From: an uncultured Acidimicrobiales bacterium
GTDB taxonomy: Bacteria; Actinomycetota; Acidimicrobiia; Acidimicrobiales; UBA10347
Direction of reading: 5' to 3'
Length of the DNA: 64,000 nucleotides
NCBI GenBank assembly: GCA_943788915.1
Contig: CALSSD010000001.1
Location: 1-64,000 of the forward strand
The position numbers and the translations under genes were made by a program. Below are positions 1-64,000 of the stretch, piece after piece. The notes beneath the pieces are model-generated. The model was not told where the DNA came from and searched no databases. It saw nothing but the letters and a program-made list of their open reading frames with translations. The stretch's first letter is position 1. Each line of letters begins with the position of its first letter.

Positions 1-21
1 AATCAACGATCGGAGCACACT

Positions 22-800
22 ATGACACTCGAACTTTTCTCACTCGCAGGCAAGACAGCACTCGTGACCGGTGGTTCCCAAGGGATCGGGCTAATGATCT
101 CCCGTGGCCTTGTGCAGGCCGGCGCCAAGGTATTCGTGTCGTCGCGCAAGGCCGACGCGTGCGAAGCAGCCGCAGCTGAACTTGCCGAGTTTGGCGACTG
201 CGAAGCCTTGCCGGGTGATGTCTCGACGCCGGCCGGAGTCGCCGCGCTGTATCGCGGCCCTGAAGGAGCACACCGACAGGCTCCGACATTGTCGTGAACA
301 ATGCCGGCACCGGTTGGGCTGCTCCGCTCGAGGACTATCCCGATAGTGCGTGGGACAAGGTTCTTGGGCTCAATGTCAAGGCACCGTTCAATCTGACCGT
401 GGCGTGCCTGCCCCTTCTTCGCGCCGCTGCGTCAAACGCCGACCCGGCCCGGGTGATCAACCTTGGTTCGATCGAAGGGTTCCGCACCCAGCAGGTCGAG
501 AACTACGCGTACGCGACGAGCAAAGCCGCCAACCATCATCTGACCCGGATCCTGGCCCAACGGCTTGCACCCGAGCAGATAACCGTGAACACCATCGCTC
601 CCGGCCCCTTCCCATCAAAGATGATGGCAGTGGAGTTCGAACAACGCCAGGACGTCTACGAAGCCGCCAACCCCATGGGCCGCGTCGGGCAACCCGATGA
701 CATGGCCGGCATCGCGATCTTCTTAGCGTCGAAGGCGAGCAGCTACATCACTGGCCAAGTCATCGCCGTCGACGGCGGCTTTTCGACCGCCCCCTGGTAG
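22..800 (+). CDS. Short-chain dehydrogenase/reductase (SDR), split by one frameshift near 255-295
   Basis: TGGSQGIG Rossmann motif in ORF 22..297; NNAG and YxxxK (YATSK) in ORF 294..800; the halves join into one SDR. Confidence 0.85.
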
Positions 801-809
801 ACGACTCCT

Positions 810-1520
810 GTGACCGAGACACCGACTGGCGATGCCAACGCCGACGACAACCTGGACAGCGGCAGTGCCATCGGGCGCCGCCGCGACCTGGCCCAGTCGA
901 AAGGTTCACAGGCGTACCAGCAGCGCCGTCGCGAGATCGCGCTCGCAGCGGGCAACGTGTTCTACGAACGAGGTTACGCGGATACGACCATCAGCGACAT
1001 TGCCAAAGGCCTTGAGACTGATCGAGCCACGCTCTACTACTACTTCACCAACAAACAAGAGATCTTCGACGCGGTGGTGAGCGAGTTAGCCGAAGCCGAC
1101 GTGACCTACGCCGAACAAGTCCAAGCAAGCGCCGAACCTCCACTGACCAAGCTCCGTCAACTGGTGACCGGTCTCATGAATTCCTACGGTGAGCATTACC
1201 CGCTGCTGTATGTCTATGTCCGCGAGAACCTGGCCGCAGTCGGCGATGAGCGAACCGTGTGGTCAGAGCAGATGCGCACCGTCAATCGCCGCTACGACAC
1301 AGCAGTCACCGCGGTGGTGCAAGAGGGCTTGGACGACGGGACGATCCGGCCGCTGGCGTCGGCACGGGTGCTTGCCTTCGGCATCATCGGCATGGTCGGG
1401 TGGACGAATCGCTGGTTTGCTCCTGAACGGTCAGCAGAAGACGCCGAGACCATCGGTGCGGCCTATGCCGACATGGTGGTCCAAGGTTTGGCAACCGACC
1501 CAACCACGAGCGCCGGTTAG
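810..1520 (+). CDS. TetR/AcrR-family regulator (KstR2-like C-terminal domain)
   Basis: N-terminal HTH (FYERGYADTTISDIAKGLETDRATLYYYF) and C-terminal GMVGWTNRWF. Confidence 0.85.
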   Translation: MTETPTGDANADDNLDSGSAIGRRRDLAQSKGSQAYQQRRREIALAAGNVFYERGYADTTISDIAKGLETDRATLYYYFTNKQEIFDAVVSELAEADVTYAEQVQASAEPPLTKLRQLVTGLMNSYGEHYPLLYVYVRENLAAVGDERTVWSEQMRTVNRRYDTAVTAVVQEGLDDGTIRPLASARVLAFGIIGMVGWTNRWFAPERSAEDAETIGAAYADMVVQGLATDPTTSAG

Positions 1521-2327
1521 GCGAACAGGCCTGACCGGTCCCGGATTACCCGACCCGAGGCAATGACACCGTCGACGACGGTGACGATCCCTGCACTGCG
1601 CAGGGTGGCGGGTGTGCCGAGTCGGTCATCCTTCCCAGCACCGCCTACATAGGTTTCCGGTCTGGGTCACGTGGAAGGCAACCCGGTCGCCAGCGCTGAA
1701 GAGGTCATCGACCCTTGTCTCGCCCACTTCTGTCTCCCCCACTTCTGTCTCGCCCACTTCGATGACCGGGCCACACGGATGGCCGTCCCATTCGTCGTCG
1801 AACGCCACGTTGGGCTGGCCGTGGATGTTTCCAGAGCGAAGCCATGTGCGCACCAGTTCCTCGTTGGCCGGGTTCTCCGCCTCGGCCAGTTCGTCCCACG
1901 GCGCTACTGCAGGTGGTTCGAGTTGATTGGTTGTGCGGTCGGCCAGCTGACGGCGCCGGGCGTAGTAGTCCTCGAGTGCCCAGTTGGCCGTCAGCCGTTC
2001 ACCGTCCCAGAAGTACAAACCAATGCCGGACCACGCCGCTTGATGGCCATCGTGACGCACCGATGCTCCGTGTTGACTGAACCGCAACGCCAACCGGTCG
2101 CCATTACACATCACTTCGTTCGCGGTCATACACAGCCCGGGAAACTGTTCCATCTGTTTGGCGACCGCCGGAACATAGACATCGTCGCGAGGGCCGAGCT
2201 CGTGTCCTCCCATGTACAGCAGGAAGTCAGGATGCATGATCTCGTCGCACACCGAGGTGTCGCCACATGCCAAATAGTCGAGTACATACCGCCGGATCAG
2301 CGAGACAAATGGGGCGGCGCCAGTCAT
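1517..2327 (-). CDS. SnoaL-like/ester cyclase (NTF2 fold), tandem domains, frameshift near 1655
   Basis: SnoaL-like motifs (FPGL...GDRLALRF; DDLFSAGDRVAFH); removing one A continues the frame TYVGG...GRVIRDRSGLFA to a stop at 1517. Confidence 0.7.
1717..1762. repeat. 15-bp tandem repeat x3 encoding EVGET inside the SnoaL-like gene
   Basis: TGTCTCGCCCACTTC-like unit repeated three times; protein reads EVGETEVGETEVGET. Confidence 0.8.
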
Positions 2328-2457
2328 GGTTTGTTGACCTTCATTGCTCCAACCTTGCAGTGTCATCGGTGGTGATGCAACTCCGCGACCCGACCCGCAC
2401 ACTCGGCGTGACGGGCGGCTGAGGATCGACCGTCGTCGGCTGCGCGAGACTGCGGTG

Positions 2458-3114
2458 GTGACACCAAATCCAATCAGCGCGGTGAACCCGAGCCAAGACA
2501 GCATCGATCTTCTCGCCACATGGCCAGACGATGGCCCGATAGCGATGCTCAATCTGCTCGCATACAACGGCGACGACGGCCGGGCCGCTTATGGCCGTTA
2601 TGGAGCGGTTGCATCGAAGACGGTTGCGGCCCGCGGTGGTTCAGCGATCTTCATTGGGGCCGTGACCGACCCGACGAGCAACTGGGACTCGGTGGTGTTG
2701 GTGTACTACCCACGACGGGCGGCGTATCTGGATATGCAACGTGACCAGGCGTACCTCGACGTGATCCCCGAGCGAACGGCGGGACTCCGTGCACGGCTGT
2801 TGTATCCGTTTGCGCTGCCCGAAGCAGACGTTGCGCCCACGCTGACGGCCGCTGACACCGAAGTGTTTGAGATCGAGCTTGTGCATTCACCGGACCCTGC
2901 ACACGTTCTGGAACCAACCACCCCGGACCATGTCGTTCTTGATCTGCAGGCCGGCGGGCCAGGCCTGGTGACCGACCAGCCGTGGGATCACCTGCGGGTG
3001 GCCCTTTATCCGTCAGCACAGTCAGCTGCTGCCAGCCAACGAGCCACGACCAGCACCAACCCGGACGGCAACACCGTCTTGCGGCTCGTCATACAACCAG
3101 GCAGCTCACTGTGA
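2458..3114 (+). CDS. DUF1330-domain protein
   Basis: GPIAMLNLL...AAYGRYG...WDSVVLVYYP...R.AGL pattern; start codon uncertain. Confidence 0.7.
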   Translation: MTPNPISAVNPSQDSIDLLATWPDDGPIAMLNLLAYNGDDGRAAYGRYGAVASKTVAARGGSAIFIGAVTDPTSNWDSVVLVYYPRRAAYLDMQRDQAYLDVIPERTAGLRARLLYPFALPEADVAPTLTAADTEVFEIELVHSPDPAHVLEPTTPDHVVLDLQAGGPGLVTDQPWDHLRVALYPSAQSAAASQRATTSTNPDGNTVLRLVIQPGSSL

Positions 3115-3139
3115 ACCGCAGCGTGACGCCCGTGAGTAA

Positions 3140-4129
3140 CTAGACCTGTTCTGCGGCGAGCTGTTCACGCACCAGGAAACCGAGTTGTTCAGCCGCGTTG
3201 ATGATGGGTTCACAGACCGGGAGAAGCGGCCTGTCGACTGGGAGCCACCGCATTCCCCAGTCGCCAAGAACCGCCAGCACTCGCGCCAGGTCAACGCCAG
3301 CATCGGTCAGTTGATATCGGGCGGGCGATGCATCGTGACGAACCAATACGCCGATGTCTTGTAAGTGGGCGAGTCGCCGCGTGAGCGTGTTATCAGAGAT
3401 CCTGAGCGCATCGCGCAAGTCCTGGTAACGGTCGAGGCCCCGCAATGCTTCGCGCACGATCATCATCGACCATCGATCACCCAGTAAGGCTGTGGTGTGC
3501 CCGATCGGGCAATGTGTATGTGAATCCGGAATCGACATCAGCAGTGCGCCTACCTGCGCGCGGCGACCGATCAGGTCGAGGTAGCGGGCTTGCAGTGGTG
3601 CGTCGTCGGTAACTGAACCTGATGCGCCATCACCAAACATGCCAGTGGCCGCCAACATTTCTCGTTTCGGTTCGGTGTCAGCCCACAGGAACTCGAGCAT
3701 CTCCGCATCGAGTGTCGGCTCAGCACCCATCGCATGCCCAAGATCCCACGCGTGAGCTGCGCCATCGGTAACCCGGAACCCGGCGAACATGGCTCGAGGG
3801 AAGTCGCCTGCGGGGTGAACAACCATGCCTTCCAAGCCATCGGGTCCGGCGAATCCCTGGCACATCTGAGCGGCCAACCGGTTGAAGTCCGCGACTGGAT
3901 CGGTGCTCGCCCCGAGCATGTCATCGTTGAGACCAGCAATGATCTCGGCGCGAGGCATGCCATCGAGTATCTGGATCGACATACGAGTACCCAGCAGAAC
4001 GTGGTTTACGAGCGCTCGGACATCCCATTCTCCGCACGGCGTGGGGAGGCCCCACTGTTCATCTCCCACCTTGCGGAGTTCTGACTCAAACGCCCGGTTT
4101 GCCGCTTCTAATGCTTCACGTACTTCCAT
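3140..4129 (-). CDS. TIGR03086-type metal-binding (MDMPI/DinB-like) protein read in frame into an HxlR-family winged-helix regulator
   Basis: PTPCGEWDVRALVNH...HAWDL in the N-terminal part; CPIGHTTALLGDRWSMMIVRE...TLTRRL...YQLTDAG in the C-terminal part (internal ATG at 3538). Confidence 0.75.
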   Translation of the reverse strand: MEVREALEAANRAFESELRKVGDEQWGLPTPCGEWDVRALVNHVLLGTRMSIQILDGMPRAEIIAGLNDDMLGASTDPVADFNRLAAQMCQGFAGPDGLEGMVVHPAGDFPRAMFAGFRVTDGAAHAWDLGHAMGAEPTLDAEMLEFLWADTEPKREMLAATGMFGDGASGSVTDDAPLQARYLDLIGRRAQVGALLMSIPDSHTHCPIGHTTALLGDRWSMMIVREALRGLDRYQDLRDALRISDNTLTRRLAHLQDIGVLVRHDASPARYQLTDAGVDLARVLAVLGDWGMRWLPVDRPLLPVCEPIINAAEQLGFLVREQLAAEQV

Positions 4130-4221
4130 CGCTCGAGCATGGTGTACTTCCATAATGGAAGTCACGCTCAAAATGTCAGGTTCACGAGGCCCCCTCCGGG
4201 TTGGGGATCTAGATTCAGACC

Positions 4222-5415
4222 ATGAAAGCTGTTGTGATTGGTGCAGGAATCGTGGGCGTGACGGCGGCGCTCACGCTTGCCGAAGCCGACATAGACGTCG
4301 TGATGCTTGAACGTGGCCAGATCGCTGGTGAAGCATCGGGTCTGAACGCAGGGATCATTGGCGGAGGCGGTTGGGGCAACGCACCAGACGTGAACGTTGC
4401 GCTGCGAATGGGCAGTCGAGACCGTTACATCGACCTTGTGGATGATCGTGGGCACGAGATTGGGTTCGACCGGACCGGAACGCTGACCTTGATCAGGACA
4501 GAGCAGGAATGGCAGTGGGCCCAAGCCACAGTGCATACCGACCGCCAGGCGGGACACAGTTACGAACTGCTATCGACTGACGCCCTTCTCGACCTGGAAC
4601 CAGCCGCTGACCCCACACTCCTCGGCGCCATCTACGACCCGCTCGCGGCCCGAGCCGAACCGGTGGCCGCCACCCACGCCTTTGCCTCCGAAGCGGCTCT
4701 GGCTGGAGTAACCACGTTGATCGAGAGCACTGTTGGTGCACTTCGCCCGGTGACAGGAGGCGGCTGGGAGGTCGAAACCTTGGGGCCCCAGGCAGGAACC
4801 TTCGGGGCGGATGTCGTGATCGTCGCTGCCGGGCCATGGTGTGCGGAGATTGGGGCGATGGTCGACATCGACGTGCCGGTCGTTCCGGTCCGTGGTCAAA
4901 TGTGGGCCACCGCTCCACAACCGCCACTGCTTCGCCATGCAATTGCAGCCGCAGAGTCGTCGCGTTGGTGGGCGCTCGATCAACCGGCTGCTATCCAGCC
5001 ACCAAACCTGACCCACATCGGCGATGAGCGCACGACCCGACATCTCTACGGCCGCCAACGGCCGAACGGCCAGATCGTGTTCGGTGGTGACCGAGTACTG
5101 AGCCAGGATCGAGCCGTCGATCCGGATGGCATCACCGTGAACCATGGACACGTAGCCGAACTTGTGCCAGAAGTTAGTGCGCTTGCACCAATCAGAACCT
5201 GGGCTGGACTGATGCCGTTCACTACCGACGGCAGGCCAATTATCGGCCCCGTCGAAGGGTTCGACGGACTCATCTTGGCTGGCGGTTTAGCCTCCGGAGG
5301 TTTCGGGCGCGGCCCCATGGCCGGCCAACTCGCCGCCGAATTCGCCATGGATCGAGCACCAAGCTTCGACATGACGCCGGTACTTCCCGATGGCCGAGTG
5401 CAGAAACGAAACTGA
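4222..5415 (+). CDS. FAD-dependent oxidoreductase (DAO/glycine or sarcosine oxidase family)
   Basis: VIGAGIVG dinucleotide motif, ASGLNAG, WAGLMPFTTDGRPIIG. Confidence 0.85.
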   Translation: MKAVVIGAGIVGVTAALTLAEADIDVVMLERGQIAGEASGLNAGIIGGGGWGNAPDVNVALRMGSRDRYIDLVDDRGHEIGFDRTGTLTLIRTEQEWQWAQATVHTDRQAGHSYELLSTDALLDLEPAADPTLLGAIYDPLAARAEPVAATHAFASEAALAGVTTLIESTVGALRPVTGGGWEVETLGPQAGTFGADVVIVAAGPWCAEIGAMVDIDVPVVPVRGQMWATAPQPPLLRHAIAAAESSRWWALDQPAAIQPPNLTHIGDERTTRHLYGRQRPNGQIVFGGDRVLSQDRAVDPDGITVNHGHVAELVPEVSALAPIRTWAGLMPFTTDGRPIIGPVEGFDGLILAGGLASGGFGRGPMAGQLAAEFAMDRAPSFDMTPVLPDGRVQKRN

Positions 5416-5544
5416 CGGCCGTTCACGGATACTTCTTGCACCCTTACGATCGCGACCACGGTCCAGCGTCTGGGCCGTTTGCCTCATCGCTGAGTACTTT
5501 TACCCAAACCATCATGACATGGCTGTCTCAACCGATGGATCCGA

Positions 5545-6138
5545 ATGGATGAGCAGAGCAACCAGCGCCAACATGGCGACAGGCGCCGTCTCAACTACTC
5601 CGATTGGTCTCGTTCGTCGCAAAACAAACACCATGAACTCGATGACGAACGGGGTGCAGGTCTGGTGGAGTTCGCACTGATCTCAAGCATGCTCGTCATG
5701 TTGGTGTTGGGCACCGTCACACTGGGCATGAGTTTTCACCGCAGTCTCACGCTCAACAGCAGTGCGCACGAAGCAGTTCGTTATGGCTCAACCCTTCCGG
5801 TCGAAGGCAATCTGAATGCGTGGCTCAACGCAGTTGCCAATGTGGCGATCGAATCAGCCGCCGGTGAGTTGGGCGAAAACGCCCCCGGCCAGCATGTGTG
5901 CGTCGCCTATGTCTACCCAGCGGGTGTCGGCGACCATGATCGCACCGCGTCGATCGTCGAAACCGAGGGATCTCGTGTCATCACCGCCGGTACACCGTGT
6001 TTTGACGACTCCCGGCCAGGCACCGAACGTCGTATTCAGGTTCAAGTCGGACGTGAAACAGATGTCAGTACTGGCGTCTACACGAAAAAAGTGACCCTCA
6101 ACTCGGTGCAGATCGCCCGGTTCGAGCGGGCTGACTGA
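5545..6138 (+). CDS. TadE-like Flp pseudopilin
   Basis: DDERGAGLVEFAL prepilin-like motif, hydrophobic helix, AHEAVRYG; start uncertain. Confidence 0.8.
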   Translation: MDEQSNQRQHGDRRRLNYSDWSRSSQNKHHELDDERGAGLVEFALISSMLVMLVLGTVTLGMSFHRSLTLNSSAHEAVRYGSTLPVEGNLNAWLNAVANVAIESAAGELGENAPGQHVCVAYVYPAGVGDHDRTASIVETEGSRVITAGTPCFDDSRPGTERRIQVQVGRETDVSTGVYTKKVTLNSVQIARFERAD

Positions 6139-7886
6139 TGCGACTTTCGCTAGATTCGGCCACGGTGAACGATCGAGGAGCAGTTTTGCTCATCGGCGCT
6201 GCAGCGATGACCGCCATCATCATGGTCGCGGCCTTGGTGATAGACCTCGGCATGGTGCGGGCAGACCGAGTACAGAATCGTTCAGCTGCAGACACCATCG
6301 CTACCGCGGGTGCTTTTGGCCTGGGTGAAGGCGGCGGCGTCATTGGTTGTGAATCTGCAGCAGGGTACGCAAACGAACTGCTGGGACCTGTTGACCTTTC
6401 CTGTAGCGGCTTCGCTTCGTCGTGTGATGGCTCGACAGCCCCGGCGACAGCCGTCGCCACCGCCGATGGCATCACGATCACGCTGACCTATCCGGTTGTG
6501 AACTCCAGCGAACTGATGACACCCACCAGCGGCGGGACACAAGATCTCACTGCCATGGACGGTGACCCATGTGATCGATTTGGCGTGGCTATCGAGCAAC
6601 GACAAACCGCACTCTTCTCACGACTCATGGGCCAAGAGACGATCGGCTCCAAGGTCCACTCGGTCGCAAAGGCCGGACGTCCGGACGGGCCTGGCGATCT
6701 TGTCAGCCTGTTACTTCTCGAACCGCACGGTTGCCCTGCGCTGCAGGTCAACGGCGGTGGATCGAGCGGCGGCGTATACGTGAGTGCGGTTACCGACCCC
6801 ATCACCGGCGAAATTTCACCAGGGCGAATCGCTGTGGATTCCGATGGGACCGCAGGCTGCAGCTCTGCGATCAGCACCAACGGCAACCATGCCAACATCC
6901 ACACCCAGGGGGCACCGGGTTGCGCAACCGAGATTACACCTGGCACCGGGTGGGGTTGCGGCGAGATTGAGGTCGTCGCGCCGGGTGCACCGGGCTGCAA
7001 TCCGCCTGCGTGCAGCGGCGCAGCTGGCACCGTCTCGCCGGCGCCATCGGCGGCTGGTCAACCCCGAACTCGAGCCCCATTTGATTGGCGGTACAACTGC
7101 AAGTCTGCGTATCCGGTTCTTGGCATCGATACATGCGCCGACAGCGGACCTCGACGGCCACACATTGATGATCTTGTAGCGTCGGCATCCGCCTCCGCCC
7201 TCGACGGGCTGAACTACTCCAGCTACGCCGCCGAGTTCCCATGCACTGTGAAACCCAAGGACGAGTTCACGGTTCCAGAGGGGAACTGGTTCATTGATTG
7301 TTATCCCCTATCGGTCAAGGGTGAACTGACGTTCGCAGGAGGGAACCTCGTCGTCGATGGTGGAATCACTTTGTTGTCAAAAGCCGAACTCAACGTGAAT
7401 ACGGCCAACGTTGATCAAGAGTACGACTGGTCGACCGAATCAATGGTGGACGTCGAGCAGCACAGCGATCAGGCTGCCTTCATCTTCTTCCGCGACGGCG
7501 AACTTTCTAAAGCCGGTCAGGCATCGGTGAACTTCAATCACACGATGGTCTACTTCAGCGAGTCCTCGGAATTCGACATGACCGGCGGCACCGGTGGAAT
7601 GACCTGGACTGCACCAACGATAGGGCCGTTCACAGATCTCACGCTGTGGAGCGAGGCAACATCGGTGCACAAACTTGGCGGTTCTGCAGTCCTTGATATC
7701 GAAGGACTCATCTTCATCCCAAATGCGGCACTGCAATTCCAAGGCAATGGCGGCGTCTCAGGCATCCGAAGTCAGGTTGTCGCCAAATCGCTGGCCACCG
7801 GCGGCAATGGCGCACTTCGACTTTCACCTGTCCCGAACCAAGGGGTAACACACGAAGCGGTTGGCGATAGCCAACTCATCCGCTGA
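6138..7886 (+). CDS. TadG-like Flp pilus-associated protein with large Cys/Gly-rich extracellular domain
   Basis: NDRGAVLL...ALVIDLG...QNRSAAD Tad motif; coupled to the TadE gene by a TGATG overlap. Confidence 0.75.
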   Translation: MRLSLDSATVNDRGAVLLIGAAAMTAIIMVAALVIDLGMVRADRVQNRSAADTIATAGAFGLGEGGGVIGCESAAGYANELLGPVDLSCSGFASSCDGSTAPATAVATADGITITLTYPVVNSSELMTPTSGGTQDLTAMDGDPCDRFGVAIEQRQTALFSRLMGQETIGSKVHSVAKAGRPDGPGDLVSLLLLEPHGCPALQVNGGGSSGGVYVSAVTDPITGEISPGRIAVDSDGTAGCSSAISTNGNHANIHTQGAPGCATEITPGTGWGCGEIEVVAPGAPGCNPPACSGAAGTVSPAPSAAGQPRTRAPFDWRYNCKSAYPVLGIDTCADSGPRRPHIDDLVASASASALDGLNYSSYAAEFPCTVKPKDEFTVPEGNWFIDCYPLSVKGELTFAGGNLVVDGGITLLSKAELNVNTANVDQEYDWSTESMVDVEQHSDQAAFIFFRDGELSKAGQASVNFNHTMVYFSESSEFDMTGGTGGMTWTAPTIGPFTDLTLWSEATSVHKLGGSAVLDIEGLIFIPNAALQFQGNGGVSGIRSQVVAKSLATGGNGALRLSPVPNQGVTHEAVGDSQLIR

Positions 7887-8030
7887 ACGAGAAAGTGACC
7901 GGCGCACTGTTGCTGAGTCTGCGGTGACTACTGTCGGAAGATCGAAACCACCTCAACCGGCACGGTCAAGTCCGTTGCCACGATCTCTGACCGTCGGCGC
8001 CGAGGAGCACTTGCAATTGCGGCGGTTGCA

Positions 8031-9389
8031 ATGTTGCTCGCCGCGTTTGTCGGCACGGCAACCAACATTGCCATCCCGGTGCTCGAAGAGGAGTTCTCCG
8101 GCGAGAGTCTGACCCACATTGCCTGGGTGATCTCGGGCTTCTCGGTGACCCAGGTGACCTTCATGCTGCTGGGCGGTCGGCTGGCTGACCGCATTGGTCG
8201 GCGTCGAATTTTTGTTATTGGACTTGGCGTGTTTGCCGTCGGCGCTGCTCTGTCCGCTGTAGCGCCCAGCATCGACTTGGTCATCGCCGCCCGGGTCATC
8301 CAGGCCATCGGCGTTGCGCTGGTCATCCCGTCGTCACTCGCTGCGGTCCTGCCGCTGTATCCGAAGGAACAACACGGATCCGTGGTTTCGCTGTGGTCAT
8401 CGATGGGTGTACTTGGCGCTGCGGCCGCTCCGACCGTGGCAGCCGGGCTGCTCGAGGTATCGAGTTGGCGGGTGGTGTTCGCGATCGTCGTGCCCATCGC
8501 GCTGGCCGGAATGGTGCTGGCGTCGAAGTACATGGCCGACGACACTGTCGCCGATCGGCCACCGCCGCTCGACCTGCTGGGAACCGTGGCCGGGACACTC
8601 GCCATTGGTGGCACAACGTTCGCCATCGTGCAAGGCCGCGCCTGGGGCTGGTTCGATGCACGGATCGTCGTCGTTTTCTTCGCAGCGGTGATCGGAGCGG
8701 TCTTCTTCGTCAGGTCGTCGCGCCGCCACGACGAACCGCTACTTGATCTCGCCCTGCTCGGGATTCCCTCGTTCAAGGTTGTCACCGCTGCCAGCGCATT
8801 ACTCTCGACTTCAACCTCGGCCACATGGTTCCTGTATCCCTTGTTCCTGAGCGATGTCTGGCAGTACTCGAATCTTGAGATCGGGCTAGCCATGACGCCT
8901 GGACCGGCGACACTTGTGTTGTGTGCACCCATTGCGGGGAAACTCGTTGATCGCTTCGGCTATCGAGAGTTGTTGATCGCCGGGGGCACGCTCGCCACCG
9001 TCGGCACGGCATGGATGGCGTGGCGGCTTCGAGCCGACGGAATCTACGTCACGGCGTTCCTACCAGGCACCTTGTCGATCGGTCTTGGTATGGCATTCAT
9101 GCTGGGCCCCGCCAACGCTGCCGCGTTACGCGACATCACTTCCGACCAACTTGGGGCTGCCAACGCTGCCTTTAACACGGCACGCTCGGCGTTCTCGGCA
9201 TTCGGTGTTGCCATCACGACTGCGATGATCGGCAACGCCGTCGTCGGCGACCGCATCGACGAGTTCCGACTGGGGTGGTGGTCAATGGTCGGGGTGATGA
9301 GCCTGAGCCCGGTGCTGCTGTTCTTCGCCTACGAGCCTCATCGCCCACAGCACGAACGCGGATTAGAGGGTTCGGACGCTCCAGGTTGA
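8031..9389 (+). CDS. MFS transporter, DHA2 (EmrB/QacA-like)
   Basis: Motif A GRLADRIGRRR and about 14 hydrophobic segments; true start may be slightly upstream. Confidence 0.85.
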   Translation: MLLAAFVGTATNIAIPVLEEEFSGESLTHIAWVISGFSVTQVTFMLLGGRLADRIGRRRIFVIGLGVFAVGAALSAVAPSIDLVIAARVIQAIGVALVIPSSLAAVLPLYPKEQHGSVVSLWSSMGVLGAAAAPTVAAGLLEVSSWRVVFAIVVPIALAGMVLASKYMADDTVADRPPPLDLLGTVAGTLAIGGTTFAIVQGRAWGWFDARIVVVFFAAVIGAVFFVRSSRRHDEPLLDLALLGIPSFKVVTAASALLSTSTSATWFLYPLFLSDVWQYSNLEIGLAMTPGPATLVLCAPIAGKLVDRFGYRELLIAGGTLATVGTAWMAWRLRADGIYVTAFLPGTLSIGLGMAFMLGPANAAALRDITSDQLGAANAAFNTARSAFSAFGVAITTAMIGNAVVGDRIDEFRLGWWSMVGVMSLSPVLLFFAYEPHRPQHERGLEGSDAPG

Positions 9390-10382
9390 CGGTTCAACCA
9401 GTTGGGCTAGCTCGACCTCGAACCGAAGTGTCTCACCTTTGGCGATCTCCTGGTCGAAACGGAACACACGGTTGCCCCAACTAGTAACCGGACCAAGGGG
9501 CGATGTCGACAGCGTTGTTTCGTCGTCAAAAGACGCTTCGAACCAGATACAGCAGCCGTCGACGATCGTGTCCGCGGACGCCGTGCGCTCAACGATGTGC
9601 CGGGCCGGAAGCGACTCGAGGGATTCGAGCGTGTTCAAGTCGAACTCAAGAATCGGTTGTGGTTCGCCGATCGTTGATTTGACCGAATGCGGACGCAGCC
9701 AGAAGTTGTCGTTGCGACCGGTGTTGAACCGGGCAGCGACAGGCGAATGTTGTGAGGCGCTGAGGTCGATGCCATCGGGCAGATCGATGTTCCAGAATCG
9801 ACGAATCCGCATCTCTTCATGCATCGACACCGGTTCGACGAAGAGGCGGAACCGTGCGGGAAGTATCCGCCCCGATGGAGCGAGGACCCTGTCGCGAAGA
9901 TCTAGGACGTTCTCCAGCATGTTCTCGTTGAACAACTCATCGCCCATTTGTTCGTGGAGCACTACATCGATCGGCTCCGGCGGCGTGAACTCGCGACTGT
10001 TTGCCCGGATGTATTCGATGTTGGTGAACCCGTTGTAGTCCCCGATTTCACGAGCAACATCGACGAAATCGGAATGTTCAACGGCATAGACCTTCTTCGC
10101 TCCCGCTCGACTCGCCATGAATGCAAGCAGACCGGTGCCCGTGCCGAGATCGAGCACGACGTCGCCCGGCTGCACATTGTGGTGGATCCCACGGTGGTAT
10201 GCCTCGACCCGCACGCTGTCGCTCAGCATTTCTTCATGCGCTTCGAGACCTGCGAAATTCTCGCCATTCATCAGGTCGTAGGCGACACTCATCATGCGGT
10301 CGCTCGACGCGACCCTCTCCGCAACAAAACCCGTCGCAGACCGGACGATCTTGGTCGCTGCCCGTTGTGCTCGACTACTCAT
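9363..10382 (-). CDS. Protein arginine N-methyltransferase (PRMT)-like class I SAM methyltransferase
   Basis: HEEMLSD..R..AY, VLDLGTGTG, VYAVE, double-E loop HEQMGDELFNENM, THW-loop equivalent STSPLGPVTSW. Confidence 0.75.
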   Translation of the reverse strand: MSSRAQRAATKIVRSATGFVAERVASSDRMMSVAYDLMNGENFAGLEAHEEMLSDSVRVEAYHRGIHHNVQPGDVVLDLGTGTGLLAFMASRAGAKKVYAVEHSDFVDVAREIGDYNGFTNIEYIRANSREFTPPEPIDVVLHEQMGDELFNENMLENVLDLRDRVLAPSGRILPARFRLFVEPVSMHEEMRIRRFWNIDLPDGIDLSASQHSPVAARFNTGRNDNFWLRPHSVKSTIGEPQPILEFDLNTLESLESLPARHIVERTASADTIVDGCCIWFEASFDDETTLSTSPLGPVTSWGNRVFRFDQEIAKGETLRFEVELAQLVEPSTWSVRTL

Positions 10383-10430
10383 ACAGCAGAGGCTACGAGG
10401 CTGACCCAACCAACGGCCACCGAACGCGAT

Positions 10431-10459
10431 AACGAACCGGTGCCTGGCACCGGTTCGTT
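10431..10459. repeat. Perfect intergenic palindrome with GGTGCCTGGCACC core (REP-like or terminator)
   Basis: AACGAACCGGTGCC-T-GGCACCGGTTCGTT. Confidence 0.8.
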
Positions 10460-10472
10460 GTTAGCGAAGTGT

Positions 10473-11237
10473 TCAGGTGCCGGCGAGTGCCGCTACGACC
10501 GGAACGAAGCTGTCGATTGCGTCGGACTGCGCGGTCACGTAGGAACCCTGCCACCGCTCGCGTTGCTCGATGAGTTCTTCGACGATCTGTTCGGCCGAGC
10601 CCACCAGTGTGTGGGGCTGGCCAGAATCGTGGCTGCGTCCATACCCATGCCGCCGCCGACCTTCTCCGAGACAGCGTCGCGACCGTCGGTCACGATGGTT
10701 ACCAACTTCAAGATGCTGATCTCGATGTCATCGAAACGATCACCTGCTGCATCGCGGACCCAGCCGAGCTTCTCCTCAGTTGCTTCAGACGACATGGACT
10801 TGATCGCTTCGGGACTGATAACGCCTTCGACCACATTGGGGTGCACGCCCACAATGTCGGCCATACGAGCTGCGGTCGACAGCACACGTTTGCCGCCGCC
10901 ACCAACGATGATCGGAGGGCCACCTGCCTGCACCGGCTTAGGCATGCCGTTCATCTCAGTGATCGTGTAGTGGTTGCCTTCGAGTGAGAACGCATCATCG
11001 CCCCACAGGCCACGAAGCACCTTGATGCCTTCGATCATGCGATCGATACGAACGCCCGCACGATCATGGGTCATGCCGGTTTGCGCCTCGTCGGTGGCCC
11101 TCCAGCCGGCGCCCATACCGACTTCGAGTCGGCCGTCGCTCAACAGGTCGAGCGTGGTCATTTCCTTGGCGAGATACGCAGGATGACGGAAGTCGTTGGC
11201 GAACACGAGCGTGCCGACCCGCAGCGTTTCCGTCGCA
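10473..11237 (-). pseudogene. LLM-class F420-dependent oxidoreductase (TIGR03621-like), N-terminus missing, plus frameshift near 10605
   Basis: Begins abruptly at ATETLRVGTLVFANDFRHP...LSDGRLEVGMGAGW with no start codon or first beta-strands; C-terminus recovered in another frame (GSAEQIVEELIEQRERW...LAGT stop). Confidence 0.7.
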
Positions 11238-11254
11238 GGTCCTCGGGTTACGAC

Positions 11255-11851
11255 TCAGCGAAACAGAGCACCAAGGGCTGCTGCCACCACCGCATGTGTG
11301 TCATCAGCCGACAGTTGCCGGTGCCGGCGCAAGAAGTCGACCGCATCGAGTTGGGTCAACAAGTCGCCTGCGTTCAGAACGTGTTCGCGTTCTTTGGTGC
11401 TGAGCCCTTCGAGTTCCGGCGCAAACTGCAACACGAACTGATCGCGCATGAGTTCACGATTCGAGGCAAGCTCCGCTGCCACCCGCGGATGATGGGCAGC
11501 ATTAGCCATCGTTGCCCGAAAGGTCGGTCCCGATATTTCGTGCAGCCGGAGCCGCATGGCAACAAAATCGTCTATTCGGTCGGCAACGAATCCTTGGCCG
11601 ATGGCAGGGAGCAGGACCGCTTCGGCAACCTGTTCGCGGCTACGCACGATGACTGCTTCGAGCAGCTCAGCGGGATCGGCAAAGTACCGATACAGCGACC
11701 TCAGTGACAGCCCAGATCGTTTGGCGACTTGTTCGATAGTCGGGAAAAGCGACTCTTCGGCAAACATTTCGAGCACGACATCGAGCACGCTGTTGATGTT
11801 GCGCTCACGGCGGGCAACGCGGCCATCGGCAGGGGCTTCCACGTCGTTCAT
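11255..11851 (-). CDS. TetR/AcrR-family regulator
   Basis: DGRVARRERN...PTIEQVAKRSGLSLRSLYRYF HTH. Confidence 0.85.
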   Translation of the reverse strand: MNDVEAPADGRVARRERNINSVLDVVLEMFAEESLFPTIEQVAKRSGLSLRSLYRYFADPAELLEAVIVRSREQVAEAVLLPAIGQGFVADRIDDFVAMRLRLHEISGPTFRATMANAAHHPRVAAELASNRELMRDQFVLQFAPELEGLSTKEREHVLNAGDLLTQLDAVDFLRRHRQLSADDTHAVVAAALGALFR

Positions 11852-11936
11852 CGCTCTCGACGCTAGCAACCCCCGGTCGCCGAAACGTCGCGCAATCGTG
11901 TCCTCCAATTGTTGCCACCCCAGGGACGTCAACAAT

Positions 11937-12407
11937 TCAGTCGAGTGGTTTGGAGGCCCGGATCATTTCTTCTTCAAAGCCGAGGCGTTCGTAAAGCGAG
12001 CGGGCCCGGTGGTTGGCGGTCATCACGTTCAAGCTCATCACCGCAGCACCGCGCTGGCGGCCGTCGGACTCGATCTCAGCAATAAGCCGACTGCCGAGGC
12101 CATGTCCGTCTACCCGTTCGTCAATAACGACGACCTCAAGATGCACGGCAGGTTGGCCAGTGAAGGAGTCTTCGATCATCGAACCAACAGCAACCGCCAC
12201 CACTTCTTGTGCAGTGTCGGTGGCGACGCGGACCCACGTCTGGGGGCGCTCCCCCGATGCCCACTCGGCCACGGCGACCCCGTCGTACCGCCACACATCT
12301 TCGGTCGTGAGTCGGCGTGGGGCGGGAAAGTCAGCCAACCGGGGAAGTAACTTCTGGATCGCTGCGAGATCCGACACTTCGGCCATACGAATAACGAAGG
12401 TGCTCAT
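11937..12407 (-). CDS. GNAT-family N-acetyltransferase
   Basis: GHGLGSRL motif A and N.RARSLYERLGF. Confidence 0.8.
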   Translation of the reverse strand: MSTFVIRMAEVSDLAAIQKLLPRLADFPAPRRLTTEDVWRYDGVAVAEWASGERPQTWVRVATDTAQEVVAVAVGSMIEDSFTGQPAVHLEVVVIDERVDGHGLGSRLIAEIESDGRQRGAAVMSLNVMTANHRARSLYERLGFEEEMIRASKPLD

Positions 12408-12497
12408 AGAAGGACCGTAGCTTTCGGCGTTGCGAGTTGAGACGTACCAGCCAGGCCGGGTTGGGGCTTGCCGAACTTGCCGCCAAGCTGGTCGGCG

Positions 12498-13355
12498 ATG
12501 TCCATACAACCCGAACTCACCGTCTCTCACACCAGCACCGTCACGCCAGACCAGATCGACGAACTTGGGCACATGAACGTGCGCTGGTACGGCGCCAACG
12601 CGGTGGCCGCAACGGCAGCCATGTGTGAACGACTCGGTATCGGCAGCCCTGCACTGCACAGCACCTATACCCGCCATCATCACGAGCAGATGGAGGGCAA
12701 CCAGCTTGAAGTCCGCAGCGCCGTTCTTGGTGCTGCAGGACATCTGCACCTCTTCCACGAACTCCGCAATCAGACCAACAACGACCTGGCAGCCACGTTC
12801 GTGCACGAGTTGGAGCATCCACAAATCGAGACCCCCGGCATCCAACTTCCTGACTATGGCCAGGCCCGCTCGATCGATCTCGGGATCGATCGACTGGCAT
12901 CGGCGCCATCACTCGATGAGCTCCGCAGCCGTGGACTCGCAACCCGCATCGCACGCACCGTGACAACCGAAGACTCGATGGACGCCGACATCGTGCCGAC
13001 CTGGCTCACCAACAATCTGATCTGGGGCGGCGAACGCCCTGATGGTGAAACCGATTGGATCCGCGACACCGCAGACGGCGACCGTGTCGCCTTCGCAAGT
13101 ATGGAAACACGATTGAGTGTGGGTCGGCCAGTAGCCGTCGGAACTCGGATCCAGACCTTCGGTGCCGTGATCGCTCTGGGCACGAAGATCTCACATGACT
13201 TGAACTGGGTCTTCGATCTGGATACCGACGAGCTACTGGCGGTGGCTGAAACTATCGATCTGGCATTCAGCATCCCCAACCGCCGCTCCCGCGAAATCCC
13301 GCCCGAGGTTCGTGCACGCGAAGAAGCCCGCCTTCACCCTGACCTCGCCCGCTGA
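12498..13355 (+). CDS. Acyl-CoA thioesterase-like double hot-dog protein
   Basis: VTPDQIDELGHMNVRWY 4HBT motif and second domain ending IPNRRSREIP. Confidence 0.75.
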   Translation: MSIQPELTVSHTSTVTPDQIDELGHMNVRWYGANAVAATAAMCERLGIGSPALHSTYTRHHHEQMEGNQLEVRSAVLGAAGHLHLFHELRNQTNNDLAATFVHELEHPQIETPGIQLPDYGQARSIDLGIDRLASAPSLDELRSRGLATRIARTVTTEDSMDADIVPTWLTNNLIWGGERPDGETDWIRDTADGDRVAFASMETRLSVGRPVAVGTRIQTFGAVIALGTKISHDLNWVFDLDTDELLAVAETIDLAFSIPNRRSREIPPEVRAREEARLHPDLAR

Positions 13356-13426
13356 ACAGTCAGAGCGTTGCCGTGTACTGCGTGTTCACCTGGCAATTGT
13401 TTTGACAGAGCAACTAGTGTGAGGCC

Positions 13427-14500
13427 ATGTACTTCGAAGTCAATCGGCAGAACTTTCGAGAGACCCGAGTCGCCGAGCCTGAGCCCCAGCCACTTGAGCC
13501 TGGGCAGGTTCGACTGGCCATCGAACGATTCGCAGTAACCACGAACAACATCACATATGCCGTGGCCGGCGACATGCTCGATTACTGGGGTTTCTTCCCC
13601 GTCGACGATCAGTGGGGTCGCCTTCCCGTCATGGGCCTGGCCGAGATCACCGAGTCGGCCAACCCGAACATCAACGTGGGCGGCCGGTACTTCGGCTTCT
13701 ACCCCATGGCTGACCAGGTCGTGATCGATGCGCAAAGCGCAAGCGGCGCGTTCCGCGACGCCGGGCCTCACCGATCCAACCATGCAGTGGTGTACACCGG
13801 CTTCCGCAATGTGGCCGACGACCCAGACTTTCGTCCAGAACTCGCGAACGAATACTTGTTGTTGTGGGGCATGTTCATGACCTCGTTCCTGGCCGACGAC
13901 TACCTGGCCGACAACAACTTCCACGGCGCAAAACAGACCCTGGTGACCAGTGCATCGTCGAAGACATCGATCAGCCTGGCTGCATGCCTGGCCAAACGAG
14001 GCGGCCATCGTGCCGTCGGGCTCACGTCGGAACGCAACCGGGCGTTCGTCGAAGGGCTCGGACTGTACGACCAGGTGATCACCTACGACGAGATCGACCA
14101 ACTCGATTCGTCGGTCGCTTCCGGCATGGTCGACATGGCTGGCAGTGGCACAGTGCGCACCAATGTGCACAACCACTTCGCCGACAACCTGCAGTACTCG
14201 CTTACCGTTGGCGCAACCCACTGGGAAGACATGGCGGGCGAAGCCGCATTGCCGGGCCCTACTCCTGAGATGTTCTTCGCCCCCGGCCAAAGCGCGAAAC
14301 GGGCCAAAGACTGGGGCGCCAACGAACTAGCACGTCGGGTCGATGGCGCCTTCGCCTCGTTACTCGACAGTTCGAGCGACTGGCTCACCGTCGACCACCG
14401 CACCGGTGCCGATGGCATCCAACAGGTCTATAACCAACTCGTAAACGGCACGGCGAATCCGTCGTCGGGCTTCATCGTGTCGATGGGAGACGCCGAATGA
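13427..14500 (+). CDS. DUF2855-family protein
   Basis: FAVTTNNITYA...YWGFFP; SASSKTS; GLTS..N..FV; VGATHW; FFAP. Confidence 0.8.
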   Translation: MYFEVNRQNFRETRVAEPEPQPLEPGQVRLAIERFAVTTNNITYAVAGDMLDYWGFFPVDDQWGRLPVMGLAEITESANPNINVGGRYFGFYPMADQVVIDAQSASGAFRDAGPHRSNHAVVYTGFRNVADDPDFRPELANEYLLLWGMFMTSFLADDYLADNNFHGAKQTLVTSASSKTSISLAACLAKRGGHRAVGLTSERNRAFVEGLGLYDQVITYDEIDQLDSSVASGMVDMAGSGTVRTNVHNHFADNLQYSLTVGATHWEDMAGEAALPGPTPEMFFAPGQSAKRAKDWGANELARRVDGAFASLLDSSSDWLTVDHRTGADGIQQVYNQLVNGTANPSSGFIVSMGDAE

Positions 14501-15534
14501 ATATCACTAGTGAACACCCGCTCGTCCTCGCCGGGCAGTACGGCTCGCCATACACACTGAAGATGCGGGCAGTCTTGCGTTATCGCCATATCCCGTTTCG
14601 CTGGGTTTTGCGGGATTCCAAGTGGGACGACACTCCTACGCCACCGGTGCCGCTGATCCCAGTGATCGTCTACCCCAACAAAGACGGCAGTCATGGTGAG
14701 GCCACCGTTGATTCATCGCCCCAGATCATGCGCCTCGAAGGTGAGTTCGCTGGCCGTAGCACGGTTCCGACGGACCCGGCACTGGCATTCATCGACTCGT
14801 TGATCGAGGACTACGGCGACGAGTGGGTCACCAAGGCGATGTACCACTACCGGTGGGCCTACCAAGACGACATCGACAAGGCAGGCAAACTGCTCCCCAT
14901 CTCTCGCAACCTGCAAATGGGTAGCGACCAGGCCCAGCAGATGTACGACTACATCACCACTCGCCAGATCTCGCGGCGTGAGCTTGTTGGATCGACCGAA
15001 CTGAACCAGCCGATCATCGAGAGCTCCTATGAACGGCTTCTTGACATCATGCAGGAACAGTTCGCCACCAATGATTTCATGCTTGGCGATCGGCCAGGAC
15101 GAGGCGACTTCGGCATCTACGGCCAGTTCACCCAGCTAGTGAAATGGGATCCAACATCGATGGCAGTGGCAGCCAAACGAGCAATTAAAACGGTGAACTG
15201 GACCGATCGCATGGATGACCTTTCCTGGCTGCCCGTCGACGGTGATAGTGGCTGGGTAACACTCGAAGACCTACCAGCAGCCACCCGCAAACTGCTCGCG
15301 GAGATCGGTAGCACCTACGCCCCGTTCATGGTCGCAAACGCGCAGGCACTCATGTCCGGCGCCGACGAGGCGGTATGTGAGATTCACGGTCAGACCTACC
15401 GCCAAGGGCCGTTCGCCTACCAGGGCAAATGCCTGAAGTGGCTGCGCGACGACTATGCCGCACTCAGCGACGCCGACCGATTGCGTGTCGACGCCGCCCT
15501 CGATGGCACCGGTTGCGAAGTGCTCTTCACCTAG
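14497..15534 (+). CDS. Glutathione S-transferase-like protein
   Basis: GSPYTLKMRAVLRYR, DSSP, IEDYGDEW..KAMYHYRW; ATGA overlap with the DUF2855 gene. Confidence 0.8.
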   Translation: MNITSEHPLVLAGQYGSPYTLKMRAVLRYRHIPFRWVLRDSKWDDTPTPPVPLIPVIVYPNKDGSHGEATVDSSPQIMRLEGEFAGRSTVPTDPALAFIDSLIEDYGDEWVTKAMYHYRWAYQDDIDKAGKLLPISRNLQMGSDQAQQMYDYITTRQISRRELVGSTELNQPIIESSYERLLDIMQEQFATNDFMLGDRPGRGDFGIYGQFTQLVKWDPTSMAVAAKRAIKTVNWTDRMDDLSWLPVDGDSGWVTLEDLPAATRKLLAEIGSTYAPFMVANAQALMSGADEAVCEIHGQTYRQGPFAYQGKCLKWLRDDYAALSDADRLRVDAALDGTGCEVLFT

Positions 15535-15709
15535 CCTCCAGCACGGCCGGAATGGCCGTTAAATGATCAGTCCATCTCGACCAGCTGAGCAAACAGCTGC
15601 AATCGAGGCTGCCAGCTCTTATCTCGCTCGCGGTCCTCTTCGTCCGGCGCAACATACCCATGCGCCCACCTACCGCGCCCACCTACGGCGGTCGGACTAC
15701 TGGCGGGGA

Positions 15710-17992
15710 CTACTGGCGGGACATCTCGGTTTTGGCGGTGGCTTCGGCGTCTTTACGAGAGCGTTGGCCAAGCTGAATCTCGATCTGATGCAACGTGCCG
15801 GTGAACGGAAACGTGCCGGTGTACTGCTGTGACACCTGCGAGCCGAAGTCCATACCCACGCTGGCGCCGAGCGATGAGATCATGCGCATCATGAACGGCA
15901 ACTCGGCGCTTCCGGCTGCTTCACCGTCAATAGCGATCGACATGATGCCGGTCGTGCGACTGTTACGAGCGAGGCTGACACCGAGAACACAATCACCCTC
16001 GGGCACCACAATGTCTGACTCGAGCACAGTGCGTTCGTCGAACGAGTTGTAGTCGATCAACAGCCGGTCGTTCTGGACAAAGATCGAGATACCCGAGCTG
16101 GCACTGCCGGTTGCCCAAATAACGCCTTCGTCGCCTGCCGCCCGAGTGACCGAGGCAGTCATGTCCCACGAGCGTCCACCTGGTGACGGTGATGGCTGGG
16201 CGGGAATCGGCGACATCGGCGGCCGATACACATATGTGCGGTCGAGACGATGCGGACTCGTATCGCTCAGATGAGGAGCGAAGAGCTCCAACCCGCGATC
16301 GTCGAGCGGCAACACACCATTACGTTCGGCCTCGCTCCACCACAACTCGATAAGTTCGGTGAGCTTGTCGGGACTGTCACCCGCTACATCATTGCATTCG
16401 GACATGTCGTCCGACAGCCGGTAGAGCTCCCACGTGTCGTCTTCGAAGTCGACACCCGCTTGATGGCGAGCGACCGCCTTCCACCACACGCCGTCCTGTT
16501 CGACAATCAGCGCTCGCGACCCACCGTTCTCGAAGTACTGAATCGTGTTCGTTGCCGGAGCAGCTGGATCGCTCAGCGTGGAAACGAACGAGTCGCCCGT
16601 GACTGGCATCTGGTCGATCCCCTTGAAGACCTCGGGCGCGGTCACGCCGAGGATCTCATAGATCGTTGGTGTGATATCGGAGACGTTCACGAACTGGTTG
16701 CGCTTGGTACCAGCCTGTGACTGGTCGATACCGGCGGGCCAATGGAACACCATCGGCACGTGCACGCCCCCCTCGTGGGTGTTCTGCTTGTACCACTTGA
16801 ACGGGCTATTGCCGCACTGCGACCAACCCCACGGATAGTTGGTATGGCTGTCGGGGCCACCAATGTCATCCAGGCGATCCATCACGTCATCGGGATCTTC
16901 GAGCAGACCGTTGAAGAACTTCATCTCGTGCATGACGCCAAATGGGCCGCCTTCTTGTGAAGCCCCGTTGTCGGCCAGGACGACAAAGATGGTGTTGTCG
17001 AGTTCACCCATGTTGCGGATGCCTTCGACTAAACGTCCGATCTGGTCGTCGGTGTGATCCAGGAATGCGGCGAACGCTTCCTGCAGCCGGCAGGCAAACT
17101 TCTGGTGGCTCTCGGGCAGGGTGTCCCATGCCTCGACACCTGGATTACGCGGCGCAAGTTGTGTGCCCTCGGGGATCACACCCGTCTTGATCTGACGGTC
17201 AAACCAACGCTCGCGGATGACATCCCAGCCCTCGTCGTAACGACCCTTGTACTTGTCGAGGTATGCCTGCGGCGCCTGGTGCGGGGCATGGGTTGCCCCA
17301 AACGGAACATAGGCGAAGAACGGCCGATCAGGTCGGACACCCTTGCTGTCGCTGAGCATCAGCAACAGCTGATCGACCATGTCTTCGCTCAGGTGGTACC
17401 CCTCTTCAGCCGTAGCCGGTGGTTCGGTCTTGTGATTGTCGATCACCAACTCAGGGTGAAATTGGTCGGTCTCACCTTCGAGGAATCCGTAGAAACGATC
17501 GAAACCTCGGGCCAGCGGCCACTGGTCGAACGGGCCAGCGGCGGAGATGTCCTGGGTCGGCGCCAGGTGCCACTTCCCCACGCAGTAGGTGCCGTATCCC
17601 TCGGCCTTGAGCACTTCGGCAACCGTGGCCGCATGGTTTGAGATATGGCCAAGCTGGTTGGGGAAGCCGGTGCGCCAGTTCGACACACCTCGCATACCAA
17701 CCGCATGTTGGGACCGGCCGGTGAGCAGCGATGCCCGGGTCGGCGAACACAACGGAGCGACATGGAAGTTCGTGTACTGCAGCCCGTCCGCAGCGAGCGC
17801 ATCGACATTGGGCGTGTCGATGTCAGATCCGAAACAACCGAACTGGGCGAAGCCTGTGTCGTCGAGCAGCACGATCACCACATTCGGAGCACCCTCCCCC
17901 GGGTGTGGCGGATCTTCGAAGTGCGCCTCGCTGTCGGCCAACGTCCGGCCAACCGTGCCCTTGAAGTTCTGTGTCGTCAGTGGTGCGTTCAT
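15710..17992 (-). CDS. Arylsulfatase (Cys-type formylglycine-dependent, AtsA/AtsD-like)
   Basis: CSPTRASLLTGR signature, GKWHL, DNGAS.EG. Confidence 0.9.
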   Translation of the reverse strand: MNAPLTTQNFKGTVGRTLADSEAHFEDPPHPGEGAPNVVIVLLDDTGFAQFGCFGSDIDTPNVDALAADGLQYTNFHVAPLCSPTRASLLTGRSQHAVGMRGVSNWRTGFPNQLGHISNHAATVAEVLKAEGYGTYCVGKWHLAPTQDISAAGPFDQWPLARGFDRFYGFLEGETDQFHPELVIDNHKTEPPATAEEGYHLSEDMVDQLLLMLSDSKGVRPDRPFFAYVPFGATHAPHQAPQAYLDKYKGRYDEGWDVIRERWFDRQIKTGVIPEGTQLAPRNPGVEAWDTLPESHQKFACRLQEAFAAFLDHTDDQIGRLVEGIRNMGELDNTIFVVLADNGASQEGGPFGVMHEMKFFNGLLEDPDDVMDRLDDIGGPDSHTNYPWGWSQCGNSPFKWYKQNTHEGGVHVPMVFHWPAGIDQSQAGTKRNQFVNVSDITPTIYEILGVTAPEVFKGIDQMPVTGDSFVSTLSDPAAPATNTIQYFENGGSRALIVEQDGVWWKAVARHQAGVDFEDDTWELYRLSDDMSECNDVAGDSPDKLTELIELWWSEAERNGVLPLDDRGLELFAPHLSDTSPHRLDRTYVYRPPMSPIPAQPSPSPGGRSWDMTASVTRAAGDEGVIWATGSASSGISIFVQNDRLLIDYNSFDERTVLESDIVVPEGDCVLGVSLARNSRTTGIMSIAIDGEAAGSAELPFMMRMISSLGASVGMDFGSQVSQQYTGTFPFTGTLHQIEIQLGQRSRKDAEATAKTEMSRQ

Positions 17993-18006
17993 ATTTCGTC
18001 CTCCAC

Positions 18007-18040
18007 GAAAAGTTACCTCCCCAGGGGGACATAACTTTTC
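18007..18040. repeat. REP-like palindrome, family B copy 1
   Basis: GAAAAGTTACCTCCCCAGGGGGACATAACTTTTC; near-identical copy at 63865-63898. Confidence 0.8.
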
Positions 18041-18860
18041 AGACGGTGATGGTGGTCAGGTCGTCGCCGATGATGACTTCGCCGTCGTAGTGAGCCGCGG
18101 CAATGGCGATCCACTCGGGGTATTGCTCGGGGGTGGGTGCCGGGACCATATGGGTGAGGGCGAGCCGTTTGGCACCGGCTCGGGTTGCCGACTGAGCGGC
18201 TTCGACGACACCTGAGTGATAGTCGAGGATGTCCTGCAGCATGACATTGGGGATCTGTTCCACGATGTCTCGACGGATCACCGTTTGGACATACACATCA
18301 GCATTGGCCGCGAGTTCGTCAACGCCGTCGCATGGGATCGTGTCGCCAACAAGAGCGGCAGTTGAACCTTCGTGTTCGAAACGGAAGCCGATGGTGGGGT
18401 GCACTGGCGCATGCATGGTTGCTGCGGTCGTGATGTGTACATCGTTGAGGTCGAACGAGTCGCCGGGCTCGAGTTCGGTGACGTCGACCCTGGGGCCTTC
18501 GGTCAGCGGTTCGTGGTGGGCAATGCGGTAACCGACGTCGAGCTCAAGCGCATGCATCTGTCGCTTCACGAACTCGGCGATACCCGGCGGGCCGTAGATC
18601 TTGAGCGTGCCATTGCCCTGTGTCATGACCCAGTTCATCGTGATCACATCGTTGAGGTCGCAGATGTGATCGCTATGTAGATGGGTGATCAGCACCCCGG
18701 CCAGCCGATGCGGCATCGAACCGGCGCCGGCCATTCGCATGACCACACCTCGGCCAGCGTCCACCAGGATATGGGTGTCGCCTGCCTTCACCAGTGATGA
18801 AGGACCAGCCCGGTTTGCGTCGGGAAGCGGCGAGCCAGTACCGGTCAGAACGATGTCCAT
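18039..18860 (-). CDS. Metallo-beta-lactamase fold hydrolase (RNase Z/ElaC/AtsA-like)
   Basis: LTGTGSP, DAGRG, THLHSDH, GDT, YH and LTHMVP motifs. Confidence 0.85.
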   Translation of the reverse strand: MDIVLTGTGSPLPDANRAGPSSLVKAGDTHILVDAGRGVVMRMAGAGSMPHRLAGVLITHLHSDHICDLNDVITMNWVMTQGNGTLKIYGPPGIAEFVKRQMHALELDVGYRIAHHEPLTEGPRVDVTELEPGDSFDLNDVHITTAATMHAPVHPTIGFRFEHEGSTAALVGDTIPCDGVDELAANADVYVQTVIRRDIVEQIPNVMLQDILDYHSGVVEAAQSATRAGAKRLALTHMVPAPTPEQYPEWIAIAAAHYDGEVIIGDDLTTITV

Positions 18861-18889
18861 TACGACGATGTCTCCTGTGAACTCTGTGG

Positions 18890-18906
18890 CGCAATAAAGT
18901 ATTGCG
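18890..18906. promoter_or_regulatory. Palindromic operator-like site in AT-rich divergent promoter
   Basis: CGCAATA-AAG-TATTGCG between divergent genes; TAATAAT/CATAAT -10-like tracts nearby. Confidence 0.5.
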
Positions 18907-18984
18907 ACTCACATTCGCATAATAATGCCATGCCAAGGTCTTCGCCCAAGTCAAGCAGACCACGAGCTCGCCTAGGGTGACACC

Positions 18985-19689
18985 ATGAGCCTGGAAACGA
19001 TGCCCGAGGATTGGTCCACAGCCCTAGCGGTCGTCGCCCATCCCGACGACATGGAATACGGCGCAGCGGCTGCCGTCGCCCGCTGGACCACACAAGGCAA
19101 ACACATCGTGTACGTGCTGGTCACCGATGGCGAGGCTGGGATCTCAGGCATGGACCCCAGCCAGGTCGGTCCGCTACGGCGAGACGAGCAGATAGCGGCC
19201 TGCCAAACGGTTGGCGTCACCGACGTGGAGTTCATGGGGCTTCCCGATGGGCTCGTGGTCGAAGGACTCGAGTTGCGGGCTGCGTTATGTGAACCTATTC
19301 GCCGCCACAAACCCGACGTCGTCTTGTCGATCAACCACCGAGACTCGTGGGGTGGGCCCAGTTGGAATCACCCCGACCACCGAGCGGTTGGTCGCGGACT
19401 CCTTGATGCAGTGCGCGACGCAGCGAACCCGTGGGTCTTCGACGATGCAGGCGCCCCATGGGATGGCGTGCGATTCGTTGCCTTCTCGGGCAGCCCTCAG
19501 GCCACCCATGGCGTAGACGTCACCGACTCGTTCGATACTGGCGTGGCATCGCTCGCGTGCCACGCCGTGTACCTGGCGAACATCGGTGGCGACATGGCCT
19601 CGCCCGACGCATTCCTGCGTGGCGGAGCTACTGCAGCGGGCGAAGAACTCGGTGTTGAACTAGCAGCCAGCTTCGAAATAATCGGCTAG
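18985..19689 (+). CDS. PIG-L/LmbE-family deacetylase
   Basis: AHPDDME and HPDH zinc motifs. Confidence 0.85.
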   Translation: MSLETMPEDWSTALAVVAHPDDMEYGAAAAVARWTTQGKHIVYVLVTDGEAGISGMDPSQVGPLRRDEQIAACQTVGVTDVEFMGLPDGLVVEGLELRAALCEPIRRHKPDVVLSINHRDSWGGPSWNHPDHRAVGRGLLDAVRDAANPWVFDDAGAPWDGVRFVAFSGSPQATHGVDVTDSFDTGVASLACHAVYLANIGGDMASPDAFLRGGATAAGEELGVELAASFEIIG

Positions 19690-19702
19690 GCGCCACCGAC
19701 AG

Positions 19703-20383
19703 TTACTCGTCGAAGCCCACAAAAGACACGACGTCCTCGTTCGACACTCGGCGTGACACCACGCTGTTCGCGACGAATTCATCGTTTGGCCAGCCCATGG
19801 CCACGCAGGTCATGATGACCTCGTTCTCGGGGATGTTCCCGTGCTCTCGCACCACAGTTGACTGCATGATTCCCTGGCCGTTGATCACACAACCCAGGCC
19901 CTTCGAGGTTGCGGCGAGCACTAAGCCATAGGTGGCAGCCCCGCAGTCGAAGTGGGCCACCGTGTCGTCGGCGAGGTCCTTATCGATGGTGACCACTACC
20001 GATACCGGTGCATCGAACTGACGGAAGCCTCGCATGACCCAGTCCTGACGACGTTCCTTGTCATCTCGTTCGATACCCATGGCCTCGAACAACTGGATGG
20101 CAATCTCGACCTGACGGTCGCGGTGCACACCTTGATACCCGTGGCCAGACATCTTGATCTCACGATCGACAGCAGCCCCAGCGAGCATGCGTTCGGTGTT
20201 GCCTTCGCGAATCAGTTCCAGCGGTGCACCCGTGATCGCGTGGAAGTTCCACGGCTGAGTATTCATCGAGGATGGCGCACGTTTGGCCACTGCGATGATG
20301 TCTTCCATAAGTTCTCGAGAAACCGGGTCTGGTTTGTAGCCCCGGGTGCTGCGCCGAGACGCAACCAGTGTTTCGAAGTCCAC
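19703..20383 (-). CDS. Nitroreductase
   Basis: RRSTRGY, RAPSSMNTQPW, FDAP. Confidence 0.85.
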   Translation of the reverse strand: MDFETLVASRRSTRGYKPDPVSRELMEDIIAVAKRAPSSMNTQPWNFHAITGAPLELIREGNTERMLAGAAVDREIKMSGHGYQGVHRDRQVEIAIQLFEAMGIERDDKERRQDWVMRGFRQFDAPVSVVVTIDKDLADDTVAHFDCGAATYGLVLAATSKGLGCVINGQGIMQSTVVREHGNIPENEVIMTCVAMGWPNDEFVANSVVSRRVSNEDVVSFVGFDE

Positions 20384-20467
20384 GACTTCACCTTTCAGAT
20401 CTTGTGCCAGTGAGGCTAGCGAAAGCGCTCGCTCACCGGAAATGCAGCACTACAGCAGAGGCAGCTA

Positions 20468-20496
20468 AACATGACGGTGCCTGGCACCGTCATGTT
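20468..20496. repeat. Perfect intergenic palindrome with GGTGCCTGGCACC core
   Basis: AACATGACGGTGCC-T-GGCACCGTCATGTT; same core as 10431-10459. Confidence 0.8.
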
Positions 20497-20527
20497 CCGC
20501 CGCACCACATCGGCTCACGCCTGTTAG

Positions 20528-22184
20528 TCAACTGTTGTCGAATTCGATGCCTCGGTAGTTGTCGGCAGCCGACTCGGTGATGATCGTGGTGTACTTGGGC
20601 CCGCCGCCGTTGTAGACGTTGTAGCGCATGTTGCCGTACTCGTGACCGTCGAGATTTGAGTTGTATCCGGTGATCCAACCCTTCGACTTACGCACCAGTA
20701 GCGGCTCATACATGGCCACGACATGGTCAAACCATTCCTTCTCGGCCTCGGCTGTGGCCTCGAACCGAGTATGACCCTTCTCCCACACGTGTTCGAGCAG
20801 CGGTGTTGTCCAGTTGATCGAGGTCTCGACCGCTCGGGGAAAGTTCGTTGCGGCGATCTGGGGTCCGGCGAGAATGGCCAGGTTGGGAAAGCCGTGTACG
20901 AGGAGCCCCATGTAGGTGACGGGTCCATGGGACCATTTGTCACGCAGCTTCTGACCACCAACACCGGTGATGTCCATCTTGTCGAACGCCCCGGTGAAGG
21001 CATCGAAACCAGTGGCGTAGACAATGACATCGAAGTCGAACTCATCGGCCGACGTGCGCAACCCGGTCGCCGTGATCTGTTCAATCGGGGTCTCGGCAGA
21101 ATCGACCAGGGTGACGTTGTCTCGGTTATACGTCTCGAAGTAGTTGGTCTCAAGCGGAAGCCGCTGGACGCCAAAACCATGATCCTTCGGGATAAGCCTT
21201 TCCGCTAATTCGGGATCGTCGACCCGCTGGCGGATGCGATCAGCCACGTACTCGCAGACCTCGGCGTTGGCTTCTTCGTCCATGAAGATCTCAATGAAAT
21301 TCTGTAGCCACAACGCAAAACCAGGCTCGTCATAGAGCTGATCCCAGAGCGCGATCCGCTCCTCGCGTGGCACGTTGAAGAAACCCCGCCGATCTGGCGT
21401 GTGTTCGAAGCCACCAGGTGACCGGGCGCACTGCTCAAAGATGTCGTCGTAACGACTACGGATGTCGGCCATCTCTTCGTTGGAGATCGGACCATTACCC
21501 AACGGCACAGCCCAGTTCGGCCGACGCTGAAACACCGTCAGATGTTCGGCTTCCTTAGCAACCTCGGGGATGAGTTGGATGGCGGTGGCACCGGTGCCGA
21601 TCACAGCGACTCGTTTGCCCGTCAAATCGGGAGCAGGATCTGGCCATTCGAACGGATGAAACGACTCACCTTGGAAGTCGTCCATGCCTTCGAAACGGGG
21701 CAGCGTGGGCACCGACAACACGCCGATCGCAGCCATGACGAACCGACAGGTCAGGGTGCGGCCATCGCGCAACGAGAGTCGCCACACGTGGGCATCTTCG
21801 TCGAAGTCCATAGCGTCGACGTAACAGTCGAATTGCATGTGTTTACGGAGATCGAACTTGTCGGCAACGATAGTTCAGATACTTGAGCGTCTCAGGCTGA
21901 GGCGAGAAACGTTCGGTCCAATGCCACTCGTCGAGCAACTCCTTGCTGAACGAGTAACCGTAGGTGTAACTCTCGGAGTCGAATCGGGCGCCCGGATACC
22001 GGTTCTTAAACCAGGTGCCACCCAAGTCGCTATTGGCCTCGAGCACCGTGGCGTTGACCCCAAGGTCGGTCAGCCGCTTGATCTGATAGATACCGGCCAC
22101 ACCCCCGCCAATCACGATCACTTCGTAGTCGAGCATGGCCTGATCATGGCCCGTGCTCTGGGGTGACACCATCTGATCCGTCAT
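20528..22184 (-). CDS. Baeyer-Villiger monooxygenase (cyclohexanone/phenylacetone/steroid type), frameshift near 21865
   Basis: GGGVAG and GGTWFKNRYPGARFDSES in 21843..22184; F.GESFHPFEWP, GTGATA, ATGF in 20528..21838. Confidence 0.85.
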
Positions 22185-22291
22185 CGCAGCTCCTCGTGTC
22201 GGCGGCGCTGTTCAGCTAGCGACGCCGGTCTGTACTTCCACCCTACGAAGTGCGCGGGCTTCCTCTCAAACCGGGCGCCACAATCATTTTC

Positions 22292-23497
22292 CTACGTGGC
22301 AGCTGAAGTCAGCCGTAGCTCGATCGGGTCGCGCTCGAGGCCAAGCATGGTCGCAGCTCCCGTGGCAGATATGGCGGCAACAATCAAGATTGGCACGGTT
22401 TGTGTCGCTACCGCATCAGCGACGAATCCAACTGCGGCGGGCAGGATCAGGCTTCCGACTGCGCCCGTTAAAAAGACCCATCCCATCACCGACCCAAGGC
22501 CCCGGACCCCGAAGAGGTGTGCAGTCACGAGAGGCAGCAACGCAACGAACCCGCCATAGGCAACACCAAGAACGAGCACGAAGACAACCAAACCACCGAC
22601 CCGGCCATCAGCTAGCCACCAGATCACGAAGGCGAGCGGTTGAACGAGGAAGGAAAGCTGAAGCATCCGCACCGGCCCAAGGCGGTTCGCGAACCCTGTC
22701 AGAAACAGTCGGCCGACAATGCTTGATCCGCCAACGAGCCCAACAAGCAAAGCTGCTGTCCCCGAGGACACACCCCGGTCGGTGGCAAACGGCACGATGA
22801 AGGCGAAGGCCGCCAGCATCGAACCTTGCTGCAGCACTGCGCATATACCGAGACGACGAAATGCAGGCGTTGCGAGCACTTCGCGGAGATGATCGGATCC
22901 TGCAGGTGGCGGTTCGATTGGTGGACGCTTGACGAAGATCCCTCCCAAAAAGAAGGTGACTGCAGCCAAGATCGCCAAGATAACAAACGCCTGCCGCCAG
23001 CCCTGCTGGTCAATAATGCGCCCGACGACCGGAACAAGAATCAACGTGCCGATGCCGCTCCCGGTAGCCACGACCCCCTGCGCTATTCCTCGGTGCCGGT
23101 CGAACCAGCCCGCCGCCATTGCGAACAACGACGAGTTGAACAGCCCGCCTCCAAGCCCGGCGCCAATTCCACAGGTGAAATACCCCTGCCATAGGGCACC
23201 AACCTTCGACGTGGCGTAGAGGCCCATGGCGAACATCGCACCGCCCGCCCAGATCAGCGGCCTCGCTCCCCAACGGTCGGCAAGGCCACCGGTGACAGCG
23301 CCCGTGCCGAAGAAGAGGAACGCGGTGATCCCGAAGACGATCGAGACGGAACCAAGCCCTGCATCGAACTCGAGAGCCATGGCATCGAAGAACGCACCAA
23401 ATGAATAGATGGTGCCGAACGAGGTTGCGACCAGCGCAGAAGACGCAAACGCAACCCGCCATGCCTGCGCCGAATCAATCCCCTGCCCCATGCCCAT
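22292..23497 (-). CDS. MFS transporter (OFA/MCT-like)
   Basis: GGLADRWGAR, WFDRHRGIAQG, about 12 TM segments. Confidence 0.8.
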   Translation of the reverse strand: MGMGQGIDSAQAWRVAFASSALVATSFGTIYSFGAFFDAMALEFDAGLGSVSIVFGITAFLFFGTGAVTGGLADRWGARPLIWAGGAMFAMGLYATSKVGALWQGYFTCGIGAGLGGGLFNSSLFAMAAGWFDRHRGIAQGVVATGSGIGTLILVPVVGRIIDQQGWRQAFVILAILAAVTFFLGGIFVKRPPIEPPPAGSDHLREVLATPAFRRLGICAVLQQGSMLAAFAFIVPFATDRGVSSGTAALLVGLVGGSSIVGRLFLTGFANRLGPVRMLQLSFLVQPLAFVIWWLADGRVGGLVVFVLVLGVAYGGFVALLPLVTAHLFGVRGLGSVMGWVFLTGAVGSLILPAAVGFVADAVATQTVPILIVAAISATGAATMLGLERDPIELRLTSAAT

Positions 23498-23700
23498 GCC
23501 GTGACACTACCGCCGCTGAATCCAGCGACAAGAACGAGACTCGGCATCTCAGTTTCGTATCCCGGAGTGTCACCGTGTCATGTGGGAGTTCGCAAGCCGT
23601 GGCCACTCATGCGCCCCTGCCCCGGGGCTCCAGACTTACCTTCATCAGCTCCGGAACGAACAAAGCCATCGGCGTAGAACCGCATCGAGGTGATCGCTAT

Positions 23701-24858
23701 TCAGCCAGCAGGTGGCGCAACGCCGTTGGCAGCGAGGACTGCGAGAAGATCGTCTTCGGTCATACCGAGTGCTTCTGCGGCAGCTGCCACATCTGGTGGA
23801 GGCCCGCCGAGAGCATTCTGGAGTTCTTCGTTCGAAATGCCAAGCGCCTGTGCAGCCGCGGTCAGGTCGGGCGCACCACCTCCAGGGGCAGCGGCACCAG
23901 GGGCAGCGGCACCGGGAGCAGGACCACCGGGTCCGGCTTCAGTGAACTCACCCATGAGGCATCGAGAGATGTAGGGGTACTGCTCGGTGATCATGTAGGC
24001 GTACGCATCACCGACCACCGTGCCGTTGCATTCGTCGAGGTCACCCTGACCAGCGGTGTACACCCAGTCGGAGACATAGGTTCCGTCGGGGGTGGTGCCG
24101 TCGAGATCTATTGCGGCGGCGCGATAGGTGCAGTCGGTGCCGGTACGGGCATCGGTCGCCAATGCATAACTCGGTGTGTACGCGTTCGACTTGGAGTAGT
24201 AGATCAGATGTCCATCGGCTGCGAAACCAGCCAACACCAGGTCTTCATCGCTAGCAAATGCGTCGACGAGCAAGTCGGAGACGCCGTGATAGTGGTATTC
24301 GCCTGTTGGCTGCACGTGGGCGTTGTTGAAGTCCATGCCCAGGTCGAACATGTCTTGCAGGCCTTCAATGCGGTAAGACTCACCGGTCGAACACGGCACG
24401 GACTCGGCCGTTCCCGGCTCGAACTTGACGCCGTTCAGCGAAACCCCTGGCTCACGTACCACTTGTGCCTGACCGGTGAACGCAGGTTCGGTGGTCAACG
24501 TCCAGGTCTTGTCCTGGGCGGCGATGGCGTTCGGGTTCCCGCTGTTTGGGAAGTCGCCGGTCTCGTGATTCGGCAAGGTATTCGACGTAATGATGCGGGT
24601 TCCCCCGTCAACCGTGACCATCACCTGGGTGCCGAACGTTTCGTCGACCAGGGTGTACGAGCCGAGGTAGTCACCATTGGCGACCACGACCGGATCCGGC
24701 GCAGTGGCCTCGGCCCCGGATTGCGCTGCAGTCGCTTCGGCGAGCGTCTCGGTTACCACGCCGTCGTCGCTCGACCCACACGAAACGATCCCGAGCAGCA
24801 GCGCTACCGCTCCGAGCAACTGGATTGGCCTGGTGGTTCTGGTCATGAGATGACACAT
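23701..24858 (-). CDS. YHYH-domain lipoprotein
   Basis: Lipobox-like IVSC, NAHVQPTGEYHYHG, GFAADG, DLDECNG; PGAAA repeats near the C-terminus. Confidence 0.85.
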   Translation of the reverse strand: MCHLMTRTTRPIQLLGAVALLLGIVSCGSSDDGVVTETLAEATAAQSGAEATAPDPVVVANGDYLGSYTLVDETFGTQVMVTVDGGTRIITSNTLPNHETGDFPNSGNPNAIAAQDKTWTLTTEPAFTGQAQVVREPGVSLNGVKFEPGTAESVPCSTGESYRIEGLQDMFDLGMDFNNAHVQPTGEYHYHGVSDLLVDAFASDEDLVLAGFAADGHLIYYSKSNAYTPSYALATDARTGTDCTYRAAAIDLDGTTPDGTYVSDWVYTAGQGDLDECNGTVVGDAYAYMITEQYPYISRCLMGEFTEAGPGGPAPGAAAPGAAAPGGGAPDLTAAAQALGISNEELQNALGGPPPDVAAAAEALGMTEDDLLAVLAANGVAPPAG

Positions 24859-25118
24859 GTTGATCCTTCGTTAGCTGGTGGTTTATCAGCCATGGCTTCA
24901 CCTTCGCCATCAACTGCAAAGGCTGTGTAAACCGGCTGACAAAAGTGCGCTCAAACTCGATGTGGCCGATGGCACCACTTCTTGAGTGACTGGCTACTCC
25001 ACAACCCACTTACCCTCACGGCCGTGGGATCCCATGCGCTCGCCATAGGCCTTCTGGTCGTCTTTCCACTGCCTTATCGGGGAGCACTAATCGAACAACA
25101 ACAAGACGGGGGGTCACC

Positions 25119-26126
25119 ATGACCACTATTTCATCCAAACACTTCTCAGCGTTTCGCGCTGGCCTGCCGTCTATGGACGGCAAGACCGTGGTCATCACCG
25201 GCACCACATCGGGCACCGGCAAGATCGCAGCCAACACAGTGGCCGAGCTCGGCGCCAAGGTCCTGACGCTCAACCGGGCGTCTGATCGCTCGACCGCGAC
25301 GTTGGTCGAACTCAGCGCAGCACACCCCGACGCCGACCTCCATGCCGTCGAATGTGATTTGCAGTCGTTTGACTCGGTGCGAGCCGCAGCAGCACAGGTC
25401 GCCACGCTCTGCCCTGAAGGGGTCGACGTGTTAGCCAACAACGCTGGCGTTATGGCACTTGCTGACACCGCCACGGTCGACGGCTACGACATACAGATGC
25501 AGACGAATCACCTGTCGCACTTCCTGCTCACTCGCGAACTGATGCCACTACTCGAACGGGCCGCAGACACGCACGGTGAAGCCCGCATCGTCAATCACTC
25601 GAGCATCGCCCGCATGGCACCAAGCAAGGAACTCCACGCCGAACATCTCGGCAAGAACGGCGGGAACCTCGGCGGCGATGGCTCCACGATCCAGAACATG
25701 ATGTTCACCGGGCCTCGCTGGCTTCGTTACAACCAGACGAAACTCGCCAATGCAGCGTTCACTGCCGCCCTACATCGCCGTCTGCAGGTGAACGGCTCGA
25801 AGGTCAAGGCACTGGTCGCCCACCCTGGATTGGCGAACACCCACCTGCAGCAAACATCGGTCGCCGAGGGCGGCATGGGCAGTCTGTTCACCAATATCAT
25901 GATGCGCTTCAGCCAAAGTCCTGAAGACGGCACCATCGGACTACTCAGTTGCATGTGCCTGCCCGACGCCCAGTCAGGCCAGTTCTATGGGCCTGGAAGC
26001 AGCACAACTGCCATTCGGGGCAAAGCCGAACCGTTTGCGCTCGAGTCCTTCTACGACAACGACGCCACCCGCGAGCTCCTGTGGAACAAGAGCGAAACTG
26101 CCATCGGCGCCTCGTTCGATATCTGA
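25119..26126 (+). CDS. SDR oxidoreductase (retinol dehydrogenase-like)
   Basis: TGTTSGTG, NNAGVM, TNHLSHF, YNQTKLAN. Confidence 0.85.
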   Translation: MTTISSKHFSAFRAGLPSMDGKTVVITGTTSGTGKIAANTVAELGAKVLTLNRASDRSTATLVELSAAHPDADLHAVECDLQSFDSVRAAAAQVATLCPEGVDVLANNAGVMALADTATVDGYDIQMQTNHLSHFLLTRELMPLLERAADTHGEARIVNHSSIARMAPSKELHAEHLGKNGGNLGGDGSTIQNMMFTGPRWLRYNQTKLANAAFTAALHRRLQVNGSKVKALVAHPGLANTHLQQTSVAEGGMGSLFTNIMMRFSQSPEDGTIGLLSCMCLPDAQSGQFYGPGSSTTAIRGKAEPFALESFYDNDATRELLWNKSETAIGASFDI

Positions 26127-26164
26127 GACAAACCGAAGCGACCACCGCAGCTAGCGTTGACGGT

Positions 26165-27175
26165 GTGAACCAGCCCTCATCTTCGCCACTCCTGTCCGAC
26201 CGAAGTGGCGTGGCCAGGTACGGACACTTCGACAACCGGGTTGGCCCGATCCGCGCTATCGACCATGCACTGCGGTCACCGATGGGCGGCGTCGTAACCG
26301 ACGAGGAACGCGATGCCGCATTTCGTTCGTTCCAGTTCATGGGCGCGGTCGGCGAGAACATGGCCGCCGGATGCGCCGTAACCCACACCATCCACGGCGC
26401 GAGCGCCTTTGCCTATCTGTGGGCCGATGGCGTGTTCACCCAGCTGCGGCTGGCCGGCCGCGATGGCGACACCGTCGCCTTCGCAGCAGACCCCGACTAC
26501 GGAACCACGGTGCTCTCAACCGGCCGCGGCTCGGTCCACATGGAAGCCGACGGTTCGAAGAAGAAGTTGCTTGTCTCTTCACCCGACCTGTCGATTGAGC
26601 TCGAGTTCGAAGACGAAAGTGTTCTGCGACTGTGCACACCGACCGGCCCAACCGGCTGGGCCTACGTGCAGAAGGTTGCCGCAGTGCCAGCCTTCGGTTC
26701 AGCCACCACCGCCACCGCATCGGTTGATTTCACGGCAGCCGATGCGCTCGCCCATCACGACTACACCACTGGGTTCCTTCGCAGCGAAACGTGGTGGCAT
26801 TGGGCATGTGTGGCCGCCCGCCTGCCCGACGGACGCCGACTTGGGGTGAACGTTTCGTGTGGCACCAACGAGAGCGGCTTCCGAGAGAACGGTGCCTGGC
26901 TCGACGGCCAATGGCTTGAGCTTGGCGGCGCCCTCTTCGACTTCGACGCCGACCAGACCGAAGAACCGTGGGAGATCACTGGCACCGACGGACGGTTTGG
27001 TCTCCGGTTCAATGCCGGTCACGGCTACCACGCCCGCCATGAATCCGATGCGCTGAGCACCAACTTCCATCAACTCTTCGGCAGCTTCGAAGGCTGGATC
27101 ACAACCGACGACGACAAACGACTTGAGTTCGCCGCCGCTCCAGGCTTCACCGAAAGCCAATACCTGCGCTGGTAG
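26165..27175 (+). CDS. DUF2804-family protein
   Basis: GWAYVQK, DYTTGFLRSETWWHWA, ENGAWLDG, NFHQLFGSFEG, GFTESQYLRW; start taken at GTG 26165. Confidence 0.7.
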   Translation: MNQPSSSPLLSDRSGVARYGHFDNRVGPIRAIDHALRSPMGGVVTDEERDAAFRSFQFMGAVGENMAAGCAVTHTIHGASAFAYLWADGVFTQLRLAGRDGDTVAFAADPDYGTTVLSTGRGSVHMEADGSKKKLLVSSPDLSIELEFEDESVLRLCTPTGPTGWAYVQKVAAVPAFGSATTATASVDFTAADALAHHDYTTGFLRSETWWHWACVAARLPDGRRLGVNVSCGTNESGFRENGAWLDGQWLELGGALFDFDADQTEEPWEITGTDGRFGLRFNAGHGYHARHESDALSTNFHQLFGSFEGWITTDDDKRLEFAAAPGFTESQYLRW

Positions 27176-27185
27176 CCACCGTCGG

Positions 27186-27923
27186 CTACCGGCCGCCGGC
27201 CCGCATTCTCTCTTGCATATCGGCAGGCAAGCCATACGGACGTTCACGTTCACGGAGTAACGCTTCGGTTCGTGGCATGTTCTGACTGTCGGTAATGAGT
27301 CGTTTCATCATCGAGACAGTTCCCGACGAGTTCCCGGCGATCTGACCCGCAGTCTCGGCGACTGAGCCTGCCAATTCGGCAAGCGGCACCGACCGCACGG
27401 CCAAACCCATGGCAGCAGCTTCGACGCCGCTCACCCGACGAGCCGTGAAGCTGAGCTCGCGAGCCTTGGACACGCCGATTCGTTCAGGCAAGCGAACCGA
27501 CATCCCCCACACCGGCACCAGGCCCCATTGGCCGTGGGTGTCACCGATCTGGGCATCGTCAGCACAGATGATCAGGTCACATCCCAAGATCAGTTCCAAT
27601 GCGCCGGTGAAGCAGTGGCCATGCACCTGGGCAATGGTTGCCTGCGGTAACGCTTCGAGTGCGTCGATGGTCTCAGCCTGGAAGTGAGGACTCGGTGCCT
27701 TTTCACCAGCGGCGATCGAACCCAAGTCATTACCGGCACAGAACGACCGGCCAGCACCGGTCAACACCACAACTCGCACCGACTCATCGGTCGCGATGGC
27801 ATCGATGTGGTTGCGCAGCTCAACGAACGCGGTCGGGTTCATGGCGTTTAACTTGTCGGGCCGGTTGAGCGTCAGTGTGGCCACACCATCGGCATCGGAA
27901 CGGAGAACAAGATCATCACTCAT
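27186..27923 (-). CDS. Enoyl-CoA hydratase/isomerase family protein
   Basis: TLNRPDKLNAM, FCAGNDL, HGHCFTGALEL. Confidence 0.85.
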   Translation of the reverse strand: MSDDLVLRSDADGVATLTLNRPDKLNAMNPTAFVELRNHIDAIATDESVRVVVLTGAGRSFCAGNDLGSIAAGEKAPSPHFQAETIDALEALPQATIAQVHGHCFTGALELILGCDLIICADDAQIGDTHGQWGLVPVWGMSVRLPERIGVSKARELSFTARRVSGVEAAAMGLAVRSVPLAELAGSVAETAGQIAGNSSGTVSMMKRLITDSQNMPRTEALLRERERPYGLPADMQERMRAGGR

Positions 27924-27939
27924 ATTCGAACAGTAGCGA

Positions 27940-28161
27940 CTAGGCGGGTTCCTCGGTCAGGCGACGCAGTCGGTTGATGCAGGGACGCCATCGCCACACC
28001 ATGTCTTCGCCCTCTCGGCAACCGGTCACCGCAAGTCGTTTGTTGTTCAGGTACAGGTTCAACCGACCGGCGCCCTGGTCCCCGAGCACCTGGGCGCACA
28101 TTGGCCCTGACACAACTGCCGACTTATCGATGATGGTGTACCCATCGAGTGGTCCAGTCAC
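27940..28161 (-). pseudogene. Remnant of a CaiB/BaiF CoA-transferase N-terminus
   Basis: GPLDGYTIID.SAVVSGPMCAQVLGDQGA then an abrupt jump to YLNNKR and a stop; GGGGAG RBS upstream. Confidence 0.6.
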
Positions 28162-28222
28162 GTTTTGCTCCCCCGAGTCTCGAAGGAAGACAACGGTTGC
28201 AGCACCACCCGTCGAGCACGGA

Positions 28223-28261
28223 CGACGGCTTGACGTTGCTGCACCGTCGTTAACCCCTATG
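28223..28261 (+). other. Putative attL site
   Basis: CGACGG-N11-TG-CA-CCGTCGTTAACCCCTATG immediately upstream of the integrase; inner arm is the inverted copy of the right-end arm. Confidence 0.6.
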
Positions 28262-28269
28262 ATGGGTGA

Positions 28270-29675
28270 ATGGCGATAAAGACAGCATTGATCTACACAC
28301 GGGTGAGCGAAGACAAAACCGGTGAACACCGTTCCGTAGGCGAGCAGGAGGCGGCGTGTCGTGAGACATGTGTCCGCAACGGCTGGGACGTGGTCGAGGT
28401 GCTGTCTGACAACTCGATCGGGGCTTCGAGGCATTCCAGCGGCCATCGTGACGGTTGGGACAAGGTCCATGCCCGCATTGAGCGAGGCGATATCGACGTT
28501 CTCGTGGTGTGGGAGTTTTCCCGGACCGGCCGTGATCTCGGGTCGTGGGCTCGTCCTTCGCAACGCCTTGGCCGACAATGGCACTTTGTTCTGTGAAGGC
28601 GGGAAGATTTCGGACCTATCCGATAGCGCTGATCGGCTCACATTGGGCGTGAAGTCTGTCATTGCCGAAGCAGCCGCCGATGAAACCTCGGCCCGGGTCC
28701 GTAGGTCGTTGCAAGCCAACGCCGACCGGGGCAGGCCCCACGGGCGCCTACTTTTCGGATATCGACGCGTCCGTGACGACAGGACCGGCCGGCCAGTGGG
28801 CCAGGTGCCGAGACGATGAGCAGGCGGCGGTTGTGCGCCGCGTATTTGCCGAGTACAACGCCGGGTCGAGCCGCCAAGATATCGCTAACGGATTGAACGC
28901 TGAAGGCATAAAAACTGGCACCGACAAAGATTGGAGCGCACGCCGCATCGGTGACCTTTTACGCAACATCGCCTATGCCGGGCGGCGCATCCATAACGGC
29001 GAAGATTTCGCCAAGGCAGATTGGGATCCGTTAGTCGATATGGAAACCTTTCTGACCGCCCGTCGTCGCCGTGAAGCCGCTGGTGCGAACAGCACCCGTG
29101 CAACTAAAGAGGCCCGGCTTCTGAGCGGTGTGATCCGTTGCGGCGTGTGTAACGCCAAGATGTATTCCGGCGCACAGTCGGCGAAAGGCCACGCCTACCG
29201 GTGTTCGGGGGATTCGCGTTGTGTGCAACGAAGCGGGGTGCCGTGTGACGAATTGGTCACCGCCGCCTTATTGGAACGTCTAGGTTCCCACGACAACTAT
29301 GACCGACTACGGGACGACACCGAACCGTCGGCCGACGTGATTGAGGCGACCAATCGTGTCGCCGCCCTTGAAGCACAGCTTGACGATCTTGCCGTCCAGT
29401 TCGCCGCCGGTGAACTATCGGCGAAAATGCTCTCAAAGGCTGAGCAACTAGTCCTCCCCAAAATCGCTGAGGCCCGGAAGGATGCACGCCAAGCAGCGGT
29501 GCCCATCAACCTCGACATCCCCGAGTCGGGTCATGCCCATTGGTGGGACACTTTGGATCACAAATTGAGACGTGAGGTAGTCGGAGCCCTGATCGCTGCG
29601 GTTTTCGTGCACCCGGTCGGCCAAGGCCGGCGCACGTTTGATCCCTCGGCGATTTCGGTTGAATGGGCGACATGA
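28270..29675 (+). CDS. Large serine recombinase (integrase), two apparent frameshifts (about 28550 and 28805)
   Basis: YTRVS catalytic Ser motif, VWEFSRTGRD, FGYRR recombinase domain, LLSGVIRCGVC...YRC..C Zn ribbon, coiled coil. Confidence 0.9.
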
Positions 29676-30402
29676 GCGGCGAACAACGAGCCGACAGTCG
29701 CTCCCGTCCTCGCAGAGGCTTTTGGCTTTGATGCCGCCGTGGAAGCAATGCGGGAGACGGTTTCGCTGATCTCTATGACAACGCCAAGCCGTTTCAGCGG
29801 TTGATGTTGCGCGGCGCCAATCTCTCGATCTGGGAGAAAGTGTTGCGGACAAGGCAGCCACCGGAGCCGCCTGTCGTATTCAGCACTTCCACCAACGGCT
29901 TGCCAAGATGAACATGTCGGGGGCCGTGCACACGGTCACCTATCGGTGCGGCCAAGACCTCAACGGCAAGCGGTGCAACGGCCTGGTCGCCCGGGGTTTC
30001 AAGATCCTCGACGCACACCGCCGACAGCGGTGATCGTGTTTAAGGCCACCGTGGACCGCTCAACGGTTTTGTGTTCAGCCTCGATCGTGATCCCGGCAAG
30101 GACACAGGCCGGCTTCCAGACCATCGACATGTACCACGGCACCGTCGCCGACGGCCACAAAGTGGCCCAAAAGGCGGTCCTGGCCACGCTGCGGTAGGCA
30201 CGCAATCTGATTGTCGGCATAGACGAGCTCGGTCGCCAGCTCGTGGGGACCCTCGTCGGGGCTTGTGGAAGTTCGTTGACACGATAAACGCAAACTGGCA
30301 TCGGGTCTCTTCGGCGTGCTAGTTGAACTCAACTTATTAGCCCGTGCAACAGTTGCAGCCCCCGGTTTCGGACCCGGCAAACCCGTTAGGGGATTTGTCG
30401 TC

Positions 30403-30724
30403 ATGTCCGAACACCTTTCTGCCGAAGAACGCCGGCTGCGAGCCAAGATCGCAGCCCACGCTGCGCACGCGAAACACGGCTCCGCAAAACTGCTTGAAGC
30501 CGCCAATGCAAAGAACTAAGGCTAAATACGACGACCAGGTAGACCCCGACCGGGTTCTACTCGACCCGACGAACGCGCTACGGCGGGCCAAGTCCGCCCG
30601 CAGTCGCCTACATGACAACGGCTCAGCTTCCGTGCCGCTAAGAGCACGCCGTGCCACGCCGCCGCCGAAGCAGCCGGCGGCCGCAAACCCAACAAGTGGC
30701 GTTGACAACATCAACGCGTTTTGA
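30403..30724 (+). CDS. Conserved small actinobacterial mobile-element protein, several indels
   Basis: Across frames reads SAEERRLRAKIAAHAAHA...YDDQVDPDRVL...ER..RRAKSAR..YM; family recognised from memory only. Confidence 0.45.
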
Positions 30725-30739
30725 ACGAGGCGGCGAGCA

Positions 30740-30874
30740 ATGACTAGCGCCGATCTCCCCGACTCGTGGCGTGAATGGATCGCCAAGGCCGTCGCCGACG
30801 CCCCACCGCTACCCGAAGCCGCGATTCAACTACTACGGGCAAACAATTTTCCTGTACCGCCGGTGAAGCCATGA
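30740..30874 (+). CDS. 44-aa putative recombination directionality factor (phiRv1 Rv1584c-like)
   Basis: MTSADLPDSWREWIAKAVADAPPLPEAAIQLLRANNFPVPPVKP; GAGG upstream; ATGA overlap with the primase start; below the ORF-track cutoff. Confidence 0.5.
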   Translation: MTSADLPDSWREWIAKAVADAPPLPEAAIQLLRANNFPVPPVKP

Positions 30875-31919
30875 AGGCCGGCAACATCGACCAGCGGTCG
30901 ACCCGCTACGACATCGCCGAGATACACGCCGGTGTTGGTGACCTTGCCGAGTGGATCGGGCAGCGTTACGGCGTGCTTGTTGGCTCTCGTCGAGGCAAGA
31001 TCACGCCGACCGAATGCCCTCAACACCGGCCAGGACACACGACCTCGGCTTACGTGACTCACTGGCCCGACGGCGGCATGACATTTCGGTGTGAAAGATG
31101 CGATATCGGGCCCGTCGATGTCATTGATCTACTCGTCGGCTCGGCGACGCCGCAGACCGAGGCCAAGCAATACGGATGCTCGGCGAAACCTCAGGTGCAC
31201 GCACCGACCACCGGCCGCCGTTGATGGCGAAGAAACGGCCAGAGCGGAAACCGGACCCAATCACACCGGCCTTGGACAGCGACCAGCGGCCCGACCCCGC
31301 CACCGCAGAGGCCGCCAAAAGCGGCTACCTGAAGCGCCGTCGATGGTCCCATGACGTTTGGGACCATCACCGACTTGAGGCCGTCTACAGGCACGGCCAC
31401 ATCGCCATACGGCACCCGTTCAGGGTCGACGGCGACGTGTGCGGCTGGCAAGACCGGATGCCAAAAGCGTTCAACGGCCCGAAGTGGCTTAGCGCTAAAG
31501 GCCGCAAAGTCATCCCGTTCAACCTCGACGCTTTAAAGGACCCCGAACGTGGATACCTGCACATAGTCGAAGGTCCCGCCGACGCCATCACCCTCACCGA
31601 AGCATTGTTTACCGGGTATCCGGTGATCGCAGCGCCCGGCGCCGGGACATGGCGACCCGAGTGGGGACGGTTCGCAAAAGGCCGCACCGTCATCGTCACC
31701 GGTGACAACGACGAAGCCGGCGCCAAGTTCATTGGCAAGGTAATCGAATCAGTGACCGGTCACGCCAACTGGATTGGTTCGGTGCAACCACCCGACGAGC
31801 ACAAGGACCTTTCGGACTGGTGGGTAGCCGACGGCCAGAGCGCTGGCGACGAGATAACCCGCCAACTCGAATGGGTTGAACTATCGAGGCGGGCCGCACC
31901 GGACGGGGTCGACCGATGA
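30871..31919 (+). CDS. DnaG-like primase (Zn finger + TOPRIM), frameshift near 31150
   Basis: CPQH...FRCERC...DVIDL zinc finger; IVEGPADAIT, GDNDEAG and KDLSDW TOPRIM motifs. Confidence 0.8.
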
Positions 31920-33069
31920 CCACCACCAACACCGGATGGACCTCCAACTCAATCCTTGAAACGTTAAACAATCCGGCCGCCGCCGACGACATCGTCGAAC
32001 GCTCGACCTGGGCGCCCGTCGACATGACAACAGCGCTCACTCTCGAACCAGTCGAACCCAAATATTTGCGGTATGGGCAAAACCTGTCGGTGTTCTATCC
32101 CGGCAAAACCCACACGCTCTACGCCGCATCCGAATCCGGCAAATCGTGGGTGGCGCTCTACGCCGCCGCACAAATACTTCTCGGCCCCGACGACGGCACC
32201 GAACGCGTGTTGTACATCGACCATGAAGACGACGCCCGTCAATCGCCGAGCGACTCGCCGCCCTCGACATACCCGCCGAAACCATCACTAACGAAGACCG
32301 GTTCCGATACCTGAACCCGGCCGAACCACTCACCAACCAACACAACGAGCTCTACGGGCCCGCAGGCGACGACCTGCACCTAGCGCTCGAATGGGCACCC
32401 ACGTTCGTTGTCATCGACGGTGTGTCCGAAGCTATGACCGAGGAAAACCTCGATCCGATAAGCAACTCCCACGTTGCCGAATGGTTCCGCATCGTCGCCA
32501 GACCCTTCGAGAAGATCGGCGCCGCCGTGGTCATGATCGACCACACCGCCAAAAGCCACGGTGACGGCCCACCGACTGAGCTAGGTGCCCAGCACAAACG
32601 GTCCGGCATATCCGGCGCCTCATTCCTTATCGACGCTGTCAAACGGCCAGGTAGGGCCGTGCTCGGCGCACCCGTCGAAGGGCTACTACGCCTACGACTA
32701 GCGAAGGATCGGGGCGGCTACCACCGGGGTCGATACCGGGGCGATTACCCGGTCGTCGTCGAACTCACCATCACGTCATATCCCGACGGCGGTGTCACCG
32801 TTCACGCCGATGAACTCAACGAGACCGAAGGCACTTCACCGCTAGCCATCGACATCGCCGTATGGCTTCACATGTACGACGAAGGTTCAGGCTCGGCAAT
32901 CCTCCAAGGGTTAGGAAAAGACCGCAACGACCGCACGACCAGAAGTGAACTCACCAACATGGTGAAACGCAAAGAACTATCTGTCGAAGACGGTCCACGG
33001 AACTCAAAAATTCATCGACTCACCGACCTCGGTCGTGATGTCTACGGGCCGCACTTCGACCATGAGTGA
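31916..33069 (+). CDS. RecA-like AAA_25/SF4-type replicative helicase with C-terminal wHTH, frameshift near 32238
   Basis: Walker A AASESGKS, LYIDHED, Walker B FVVIDG (recovered in the shifted frame), DHTAK, GAQHK, AKDR; ATGA overlap with the primase. Confidence 0.8.
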
Positions 33070-33270
33070 TACGAGTGACGCACCAGTGACGCACACCATC
33101 TACGTCACTCACAGAGTTGCAGTGACGTCGTGTGACGAAAGCGCAGCGAGTGACGTAGGAGTGAGTGCCTTTAGGCACTCCTACGTCACTACGTCACTCG
33201 ACTTCACTCGGCCCGAAAAACTAAAGAAATGAGAGCACCGAAACAACCGAGTGACGTAGCCAGTGACGTA
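33065..33270. repeat. Iteron-like AGTGACG array with 15-bp-arm hairpin; putative replication origin
   Basis: Nine perfect AGTGACG/CGTCACT copies plus variants in about 200 bp; AGTGACGTAGGAGTG...CACTCCTACGTCACT inverted repeat; A-rich tract at about 33216-33230. Confidence 0.75.
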
Positions 33271-33342
33271 ACCGGCGACACCACACCAACACCGAAAGGC
33301 AAAACAGACCACCGGACCGAGCAAGCCCGCAAGCAACCTGAT

Positions 33343-34887
33343 TTAGTTGCGGCGTCGGCTAACCGGTACGAGTAGGGCGCCAAACCCAATCAGGCCTACA
33401 GCAAGATACGCCAGGGTCGTTGTGGTTGTGCCGGTGTAAGCAAGACCAGCAACCCCGTCGCCGGCAGCGGCCGCTGCAGTCGGGGTTTCAGGGCTGGCAG
33501 CAGGAACTGGTGAAGTGCCCCAGCCATACGGTGCGCCAGCAGGCTCAGGCATCTGGGTGAAAGGCCCCGGATACGGCACCGCCGCAGCAAACCCAGCCTC
33601 TGAAGTCGGTGTGGGTTCAGGCGCTGACCTAAACACCCGGGCATGACCCGAACAATTGCCGTTGCCCGTTGGTGCGCCGATGATCACGGCGTAACCAGAT
33701 GAATTCATCGCCACCGACCAGCCGGACTGATCGTCTGCGTTTTCGCCGTCGATATCGGCACCGACCTGCACCCACACTCCGTCAGTCAACGTGAACACCC
33801 GAGCCTGACCCGCATATCGCCGTTGCCGCGTTGTAGGGGGCGCCGATGATGACCGTGTCACCAACAGCATTCATCGCCACCGACCAGCCGGACTAATCGT
33901 CTGCGGTTTCGCCGTCGATATCGGCACCGACCTGCACCCACCCACCGTCAGTCAACGTGAACACCCGAGCCTGACCCGAATTATCTGCCGTTGTCCGTCG
34001 TTGAGGGGGCGCCGATGATGACCGTGTCACCAGCAGCATTCATCGCCACCGACCAGCCGGACTCATCGTTCTGCGGTTTCGCCGTCGATATCGGCACCGA
34101 CCTGCACCCACCCACCGTCAGTCAACGTGAACACCCGAGCCTGACCCGAATTATCGCCGTTGCCGTCGTTGTAGGGGGCGCCGATGATGACCGTGTCACC
34201 AGCAGCATTCATCGCCACCGAATAGCCGGACTCATCGTCTGCGTTTTCGCCGTCGATATCGGCACCGACCTGCACCCACGCACCGTCAGTCAACGTGAAC
34301 ACCCGAGCCTGACCCGCATTATTGCCGTTGCCGTCGTTGTAGGGGGCGCCGATGATGACCGTGTCACCACCAGCATTCATCGCCACCGAATAGCCGGAAT
34401 GATCGTCTGCGGTTTCGCCGTCGATATCGGCACCGACCTGCACCCACGCACCGTCAGTCAACGTGAACACCCGAGCCTGACCCGCATAATCGCCGTTGCC
34501 AGCGTTGTGGGGGCGCCGATGATGACCGTGTCACCAGCAGCATTCATCGCCACCGACCTAGCCGGACATATCGTTTGCGGTTTCGCCGTCGATATCGGCA
34601 CCGACCTGCACCCACCTCCGTCAGTCAACGTGAACACCCGAGCCTGACCCGCATTATCGCCGTTGCCGTCGTTGCGGTGTGCGCCGATGATGACCGTGTC
34701 ACCAGCAGCATTCATCGCCACCGACCAGCCGGACATAATCGCCTGCGGTTTCGCCGTCGATATCGACACCGAGCTGGCTCCAGTCAGCCTGAGCATCAGC
34801 TGATGGCCCAGCCACCACCAACACCGCCGACAACAACACCAACAAAGCCGCCAAACGACCCCACACACCCACAAAACCGAGACACAA
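33343..34887 (-). CDS. Secreted FG-GAP-like 7-repeat beta-propeller protein with C-terminal LAYTG sorting signal (multiple indels and one TAG in the consensus)
   Basis: Signal peptide (RLAALLVLLSAVLVVAGPSADA), seven 56-aa repeats W.QVGADIDGE.ADD.SG.SVAMN..GDTVIIGAP.NDGNG..AGQARVF, then LAYTG + TM + RRRN. Confidence 0.8.
33630..34790. repeat. Tandem repeat, about 168-bp unit x7
   Basis: GTGAACACCCGAGCCTGACCCG recurs at 33791, 33957, 34127, 34295, 34463 and 34630, plus a divergent terminal unit. Confidence 0.9.
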
Positions 34888-35121
34888 ACACCCTCAGACG
34901 CAATCAAAGCAACGGGGCACCATGCGCCGAGCGACCAACACTAGTTGACACCAGCACCACTAGCAACACCAGCAAAAATACTGAACCACCGACACCACCC
35001 CGAACACAACGACCACCAACACGCTGAAACCCAGGGGGCCATGTCGAAACTATTCGGGGCCCCTATTTACTGGACCCCGAACCACCGTCCATGCGCTCGT
35101 TCTAGGTGCCGGGGTTAGCAG

Positions 35122-35145
35122 CATGTCCGGGGGCCCCGGGACATG
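35122..35145. terminator. GC-rich hairpin immediately after the stop of the second cargo gene
   Basis: CATGTCCGGGG-G-CCCCGGGACATG; no clear U-tract. Confidence 0.4.
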
Positions 35146-35147
35146 AT

Positions 35148-36181
35148 TTAGTTGCGGCGTCGGCCAGCCGGTACGAGTAGGGCGCCGAAACCCAATCAGG
35201 CCTACAGCAAGATATGCCAGGGTCGTGGTGGTTGTCCCGGTGTAAGCAAGACCAGCAACCCCATCGCCAGCAGCCGACGCTGCAGTCGGGGTTTCAGGGC
35301 TGGCAGCATCGCCAGCAGGCTCAGGCATCTGGGTGAACGGCCCCGGATACGGCACCGCCGCAGCAGACCCTGTTGGTTCGTCTGCTTGACAAGTCTCTGG
35401 CGTCTCATCATCTATCACGGTGACACCATCACCGAGCTCAAAATCATTGTCAGAGTTAAAGACATTGTTCGCCAGATACAGATCAACAAGTCCTTCGCCC
35501 CCGTCACCCGTCGGCGGTTGAAACGTAAATTGATGGATCACCGCCAGCGTCAAACGAGGAGTTGCAGATAATCACAGTCAGCGTTTGAAGCGGTTCACGC
35601 CAAAAAATGCTGACTGGCCTGTCGGAACCCTGGGTGTCGTCGCCTATCGAGAACACGACGTTCACGAGTGTTAGATCACCATTTCCCGAGTCTGGGCCGC
35701 CATAGATGTCGTAATCGTTGTCTATGAAAAAGGAATCTCGAACATCAAGATTTCCGCCGTCCCATTCGATCGCGTCGTCGTCGGCGCCGGTGAAGGTGAT
35801 GTTCTTAATGTAGACAGTCCCCGTACCCTCGTTCTCCATATCGAGGAGGTACTCATCATAGCCATCACCGAAGATCCTGTAGCCAGCGCCATCAATAGTT
35901 AGATCGCCCGAGTCAGTACCCGAGTCGATTTCGATGTCGAGGTACTCATCATCGATTTCGATGTCGGTTGTGAGAGTGATTGTGTAATCACCTTCAGGTG
36001 ACTGTCCGTTGTAGCAACTAATGGCGTCGTACAGCTCGTCGATGTCGGCTACCTCAAAAGTGAACCCGCCACAGCCATTAGCTGAGGCAGACGGTGCCAT
36101 CACACCCGGCACGACCACAGCAGTGACCAAAGTCAACACAACCAAAACAACAAGACGACGAAAAAGCCCTCGACCCAACAT
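35148..36181 (-). CDS. Secreted acidic surface protein (possible parallel beta-helix) with LAYTG sorting signal, frameshifts near 35560 and 35187
   Basis: Signal peptide MLGRGLFRRLVVLVVLTLVTAVVVPGVMAPSASA; YTITLTTDI...LTIDGAGY...IKNITFTG pattern; C-terminal about 220 bp nearly identical to that of the propeller gene. Confidence 0.7.
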
Positions 36182-36372
36182 AAACAAACCCTCACATCCA
36201 ACGAACGACAGAAGATAGCAGACGCTGAACCTCAAACCGTAACCAACACCCACAAGCCAAGAGCACACCAACCCGCCCGGCGTCACCTGGTCGGATACGA
36301 CGTGCCCGGACGACAAACTCAGACGATAACGGCGGCTCCTGCCGCCCCTGAGTTCGCCGACCCCACGAACTA

Positions 36373-36415
36373 CATACGGGGTTTAACGACGGAAATGTTT
36401 CACCAGCGACCGTCG
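36373..36415 (+). other. Putative attR site
   Basis: CATACGGGGTTTAACGACGG-AAA-TG-N12-CCGTCG; inner arm is the inverted copy of the left-end arm. Confidence 0.6.
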
Positions 36416-36425
36416 AACATTGGAG

Positions 36426-37472
36426 ATGGCTCGCATCACGCTCGATCAGGTGAGTCGCACCGTAGATGGGAACCACATTCTCGATGGCGTGTCGTTCGAT
36501 GCGGCCGAAGGCGAGTTCGTCGGGCTGATCGGTGGGTCGGGCGCTGGTAAGACGCCGATCATTCGTGCCATTGCAGGATTTGATCCCATCACCGCAGGAT
36601 CAATCTTGTTCGACGGCGACGACATGACCGAGACACCAACTCGCGACCGCGATATCGGCATCGTGACCCAGGGGAACACGCTTTTCCCGACCAAACGAGT
36701 ACGAGGAAATCTACTGTTCCCGTTGTGGGCTCGGGGCGTCAGTCGTGAAGAGGCCCAAGCCCGGGTCGATGCCGAGAGCCGAGCGAATGCGCTCACGCAC
36801 ATTCTCGATCGGTGGCCAGCCACGTTGTCTGGCGGCGAGCAGCAGCTGACACAGATCGCCCGAGCACTCATCCGTCGACCTCGGGTCTTTCTCATGGATG
36901 AACCGCTGGCCAATCTTGACCCGCCGACCAGGCGCCGGCTGCGTGAGGAACTGGTCGGGTTGCAGCATGGGTATGGCGTGACCGCCATCTATGTCGCCAA
37001 CCGTGCCGATGAGATCATGAACATGCCGGATCGGCTCGTCGCCATCGAACACGGACGCGTCATCCAGACCGCAACCCCGTCCGAGGTGCACCGGGATCCA
37101 GCATCGCTCACCATCGCACGTTTGACCGGCGAGGTCGGCACGTTGCGTGGAACCCTGATCAACGACGACAACGGGCTGGTCCTGAGCGGGCCCGACCTGT
37201 CACTGCGACTGCTGCCATCGGTTCACCCGCGCCATATCGGACACCAGGTCACACTGGTTGCTCGTAGCAAAGACGTGCGGGTGACGGCTTCTGGTGCGCT
37301 CACCATGACAGCGGGCGCGCTGACCTACGGCGGATCGGGCTCGATGCGAGAACTACTTTCACCGGCTGGTGTGATGTACACGACCGATCGCGATCTCACC
37401 GAGGGATGCTCGGTGTCGGTGTGGCTCGACCGATGGCATCTGTACGACGCCGACGGCCATCTGATTAGCTGA
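36426..37472 (+). CDS. ABC transporter ATP-binding protein (MalK/UgpC-like, TOBE-like C-terminus)
   Basis: GGSGAGKT, LSGGEQQ, FLMDEPLANLD. Confidence 0.85.
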   Translation: MARITLDQVSRTVDGNHILDGVSFDAAEGEFVGLIGGSGAGKTPIIRAIAGFDPITAGSILFDGDDMTETPTRDRDIGIVTQGNTLFPTKRVRGNLLFPLWARGVSREEAQARVDAESRANALTHILDRWPATLSGGEQQLTQIARALIRRPRVFLMDEPLANLDPPTRRRLREELVGLQHGYGVTAIYVANRADEIMNMPDRLVAIEHGRVIQTATPSEVHRDPASLTIARLTGEVGTLRGTLINDDNGLVLSGPDLSLRLLPSVHPRHIGHQVTLVARSKDVRVTASGALTMTAGALTYGGSGSMRELLSPAGVMYTTDRDLTEGCSVSVWLDRWHLYDADGHLIS

Positions 37473-37499
37473 TCAGCTGATCAGCTGAACCACGTTGCG

Positions 37500-39608
37500 T
37501 CAGCTGGCTGGGCTAACCAAACCTTGGTCGGCAAGCAGCGCATCGGGGGTTGCGTCGCGACCGCGGAACAGCCGGTAGACCTCGGCTGCTGGGCGGCTGC
37601 CACCGAGGCCGAGCACTGTTTCACGGAAGCGGCTGGCGACCTCGGCCAACTCGGCCTCGTTGTCCAGGCCAGCTTCGCGGAACGCAGCAAACGCGTCAGC
37701 AGCGAGCACCTCGGCCCACTTGTAGGAGTAGTAGCCGGCTGCATAACCACCAGCGAAGATGTGACCAAACGCGGGCAACATGCTCTCGCCTTCGAGCCGT
37801 GGCGTAACCAGGATCTGGTTGCCGAGCTCGATGTCGAGGGCTTGCGGGTCCACGATCGACTCGTCGATGCCGAATCGTTCGTGCAACGTCAGGTCGGACT
37901 TGGCGAAGTGCAGTTGACGCAGCGTTGCATTCGCGACCATGAAGTTACGGCTGTCGATGATGCGATCGAGTGTCTCATCGTCGAGTGGTTCACCCGTGTC
38001 GACATGAGCAGTGAGGGCACGCAGGAATGGTTTGTGTTCCATCCAGTATTCGTTGAACTGGCTGGCGAGCTCGACGGAGTCCCATTCGACCAGGTTCATG
38101 CCCGAGGCGCCACCTTCGTCGATCTCGGTGAACATGTGTTGGGTGGCGTGGCCGAACTCGTGGAAGAGCGTGCGCACTTCGTCAAGTGACATCAGCCCGG
38201 GGCGGCCGTCGGCAGGTGGGCGGGCGTTCATAACGAACAGGGCTACGGGCAGGGAGCTGTCGGCATCACCGGTGGCGAGCAGACGGTCGCGGCCGACCAC
38301 GGTGTTCATCCATGCTCCGCCCCGTTTCTCGCCTGGGCGGCTGTAGGGGTCGACGTAGAACGCTGCGATCACCTTGCCATCGCGGCGGACTTCGAAGAAC
38401 TGCACTGACTCGTCCCACACCGGTACCGATGCGTCGGTCGATTCGGCGATCTCGACGCCATACAGTTTGGTGACCAGATCGAAGAGGCCACCGAGCACCT
38501 TGGGCAGCTGGAAGTAGTCGCGGAGCGCCTCGGCGTCGTAGCTGTACAGCGCCTCTTGTTGGCGTTCGGCCCAGTAGGCGGTGTCCCATGGCTTGGGGTC
38601 ATCGGCACCTTCGGCGCCTTGTTCGACCATAAACGCGGTGAGTGATTCGAGTTCGATCTCGGCGAAGGGACGAGCTGCATGCTCGAGTTGATCGAGCAAC
38701 TCCCACACGGCTTCGACCGACGGCGCCATCTTGGCGTCCAAGCTCAGCTCGGCATAGTTGGCGAAACCGACCAGTTGGGCCTGTTCTTGGCGCAGTTCCA
38801 GGATCTCTTTGAGAATCGGGCGGTTGTCTAGGTCTGGTTGCACACCTCGGGTGCGGAACGCACGCAGCATGTCTTCGCGCAGCGACCGGTTGGTGCCGTT
38901 CTGACAGATACCCAGGTAACTCACGCCGTTGACTTGAAAGTGCCAGGCATCTTCGGCGCCGTCTTCGATGGCCTGGTTCTTGGCGATCTCGATCACGGCG
39001 TCGGGCACACCGTCGAGCCGGGCCAGGTCGGTGACCTTGACACGCGACTCCCGCTCTTCCTTGATCAGGTTGGTGCTGAAGGTGTTGCTGATCTCGGCCA
39101 ACCGGTTCTTGATTTCCTTGTAACGATCCTGCTGAGCGCCGGTCAGCGCCACACCGGAACGTTCCATGCCCCGGATCGACTCATCGAGAATGCGGGCTCG
39201 GGCGACCGACAGGTTCTGGCCTTCGTCGCTATCTCGCAGCGCGACCATGGCGTCGTAGACCGCTGGGCTCTGGCTCATCGTGTTCGACATGGCCACGATC
39301 GCGGGGCGCACGGCGTCGTAGGCCTCTTGCATCTCGTCGCTGTACTTGACGCTGGTCAGATGGGTGATGGCACCGATGACTGCTTCGAGACGGTGCTCGA
39401 TCCGCTCCAAGGGTTCCATCAGACCGACCCAGGTTGGCTCGAGCGATTCTTCAAGCGCTGCAAACTCGGTGGTTGCGGTGTCGACCAACTCGGTCACGCC
39501 AGGTTCGACGTCGGAAGAGGCGATCCCCGCCCACACCGGCAGATGAGCGATGGTTCCGCTCGTGGCTGTCTGTTCGAGACGGGCAAGCGGCGTAGCTGTA
39601 TCACTCAT
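37500..39608 (-). CDS. prlC: M3-family metallopeptidase, oligopeptidase A
   Basis: HEFGH, KRGGAWM, VELASQFNE, GGYAAGYYSYKWAEV. Confidence 0.88.
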   Translation of the reverse strand: MSDTATPLARLEQTATSGTIAHLPVWAGIASSDVEPGVTELVDTATTEFAALEESLEPTWVGLMEPLERIEHRLEAVIGAITHLTSVKYSDEMQEAYDAVRPAIVAMSNTMSQSPAVYDAMVALRDSDEGQNLSVARARILDESIRGMERSGVALTGAQQDRYKEIKNRLAEISNTFSTNLIKEERESRVKVTDLARLDGVPDAVIEIAKNQAIEDGAEDAWHFQVNGVSYLGICQNGTNRSLREDMLRAFRTRGVQPDLDNRPILKEILELRQEQAQLVGFANYAELSLDAKMAPSVEAVWELLDQLEHAARPFAEIELESLTAFMVEQGAEGADDPKPWDTAYWAERQQEALYSYDAEALRDYFQLPKVLGGLFDLVTKLYGVEIAESTDASVPVWDESVQFFEVRRDGKVIAAFYVDPYSRPGEKRGGAWMNTVVGRDRLLATGDADSSLPVALFVMNARPPADGRPGLMSLDEVRTLFHEFGHATQHMFTEIDEGGASGMNLVEWDSVELASQFNEYWMEHKPFLRALTAHVDTGEPLDDETLDRIIDSRNFMVANATLRQLHFAKSDLTLHERFGIDESIVDPQALDIELGNQILVTPRLEGESMLPAFGHIFAGGYAAGYYSYKWAEVLAADAFAAFREAGLDNEAELAEVASRFRETVLGLGGSRPAAEVYRLFRGRDATPDALLADQGLVSPAS

Positions 39609-39826
39609 CCGCTCAGGCTACCGGCGAACCCACGCCGCCTTCCGTCAACGAGCTCACACAACCACTGCACTCGGGACCGCCGGGCCGAACACACTCGATA
39701 ATCACCGATCCAAAAGCTTCGACCGGTCGCACACTGCCGGCGAATTGACGAGCGAGCTGTTCGCCCAATACCGCTCGCCGATGAAGACGGGTAGTACCTG
39801 CAATGCTACTTTGGTAGTCTTGCGGT

Positions 39827-40039
39827 ATGAAAGTCAGCGTGAGTATTCCGGATGAAGACATCGAGTATCTCGACAACTACGTGAAGGCCCACCGGTTCGC
39901 ATCCCGCTCGGCAGCCCTCCGGCGCGCGATCCGTCTCCTCCGGGCATCGGAACTAACCGAGTCCTACGCTGCAGCGTTCGCGGAATGGTCAGATGACCCG
40001 GACAGCGACGCCTGGGACACCGCAACCTTGAACGCCTGA
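39827..40039 (+). CDS. mazE: Ribbon-helix-helix antitoxin (MazE-like)
   Basis: MKVSVSIPDEDI..LD...SRSAALRRAI...Y..AF.EW; TGATG overlap with the toxin. Confidence 0.8.
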   Translation: MKVSVSIPDEDIEYLDNYVKAHRFASRSAALRRAIRLLRASELTESYAAAFAEWSDDPDSDAWDTATLNA

Positions 40040-40386
40040 TGCGCCGCAGCGAGATCCGACTCGTCAACCTCGACCCTGTTGTGGGGAGCGAAGCTGCCCT
40101 CACGCGCCCAGGCGTCATCGTCAGCAACGACGGAGCCAACACCACAGCGCAACGACTCGGGCAGGGCGTGGTGACGATCGTCCCCGTCACGTCCAACATC
40201 AACCACGTCTACCCGTTCCAAACCCTGCTTCCCGCTGACGAGAGCGGCCTCAACGTCGATTCCAAGGCACAAGCCGAACAGGTGCGCTCCGTCGCAGTCG
40301 AACGTGTCGGGGCCTTGATCGGCAACGTTACATTCCACACCATGGACCGACTCGACGACGCGCTCCGCCTTCACCTCGACCTCTAA
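40039..40386 (+). CDS. mazF: PemK/MazF-family endoribonuclease toxin
   Basis: LVNLDPVVGSEA...RPGVIVSND...VPVTSN...DSKAQAEQVRSV. Confidence 0.9.
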   Translation: MRRSEIRLVNLDPVVGSEAALTRPGVIVSNDGANTTAQRLGQGVVTIVPVTSNINHVYPFQTLLPADESGLNVDSKAQAEQVRSVAVERVGALIGNVTFHTMDRLDDALRLHLDL

Positions 40387-40849
40387 CAACCACTCATAAT
40401 CCCGACCAAGCACGCTTCTACAAACGTGGCATAACCCGCGATTTGTGCGACCTGATCCCCCGGTATCAGTTGCTCTGAAGCTGCGGGCGTCGTCAGTCGA
40501 TTGTTGCTGGCGCAACAGCAAAGCCGACAGCCAGAACTGCGGCGTGGAGTCGGGCCAACATGGTGGCGCCGGGGGCCGCACGACACACCGATGTGGGAGG
40601 CCCTCGACGTAAACGGCGGCCAATGGATGGGCTAGGCACCCCAGGTCTCAGCCGGGCATCGAGAACTCGTCCCCTTACTGAACCAGAACACCAGCATTCC
40701 CGATCAACCGACTTTCGACATAACTGCAGCGTCTTACCTGCCTTCAGCCCCGAACGGCGGTCATCGATCGATCTAAATGTGACAGTGGATGTCACGCCCA
40801 GAAATCGAAGGCGAGGCATCAATAATAGGACGAACCAAACGTGTAGGCA

Positions 40850-41219
40850 TTGACAGGAAACGTCGACAGGCTTTGGTTCACACCCAGCTCAGGTTCTATT
40901 GCGGGGGTTTGTTGTTGCTGTTGCTGGCAATAACTGCATGCGACGCAGAAATTGATCATCTCTTCAACGAAGATGGGTCGCTGACGTACCAAATAGCGGT
41001 TGGCGATGAAATTGATGAAGAGGAAGGCGAACTGATCAGCTGTGACGGCGAGACCGGAACCGAAGAAGGGGGTTTCGTCCTCGAGTATGTGCAACGCGAG
41101 GAGCGAGGCGCTCAGAAACCGAAAACAACGACGTCGGTCTTCCCGTGATCGTTCTGGCCGTCGTTGTGGTCGGCGCTGGAGTCGCCGGCGCGGTGATGTG
41201 GAAACGCCGCACGAACTAG
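40850..41219 (+). pseudogene. Internally deleted or frameshifted membrane lipoprotein remnant (LppM-like layout)
   Basis: Lipobox LLLAITAC and NEDGS in one frame; TM anchor GLPVIVLAVVVVGAGVAGAVMWKRRTN stop in another frame shortly after. Confidence 0.45.
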
Positions 41220-41494
41220 CGCTGGTTGATATGGCGATAGCGACGAGCAGGAGTTCTTAGGGACCGACGGTCAGGCAACCGGTCCAGCACGCATATCAGC
41301 GCGCATGTCAGCTATGGGCAACCGATCGAGAACGGCACCCTCGATCGGTCACAGCGCACCTCGCCCCACTCATAATCGCAACCCGGAATGCTCCGATAAC
41401 CGTCGCACCGCCGGCGAAGTCGCATGCCCTTGTGTGGTTTGAGGGCGAGTCATAATCACCGGGCGCGGCCCGGCCTGCACTCACGCGCTAGGGC

Positions 41495-43282
41495 CTAAGC
41501 GGCGAGGCCGCTGGTCCAGGCTTCGAAGAGTTCGGCGTAGTGTCCGCCGGCCGCAACGAGTTCGTCGTGGGGGCCGAGCTCGACCAGTTCTCCGGCCACC
41601 ACGACACCGACTCGGTCGCAACGTTCTGACGTTGACAACCGGTGGGCGATCGCGATGACGGTTCGGCCTTCCATCAGAGACTCCATGGCAACTTCGACGA
41701 TGGCCTCGGTGCCAGGGTCGACGCTCGACGTGGCCTCGTCCAGGATCAACACCTTGGGATCCACGAGCGCAGCTCGAGCCAGCGACACAAGCTGCTTCTC
41801 GCCAGCCGATAGACGGCTACCTCGTTCTTGTACCTCTGTGTCCAAACCTTGAGGCAGTCGCTCGAACACATCGAGTACGCCGATGCGATCCAGCGCTTGG
41901 CGAATATCGGCGTCGGTCGCTTTGGGTTTTGCCAAACGGATGTTGTCGGCCACGGTCCCAGCAAACAGGAAACCTTCTTGCGGGACCACCACGATGTGCT
42001 CTCGCAGCGAGTCTGTGTCGGCCGTCCGTAAGTCCATACCGCCGATGCGGATCGTGCCCTCGACCGGGTCATAGAACCGAGCCACCAGCTTGGCCACGGT
42101 CGACTTGCCGGCACCGGTTGGACCGACGAACGCTACGCGCTCGCCCTCTTCGATCGTCAGACTCACGCCCGACAGAACACGTTCGCCGGGAACGTATTCG
42201 AACGACACGTCGTCGAGTTCGACATGCCCACTGGCAGGAAGATTCGGGGCGCCGGGTTCGGAATCAATGGTGAGTGGTTCGTCGAGCAGGCCATAGAGCT
42301 TGTGTAACGCAGCTCCTGCAGATTGGATCATGTTGAACAGCTGGCTGAGTTGCTGCATCGGGCCAAACATCGTCTGCAGGATCAAGATGAACGCTGCCAC
42401 CGTCCCCAGCGTGATGCGCCCGTCGCGCACCATCCAGCCTCCGAGCCCAACAGCAAGCGCCGTGCTGAGTGCACCCGCCATCTCGACGACCGGCAGGTAG
42501 TAGGCACCGATCTTCACCGACCGCATATGGGTGCGATACAGACCGTTGTTGGTTTCGGCAAAACTCTCGATCTGCACGTCTTCGCGAGCGAACGCCTGCA
42601 CGACGCGAACGCCGCTGATGCCCTCCTGCAGGCTGGTGAGCGTAGTGCCAATCCGTTCCCGCACAGCCAGGTACGCCAGGTTCGATTCGCGGTGAAACTT
42701 CACGCTGGCCAAAGCAACGAACGGCATCGTCATCAAGCACAGGACCAACAACAACGGATCGAGGAAGATAAGCGTGACCAGCGAGGTAAACAGCAGCAGT
42801 GTTGCGGTCACGAACATGAGCAGCCCGAGCTGCACGAGCACCTGCAACGAGTCGATATCCGATGTCATCCGTGACACCAACACCCCGGCATTCTCTCGGT
42901 CATAGAACGGCATGGACTGCTTCAAAATGCGATCGAACACGCCGGTTCGCAGATCCCGCAGGAAGTTCTCGCCGACGCGGGCCAGTGTGGCGATGGCCAT
43001 CCGGTAGCTGCCGTAGGCAAGCACTGCCACGATGACGTATCCGATGATCGACTGATTCAGCGCGCCGCGATCGCCGACCGAGAGGCCGTTGTCGATGGCT
43101 CGGCGCACCAGCAACGGACCAGCCAGGCTGGTGAGCGCAAACACGACCAGGAGCCCAGCCGCCCGGAACGCCTGGTTTCGATACGGCCGGACTCGACGGA
43201 AGGTCCGTCGTAGCACCTTGGTCGTCGCTTCCCGATCCAGCTTCTCGTTCTCGTCGGTGCCACCGGCAAACCACATACCCAT
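41495..43282 (-). CDS. ABC exporter, fused permease/ATPase (heterodimer subunit)
   Basis: TM domain plus GPTGAGKS, LSAGEKQ, LILDEATS. Confidence 0.9.
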   Translation of the reverse strand: MGMWFAGGTDENEKLDREATTKVLRRTFRRVRPYRNQAFRAAGLLVVFALTSLAGPLLVRRAIDNGLSVGDRGALNQSIIGYVIVAVLAYGSYRMAIATLARVGENFLRDLRTGVFDRILKQSMPFYDRENAGVLVSRMTSDIDSLQVLVQLGLLMFVTATLLLFTSLVTLIFLDPLLLVLCLMTMPFVALASVKFHRESNLAYLAVRERIGTTLTSLQEGISGVRVVQAFAREDVQIESFAETNNGLYRTHMRSVKIGAYYLPVVEMAGALSTALAVGLGGWMVRDGRITLGTVAAFILILQTMFGPMQQLSQLFNMIQSAGAALHKLYGLLDEPLTIDSEPGAPNLPASGHVELDDVSFEYVPGERVLSGVSLTIEEGERVAFVGPTGAGKSTVAKLVARFYDPVEGTIRIGGMDLRTADTDSLREHIVVVPQEGFLFAGTVADNIRLAKPKATDADIRQALDRIGVLDVFERLPQGLDTEVQERGSRLSAGEKQLVSLARAALVDPKVLILDEATSSVDPGTEAIVEVAMESLMEGRTVIAIAHRLSTSERCDRVGVVVAGELVELGPHDELVAAGGHYAELFEAWTSGLAA

Positions 43283-45114
43283 TAGCGACCACCGTCCACT
43301 GTGGTCACGTCGGTTACATCGGCAGCAAGCACTTCTCGATAACGGTCGTTCGATGCCAGCAGTTCGGTGTGAGTGCCTTGGGCAACCACACGTCCCTGAT
43401 CGATCAACACCACCCGGTCAGCCAGTGCAATGGTTGCTGGTCGATGCGCTATCACGATGGTGGTGCGCGACTTCATCGCCTCGCCGAGTGCGTCTCGGAT
43501 CTCATGTTCTTTGGTCGGGTCAACCGCCGAGGTGGCGTCATCGAGAATCAGCACTCGGGGATCGGCCAGGATCGATCGAGCAATTGCCAACCGCTGGCGT
43601 TGCCCGCCAGACAGCGACAGGCCCCGTTCGCCAACTTCGGTGCGGTACCCGTTTGGCAGTTGATCGATGAACTCTTCGGCGCCCGACAGCCGAGCTGCCC
43701 GGCGAACCTGCTCCTCGGTCGCAGCCGGATCAACAAAGGCGATGTTCTCAAAGACCGACGCCTGGAAAAGAAACGTGTCCTCGAACACGATGCTCACGGC
43801 TCGGCGAAGGGCTTGTGGGTCGAGGGAACGAACATCGACGCCGTCAAGGCGAACAGTCCCGGCGTCGACGTCGTAGAAACGGGGCAGCAGGCTAGCCAAG
43901 GTCGTTTTGCCAGACCCGGTAGCGCCAACAAAGGCAACGGACTCCCCCGGTTGGATCGAAAGGGTCAGATCCTGGAGAACCGGTTCACCTTCGTGACCGG
44001 GGTACGCGAAGTCGACGTGCTCAAACTCGACACCGCCCAGCGGTGCCGTGGTCGGCAGCGATGTCGGCGTCTCTGGGGCAACGATGCGTGGTTCCACCGC
44101 GAGCAGCTGGCTGATACGCACGCCGGCTGCGGCGGCCCGCTGAGCATTCGCGACCGTCATACCCATGCTGCGCAGCGGTTGGATCAACAACATGACATAG
44201 ATGTTGAAGCTGATCAGCGTGCCAACCGTGAGATCACCTTCGATGACCAGATGTCCGCCGTACGCCAGCACCGCGATCAGGCCAATATTCGGGGCGATCT
44301 CCATCGCCGGCAGATAACGAGATCGCACCAGCGATGCCGTGAGTGATTCGTGGCGCAAGTCGTCTGCTTCGACACGCAGCGCCTCGGCTCGCACACCCTC
44401 GGCGCCGAATCCCTTGACCACCCGCACACCAGCGACGGTCTCCTCGACCACGGTTGCAAGCTGCGCCGACTCACGCTGCACACCCATGATTGCGGGGTGA
44501 AGCTTCTGAGCGAAGCGCCGACCGAGCACGTTGACCAACGGCAACGTTGCCAGTGCCAACACGGCCAACGCCGGCTGCGTCAGGAACATGATGATCACCG
44601 CACCGGCAACCAAAACGAATTGGCCGGTGGTGAGCGGGATCATCGTGATCACGTCTTGGAAGTTCTGCAGGTCGGTATTGGCTCGACTCATCAGATCGCC
44701 GGTTGCATTGGCGTCGTGGAACGAGAAGTGCAGCCGCTGGATATGCGCGAAGACCCGGTCACGCAGTCGCGACTCGATCATCCGGCCATTACGAAACGCC
44801 ACGAAGCGCCGCAGCCCCAGGCTCACCGACGACAGGACACCGGCGGCAACGATCAGCATCGTCCACACCAGGAGGGAACCATCTTTTTCAATGCCTCGGT
44901 CGATGCCCTGTTGCACCAGCAACGGAATCGCAACCCGACCGATCGACCAGCCGAGGGCCACAATCTGGCCATAGATAATGAAGCGGCGTTCTTCCTTGAT
45001 CGCTGACCAAAGAAGCTTCCAGCCAGCCTTGGCCGACGCACGTTCGTCGGCCTCTTCTGCAGCCTGTGTCAGATTTTCATTGGGGACGCGTACGACAGCA
45101 CTCAGTGCAATCAA
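43282..45114 (-). CDS. ABC exporter, fused permease/ATPase (degenerate-site subunit)
   Basis: GATGSGKT, LSGGQRQ, LILDDATS (Asp replacing the catalytic Glu). Confidence 0.9.
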   Translation of the reverse strand: MIALSAVVRVPNENLTQAAEEADERASAKAGWKLLWSAIKEERRFIIYGQIVALGWSIGRVAIPLLVQQGIDRGIEKDGSLLVWTMLIVAAGVLSSVSLGLRRFVAFRNGRMIESRLRDRVFAHIQRLHFSFHDANATGDLMSRANTDLQNFQDVITMIPLTTGQFVLVAGAVIIMFLTQPALAVLALATLPLVNVLGRRFAQKLHPAIMGVQRESAQLATVVEETVAGVRVVKGFGAEGVRAEALRVEADDLRHESLTASLVRSRYLPAMEIAPNIGLIAVLAYGGHLVIEGDLTVGTLISFNIYVMLLIQPLRSMGMTVANAQRAAAAGVRISQLLAVEPRIVAPETPTSLPTTAPLGGVEFEHVDFAYPGHEGEPVLQDLTLSIQPGESVAFVGATGSGKTTLASLLPRFYDVDAGTVRLDGVDVRSLDPQALRRAVSIVFEDTFLFQASVFENIAFVDPAATEEQVRRAARLSGAEEFIDQLPNGYRTEVGERGLSLSGGQRQRLAIARSILADPRVLILDDATSAVDPTKEHEIRDALGEAMKSRTTIVIAHRPATIALADRVVLIDQGRVVAQGTHTELLASNDRYREVLAADVTDVTTVDGGR

Positions 45115-45171
45115 CTCCAGAGCTCGACCATGTAACTTACCGGCCGCCGCGGCATCGGCTTGTCGTTACCG

Positions 45172-45975
45172 TCAGTCGGGAAGTACGGAGAAGCTGGTGA
45201 TGGTCGGGCCGTCGGGAAAATCGGCTTCGAAGTGCGGTTCGCCGTCGTTCCCATCTGTTCCTCGCTGCAGCGGCCCGACAGCAAGTCGGGCGATGAGCGT
45301 GCCGTCGCGTTCGACCAACTGGACAACACAGTCGATCGTTATGTCGCCTACCAGTTCACAACCGCCGCCGACACCGGGTTCGCTGTCGATTTCGACCAGT
45401 ACCGGATGCCCCTGCCGAATTGGTGGGGGCAATTCATCGAGCCCGAAGGAGTACTGCGTGGTGTCGAGGCCGAGTTGCCATGCTTCGACAAACAGCAGGA
45501 CTGCCGATTCGATTCGATCCGGTGGGTCTTGGAAGGAAATGAAGTTGTTGCTGACCCAGCCGTCGACGGCGCCATCGACCGTTGTATAGATCACGGGCTG
45601 GAAGTTGTCATCGAGGTCCGTTCCACCCGACACGATGTTGCAACTCGAGCGCGGGATCGATGCAAGGATTTCTGCGTCGGTCGACGGTGCCGCTCGCAGA
45701 TTGAGGGTGCTGTCAACACCCGACACACAGAACCGGTTCGGCCATTCACCAACAAATGCTGGCACTGGCGACGTTGGTTCTGCGGCCGGTTCAGAACCAA
45801 CGGTTGGACTTGCCGTTGCTGCGCTGGTCGGCGACGCATCACCACCGTCGGGTGACACAACCGTTGTCGGCGCTGCTTCGTTCGCTTGCTCTGGCGCGGA
45901 TTCTCCACCGCCGCAGCTCGCCGCGAACGCCAGCAGTGCACTGACCACAACCATGCTGAACCGTGTCGTTCTCAT
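45172..45975 (-). CDS. Lipoprotein with bacterial SH3-like domain
   Basis: Lipobox FAASC, Pro/Thr linker, LNLRAAPSTDAEILASIP...GWVSNNFI. Confidence 0.65.
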   Translation of the reverse strand: MRTTRFSMVVVSALLAFAASCGGGESAPEQANEAAPTTVVSPDGGDASPTSAATASPTVGSEPAAEPTSPVPAFVGEWPNRFCVSGVDSTLNLRAAPSTDAEILASIPRSSCNIVSGGTDLDDNFQPVIYTTVDGAVDGWVSNNFISFQDPPDRIESAVLLFVEAWQLGLDTTQYSFGLDELPPPIRQGHPVLVEIDSEPGVGGGCELVGDITIDCVVQLVERDGTLIARLAVGPLQRGTDGNDGEPHFEADFPDGPTITSFSVLPD

Positions 45976-46058
45976 GCTCCACAGTATGAACGATCGCCAG
46001 CCACGTGCACGCGGGAGTTTCCCTCGACCCCCACTCACCGGATCAGACGTCGCGACAA

Positions 46059-47201
46059 CTAGGCCTGGGGTGTGATGAGGGCCTTGTCGCCGGTTGCCAT
46101 CAGGCCGTAGCGCTTGACCATCGCCGGGTCGACTACGTCGGTGAACGATAGCCGCATGCCGTAACTGCTGGCGAAGGTGGTGGTGATCTCGTCGGCCACC
46201 CGCTGACGCAGGCGATCCGCACCCTCCTGGCCGATCTTGCCTAGGAACGGTGTGAGCAACCAGCCGCCAAGCCCCCATGACATGCCGAAGTTGCGCGTGA
46301 TCGTCGTCGCTCCCCGGTCGAGCCCACCATAGATGTAGACCTGCTTGTGCGTGTCTGATCCGTAACGGCTGAACTCATTCGCTTCTGACGCCACCCGTTC
46401 CATGCACATCAACAAGGTGCCAGCGAGCTCACCGCCACCGATCGCATCGAACGCAATAGTGGCTCCCGTCGCTCGCAGCGCTTCGGTCAGATCGTCGACG
46501 AACGTCTCTGCACTGGAGTCGACCACATGGGCCGCACCCATGTCGTTAAGCAGTGCTACATGTTCGGGCTTACGCACGATGTTGACCAGGTCGACGCCAT
46601 CGATGATACAGATACGGTTGAGCATCAGTCCCAGGTTTGAGGCACCGACGGTGTGGATGAGCGCAGTGTGGCCTTCGGCTCGCATGGTCTCAACCATGCC
46701 GAGCGCAGTCAGAGGATTCACGAATGCGGCGGCCGCATCGGCTGGGTCTGTGCCGTCGCCCATGACCAAACACTGAGCGACATGCAGCACTCGATATTCG
46801 GCGTACGCGTTGCCAGACAGGAAACCAACGACCTTGCCCATCAGCGCTTGTGCTGCATCTGAGGACCCCGCGGCAACAACAGTGCCGCCGCCTTCATTGC
46901 CGGTGGGCATGGGTTTTCCCAACCGACCGGCAGAACCAGCGAGGACCGCTGGCGATAGTGATACTGCGACCGCTGGCAGATCGCCATCGACAGCGGCTGC
47001 GGTGCTCACGTCGCCCCCTGCGAACAACATGCCAAGGTCCGAGGGATTGATCGGCGCGGCCTCTACTCGGACCAACACCTGGTCGTCGCCGAGTTCACCT
47101 ATGTCGCTGCTCCGAAGCCCCAGCGTGACCGTGCCGTCGTCGGTCACCGTCGATCGCAGCTCAAGGCATGAAGTCGGAAGGTCAGTGGTCGTGTCGCTCA
47201 T
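46059..47201 (-). CDS. MDR-family (GroES-like) NAD(P)H oxidoreductase
   Basis: VEAAPINPSDLG, GNEGGG, FVNPLTALGM, FDAIGGG. Confidence 0.85.
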   Translation of the reverse strand: MSDTTTDLPTSCLELRSTVTDDGTVTLGLRSSDIGELGDDQVLVRVEAAPINPSDLGMLFAGGDVSTAAAVDGDLPAVAVSLSPAVLAGSAGRLGKPMPTGNEGGGTVVAAGSSDAAQALMGKVVGFLSGNAYAEYRVLHVAQCLVMGDGTDPADAAAAFVNPLTALGMVETMRAEGHTALIHTVGASNLGLMLNRICIIDGVDLVNIVRKPEHVALLNDMGAAHVVDSSAETFVDDLTEALRATGATIAFDAIGGGELAGTLLMCMERVASEANEFSRYGSDTHKQVYIYGGLDRGATTITRNFGMSWGLGGWLLTPFLGKIGQEGADRLRQRVADEITTTFASSYGMRLSFTDVVDPAMVKRYGLMATGDKALITPQA

Positions 47202-47259
47202 GCCCCCATTCAACTACCTGCAGCGCGAAGGGACGCGTACTTGGTACATGTGCGTGCGG

Positions 47260-47664
47260 TCAGAGTTTGGGAACGAGTTGGGTGCTCTCGACGATTCGGG
47301 AGTCAGCGAGTGCTGCGGCTCTCATTGGGGCGATGGCCTGGTAATCGGGATCGTTGAACATCTCGATGAACTGTCGACGGGTGGGATAGGTAACCAGGAT
47401 GATGATGTCCCACTCTTCGTCGCCACCGATGACGGTGTGTTTGCCTCGGCCCATCCACATGACCGAACCGCCGAAACGGGGCTCGAGCTCTGCGAAGGCC
47501 TGACCGTACTTGGTGTACGCCTGGCGGCCAGTAAGCCCGTCGACGCCATGACCTGACTCGGCCTGATCCCGGTACTTCAGCAGGTTGAGCATCACGACCG
47601 GTTCATCAAGATCGCTCTTGGCCATCTTGGCGATCACGTCGTAGTCAGCATGTATATGTCCCAT
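47260..47664 (-). CDS. DUF1330-domain protein
   Basis: PVVMLNLLKYR...TGRQAY.KY...EWD....YP...R.AALADSR. Confidence 0.8.
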   Translation of the reverse strand: MGHIHADYDVIAKMAKSDLDEPVVMLNLLKYRDQAESGHGVDGLTGRQAYTKYGQAFAELEPRFGGSVMWMGRGKHTVIGGDEEWDIIILVTYPTRRQFIEMFNDPDYQAIAPMRAAALADSRIVESTQLVPKL

Positions 47665-47687
47665 GTCCCGAAGCTAACAAGCCCGAC

Positions 47688-49154
47688 TCAACACTCAATG
47701 ATCCGGACCGGGATACGCACTGCAAGCCCGCCTTCGGAGGTCTCCTTGTACTTGACGTTCATGTCCTGCGCGGTCTGCCACATGGTGTCGATGACATCGT
47801 CCAAGGTGACTCGGGCCAGGTCAGGTAAGCCTTCCAACGCAAGGTGGGTAGCAGTAATGGCCTTCATTGCTCCCATGGCATTCCGTTCGATACACGGGAC
47901 CTGCACGAGCCCACCAATCGGGTCACAGGTCAGGCCGAGATGGTGTTCCATGGCAATCTCGGCCGCCATCAGCGCTTGGGCGGGCGAGCCGCCCCGGACC
48001 TCGACAAGGGCTGCAGCAGCCATTGCGGCTGATACTCCGATCTCGGCCTGGCATCCTCCCATCGCGGCCGAGATAGTGGCCCGCTTCTTGAAGATCGCGC
48101 CGATCTCGGCAGCCACAAGCAGAAACCGGATGGCGCTTTCGTCGGTGGCAGTTCCCGTGGCCAGATAGTGCGCCAGCACTGCCGGGATCACACCAGCAGC
48201 ACCGTTGGTTGGAGCGGTCACGACTCGACCAAAGGCCGCGTTCTCCTCGTTCACGGCTAGCGCAAAACAGCTGACCCATCGCACCGTGTGGTCAAAGTTG
48301 GGGCGAGCGCTACACACCGCCTGAAACCAGTCGTCTGCCGAGTCGAACTCGCTGGCAGCACCCATGAGCGTCTGGTGAAGACCAGCAGCTCGCCGTGATA
48401 CTTCGAGGCCACCGGGCAACACCCCTTCGGTGCAGCAGCCTCGAAACATGCACTCGACCATCGTGTCCCGGATCCGAAGCAGACCGGTGTCGATCTCGTC
48501 ATCGGTGCGCCAATGGCGCTCGTTTCCACGCACGACGTCCGCGATCGAGCAGTCGAGATCTTGGGTCCAGCGCAAAAGATCCTGTGCCATTTCAATCGGA
48601 AATGGCAGGGTCACGGGCTCCGGCGCTTCAACCCCCGTGTCCTCACCAACGATAAACCCGCCGCCGATCGAGAAGTATCGACGCACAAGCGGCTCGTCAT
48701 TCGCACGGACAGCCGTAATCGCCATGCCGTTCGGGTGGAAGTCAAGCGACTGGTCGGTGCGGAACTGGATGTCGCGTTCTCGTTCGAACGGAACCCCGTG
48801 GTGGCGTCGCAGCCGGAGTTCGCCGGCCAACGCCACGTCGGCCCCAAGCCTGGTGATGAGGTCGACCTCACACGTCTCGGGGTCTTCGCCACGCAGTCCC
48901 ATCATGATGGCGACACCGGTGCCATGGCCTCGTCCGGTCTTGGCCAACGACCCGTACAAGTCGACGTTGACCGACTCGACGTCGGTAAGCGCTCCGGCGG
49001 CTTCGACTTCGTCGAGGAATCGGAGCGCCGCCCGCCATGGACCAAGGGTGTGTGAGCTCGACGGCCCCACACCAATCTTCAACATGTCGAACACACTGAT
49101 CGCCGATCGAATCCGCCGATCCGGTATGTCCAGTTGATCTGAGACGATAGTCAT
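47688..49154 (-). CDS. sdaA: L-serine ammonia-lyase (Fe-S dependent)
   Basis: [43 protein letters not shown]...[16 protein letters not shown]. Confidence 0.92.
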
Positions 49155-49201
49155 GGGTGCTCCCCGAGGTCGGGCTGATCCTAATCCTGCATGTCGCGCT
49201 G

Positions 49202-49561
49202 ATGTTGCGAACGAAGGCCAACCCGAACAGCGCGAGCTACGGCCCTGCGATCGCTGGTGTAGAGATTGCACCCCTCACCCCATCGATCGGTGCGGTGGTG
49301 AGCAGCGTCGGCCTGGCCCACGATCTGCAGGATCCGACAATCGAGGCCACTATCAAACAAGCCTTTCTCGACCACCAGGTGCTGGTATTTCGCGATCAGG
49401 AACTGACTCGCAAACAACATCAGGACTTCGGCCGCCGCTTCGGTCGGCTCCATGTACATCCAAGCCAATGCCACGATGGCTACGAAGGCGACCAAGAGAT
49501 CTTCCCCGTCGAGGCCGATGAAGCCACCGGGCTCACCAACGGCGCCTTGTGACATAGCGAC
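49202..49561 (+). pseudogene. TauD/TfdA dioxygenase N-terminal fragment
   Basis: PLTPSIGAVV...HQVLVFRDQEL...FGRRFG.L.VHP, then TGA where Trp precedes the HSD iron motif, then similarity is lost. Confidence 0.75.
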
Positions 49562-49637
49562 AATCGATGCGTGCAGCACTACGCGGTGTGAAACCATCGC
49601 CCGCAACGACGCATCGACGAACGAGCAATAGTCGCCA

Positions 49638-49696
49638 GCACCGTCACGGAGGGTCTGACCCCGCGTGACGGAGGGTCTGACCCCGCGTGACGGTGC
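49638..49696. repeat. Composite mini-repeat: GCACCGTCACG inverted ends enclosing a 22-bp tandem duplication with GGGTCTGACCC palindromes
   Basis: GCACCGTC-(ACGGAGGGTCTGACCCCGCGTG)x2-ACGGTGC. Confidence 0.8.
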
Positions 49697-49938
49697 CACG
49701 GCTCTTCGATCGCAACGGCAACGCTGGTCCAACCGTCTGGGCCGATGGTCAGATCGTGGGTGGCTGGATTCAGCGACCCGATGGCAAGAACGCCATCGAG
49801 GTCGCCCGAGGACTATCGAGCACCCATCAACTCCTTCTCAACGAGGCGATCGATCAGCTGCAGCTCGTGCTCGGTGATGCAATGGTTCGCCCTCGGTTCC
49901 CAGCGCCAGTGCAGAAAGATCTATTCGCTCGGGCCTGA
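49696..49938 (+). pseudogene. C-terminal fragment of an AlkZ/YcaQ-like (HTH_42) DNA glycosylase family gene
   Basis: LFDRNGNAGPTVWADGQIVGGW.QRPDG...VRPRFPAP.QK.L, recognised from memory; no N-terminal part present. Confidence 0.6.
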
Positions 49939-49981
49939 ACCTGTCTGACATACTCCGCTGATTACCGACAAGGAGAGTGCT

Positions 49982-50773
49982 ATGACCAGCGAACAAGGAC
50001 GAGTCGCAGGCAAGGTCGCCATCGTGACTGGTGGAGCCTCAGGCATTGGACATAGTTGTGCGCTTCGACTGGCGGGAGAAGGCGCCTCGGTCATGGTCAC
50101 CGATATCCAAGACGACGCTGGCGCTGAAACCGTCGCCGCTATTGAAGACAAGGGTGGTGTTGCAGAGTTTCTGCATCACGACGTGACCAGCGAATCCGAC
50201 TGGCAGTCCGTTGTGGCAGCAACCATGGCATCGATGGGCGGCGTGCATGTACTGGTGAACAATGCCGGTATCGGTATCGGCGGCAGCATCGTGACCATGA
50301 AGCTGGCCGACTAGCGACGCCAGCAAGCCATCAACCTCGACGGCGTGTTCCTGGGCATCAAACACTGCATCCCCGCCATGCAAGAGTCAGGCAGCGGGTC
50401 GATCATCAATATGTCATCGGTCGCTGGCCTCAAGGGTTCCGCCAACCTTGCGGCCTACAACGCAACCAAAGGTGGCGTACGAATCTTCACCAAGGGTGTC
50501 GCACTCGAGTGCGCCCAGAGCGGCTGGCCAATTCGAGTGAACTCGGTGCACCCAGGCATCATCGATACGCCTATCTGGACCAAGCTCAATCCTGAGTTCC
50601 AGAAAGATGGCTCACACATCATCGACGCCAATGCGCTCGCCCGGGCAGCTGTTCCGACCGGCGTGTTGGGCACCCCGCTCGACATCGCCAACGGCGTGCT
50701 CTTCCTGGCCAGCGACGACTCCAGCTACATCACCGGCACCGAACTCGTCATCGATGGTGGCCTCTCCGCCTGA
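49982..50773 (+). CDS. SDR (3-alpha,20-beta-HSDH/cyclopentanol dehydrogenase-like) with in-frame TAG at 50312
   Basis: TGGASGIG, NNAGI, YNATK, RVNSVHPG; ORFs 49982..50314 and 50345..50773 share one frame, TAG at a typical Trp position. Confidence 0.8.
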
Positions 50774-50844
50774 GGGCAGACCTCAGTGCGACCGCCGATT
50801 CAGGTGGTCACCGAGTGCCGCCAGGCAGTGATGGCCTGACTAGG

Positions 50845-53265
50845 TCAGGTCAGCACGTCAGCGATGATCAGTTGTACGTACTCGTCTTCGGTGTGGCCGA
50901 GGATGTCGCACACGATGTGCTGGTTGTGCTCACCAACGGCCGGCGCTCGCGTGAGCCGCAGTTCATGGCCGACCCATTGAGCGGTCTCGCGGTTGATTGG
51001 AATAGCGACATCGGGCCGCACCGGCTGCTGAAGCAGTTGGTAGTGGTGGCGTAGTTGCGGATCTCGTTCATAGGTCTCAGCCAGGTGCTCAACCGGCGCT
51101 GCCGCGATTCCTGCTGCTTGAAGTTGGTCTGCGATGTCCCACTTGTCTTTGTTCCCAGTCCACGCTTCGATGATCTCGTCGAGAGCATCTTCGTTCTGCT
51201 TGCGCCGATCGTGGGTAACGAAACGAGCGTCGTTGGCAAGTCCAGCGTCGCCGATGGCTTCGCAGAACCGAGCCCACTCGTCATCACCTTGCACAGCAAG
51301 TGCGACCCATTCATCGTCGCTGTATTCCGATCCAGCTGCAGCGAACACACCATGCGGGCACAGGTTCGGATCGCGATTTGATCGACGCGGAGGTTGGACG
51401 CCGGTGGCCTTGTACTGCATCCATTCCGCACCCAGCAACGACACCATGCCGGTCAGCTGGGTCAGATGGATCTCTTGACCGCCTCCGCTGGGATCTCGTT
51501 GACGCAGCGCAGCCAGGATCGTGGACACAAGAAGATGTGGGCCGGTGAAGTCGGGATAGGCAATACCGATCCCTCGCGGCCGCTCACCGTCGAAACCAGT
51601 CAACATGTTGAAGCCGGAAGCGGCCATCAAGATGTTGCCCATGCTTGGACGGACCGCCCATGGCCCATGGCGGTGCGCCCCCGGCAAGTTCAGCGACACG
51701 ATGTCGGGCTTCAGCGCAGTGAGCACATCGTGGCCGAAACCCATGCGTTCCATCGCTCCGGGACGAAAGTTGTTCACGACCACGTCGGCGGTGGCGATCA
51801 GTTCCTTAACCAGTTTCATCCCCTGTTCGGTGCTGAGGTCAACCGCGAGCGATTTCTTACCCGTATTCACCACATTGAACAGCCCGCCCATGTCTGGGTC
51901 TGGAAGACCGTCGGGACCGATCTGGCTGCGCATCGAGTCGGGTCTTTTCGTGGACTCCACCCGGATGACTTCGGCTCCGAAGCTGGCGAGTAGTCGGGTA
52001 CCAATCGGCGCTGCGAGCACCCAGCCGAAGTCGACGACACGAATACCTGCGAGCGCGCGTGCAGGATCCGGCGACGTTGCCGACGCAATCTTGCGCAGTA
52101 CCGGTGGCTCGGGATTCACATCGACCAGTGTCTGATCCGCGCCGAGCAGCGGTGCTGCATTGAGCACCACAGGTTCGGCCATGCCGTCTACGGGCGAACG
52201 CACGAAGCCCAGGTCACGTTCGATGCCTGGGTGTTCGACCGCCAAGAACTGTTCGTTGATCACGTACTGGTCGGTTTGTTCATGATCGTCGAAACTCAAC
52301 ACCGGCAGACAGATCAGGTCGGCCTCGAGCGCTCCAGCAAAGAACTCGTCGCGGGTGAGCTTGGCAGCTAACGCCAGCGTGGTTGCCGCGACCGGATTGC
52401 CCTTTCGAGGCGCATCGAGCCGACTCAACTCCCAGTCGTCCGCCGTCATCCCGTGATCGATCTCTTCGCGATCGGCCCATGCGAGGAACTTTTCGAACCG
52501 GTCAGGGCGAATCATGTGACCGACATACCCGCCGTCGGCACAACGCAATGCGGCGGACAGTCCTGGCCGCCGAGGGATTTGGTTGAACCACGTCCAGTTA
52601 CTGGGTGTGGCGGTCTGCATAGCTGCTGTTGCCGCAGCTTCTTGCAGCGAAATATCGATGTATGCGCCACTGCCTTCAGTGCCACTGTCACGCTGATGCA
52701 GCGCGATCGAGATCGCCGATGCCGCGATCAACCCAGCCATGGCATAGGTGACATCGGCGCCACCCTGGACCGGCTTGCCGCGAGGTTCCCCCGACAACCA
52801 GATCAGACCGCCGGCTGCACCTGCGACTAGGTCGGTCGCCTTCCGGTCTCGCCACTCACCAAACATCCCGAACGGCGTGACCGAACACTGGATGAGCAAC
52901 GGGTTCGCGCTTCGCAAGACCTCGTGGCTAAGAGCCAGGTTGTCGAGGTGCCCGGGCCGTTCGGTATCGATGACCACATCGGCGCTGGCAACCAACGACA
53001 GGAACAGCTCCTGTTGTGTGGCCAAATCAACCACGACGGAGCGTTTGTTGGCCGAGAAATACTGGTGCGCAAACGATGCCTCGGCCTCGGCAACCCCTTC
53101 GAGTCGCGGTTGCAGGTGACGAATCGAGCTGCCGCCAGGCGGTTCGACCATGATTACTTCGGCGCCCAGATCAGCAAGCACTCGCCCAGCAAGGGCCGCC
53201 GAACGGTCACTCAGATCAAGGACTCGGATACCCGAGAGTCCGGTGGTCATGCGGCGGCGGGTCAT
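50845..53265 (-). CDS. Tandem-domain CaiB/BaiF family III CoA-transferase
   Basis: Two copies of L.GIRV.D...LA..GAEVI.VE and N..K.S..VDL. Confidence 0.88.
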   Translation of the reverse strand: MTRRRMTTGLSGIRVLDLSDRSAALAGRVLADLGAEVIMVEPPGGSSIRHLQPRLEGVAEAEASFAHQYFSANKRSVVVDLATQQELFLSLVASADVVIDTERPGHLDNLALSHEVLRSANPLLIQCSVTPFGMFGEWRDRKATDLVAGAAGGLIWLSGEPRGKPVQGGADVTYAMAGLIAASAISIALHQRDSGTEGSGAYIDISLQEAAATAAMQTATPSNWTWFNQIPRRPGLSAALRCADGGYVGHMIRPDRFEKFLAWADREEIDHGMTADDWELSRLDAPRKGNPVAATTLALAAKLTRDEFFAGALEADLICLPVLSFDDHEQTDQYVINEQFLAVEHPGIERDLGFVRSPVDGMAEPVVLNAAPLLGADQTLVDVNPEPPVLRKIASATSPDPARALAGIRVVDFGWVLAAPIGTRLLASFGAEVIRVESTKRPDSMRSQIGPDGLPDPDMGGLFNVVNTGKKSLAVDLSTEQGMKLVKELIATADVVVNNFRPGAMERMGFGHDVLTALKPDIVSLNLPGAHRHGPWAVRPSMGNILMAASGFNMLTGFDGERPRGIGIAYPDFTGPHLLVSTILAALRQRDPSGGGQEIHLTQLTGMVSLLGAEWMQYKATGVQPPRRSNRDPNLCPHGVFAAAGSEYSDDEWVALAVQGDDEWARFCEAIGDAGLANDARFVTHDRRKQNEDALDEIIEAWTGNKDKWDIADQLQAAGIAAAPVEHLAETYERDPQLRHHYQLLQQPVRPDVAIPINRETAQWVGHELRLTRAPAVGEHNQHIVCDILGHTEDEYVQLIIADVLT

Positions 53266-54182
53266 GCCAGCGGGATGGTCAATATGCCGACCATGGCAGT
53301 GGGTCCGTCGGCCAGATCAACCTGCAGGTCGAGCACCAGCCGATCGGGTTCGGCCTGGGTCACGGTTGCCTTGGGCACGATGTGCACGTCGTTCTCGCTC
53401 GGCGCCTTCCAGCGCACATCGAAGTTCGCTCCATGCAGCAGCGACTGCGAGCCGAACTCTGCCATGACCGCTTCGAGTGCGAACGCCAGCACGTGTGAGC
53501 CGCCCGCAATTGGTTTGGCGAGACCGGCCTTCTTGGCCTGCTCTGGATCAGAGTGGATGGGGTTATCAGGATTGTCGGTGTCTCGGGCTGCCATCATCGT
53601 CAGCGACACCAGAACTGGTTCGCCGCCCACGACTTGTCCAACAGTCGCTGAGCGAAGCGCCTCTGCGTGCGGATTCGATGCCGCCGCATCCCAGTCCGGT
53701 TCAGGTGCTGGTGTGTCCGCGAGCGGGAGCCCGTGCATCGAATCTTCGAGATCCGGATTAGGGCGGTAACTGAACAAACCGGTCGTGAGGTTGGTGGCGA
53801 AGACGTCGCCGGAACTGGTTCTCGATCGCGATGCGGTCGTGGAGTACGACCGGCCCTTCTTGGCACAGGTCCCGGTGCTCTCACCATCGACGACCCAGGC
53901 ATCGTCGTGTGCAATTGGCCGATGAATCGTGAACTGCTCGCGCACCCATACCCGTCCGGCAACACCGCTTGCCTTCTGCTCGCCGTCGGCCCGAGGTTTG
54001 CGGGGTTGCTTCGCCAGCAATGCCAACGTCATGCCGGTGATCAGATCAGGTACTAGAAGCCCTTGCTTGACTAACGCACGCGTCGCGCCACCGTACACAC
54101 CCATCCCCTCGGCGGCTCCATGAATCTTGGCGGCCGGATACGGACCGACAACCTGTGCCAACGTGCGAGGAAACTCCGTCAT
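53262..54182 (-). CDS. MaoC-like double hot-dog dehydratase
   Basis: DNPIHSDPEQAKKAGLAKPIAGG hydratase-2-like motif; overlaps the CoA-transferase start. Confidence 0.7.
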   Translation of the reverse strand: MTEFPRTLAQVVGPYPAAKIHGAAEGMGVYGGATRALVKQGLLVPDLITGMTLALLAKQPRKPRADGEQKASGVAGRVWVREQFTIHRPIAHDDAWVVDGESTGTCAKKGRSYSTTASRSRTSSGDVFATNLTTGLFSYRPNPDLEDSMHGLPLADTPAPEPDWDAAASNPHAEALRSATVGQVVGGEPVLVSLTMMAARDTDNPDNPIHSDPEQAKKAGLAKPIAGGSHVLAFALEAVMAEFGSQSLLHGANFDVRWKAPSENDVHIVPKATVTQAEPDRLVLDLQVDLADGPTAMVGILTIPLA

Positions 54183-54200
54183 GACCTCAACATAGGACAG

Positions 54201-56075
54201 CTAGATGATCACGTGGGTGCCGACGTCGACGCACCGTTCGGCTGGTAGGCCGAAATGGACGGTGGAGTCACCGGCGTTGCGGCTGAGTAGCGCATAGAGC
54301 CGCTCCCGCCACCGAGCCATACCCCGACTCTTCGTTATCTCGATGCGTTCGCGGCTCAAAAAATACGTCGTGTGTTGAGGATCGAAATCCAAACCCTCGA
54401 AAAGGATCGCTTCCAGGTCGGTTGCCAGCGGGGTCGGGTCGGTGAATCCGTAGTGCATGTCGACGTTGAAGAAGCCAAGCCCGAAATCGGTGATCTGCAC
54501 TCGTTCTGCGGGGTGGACGCGAGGCTGGTCGGCAGTGATCACACACACGAACACAATGGTCTCGTGCAGGCTGGCGTTATGACGCAGGTTCGTGAGCAGC
54601 GCGGGCGACACCAAACCTGGTCGGCGATGGAGGTATACCCCGGTGCCAGGATGCCGGTGTGGAGGGTGCTGGCTCAGGCTGTCTACGAAGGTTTCCACCG
54701 TCAAACCTTCTCGTTCAACCCGATGACTCACGAGTCGCCGACCCTTCCACCATGTGGTGAAGACCGTAAATCCAATAAGTCCGATGACCAGTGGGAACCA
54801 ACCACCAGCGGGGATCTTGAAGATGTTGGCCGCGGCGAATGCGAGGTCGATTACCAGCAACGGCGCAAGGATCACTGTGGTCTTCAGTGGTGACCAACCC
54901 CAGCGATCTCGAGCAATCGAGGCGATGAGCACGGTGGTGATGACCATCGTGAAGGTCACGGCGACGCCGTATGCGGCCGCAAGTCGGGTCGATGAACCAA
55001 AGATGAATACCAGCCCCAAGCATGCAGCCAGCAGAAACCAGTTCACGGCAGGGACATAGACCTGACCGCGATGGTGCGGTGAGGTTTGCACCGTGCGCAT
55101 ACGCGGCAGATATCCCATGTTGACCGCCTGTACGGTCAGTGAGAACGCGCCGGTAATAAGTGCCTGCGAGGCAATGACCGCTGCCGCTGTGGCCAGAATC
55201 GTGAGCGGCCATTGGGCCCACGTGGGGGCCAACAGGAAGAACGGATTCTCGATAGCCGTGGGGTTATTGATAAGCAGCGCCCCTTGACCCAAATAGTTCA
55301 AGACCAGTGCAGGAAGAGCGAACAGAAACCACCCGTATTGGATCGGCTTACGCCCGAAGTGGCCCATGTCTGCGTAGAGAGCTTCGCCTCCGGTGACTAC
55401 CAGAAATACTGAGCCGAGTACAAGGAAACCTCGGCCCCCGTTGTCGATGAAGAATCGGATCGCTCGGGTTGGGTCGAGCGCGCGAACGACGGATGGATCC
55501 GAAGCGACTTCGATCGCTCCGAGCGTTGCAATCACGGTGAACCAGACGAGCATCACTGGTCCGAACAGCCGGCCCACTCGCTCAGTGCCACGACGCTGAA
55601 TCGAGAACAGGCAAATGAGGATGACCGCCACAATCGGGACCACCCATCGGTCAATCGAAGGTGTGCTGACTTGCAGTCCTTCGACTGCCGACAGCACCGA
55701 GATCGCCGGCGTGATCATGCCGTCTCCGTACAGGAGCGCCGTGCCGAACAGGCCCAAAAGAACGAGTCGGCGTCGTGAGCGCTGCTTGCCGGTGACCAAC
55801 GAAGCGAGTGCGAGGATGCCACCTTCGCCATCGTTGTCGGCCCGCATCACGATCACCAGGTACTTAATCGTGATCACGATGATGAGTGACCAGAACATCA
55901 ACGAGAGCACGCCGAGGACGTTGGCTTCATCGACAGCGAGATCGTGTTCGCCCGCAAGCGACTCTCGAAACGCATACAACGGGCTAGTACCGATGTCGCC
56001 AAAGACAACACCAAGAGCCCCAACGGTAAGCGCCGCAGCCGGTGCCTTTACTCCGTTATCGGTGTGCTCAGCCAT
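54201..56075 (-). CDS. kup: KUP/HAK/KT potassium transporter
   Basis: GALGVVFGDIGTSPLYA, ADNDGEGG, TGGEALYADMGHFG, GQVYVP.VNW. Confidence 0.93.
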   Translation of the reverse strand: MAEHTDNGVKAPAAALTVGALGVVFGDIGTSPLYAFRESLAGEHDLAVDEANVLGVLSLMFWSLIIVITIKYLVIVMRADNDGEGGILALASLVTGKQRSRRRLVLLGLFGTALLYGDGMITPAISVLSAVEGLQVSTPSIDRWVVPIVAVILICLFSIQRRGTERVGRLFGPVMLVWFTVIATLGAIEVASDPSVVRALDPTRAIRFFIDNGGRGFLVLGSVFLVVTGGEALYADMGHFGRKPIQYGWFLFALPALVLNYLGQGALLINNPTAIENPFFLLAPTWAQWPLTILATAAAVIASQALITGAFSLTVQAVNMGYLPRMRTVQTSPHHRGQVYVPAVNWFLLAACLGLVFIFGSSTRLAAAYGVAVTFTMVITTVLIASIARDRWGWSPLKTTVILAPLLVIDLAFAAANIFKIPAGGWFPLVIGLIGFTVFTTWWKGRRLVSHRVEREGLTVETFVDSLSQHPPHRHPGTGVYLHRRPGLVSPALLTNLRHNASLHETIVFVCVITADQPRVHPAERVQITDFGLGFFNVDMHYGFTDPTPLATDLEAILFEGLDFDPQHTTYFLSRERIEITKSRGMARWRERLYALLSRNAGDSTVHFGLPAERCVDVGTHVII

Positions 56076-56178
56076 GGTCAGTCGCCAGCGACCAGTCGTG
56101 AAATGTCACCTTGATCCTTGTCGTGATTGTCGTCCAAGTTTGCCGGAAGAACCACAGCGTATGAGTAGGTTGCTGATC

Positions 56179-56751
56179 ATGAGTGATCACGCCATTTCCC
56201 GGTTTCCTGTACCTGCCCTGGAAGACCTGCCCGCAGACATTCGCGAGATGATCGAATCCGTGCAGGAGAAGTCAGGTTTCGTGCCCAACGTCTTCCTTGC
56301 CTTGGCCCATCGCCCCGATGAGTTCCGAGCGTTCTTCGCCGCCCATGACGCGTTGATGGACAAGTCAGACGGCCTGTCGAAAGCCGAGCGGGAAATGATC
56401 GTTGTGGCCACCAGCGCGACCAACGGCTGCCTGTATTGCGTCGTTGCCCACGGTGCCATCTTGCGTATTCGAGCCAAGAACCCTCTGATTTCGGATCAGC
56501 TGGCCATCAATCCGGCCAAGGCCGACCTGTCGGATCGAGAGCAGTACATCGTTGAGTTCGCCCTCAAGGTGGCCCATGATTCGGCAACCGTCTCCGACGC
56601 ACATCTGGATGTCATGCGAGAGAACGGGTTCACCGACGACGAGATCTGGGACATCGGCGCAATCGCCGCGTTCTTCGCTATGTCGAACCGGCTGGCCAAC
56701 CTGGCGTCGATTCGCCCCAACGACGAGTTCTTCTCGATGGCTCGGGGTTAG
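56179..56751 (+). CDS. AhpD/CMD-like peroxidase-related enzyme
   Basis: EKSGFVPNVF...EREMIVVATS..NGCLYCVVAHGA. Confidence 0.88.
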   Translation: MSDHAISRFPVPALEDLPADIREMIESVQEKSGFVPNVFLALAHRPDEFRAFFAAHDALMDKSDGLSKAEREMIVVATSATNGCLYCVVAHGAILRIRAKNPLISDQLAINPAKADLSDREQYIVEFALKVAHDSATVSDAHLDVMRENGFTDDEIWDIGAIAAFFAMSNRLANLASIRPNDEFFSMARG

Positions 56752-56761
56752 CGGACTGGGT

Positions 56762-57412
56762 TCAGCGGACCCGGCCGGTTTCGTAGGCCCATATGGCTAT
56801 CTCGACCCGGTTGCGCACGCCGAGCTTGGACATCAAGCTGGCCAGATGGGTTTTGACGGTGCTCAGGCTGATGTACAGCTCGTCGGCGATCTCGGCATTG
56901 GTGCGACCGCTGGCGACGGTCAGCAGTACTTCTTCTTCACGACCGGTCAGCGGTTCGATTGGCTGTTGCGGTTCGGCTGGGCTCGACGCAGCGAAGCTCG
57001 CCAATAACCGGGCGGTGATACTCGGAGCGATGAGAGCGTCCCCTCTGGCGGCTGCGTGGATGGCTTGCGCCAGCAGTTCGGGACCGGCGTCCTTGAGAAG
57101 AAACCCGCGGGCTCCGGCACGTAGTGCTCCGTGCACATACTCGTCGAGGTCAAAGGTGGTGATCACGACAACCGCCATTGGCTCGGCCACGTCGGGGCCG
57201 GCCAATGCCCTGGTCGCCTCGATGCCGTTCAGCTGCGGCATACGGATGTCGAGCAGGCAGACATCAGGCCTCAGCCGCAACGCTTGCTCGACGGCATCGC
57301 GTCCGTTATCGACCTGCGACACGACTTCGATTCCGGGCTGAGCATCGAGGATCATGGACAACCCGGTTCGGACTAATTCCTGGTCGTCGGCGACCAACAC
57401 ACGCAGGTTCAT
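56762..57412 (-). CDS. NarL/LuxR-family response regulator
   Basis: ADDQELVR, DIRMP, TTFD, LT.REEEVL...STVKTH. Confidence 0.92.
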   Translation of the reverse strand: MNLRVLVADDQELVRTGLSMILDAQPGIEVVSQVDNGRDAVEQALRLRPDVCLLDIRMPQLNGIEATRALAGPDVAEPMAVVVITTFDLDEYVHGALRAGARGFLLKDAGPELLAQAIHAAARGDALIAPSITARLLASFAASSPAEPQQPIEPLTGREEEVLLTVASGRTNAEIADELYISLSTVKTHLASLMSKLGVRNRVEIAIWAYETGRVR

Positions 57413-58581
57413 GATTGGCCTCCATTACGGGGAATGGTCGCGGCGACCTGCCATCCTCGATCAGGGGCCGGTCCGGCGGCGAAGCTGCCGCCCAGCAATT
57501 CGACCCGTTCGGCCATACCCAGCAGCCCGTAGCCCACTCCGTTCGACGGGTTCGTTATGCCATCATCGCGGACGGTCAACGAGATGACGCCTTCCGACCC
57601 GGTTACGGCAACACTGATCTCGGTAGCACCGCTGGCATGGCGGACCGCGTTGGTGATGGACTCACGAGCGATGCGATAGAGCGCCGACTCGGTGGCAGAT
57701 CCGACCGTGCCAACAGCCCCGTCGATCGAGACGGTGACGGGTACGGCCCCGGCTGTGTCTTCGGCTAGTCGCCGAAGATCCTGCAGGCCCTGCTGCGGAG
57801 CCAACTCGGCTTCGGCGCCGTCTCGTAATGTGCTCACCATCGATCGCATCTCGACGAGCGTGCGAGATGCGGCTTCTTCGATCACGGCGAGCACGCCGAT
57901 AGCCCGCTCAGGGTCGGTGGCTGCCATCGCCCGGCCAGCCTGTGCCTGCACCGCTATTGCTGACACGTGGTGGGCAACCGTGTCGTGCAGCTCGCGAGCC
58001 AACTCGGCCCGCTCGAGCGACTTGGCATCGGAGATCGCTCGTTCCTTCGCACTCCGTTGGTAACGCACCACCAGGCCGATCTCGATCGGAATGCTCAACA
58101 CGATGAAGCCGCCGATCCAGTCGCTGAGGCTGGTCGTCGGGTCGGCCAGGTTCCCAAGGATGCCGGCGCCAATCGCGACGAGTAGCCCAAGGGCCCCGTC
58201 GCGCCCCGAGCCCCACCGAAACACGGTGTACAGCGTTATCAAGACAATTGCGGTGGTCCACAATCCGCCGAATTCGCCTTCGAGTCGGGCCACCACCACG
58301 CCAAAAACGATCGTGATGGCGAAGCCGAAGACGGCCGCTTGCAGCGGGTGGCTGCGACGCATGAGCAGCGACGGGATCGTGCCAACGAAGAATACGACGA
58401 GAGCTGCCCACCGCCAGCCCGGCGACACGGCGAGCCACTCGGCATCGTTACGCAGCAGCGTTTCGACGACGGCAGTAATCGACACCACACCGACCAACGC
58501 CCAGTCCCGCCAGACGCGGACCGGCGCGCCAGCAACCGCTGGTTCGGCCAAATAGGTCTGCAGAGCAGCGGGCAGTTTCAC
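57409..58581 (-). CDS. Membrane sensor histidine kinase (HisKA_3)
   Basis: Multiple TM helices, ARELHDTVAHH, ESITNAVRHA, GYGLLGMAER. Confidence 0.9.
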   Translation of the reverse strand: MKLPAALQTYLAEPAVAGAPVRVWRDWALVGVVSITAVVETLLRNDAEWLAVSPGWRWAALVVFFVGTIPSLLMRRSHPLQAAVFGFAITIVFGVVVARLEGEFGGLWTTAIVLITLYTVFRWGSGRDGALGLLVAIGAGILGNLADPTTSLSDWIGGFIVLSIPIEIGLVVRYQRSAKERAISDAKSLERAELARELHDTVAHHVSAIAVQAQAGRAMAATDPERAIGVLAVIEEAASRTLVEMRSMVSTLRDGAEAELAPQQGLQDLRRLAEDTAGAVPVTVSIDGAVGTVGSATESALYRIARESITNAVRHASGATEISVAVTGSEGVISLTVRDDGITNPSNGVGYGLLGMAERVELLGGSFAAGPAPDRGWQVAATIPRNGGQS

Positions 58582-58743
58582 AAACGCATCGTAGGCAACG
58601 TGGAGGGGTCGGCGGATCGGCCGAAAGTATGAGCTTGGAAGGGCCGAATCGCTGATCCATTACGAGAGCAGTTCTTTCACGATAGACCCTGGCGCTTATC
58701 GAAGCGCTCGGCCTACTGCGCCGCAGGGCTGAGAGGACCCGAC

Positions 58744-60942
58744 ATGACTGCTTTTCTGTATCGACTGGGGCGTGGAAGCGCCCAACACCCATGGCGGGTT
58801 ATTGGACTATGGGCGCTTGTTGCCGTCATCGTCGTCTCGTCTTCGGCAGGTTTCGGCCGCGACATGGAAGACTCATTTGACGTCCCCGGCGTTGACTCCC
58901 AGCTCGCAACCGAGCTGCTGACCCAGGCGCAATCTGAGCGCGCCGGCGTGACCGCCCGAGTCGTTGTTGCCCCGGAGACAACCGACATGACCTTCGCCAA
59001 CGTTGCAGAACGCAACGCACTCGACGGTGTTACCCAACGGCTGACCGAGTTACCGAACGTGCTCAACGTGGCCGAATCGTTGTCGCCAGACGGTCAGATC
59101 GCGCTGCTCTCCGTGCAGTATCCGGTGCTTGAAGACATCGATGCAACCGACCTGGAACGGCTACACAGCGCGGTCGATGCCGCTCGCGACCAGTCTGGAC
59201 TACAGGTCGAAGCTGGGGGTGAGCTGTTCTTCGCCTTCGAAGAACCGGCGAGCAGCGCAGCCGAACTCATCGGCATTGGCGCCGCGGTCATCATCTTGCT
59301 GGTCGCCTTCGGTTCCCTGATAGCCATGGGCCTTCCGATCGGCATGGCGTTGTTCGGCCTGGCAATCGGCGTCAGCGCGATGCCTCTAATCAGTCACCTG
59401 ATCATGATTCCGAGCTGGGCACCACAACTCGCCACCATGATCGGCTTGGGTGTCGGCATCGATTACGCACTGTTCCTGGTAACCCGGCATCGAGAGTTCC
59501 TGGCCACCGGGCTTTCGGTCACCGAGTCGGCCGGCCGTGCGGTAGCGACCTCAGGCCAAGCGGTGATCTTCGCCGGAGGCACCGTGGTGATCGCAATACT
59601 GGGACTTGCTGTAGCCGGTGTCCCATTCATGACTGCTGCCGGAGTGGCCACATCGGTCATCGTGCTGATCATGGTTGTTGCCTCGATCACGATCCTTCCC
59701 GCTCTGCTCGGCCTGAGCGGCCACTGGATCAACCGGTTGGGAATCCATCGTCGTGGCCACACCGCTTCAGAAGTTGGCCCCGGATGGCGCCGTTGGGGCA
59801 ACCATGTGACCAGCCATGCATGGCCATACGCAATCGTGACGACGGTCGCTCTGCTGGCCATGACCGCGCCGGTATTCGGGTTGCAGCTCGGCTTCCCCGA
59901 CGAAGGCACTCAGCCCGACACCACCACCCAACGCCGGGCCTATGACTTGGCAGCCGAAGGCTTCGGTGCAGGAATCAACGGCCCACTGGTGATCGCTGTT
60001 GACACTGCTGGTGATACATCGATCGTCGTCGAGCTCGCTGCCGCCGTGGCCGCCGACCCTGGTGTTGCGGCGGTGACACCGCCGGAGACCATCGGCAACG
60101 TCGCCACGATCATTGCTCTGGCGACGAGTGCTCCACAAGATGATGCGACCTTCGCCACTGTCGAACGGCTGCGGGCCGAGGTCTTCCCCGACGTGTTGGC
60201 TGACTCACCAGCCTCGGCCCATGTCGGCGGCCAGACCGCCAACTTCGGCGACGTGGCCAGCCGGGTCAGCGACCGACTGGCACTGTTCATCGCTGCAGTT
60301 GTGCTGCTGTCGTTCGTACTTCTGACGCTGGTGTTCCGATCGATTCTGGTGCCGCTGAAGGCCGCAATCTTGAACCTGCTCAGCATCGGCGCTGCCTACG
60401 GCGTGCTGGTCATGGTGTTCCAGTGGGGTTGGGGTGCTGGCCTGATCGGCCTGGAGACGACCGTGCCCATCGTGTCGTTCATCCCCATGTTCATGTTCGC
60501 CATCCTGTTCGGGCTGTCGATGGACTACGAGGTCTTCCTGTTGTCACGAGTGCGTGAAGAGTTCATCCGTACCGGCGACAACGACGAAGCGGTAATCACC
60601 GGCCTGGCCGGCACTGCCCGAGTCATCACGTCGGCAGCTCTCATCATGATTTGTGTCTTCGGCGGCTTCGTACTCAGCGATGACCCCACGCTGAAGATGT
60701 TCGGGCTCGGACTCGGCACCGCAATCCTGGTCGACGCCACGGTGGTGCGGTGCGTGCTCGTGCCTGCCAGCATGAAACTCATGGGCAACGCCAACTGGTG
60801 GTTGCCTGGCTGGCTCGACCGACTGCTCCCCCGAATCGACATCGACGGCGAACACGGCTTTGCACCGGTCGTCGAGATAAATGTCGATGAGTCTGCTGTT
60901 GACGAGTCGCCCATACGAGAGGCTGCACTTATCTCAGTGTGA
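58744..60942 (+). CDS. MMPL/RND family transporter
   Basis: GLGVGIDYALF and FGLSMDYEVFL motifs in two RND halves. Confidence 0.92.
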   Translation: MTAFLYRLGRGSAQHPWRVIGLWALVAVIVVSSSAGFGRDMEDSFDVPGVDSQLATELLTQAQSERAGVTARVVVAPETTDMTFANVAERNALDGVTQRLTELPNVLNVAESLSPDGQIALLSVQYPVLEDIDATDLERLHSAVDAARDQSGLQVEAGGELFFAFEEPASSAAELIGIGAAVIILLVAFGSLIAMGLPIGMALFGLAIGVSAMPLISHLIMIPSWAPQLATMIGLGVGIDYALFLVTRHREFLATGLSVTESAGRAVATSGQAVIFAGGTVVIAILGLAVAGVPFMTAAGVATSVIVLIMVVASITILPALLGLSGHWINRLGIHRRGHTASEVGPGWRRWGNHVTSHAWPYAIVTTVALLAMTAPVFGLQLGFPDEGTQPDTTTQRRAYDLAAEGFGAGINGPLVIAVDTAGDTSIVVELAAAVAADPGVAAVTPPETIGNVATIIALATSAPQDDATFATVERLRAEVFPDVLADSPASAHVGGQTANFGDVASRVSDRLALFIAAVVLLSFVLLTLVFRSILVPLKAAILNLLSIGAAYGVLVMVFQWGWGAGLIGLETTVPIVSFIPMFMFAILFGLSMDYEVFLLSRVREEFIRTGDNDEAVITGLAGTARVITSAALIMICVFGGFVLSDDPTLKMFGLGLGTAILVDATVVRCVLVPASMKLMGNANWWLPGWLDRLLPRIDIDGEHGFAPVVEINVDESAVDESPIREAALISV

Positions 60943-60965
60943 GGTCGCCGGGTAGCGTTTGTGTC

Positions 60966-62579
60966 ATGACAGCAGCACGGCATGAAGTCGTAATTATCGG
61001 TGCCGGTGTTTCCGGCATCTACCAGATCAAAAAGCTCACTGACCTAGGCATCGACGCCATCGTGCTCGAAGGCGACGATGACCTGGGCGGCACCTGGTAT
61101 CGCAATCGGTATCCGGGGGCCCGCTTCGATTCCGAGAGCTACACCTACGGCTACTCGTTCTCCCAGGAGCTGCTCGACGAGTGGCACTGGAACGAACGCT
61201 TCTCGGCCCAGCCCGAGAACCTGCGTTACCTGAACTTTGTAGCCGACAAGTTCGATCTCCGACGCCACATGCACTTCAACGCCAGGGTCACCACCATGAC
61301 CTGGGACGATGTCGCACACGAGTGGACGATCGAGCTGCAATCCGGTGAGACCTATATCGCCAAGTTCGTGATCACCAGCCTTGGGCCATTGTCCATGCCC
61401 ACGTTGCCTCGGTACGACGGTATGGACGAGTTTGCTGGCGAATCGTTCCACACGTATCACTGGCCCACCGAACCCCTCGACCTCTCCGACAAACGAGTGG
61501 GTGTCATCGGCACGGGTGCCACCGGCATCCAGGTCATCGCCGAACTCGCCGACAAGGTTGGCGAACTCAAGGTGTTCCAGCGCCGACCAAACTGGAGTTC
61601 ACCGCTGAACAACGGGCCGATCTCCGCCGATGAGATGGCAGCGATCCGAGCTCGTTACCCGGAGATCTTCGCCAACTGCTCGGCGTCACCGGGCGGCTTC
61701 GAACATGTGCCCGACCGCCGAGGCTTCTGGAACCTGACCGCCGAGGAACGCATCGAGACCTGGGACAAGCTCTATGCGGAACCCGGTTTCGCCATCTCGG
61801 CTGCAAACTTCCCAGAGATCTTCCTGGATGAGAAGGCCAACCAGGAGATGTCTGAGTACATCGCCAACCGCATCCGCGACCGGGTCGACGATCCCGAAGT
61901 CGCCGAGAAGCTGATCCCAAAGGATCACGGATTCGCCATGCAGCGACTGCCGCTTGAGACTCGGTACTTCGAGGCATACAACCGAGACAACGTGCATCTG
62001 GTCTCGCTGGCCGATGCGCCGATCGAACGCATTACCGAAACTGGGATCCAGACCGCTACTGAGCATCATGACCTCGATGTCATCGTTTACGCCACTGGTT
62101 TCGATGCCATCACCGGCGGGTACGACCGCATCGATATTCGCGGCGTTGGTGGCCAAACACTTGCCGATGCATGGAGCGATGGCCCAAGTACCTATCTCGG
62201 TGCGTTGACCCACGGTTTCCCCAACATGTTGATGGTGGCTGGTCCGCAGAGCGTGTCGGGATCCACCAACTTCCCCCGTGCAATCGAAACCGGCGTCGAC
62301 TGGCTCACCGGCCTGCTGGTGCACGCTCGCGACCACGGAATCAACCGGGTCGAAGCTCGTAGCGAAGCCCAAGAGCAGTGGGTCGAAGAGGTCGTGCGGG
62401 CCCACGAGAAGCTGCTGTTTCGCCGAAGCAAGGGCTGGTTCACTGGCTACAACTCGAACGTCGCTGGCCACCAGGAAGGCAAGATCCGTTACCAGGCCTA
62501 CTTTGGCGGAGTGCCCAAGTACATGAAGCTCATTAGCCAGGAAGCCGCCGAGGACTACCCAAGCATCGAGCTCGTGTAG
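60966..62579 (+). CDS. Baeyer-Villiger monooxygenase
   Basis: GAGVSG, GGTWYRNRYPGARFDSES, F.GESFHTYHWP fingerprint, GTGATG, ATGF. Confidence 0.9.
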   Translation: MTAARHEVVIIGAGVSGIYQIKKLTDLGIDAIVLEGDDDLGGTWYRNRYPGARFDSESYTYGYSFSQELLDEWHWNERFSAQPENLRYLNFVADKFDLRRHMHFNARVTTMTWDDVAHEWTIELQSGETYIAKFVITSLGPLSMPTLPRYDGMDEFAGESFHTYHWPTEPLDLSDKRVGVIGTGATGIQVIAELADKVGELKVFQRRPNWSSPLNNGPISADEMAAIRARYPEIFANCSASPGGFEHVPDRRGFWNLTAEERIETWDKLYAEPGFAISAANFPEIFLDEKANQEMSEYIANRIRDRVDDPEVAEKLIPKDHGFAMQRLPLETRYFEAYNRDNVHLVSLADAPIERITETGIQTATEHHDLDVIVYATGFDAITGGYDRIDIRGVGGQTLADAWSDGPSTYLGALTHGFPNMLMVAGPQSVSGSTNFPRAIETGVDWLTGLLVHARDHGINRVEARSEAQEQWVEEVVRAHEKLLFRRSKGWFTGYNSNVAGHQEGKIRYQAYFGGVPKYMKLISQEAAEDYPSIELV

Positions 62580-62584
62580 ACCCG

Positions 62585-63866
62585 ATGGACGCCCAACGCG
62601 CTGCTCGTTTTCCATTCGTACCGACCGACACGCCCCCGTTGGTCATCGACCGCACCGAGGACGTGTGGTTGATTCGCGACAACGGCAACCGCATTCTCGA
62701 CGCGGGCGGCGGAGCGATCGTGACCAACATCGGCCACGGCCGGGCCGATGTAGTGCGTGCCGCGACCGAAGCGCTCGGTCAGGTCGACTACGTCGTGCCG
62801 CTGTGGGCGACCGAGAACCGGGTCGCACTGATCGAGGAACTCACCGAACACTGGTTGCCCGACGGTTTCACACAAGCCTCGTTCTTCTGCGGTGGAAGTG
62901 AATCAGTCGACGCAGCAGTCCGACTGGCCCGCACCCACCATGTGTCAAACGGCGACCATGGCCGGTGGAAGGTCATCGGCCGAGATGTCTCCTATCACGG
63001 GTCCACGCTGTCGGGGCTGAGTGTCGGCAACCATGACCGGCGCCGGTCTGGCCTTGAGCCGATGCTGAACGATCATCCCAAGAGCGATTGGCTCGATGCC
63101 GAGTCGTTGGCCAAGGTCATCGAACGCGAGGATCCTGACACGGTGTCGGCGTTCATTGCCGAGCCGATCAATGGGGCGTCGGGAGCCGCCATGGTCCCGC
63201 CCGCCGGCTACTGGCCAGCGGTCGAAGAAGCGTGCCGGAGCCAATGGCGTCCTCATCATCGTCGACGAGGTCATGACCGGGCTTGGCCGCACCGGCCTGA
63301 AGTGGGGTCATGAACACTTCGGCATCACGCCCGACATCATCGTGGGCGGCAAGGGCCTGTCGGGCGGTTACGCGCCGATGGGCGGCATGTACACAACCCG
63401 AGCCATCGTGGACCCGATCGCTGCCGCGGGCAACAGCCTGATGTACTTCACCTTCAGCGGCGCTGACATTGGTTGTGCCGTGAGCGTGAAGGTGCTGCAG
63501 ATCATGCGAGAAGAAGGCCTGGTCGATCGGGCAGCACAGATGGGTCAGCGACTACGCACCCGTATGGAAGAGGAACTCGCCGATCACCCCAACGTGGCGG
63601 ACATCCGCGGACTCGGCCTGATGCAGGGCATCGAGCTGGTGAAGGACCGCAACTCGGGTGAGAGTTTCACTCGGAGCGACGAGTTCGCCCAACAGGTCGC
63701 AATGGAAGCGATCGAACGCGGCGTGTGGATCTACCCGTGCGGATCGGGCCCAGTGGTCGACGGCCTGTTGTTTGGCCCGCCATACACAATCACCGACGAT
63801 CACATCGAACAAATCGTCGGTGTGACCGGGGAAGCCATCACCGCCGCCGCATCTCGCCTCTCCTGA
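62585..63866 (+). CDS. Class III PLP aminotransferase, frameshift near 63235
   Basis: GGSESVDAA, SYHG, FIAEP; DEVMTGLGRTG and GKGLSGGY in the second frame. Confidence 0.85.
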
Positions 63867-63898
63867 AAAGTTACGTCCCCTGGGGGACATAACTTTTC
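63865..63898. repeat. REP-like palindrome, family B copy 2
   Basis: GAAAAGTTACGTCCCCTGGGGGACATAACTTTTC between convergent genes. Confidence 0.8.
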
Positions 63899-63903
63899 GT
63901 GCA

Positions 63904-64000
63904 TCAGCGGGCCCATTCTTGTTCGCCGTAGGTGGCGATGAGGTCGAGGACGTCGTCGACGTCGCTGGTTGTGACACGTGGGTTCATGTAGAGCAGCCGG
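63904..64000 (-). CDS. 3-prime end of a gene running off the window, possibly a group II PLP-dependent decarboxylase
   Basis: RLLYMNPRVTTSDVDDVLDLIATYGEQEWAR then stop. Confidence 0.45.
   Translation of the reverse strand, partial: RLLYMNPRVTTSDVDDVLDLIATYGEQEWAR

Follow-up and report, generated by a model that had tools for sequence, protein, structure and literature searches.

The window, the whole stretch of DNA analysed, comprises 64,000 nucleotides from an uncultured Acidimicrobiales bacterium. It contains an insertion of exactly 8,162 bp (28238-36399), bounded by product sites of a serine integrase with a 2-bp TT crossover, and its parts are arranged as follows.

28236..28262, + strand: attL, the TT crossover (28236-28237) and then the P' arm, which has the opposite orientation to the right-end arm; placed by the C5 empty allele and run joints
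28270..29675, + strand: large serine recombinase with Resolvase, Recombinase and Zn-ribbon domains (Pfam); two frameshifts in the window
29684..30523, no strand: variable segment with small ORFs, those at 29908-30194 frameshifted; no PHROGs match
30403..30724, + strand: frameshifted small ORF with a basic, helical product; its translation matches nothing in Pfam or PHROGs
30740..30874, + strand: 44-aa ORF overlapping the primase start; two homologues of 41-45 aa at 58-62% identity
30871..31919, + strand: primase with CxxH/CxxC zinc finger and TOPRIM domain (Pfam Toprim_2/3); 349 aa when intact
31916..33069, + strand: RecA-type (AAA_25) helicase with a winged-helix-like C-terminal tail; one frameshift in the window
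33074..33269, no strand: iteron array of direct and inverted copies with an A-rich spacer, directly 3' of the helicase stop
33343..34887, - strand: cargo 1, with signal peptide, seven 56-aa FG-GAP repeats (Pfam FG-GAP_2), Pro/Thr linker and LAYTG sorting signal; window copy rich in indels
35045..35093, + strand: internal att-like junction, with Pv arm, GG core (35072-35073) and M arm from 35074
35148..36181, - strand: cargo 2, with signal peptide, acidic domain and LAYTG sorting signal; 344 aa when intact
36271..36351, + strand: 3' remnant of a pentapeptide-repeat lipoprotein gene, a third cargo gene in opposite orientation; 90% identical to the last part of the complete gene on contig L051
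36372..36399, + strand: attR, the P arm and then the TT crossover (36398-36399); a MalK-like gene starts 26 bp downstream

The serine integrase, zinc-finger/TOPRIM primase, RecA-type helicase, iterons, two convergent LAYTG genes and inverted ends named by the first-pass annotation are all present in the orientation it gave. Its limits of 28240-36397 are corrected to the exact ends 28238 and 36399. It had also proposed looking for an empty site, and this exists: on contig C5, from a co-binned strain in the same assembly, the flank is joined straight to the sequence past 36399, and a joint skipping the 8,162 bp occurs in four of four independent runs, from four studies. Because the empty site is present in C5 and in the runs, the insertion is a discrete integrated element and not core genome. 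The filled allele is carried by contig C1 alone, and the arm pattern of 14-15 nt occurs three times in 4.9 Mb, at both element ends and at the end of the copy on contig C12. Depths in run X6 (22 at the empty joint, 22-24 on the flanks and 15-38 over the integrase bins) hint that the element is mostly sited elsewhere there, depth being no measure of copy number. The RNA-labelled run X16 covers all bins and the empty joint, and was not taken as expression. A circle joint of the whole element was absent among the 13 joints listed for the runs, in which contigs drop rare forms. Integrase pieces, a primase and cargo 2 have records with unit-length contigs of 8,285 bp, and in these a circle and an assembly bubble are indistinguishable. 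A DDE transposase with target-site duplication was rejected as the mover, none being encoded and the overlap being 2 bp at a fixed distance from the arm. No tRNA was found at the five loci scanned, Rfam gave no match, and a promoter and terminator scan performed at chance level.

All long genes of the element are frameshifted in the window copy, and together with the pentapeptide gene remnant inside it and the terS or capsid genes that its relatives mostly retain, this could suggest an immobile, decaying PICI or prophage remnant whose packaging genes were lost. However, host DNA flanking the element carries non-triplet indels between C1 and C5 at the same 0.5-11 per kb, and four window indels are missing from the runs. 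The extra base at 28552 in the integrase is absent in four of four runs, the base lacking at 31139 in the primase is present in three of four, and the cargo 2 indels at 35514 and 35187 are absent in three of four and four of four, respectively. In the C12 copy the helicase indels fall at positions different from those in the window copy, and most of the window's frameshifts appear to be errors of assembly. Intact versions occur elsewhere for the integrase (467 aa, in clusters of 24, 14 and 77 members), the primase (349 aa) and a LAYTG cargo protein (344 aa), and since intact genes exist in other assemblies the element is not a junk remnant. Both att arms are intact and target sites are polymorphic within populations, so that decay is largely refuted and we regard it as highly improbable. 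The case that the first-pass annotation had named against itself, a remnant of a full element, holds in part, in that most relatives with the same helicase are terS- or capsid-bearing satellites, and fails in that this element behaves as a live lineage. No intact full-length copy of the FG-GAP gene was seen, and no intact helicase was obtained from other assemblies.

The integrase is the sole Recombinase-domain gene and the only large serine recombinase of the assembly. Its intact relatives P0002-P0004 (93-95%) have the catalytic serine and four zinc cysteines, DUF4368 is not among the Pfam domains of P0002-P0008, and a quick tree groups it with actinophage and satellite integrases. As a query it gave one match at 28% among genome contigs. 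Phage and plasmid collections gave only weak partial matches. The variable segment behind it is swapped for 822 other bases in three of four runs (joint 29683-30524). The first-pass annotation had cited int-xis-pri-rep-ori as the layout of phage satellites such as PICIs and P4. Among five small ORF pieces compared with PHROGs and Pfam there was no xis-like HTH, AlpA or HTH_17 gene, the pieces being short and frameshifted, such that a divergent one could escape. The 44-aa ORF, judged by sequence, could be a directionality factor or regulator.

The primase (P0116) belongs to a cluster of 143 sequences, and the helicase, whose AAA_25 match lies below the Pfam cut-off, aligns with six relatives at 25-41% (alignment A1). 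One 7-mer occurs nine times in the iteron array, where 0.019 copies per 213 bp would be expected, the window array and its C12 copy contain the 6-mer more densely than any other place in the assembly, and at least six copies of an element-specific 7-mer lie 3' of the helicase at 11 of 14 loci, compared with four of 3,000 random windows. The array is probably the origin of replication, and iterons behind the helicase are described likewise for SaPIs (PMC7581432). The C12 copy is a hybrid, and misassembly was rejected as its source: run X1 and L057 show the hybrid's junctions too, and its N-terminus is found in seven of 14 other primase members.

The cargo consists of surface proteins, and the two convergent genes end in LAYTG-TM-RRRN. 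Cargo 1, which would fold as a β-propeller, is present in three tandem copies on C12 and in a two-repeat form in G002. Cargo 2 falls in cluster P0126 (98 members) and has allelic variants at 74-97%; its Atlas match of 0.93 to β-helix/PMP clusters and a weak Pectate_lyase_5 match provide a lead towards a β-helix for the acidic domain. Thirteen variants of one cargo protein were aligned. Pfam Pentapeptide was found on the whole lipoprotein gene of L051. The host has two sortases, the best match being to class E at 125.6 of 160 bits, which is below the cut-off and against a partial reference, and class E sortases are reported to read LAXTG (PMC5148588).

The right att (P) arm precedes seven different flanks, three of them with an empty allele in G000, and is found before other flanks in C12, G002 and six metagenome contigs. 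Two of the seven flanks interrupt genes (comF-like and enoyl-CoA hydratase), the target core dinucleotides differ (TT, CG, CA and CT), and just one site is seen with the integrase gene, the other sites showing the right arm only. Contig L051 carries an integrase-less, 0.8-kb lipoprotein cassette set precisely between an M arm on the left and a P arm on the right, and the M arm that forms its exact left end is the same arm that lies inside the window element at 35074. Among eight congeners the M-arm pattern gave only 2-mismatch matches, near the control level. On C12 and C6 the internal junction is met again, separating cargo genes. Both P arms have their CCCCG motif 17 nt away from the core and the Pv arms have it 12-14 nt away, resembling the attP/attB shift of 5 bp in PMC3783163; M-arm spacing fits the attB type only loosely. 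For the 19-nt arm, six of 12 metagenome matches (L055, L058-L062) were without arm context and were dropped as chance.

How could a one-way serine integrase build cassette arrays and leave them at many sites? The reading we prefer, and think probable, is a satellite-derived, cargo-type island of marine Acidimicrobiales whose relaxed serine integrase builds and drops surface-protein cassettes, and it offers a testable route for this. The seven flanks suggest an integrase with relaxed target choice that would require only a matching core dinucleotide. After excision, to judge from the anatomy, the helicase would load at the iterons that follow its gene and replicate the circle together with the primase, as in SaPIs. 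Single-gene cassettes running from M arm to P arm without an integrase are observed. They might arise if elements enter an attB-like site inside other elements, producing an internal attR; excision between attL and the internal attR would then remove the integrase-replicon and leave the distal cassette, whose regenerated attB-like left junction would be open to the next element. The internal cores (GG and AG) differ from the target cores, so the first step of this cassette model needs tolerance of a core mismatch. The host class E-like sortase would anchor the LAYTG proteins and lipoprotein cassettes would be lipid-anchored, so that carriers may differ in surface coat (adhesion or shielding).

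Cassettes could instead be ordinary leftovers of a mobile element, made when chance deletion, or homologous recombination between repeated leaders, took away the integrase-replicon, with no programmed drop-off. L051 is the only cassette for which both junctions were seen, a cargo-only insertion on C6 has a left end that is not an att arm, a deletion variant (33291-34973) is present in the runs and one also in protein P0095, and leaders and tails shared at 90-95% identity are substrates for recombination. This explanation is nevertheless rather unlikely: the left junction of L051 falls exactly at the core by the M arm and keeps the target's CG, as do its right junction and the empty site; a P-CG-M junction occurs independently in run X4; and in M-arm cassettes a single type of signal peptide precedes three unrelated lipoprotein bodies. 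The M arm is joined to the P arm in L056 as well, but the far left flank of L056 is AT-rich and the contig has a coverage of 1.1, so its outer site may be chimeric.

If cassettes are dropped by the island as we prefer to think, they would account for part of the strain-level surface diversity in populations, and the end sequence flanking single surface-protein genes elsewhere in the chromosome may let a population vary its coat. More tentatively, the system might be viewed as a serine-integrase counterpart of a chromosome-spread integron, in which a replicating island sets up arrays of interchangeable surface-protein cassettes at many loci, removes its mobility module by way of an internal att and leaves fresh landing sites, with a marine actinobacterial population thereby shuffling its sortase-anchored and lipoprotein coat.

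How the island would move between cells is the least certain part, and passive transfer in phage particles, vesicles or free DNA could be envisaged. The first-pass annotation saw no capsid, portal, terminase, relaxase or FtsK/TraB gene in the element, and probes and domain scans agree. Eight capsid, terminase, portal and relaxase probes matched nowhere in the assembly, which also lacks a TrwC relaxase; the element's Pfam scan shows no relaxase, although an oriT may still be present; the TraB/FtsK translocase expected of an AICE is missing from the element, FtsK matches falling only on C2, C12:2186, C24 and C10; and no space is left in the element for terS or capsid. By its helicase-plus-iteron backbone the element falls in an actinobacterial family of PICI-like elements, in which terS or a capsid gene is present at seven of 12 related loci and both are missing from the window element. 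The element probably derives from such a terS/capsid-bearing satellite, because most relatives with the same helicase bear one of these genes; the satellite-like backbone with surface-protein cargo that had been proposed is supported, and it provides an example, defined to the base, of a phage-satellite backbone that has come to serve host-surface cargo, in a group of marine actinobacteria that has been little studied. A true minimal satellite of the PICMI or VEIME kind, induced by a lytic phage, replicating and packaged as concatemers in unmodified helper capsids, with the cargo as passenger or as a block to competitor phages, is possible but doubtful. The backbone is shared with terS/capsid-bearing satellites and with the 9.4-kb IMG/VR contig L123, which has a serine integrase, a related helicase, iterons and an HK97 capsid; PICMIs and VEIMEs lack capsid genes and are packaged nonetheless; and in many protein records the longest contigs are 7.8-8.8 kb, near unit length, although assembly-graph bubbles also yield these. 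However, no terS, AlpA/xis or interference gene was found in the element and no capsid gene in the host assembly; the right arm has no match in IMG/VR viral contigs, a collection that is not of concatemer reads, and helicase relatives there are not reached by a single query and only at up to 38-41% identity by alignment queries. Such a satellite would be compatible with the insertion, retargeting, replication, cassette formation and anchoring proposed above, differing by helper-specific transfer.

The element had been called a type not recognised, and in that form this is not supported: accounts of cargo tycheposons, PICMIs, VEIMEs and SCC already include integrase plus primase/helicase plus cargo without packaging genes, while the cassette behaviour was found in none of the passages covered. 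SCC elements form composite arrays with partial excision, and type I carries the LPXTG surface protein Pls. SCC/SCCmec resembles the window element in its large serine recombinase, its helicase and primase, a putative origin that follows the helicase gene, its cargo and an unknown transfer route, but it uses one site (rlmH) and its helicase and primase are of other families (PMC7581432); CcrA/B/C models score 27-50 bits here, with cut-offs of 700-900. A 2-bp crossover is shared with large serine recombinases of the multi-targeting kind and with Tn4451/TnpX-type IMEs (PMC10083194 and PMC5704250), and the several unrelated flanks of the right arm, one of them a competence gene, resemble their several targets, the integrase gene being seen at one of these sites. 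In contrast to these, the window element has no DUF4368, which is present in 63% of the multi-targeting clade as defined by Durrant, its Pfam scan shows no relaxase, and its core dinucleotide differs from site to site. Because it comes with a predicted attP, several natural targets and differing core dinucleotides, its integrase is a candidate relaxed-specificity tool outside the DUF4368 clade.

Cargo tycheposons of Prochlorococcus (10.1101/2020.12.28.424599) are also marine, with integrase and primase/helicase and no transfer genes, and one integration-replication module is common to cargo-type sisters and PICI-like ones (terS or MCP), as here. The integrase, replication hallmark genes and cargo without packaging that define them are all found in the window element. 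Tycheposons, however, are site-specific at tRNA genes with att repeats of about 40 bp, carry nutrient-uptake cargo and mostly use a tyrosine recombinase (910 of 937 elements); the window element has a 2-bp crossover, no tRNA or partial tRNA repeat, many targets, surface-protein cargo and an actinobacterial host. PICIs, including phiRv1/phiRv2-like actinobacterial ones (PMC10085698), share the order integrase, small ORFs, primase, helicase and origin and a length of about 8-10 kb, and the nearest helicase relatives of the window element carry terS or capsid as PICIs do. The window element has the integrase at one end (of serine type), primase-replicase and origin of a PICI, but shows no AlpA/xis, terS, capsid or recognisable regulator, has cargo in the packaging slot and no fixed att site. 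PICMIs (PMC10803314) and VEIMEs (PMC9618062; many with serine recombinases, as here) are similarly small, with integrase and primase and no capsid-remodelling genes. Both are defined by virion packaging, VEIMEs being found as concatemers in virus particles. A PICMI needs AlpA beside int and primase and sits at fis with 17-bp direct repeats in Vibrionaceae; here no alpA was found, and the 2-bp crossover lies upstream of the MalK-like gene. The same replicon and cargo also occur with a tyrosine integrase, a swap that, like the frameshifts, the many target sites and the integrase-less cassettes, goes beyond the first reading of this DNA.

The 8,162-bp serine-integrase island is integrated, polymorphic and intact in the population. 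The host assembly (G000; 4.9 Mb, 60% GC), whose contig C1 starts with the window, contains two co-binned strains, with approximately 80 kb common to C1 and C5 at 96% identity. The first-pass annotation had proposed looking for an empty site in related DNA, and C5 provides one, with both flanks joined and the element missing; a joint skipping the 8,162 bp is also present in all four runs compared in detail (three marine metagenomes and one sponge metagenome, from four studies). The filled allele is known from C1 only, and the 13 joints listed from the runs include no circle-closing joint. The window stretch, whole or partial, is present in 20 of the 24 runs listed (15 studies), and the source names of the integrase's close relatives are Acidimicrobiaceae or Acidimicrobiales bacterium. 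The inverted end sequences described earlier prove to be base-exact: the overlap at the window site is three bases, which the other sites narrow down to a two-base crossover, TT (28236-28237 and 36398-36399), and the arms inside it are inverted copies of each other, as expected of the two halves of attP. The assembly contains this arm pattern at three places, two belonging to this element and one lying on contig C12. A family III CoA-transferase 5' remnant (27940-28170, minus strand) is found at the C5 empty site too and is therefore older than the insertion; an RHH antitoxin and PemK/MazF toxin pair (39827-40386) is missing from C5 here and present on C4.

Features of the element in the window.
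28238-36399: serine-integrase island
33343-34887, minus strand: cargo 1, FG-GAP gene
35045-35093: internal junction between the Pv and M arms
35148-36181, minus strand: cargo 2, LAYTG gene

Domain and profile scans bear out the integrase, primase and helicase calls, and the proposed iteron array lies directly after the helicase stop, the position reported for SaPI origins (PMC7581432). At least six copies of a locus's own 7-mer lie behind the helicase at 11 of the 14 loci with this helicase family, versus 4 of 3,000 random windows; among 400 other genomes from the order the helicase has matches in 8, and its profile matches in 5 of 400 genomes from the class. Gene content was counted over 12 related loci, their genes scanned in part, leaving out five loci of genome G311 and a near-duplicate in G350. 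Seven have, next to an integrase, either terS or a gene for a major capsid protein (L039:5250-13405 in genome G063, L038:6576-14909, L048, L291, L292, L294 and L295), one (L293) is a prophage, one (L042) has a TrwC fragment, and at L040, L041 and L050, on contigs of less than 7 kb each, no packaging gene was seen. Capsid, terminase, portal and TrwC probes gave zero matches across the whole host assembly, in agreement with the claimed lack of capsid, portal, terminase and relaxase genes. Because its backbone is common to relatives with terS or capsid genes and its own packaging genes are missing, the element belongs to a family of PICI-like actinobacterial elements as a member that lacks packaging, with a satellite-family backbone that probably supports its replication. 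L123, a 9.4-kb IMG/VR contig, combines an HK97 capsid and iterons with a related helicase and a serine integrase of 38% identity. Together with the seven loci it makes up a set of small PICI-like Acidimicrobiia elements that share this helicase, have iterons specific to each element and carry terS or capsid, while the integrase may be of either type; a tape-measure-like gene is also present in two of the set. L040:160-2457 (genome G128) consists of a tyrosine integrase, the same helicase, iterons and then a convergent RCC1-repeat/SdrD-like protein, the same layout as the window element, and is possibly an independent cargo-type form.

Is this, as first suggested, an unrecognised type? Not by layout, which has precedents in cargo tycheposons (10.1101/2020.12.28.424599), PICMI (PMC10803314), VEIMEs, compared by layout (PMC9618062), PICI (PMC10085698), SCC (PMC7581432) and Tn4451-type IMEs with 2-bp crossovers (PMC5704250). 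The element nevertheless lacks a defining feature each of tycheposons, PICMI, PICI and SCC, and probably of Tn4451-type IMEs. Its missing xis says little, since RDFs lack sequence conservation (PMC12286644). The available portions of the full-text literature searched hold no description of the element family or of the cassettes discussed below; the VEIME and tycheposon supplementary lists could hold relatives.

Each cargo protein starts with a signal peptide and ends in a LAYTG-TM-basic tail, consistent with the anchored surface-type proteins first proposed. Cargo 1 has seven FG-GAP repeats, and cargo 2 has a beta-helix lead and loops that vary among 13 aligned variants. The assembly encodes two sortases, one of which was scanned and matched class E best, below the cut-off; LAXTG is the reported class E recognition sequence (PMC5148588). 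A strict pattern finds 12 LAxTG-type tails in the assembly, six of them in these islands. Judged from sequence, the cargo is probably displayed on the surface and may serve adhesion or shielding.

All long element genes are disrupted by frameshifts in the window. Host DNA compared between C1 and C5 outside the shared block has 0.5-11 non-triplet indels per kb, and the contigs are therefore indel-prone. Among the matches listed, four run-versus-window indel differences were noted: indels 28552 and 35187 are missing from all four runs, and 31139 and 35514 from three of four. Intact copies exist for the integrase (467 aa, 94-97% identity; three clusters, sized 24, 14 and 77, in which many members are partial), the primase (349 aa, cluster of 143) and cargo 2 (344 aa, cluster of 98); no intact helicase or full-length FG-GAP gene was recovered from other assemblies, and the helicase breaks at different positions in the C1 and C12 copies. 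Protein P0095, the N-terminal 176 aa of the integrase fused to a frame of window 34950-35027, arose either by deletion or as an artefact of assembly. C4:214716-214814 is a short N-terminal remnant from a related serine integrase (67% over 33 aa).

The backbone has exchanged its integrase. On C12, a tyrosine integrase and an xis-like gene are followed by a primase, helicase and origin 98% identical to those of the window element, along with three copies of the FG-GAP gene, cargo 2 and the element's right-end (P) arm, and this hybrid junction was seen again in run X1. Primase starts in the 14 other members listed are C12-type in seven, window-type in three and partial in four. C9 pairs the C12 tyrosine integrase (90%) with a prim-pol instead. 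The accession numbers of a serine integrase at 67% identity and of a member of this primase cluster differ by four, and their contigs are equal in length. Small islands of a second family, which encode a tyrosine integrase and are bounded on either side by repeated arm-type sites, lie at C12:159210-171080 (L016), C9:208117-210903 (L020) and C13:366920-370142 (L021); in the last, exported proteins come after an integrase of 66% identity, and the site occupied by the C9 element is without it on C15.

The P arm, found on C12, in genome G002 (one of eight congeners) and in six of 12 metagenome matches, stands before seven different flanks, a count of the arm, the integrase gene itself being found at one site.

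Flanks adjoining the right arm.
1: window site
2: C10:632774, in an enoyl-CoA hydratase gene (L051, L054)
3: C10:504427, in a comF-like gene (L052, L053)
4: right end of the tyrosine-integrase element (C12, L057, run X1)
5: outer site of L056
6: loose end in run X16
7: G002

Three of the seven have an empty allele in G000, and the dinucleotide after the arm is TT, CG, CA or CT. Serine-integrase targets are reported to be enriched in competence genes, and 'multi-targeting' is applied in the same source to more than three targets with the integrase required at each site (PMC10083194). The element's integrase, whose Pfam domains do not include DUF4368, is the sole large serine recombinase in the assembly, and its targeting may be relaxed. 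The AT-rich sequence directly left of a tandem cassette (L056:1-350) is unlike the host, reflecting either a chimera or a transfer to a different taxon.

One exact integrase-less cassette is present: L051, a 0.8-kb insertion at C10:632774, reads flank, CG, M arm (the sequence at window 35074), pentapeptide-repeat lipoprotein gene, P arm, CG, flank. L053, L056 and L057 place the M arm and L051's signal peptide before two other bodies, and run X4 has a P arm-CG-M arm junction, resembled in L056 by one two bases out of register. The Pv arm precedes the M arm in the window, C12, C6, L053 and L057, and the distance between its CCCCG motif and the core is 12-14 nt, versus 17 nt in both attP arms. 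As the zinc-domain motif of serine integrases is reported to be 5 bp closer to the crossover in attB than in attP (PMC3783163), Pv-core-M can be read as an attB-like site within the element, although the M arm fits attB spacing only loosely. P-core-M would then be an internal attR, and L051 the leftover of an attL x internal-attR excision. Such cassette drop-off would need canonical chemistry only, once the cores had changed so as to match. The window element is laid out as a composite of FG-GAP gene, internal site, cargo 2, pentapeptide gene remnant and attR.

A 3.4-kb cargo-only insertion at C6:125031-128453 (L017:7031-10453) interrupts a gene for an MFS transporter, with an 8-bp repeat. It contains the right end of the tyrosine-type island, a relative of cargo 2 that is longer (NosD, choice-of-anchor Q) and a gene with Cys-rich repeats whose product ends in LAFTG. 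In another species, L019:5100-9850 (G002 contig C20) is an island with a two-repeat FG-GAP gene, a CoA-transferase, the tyrosine-type right end and two P arms, one of them degenerate.
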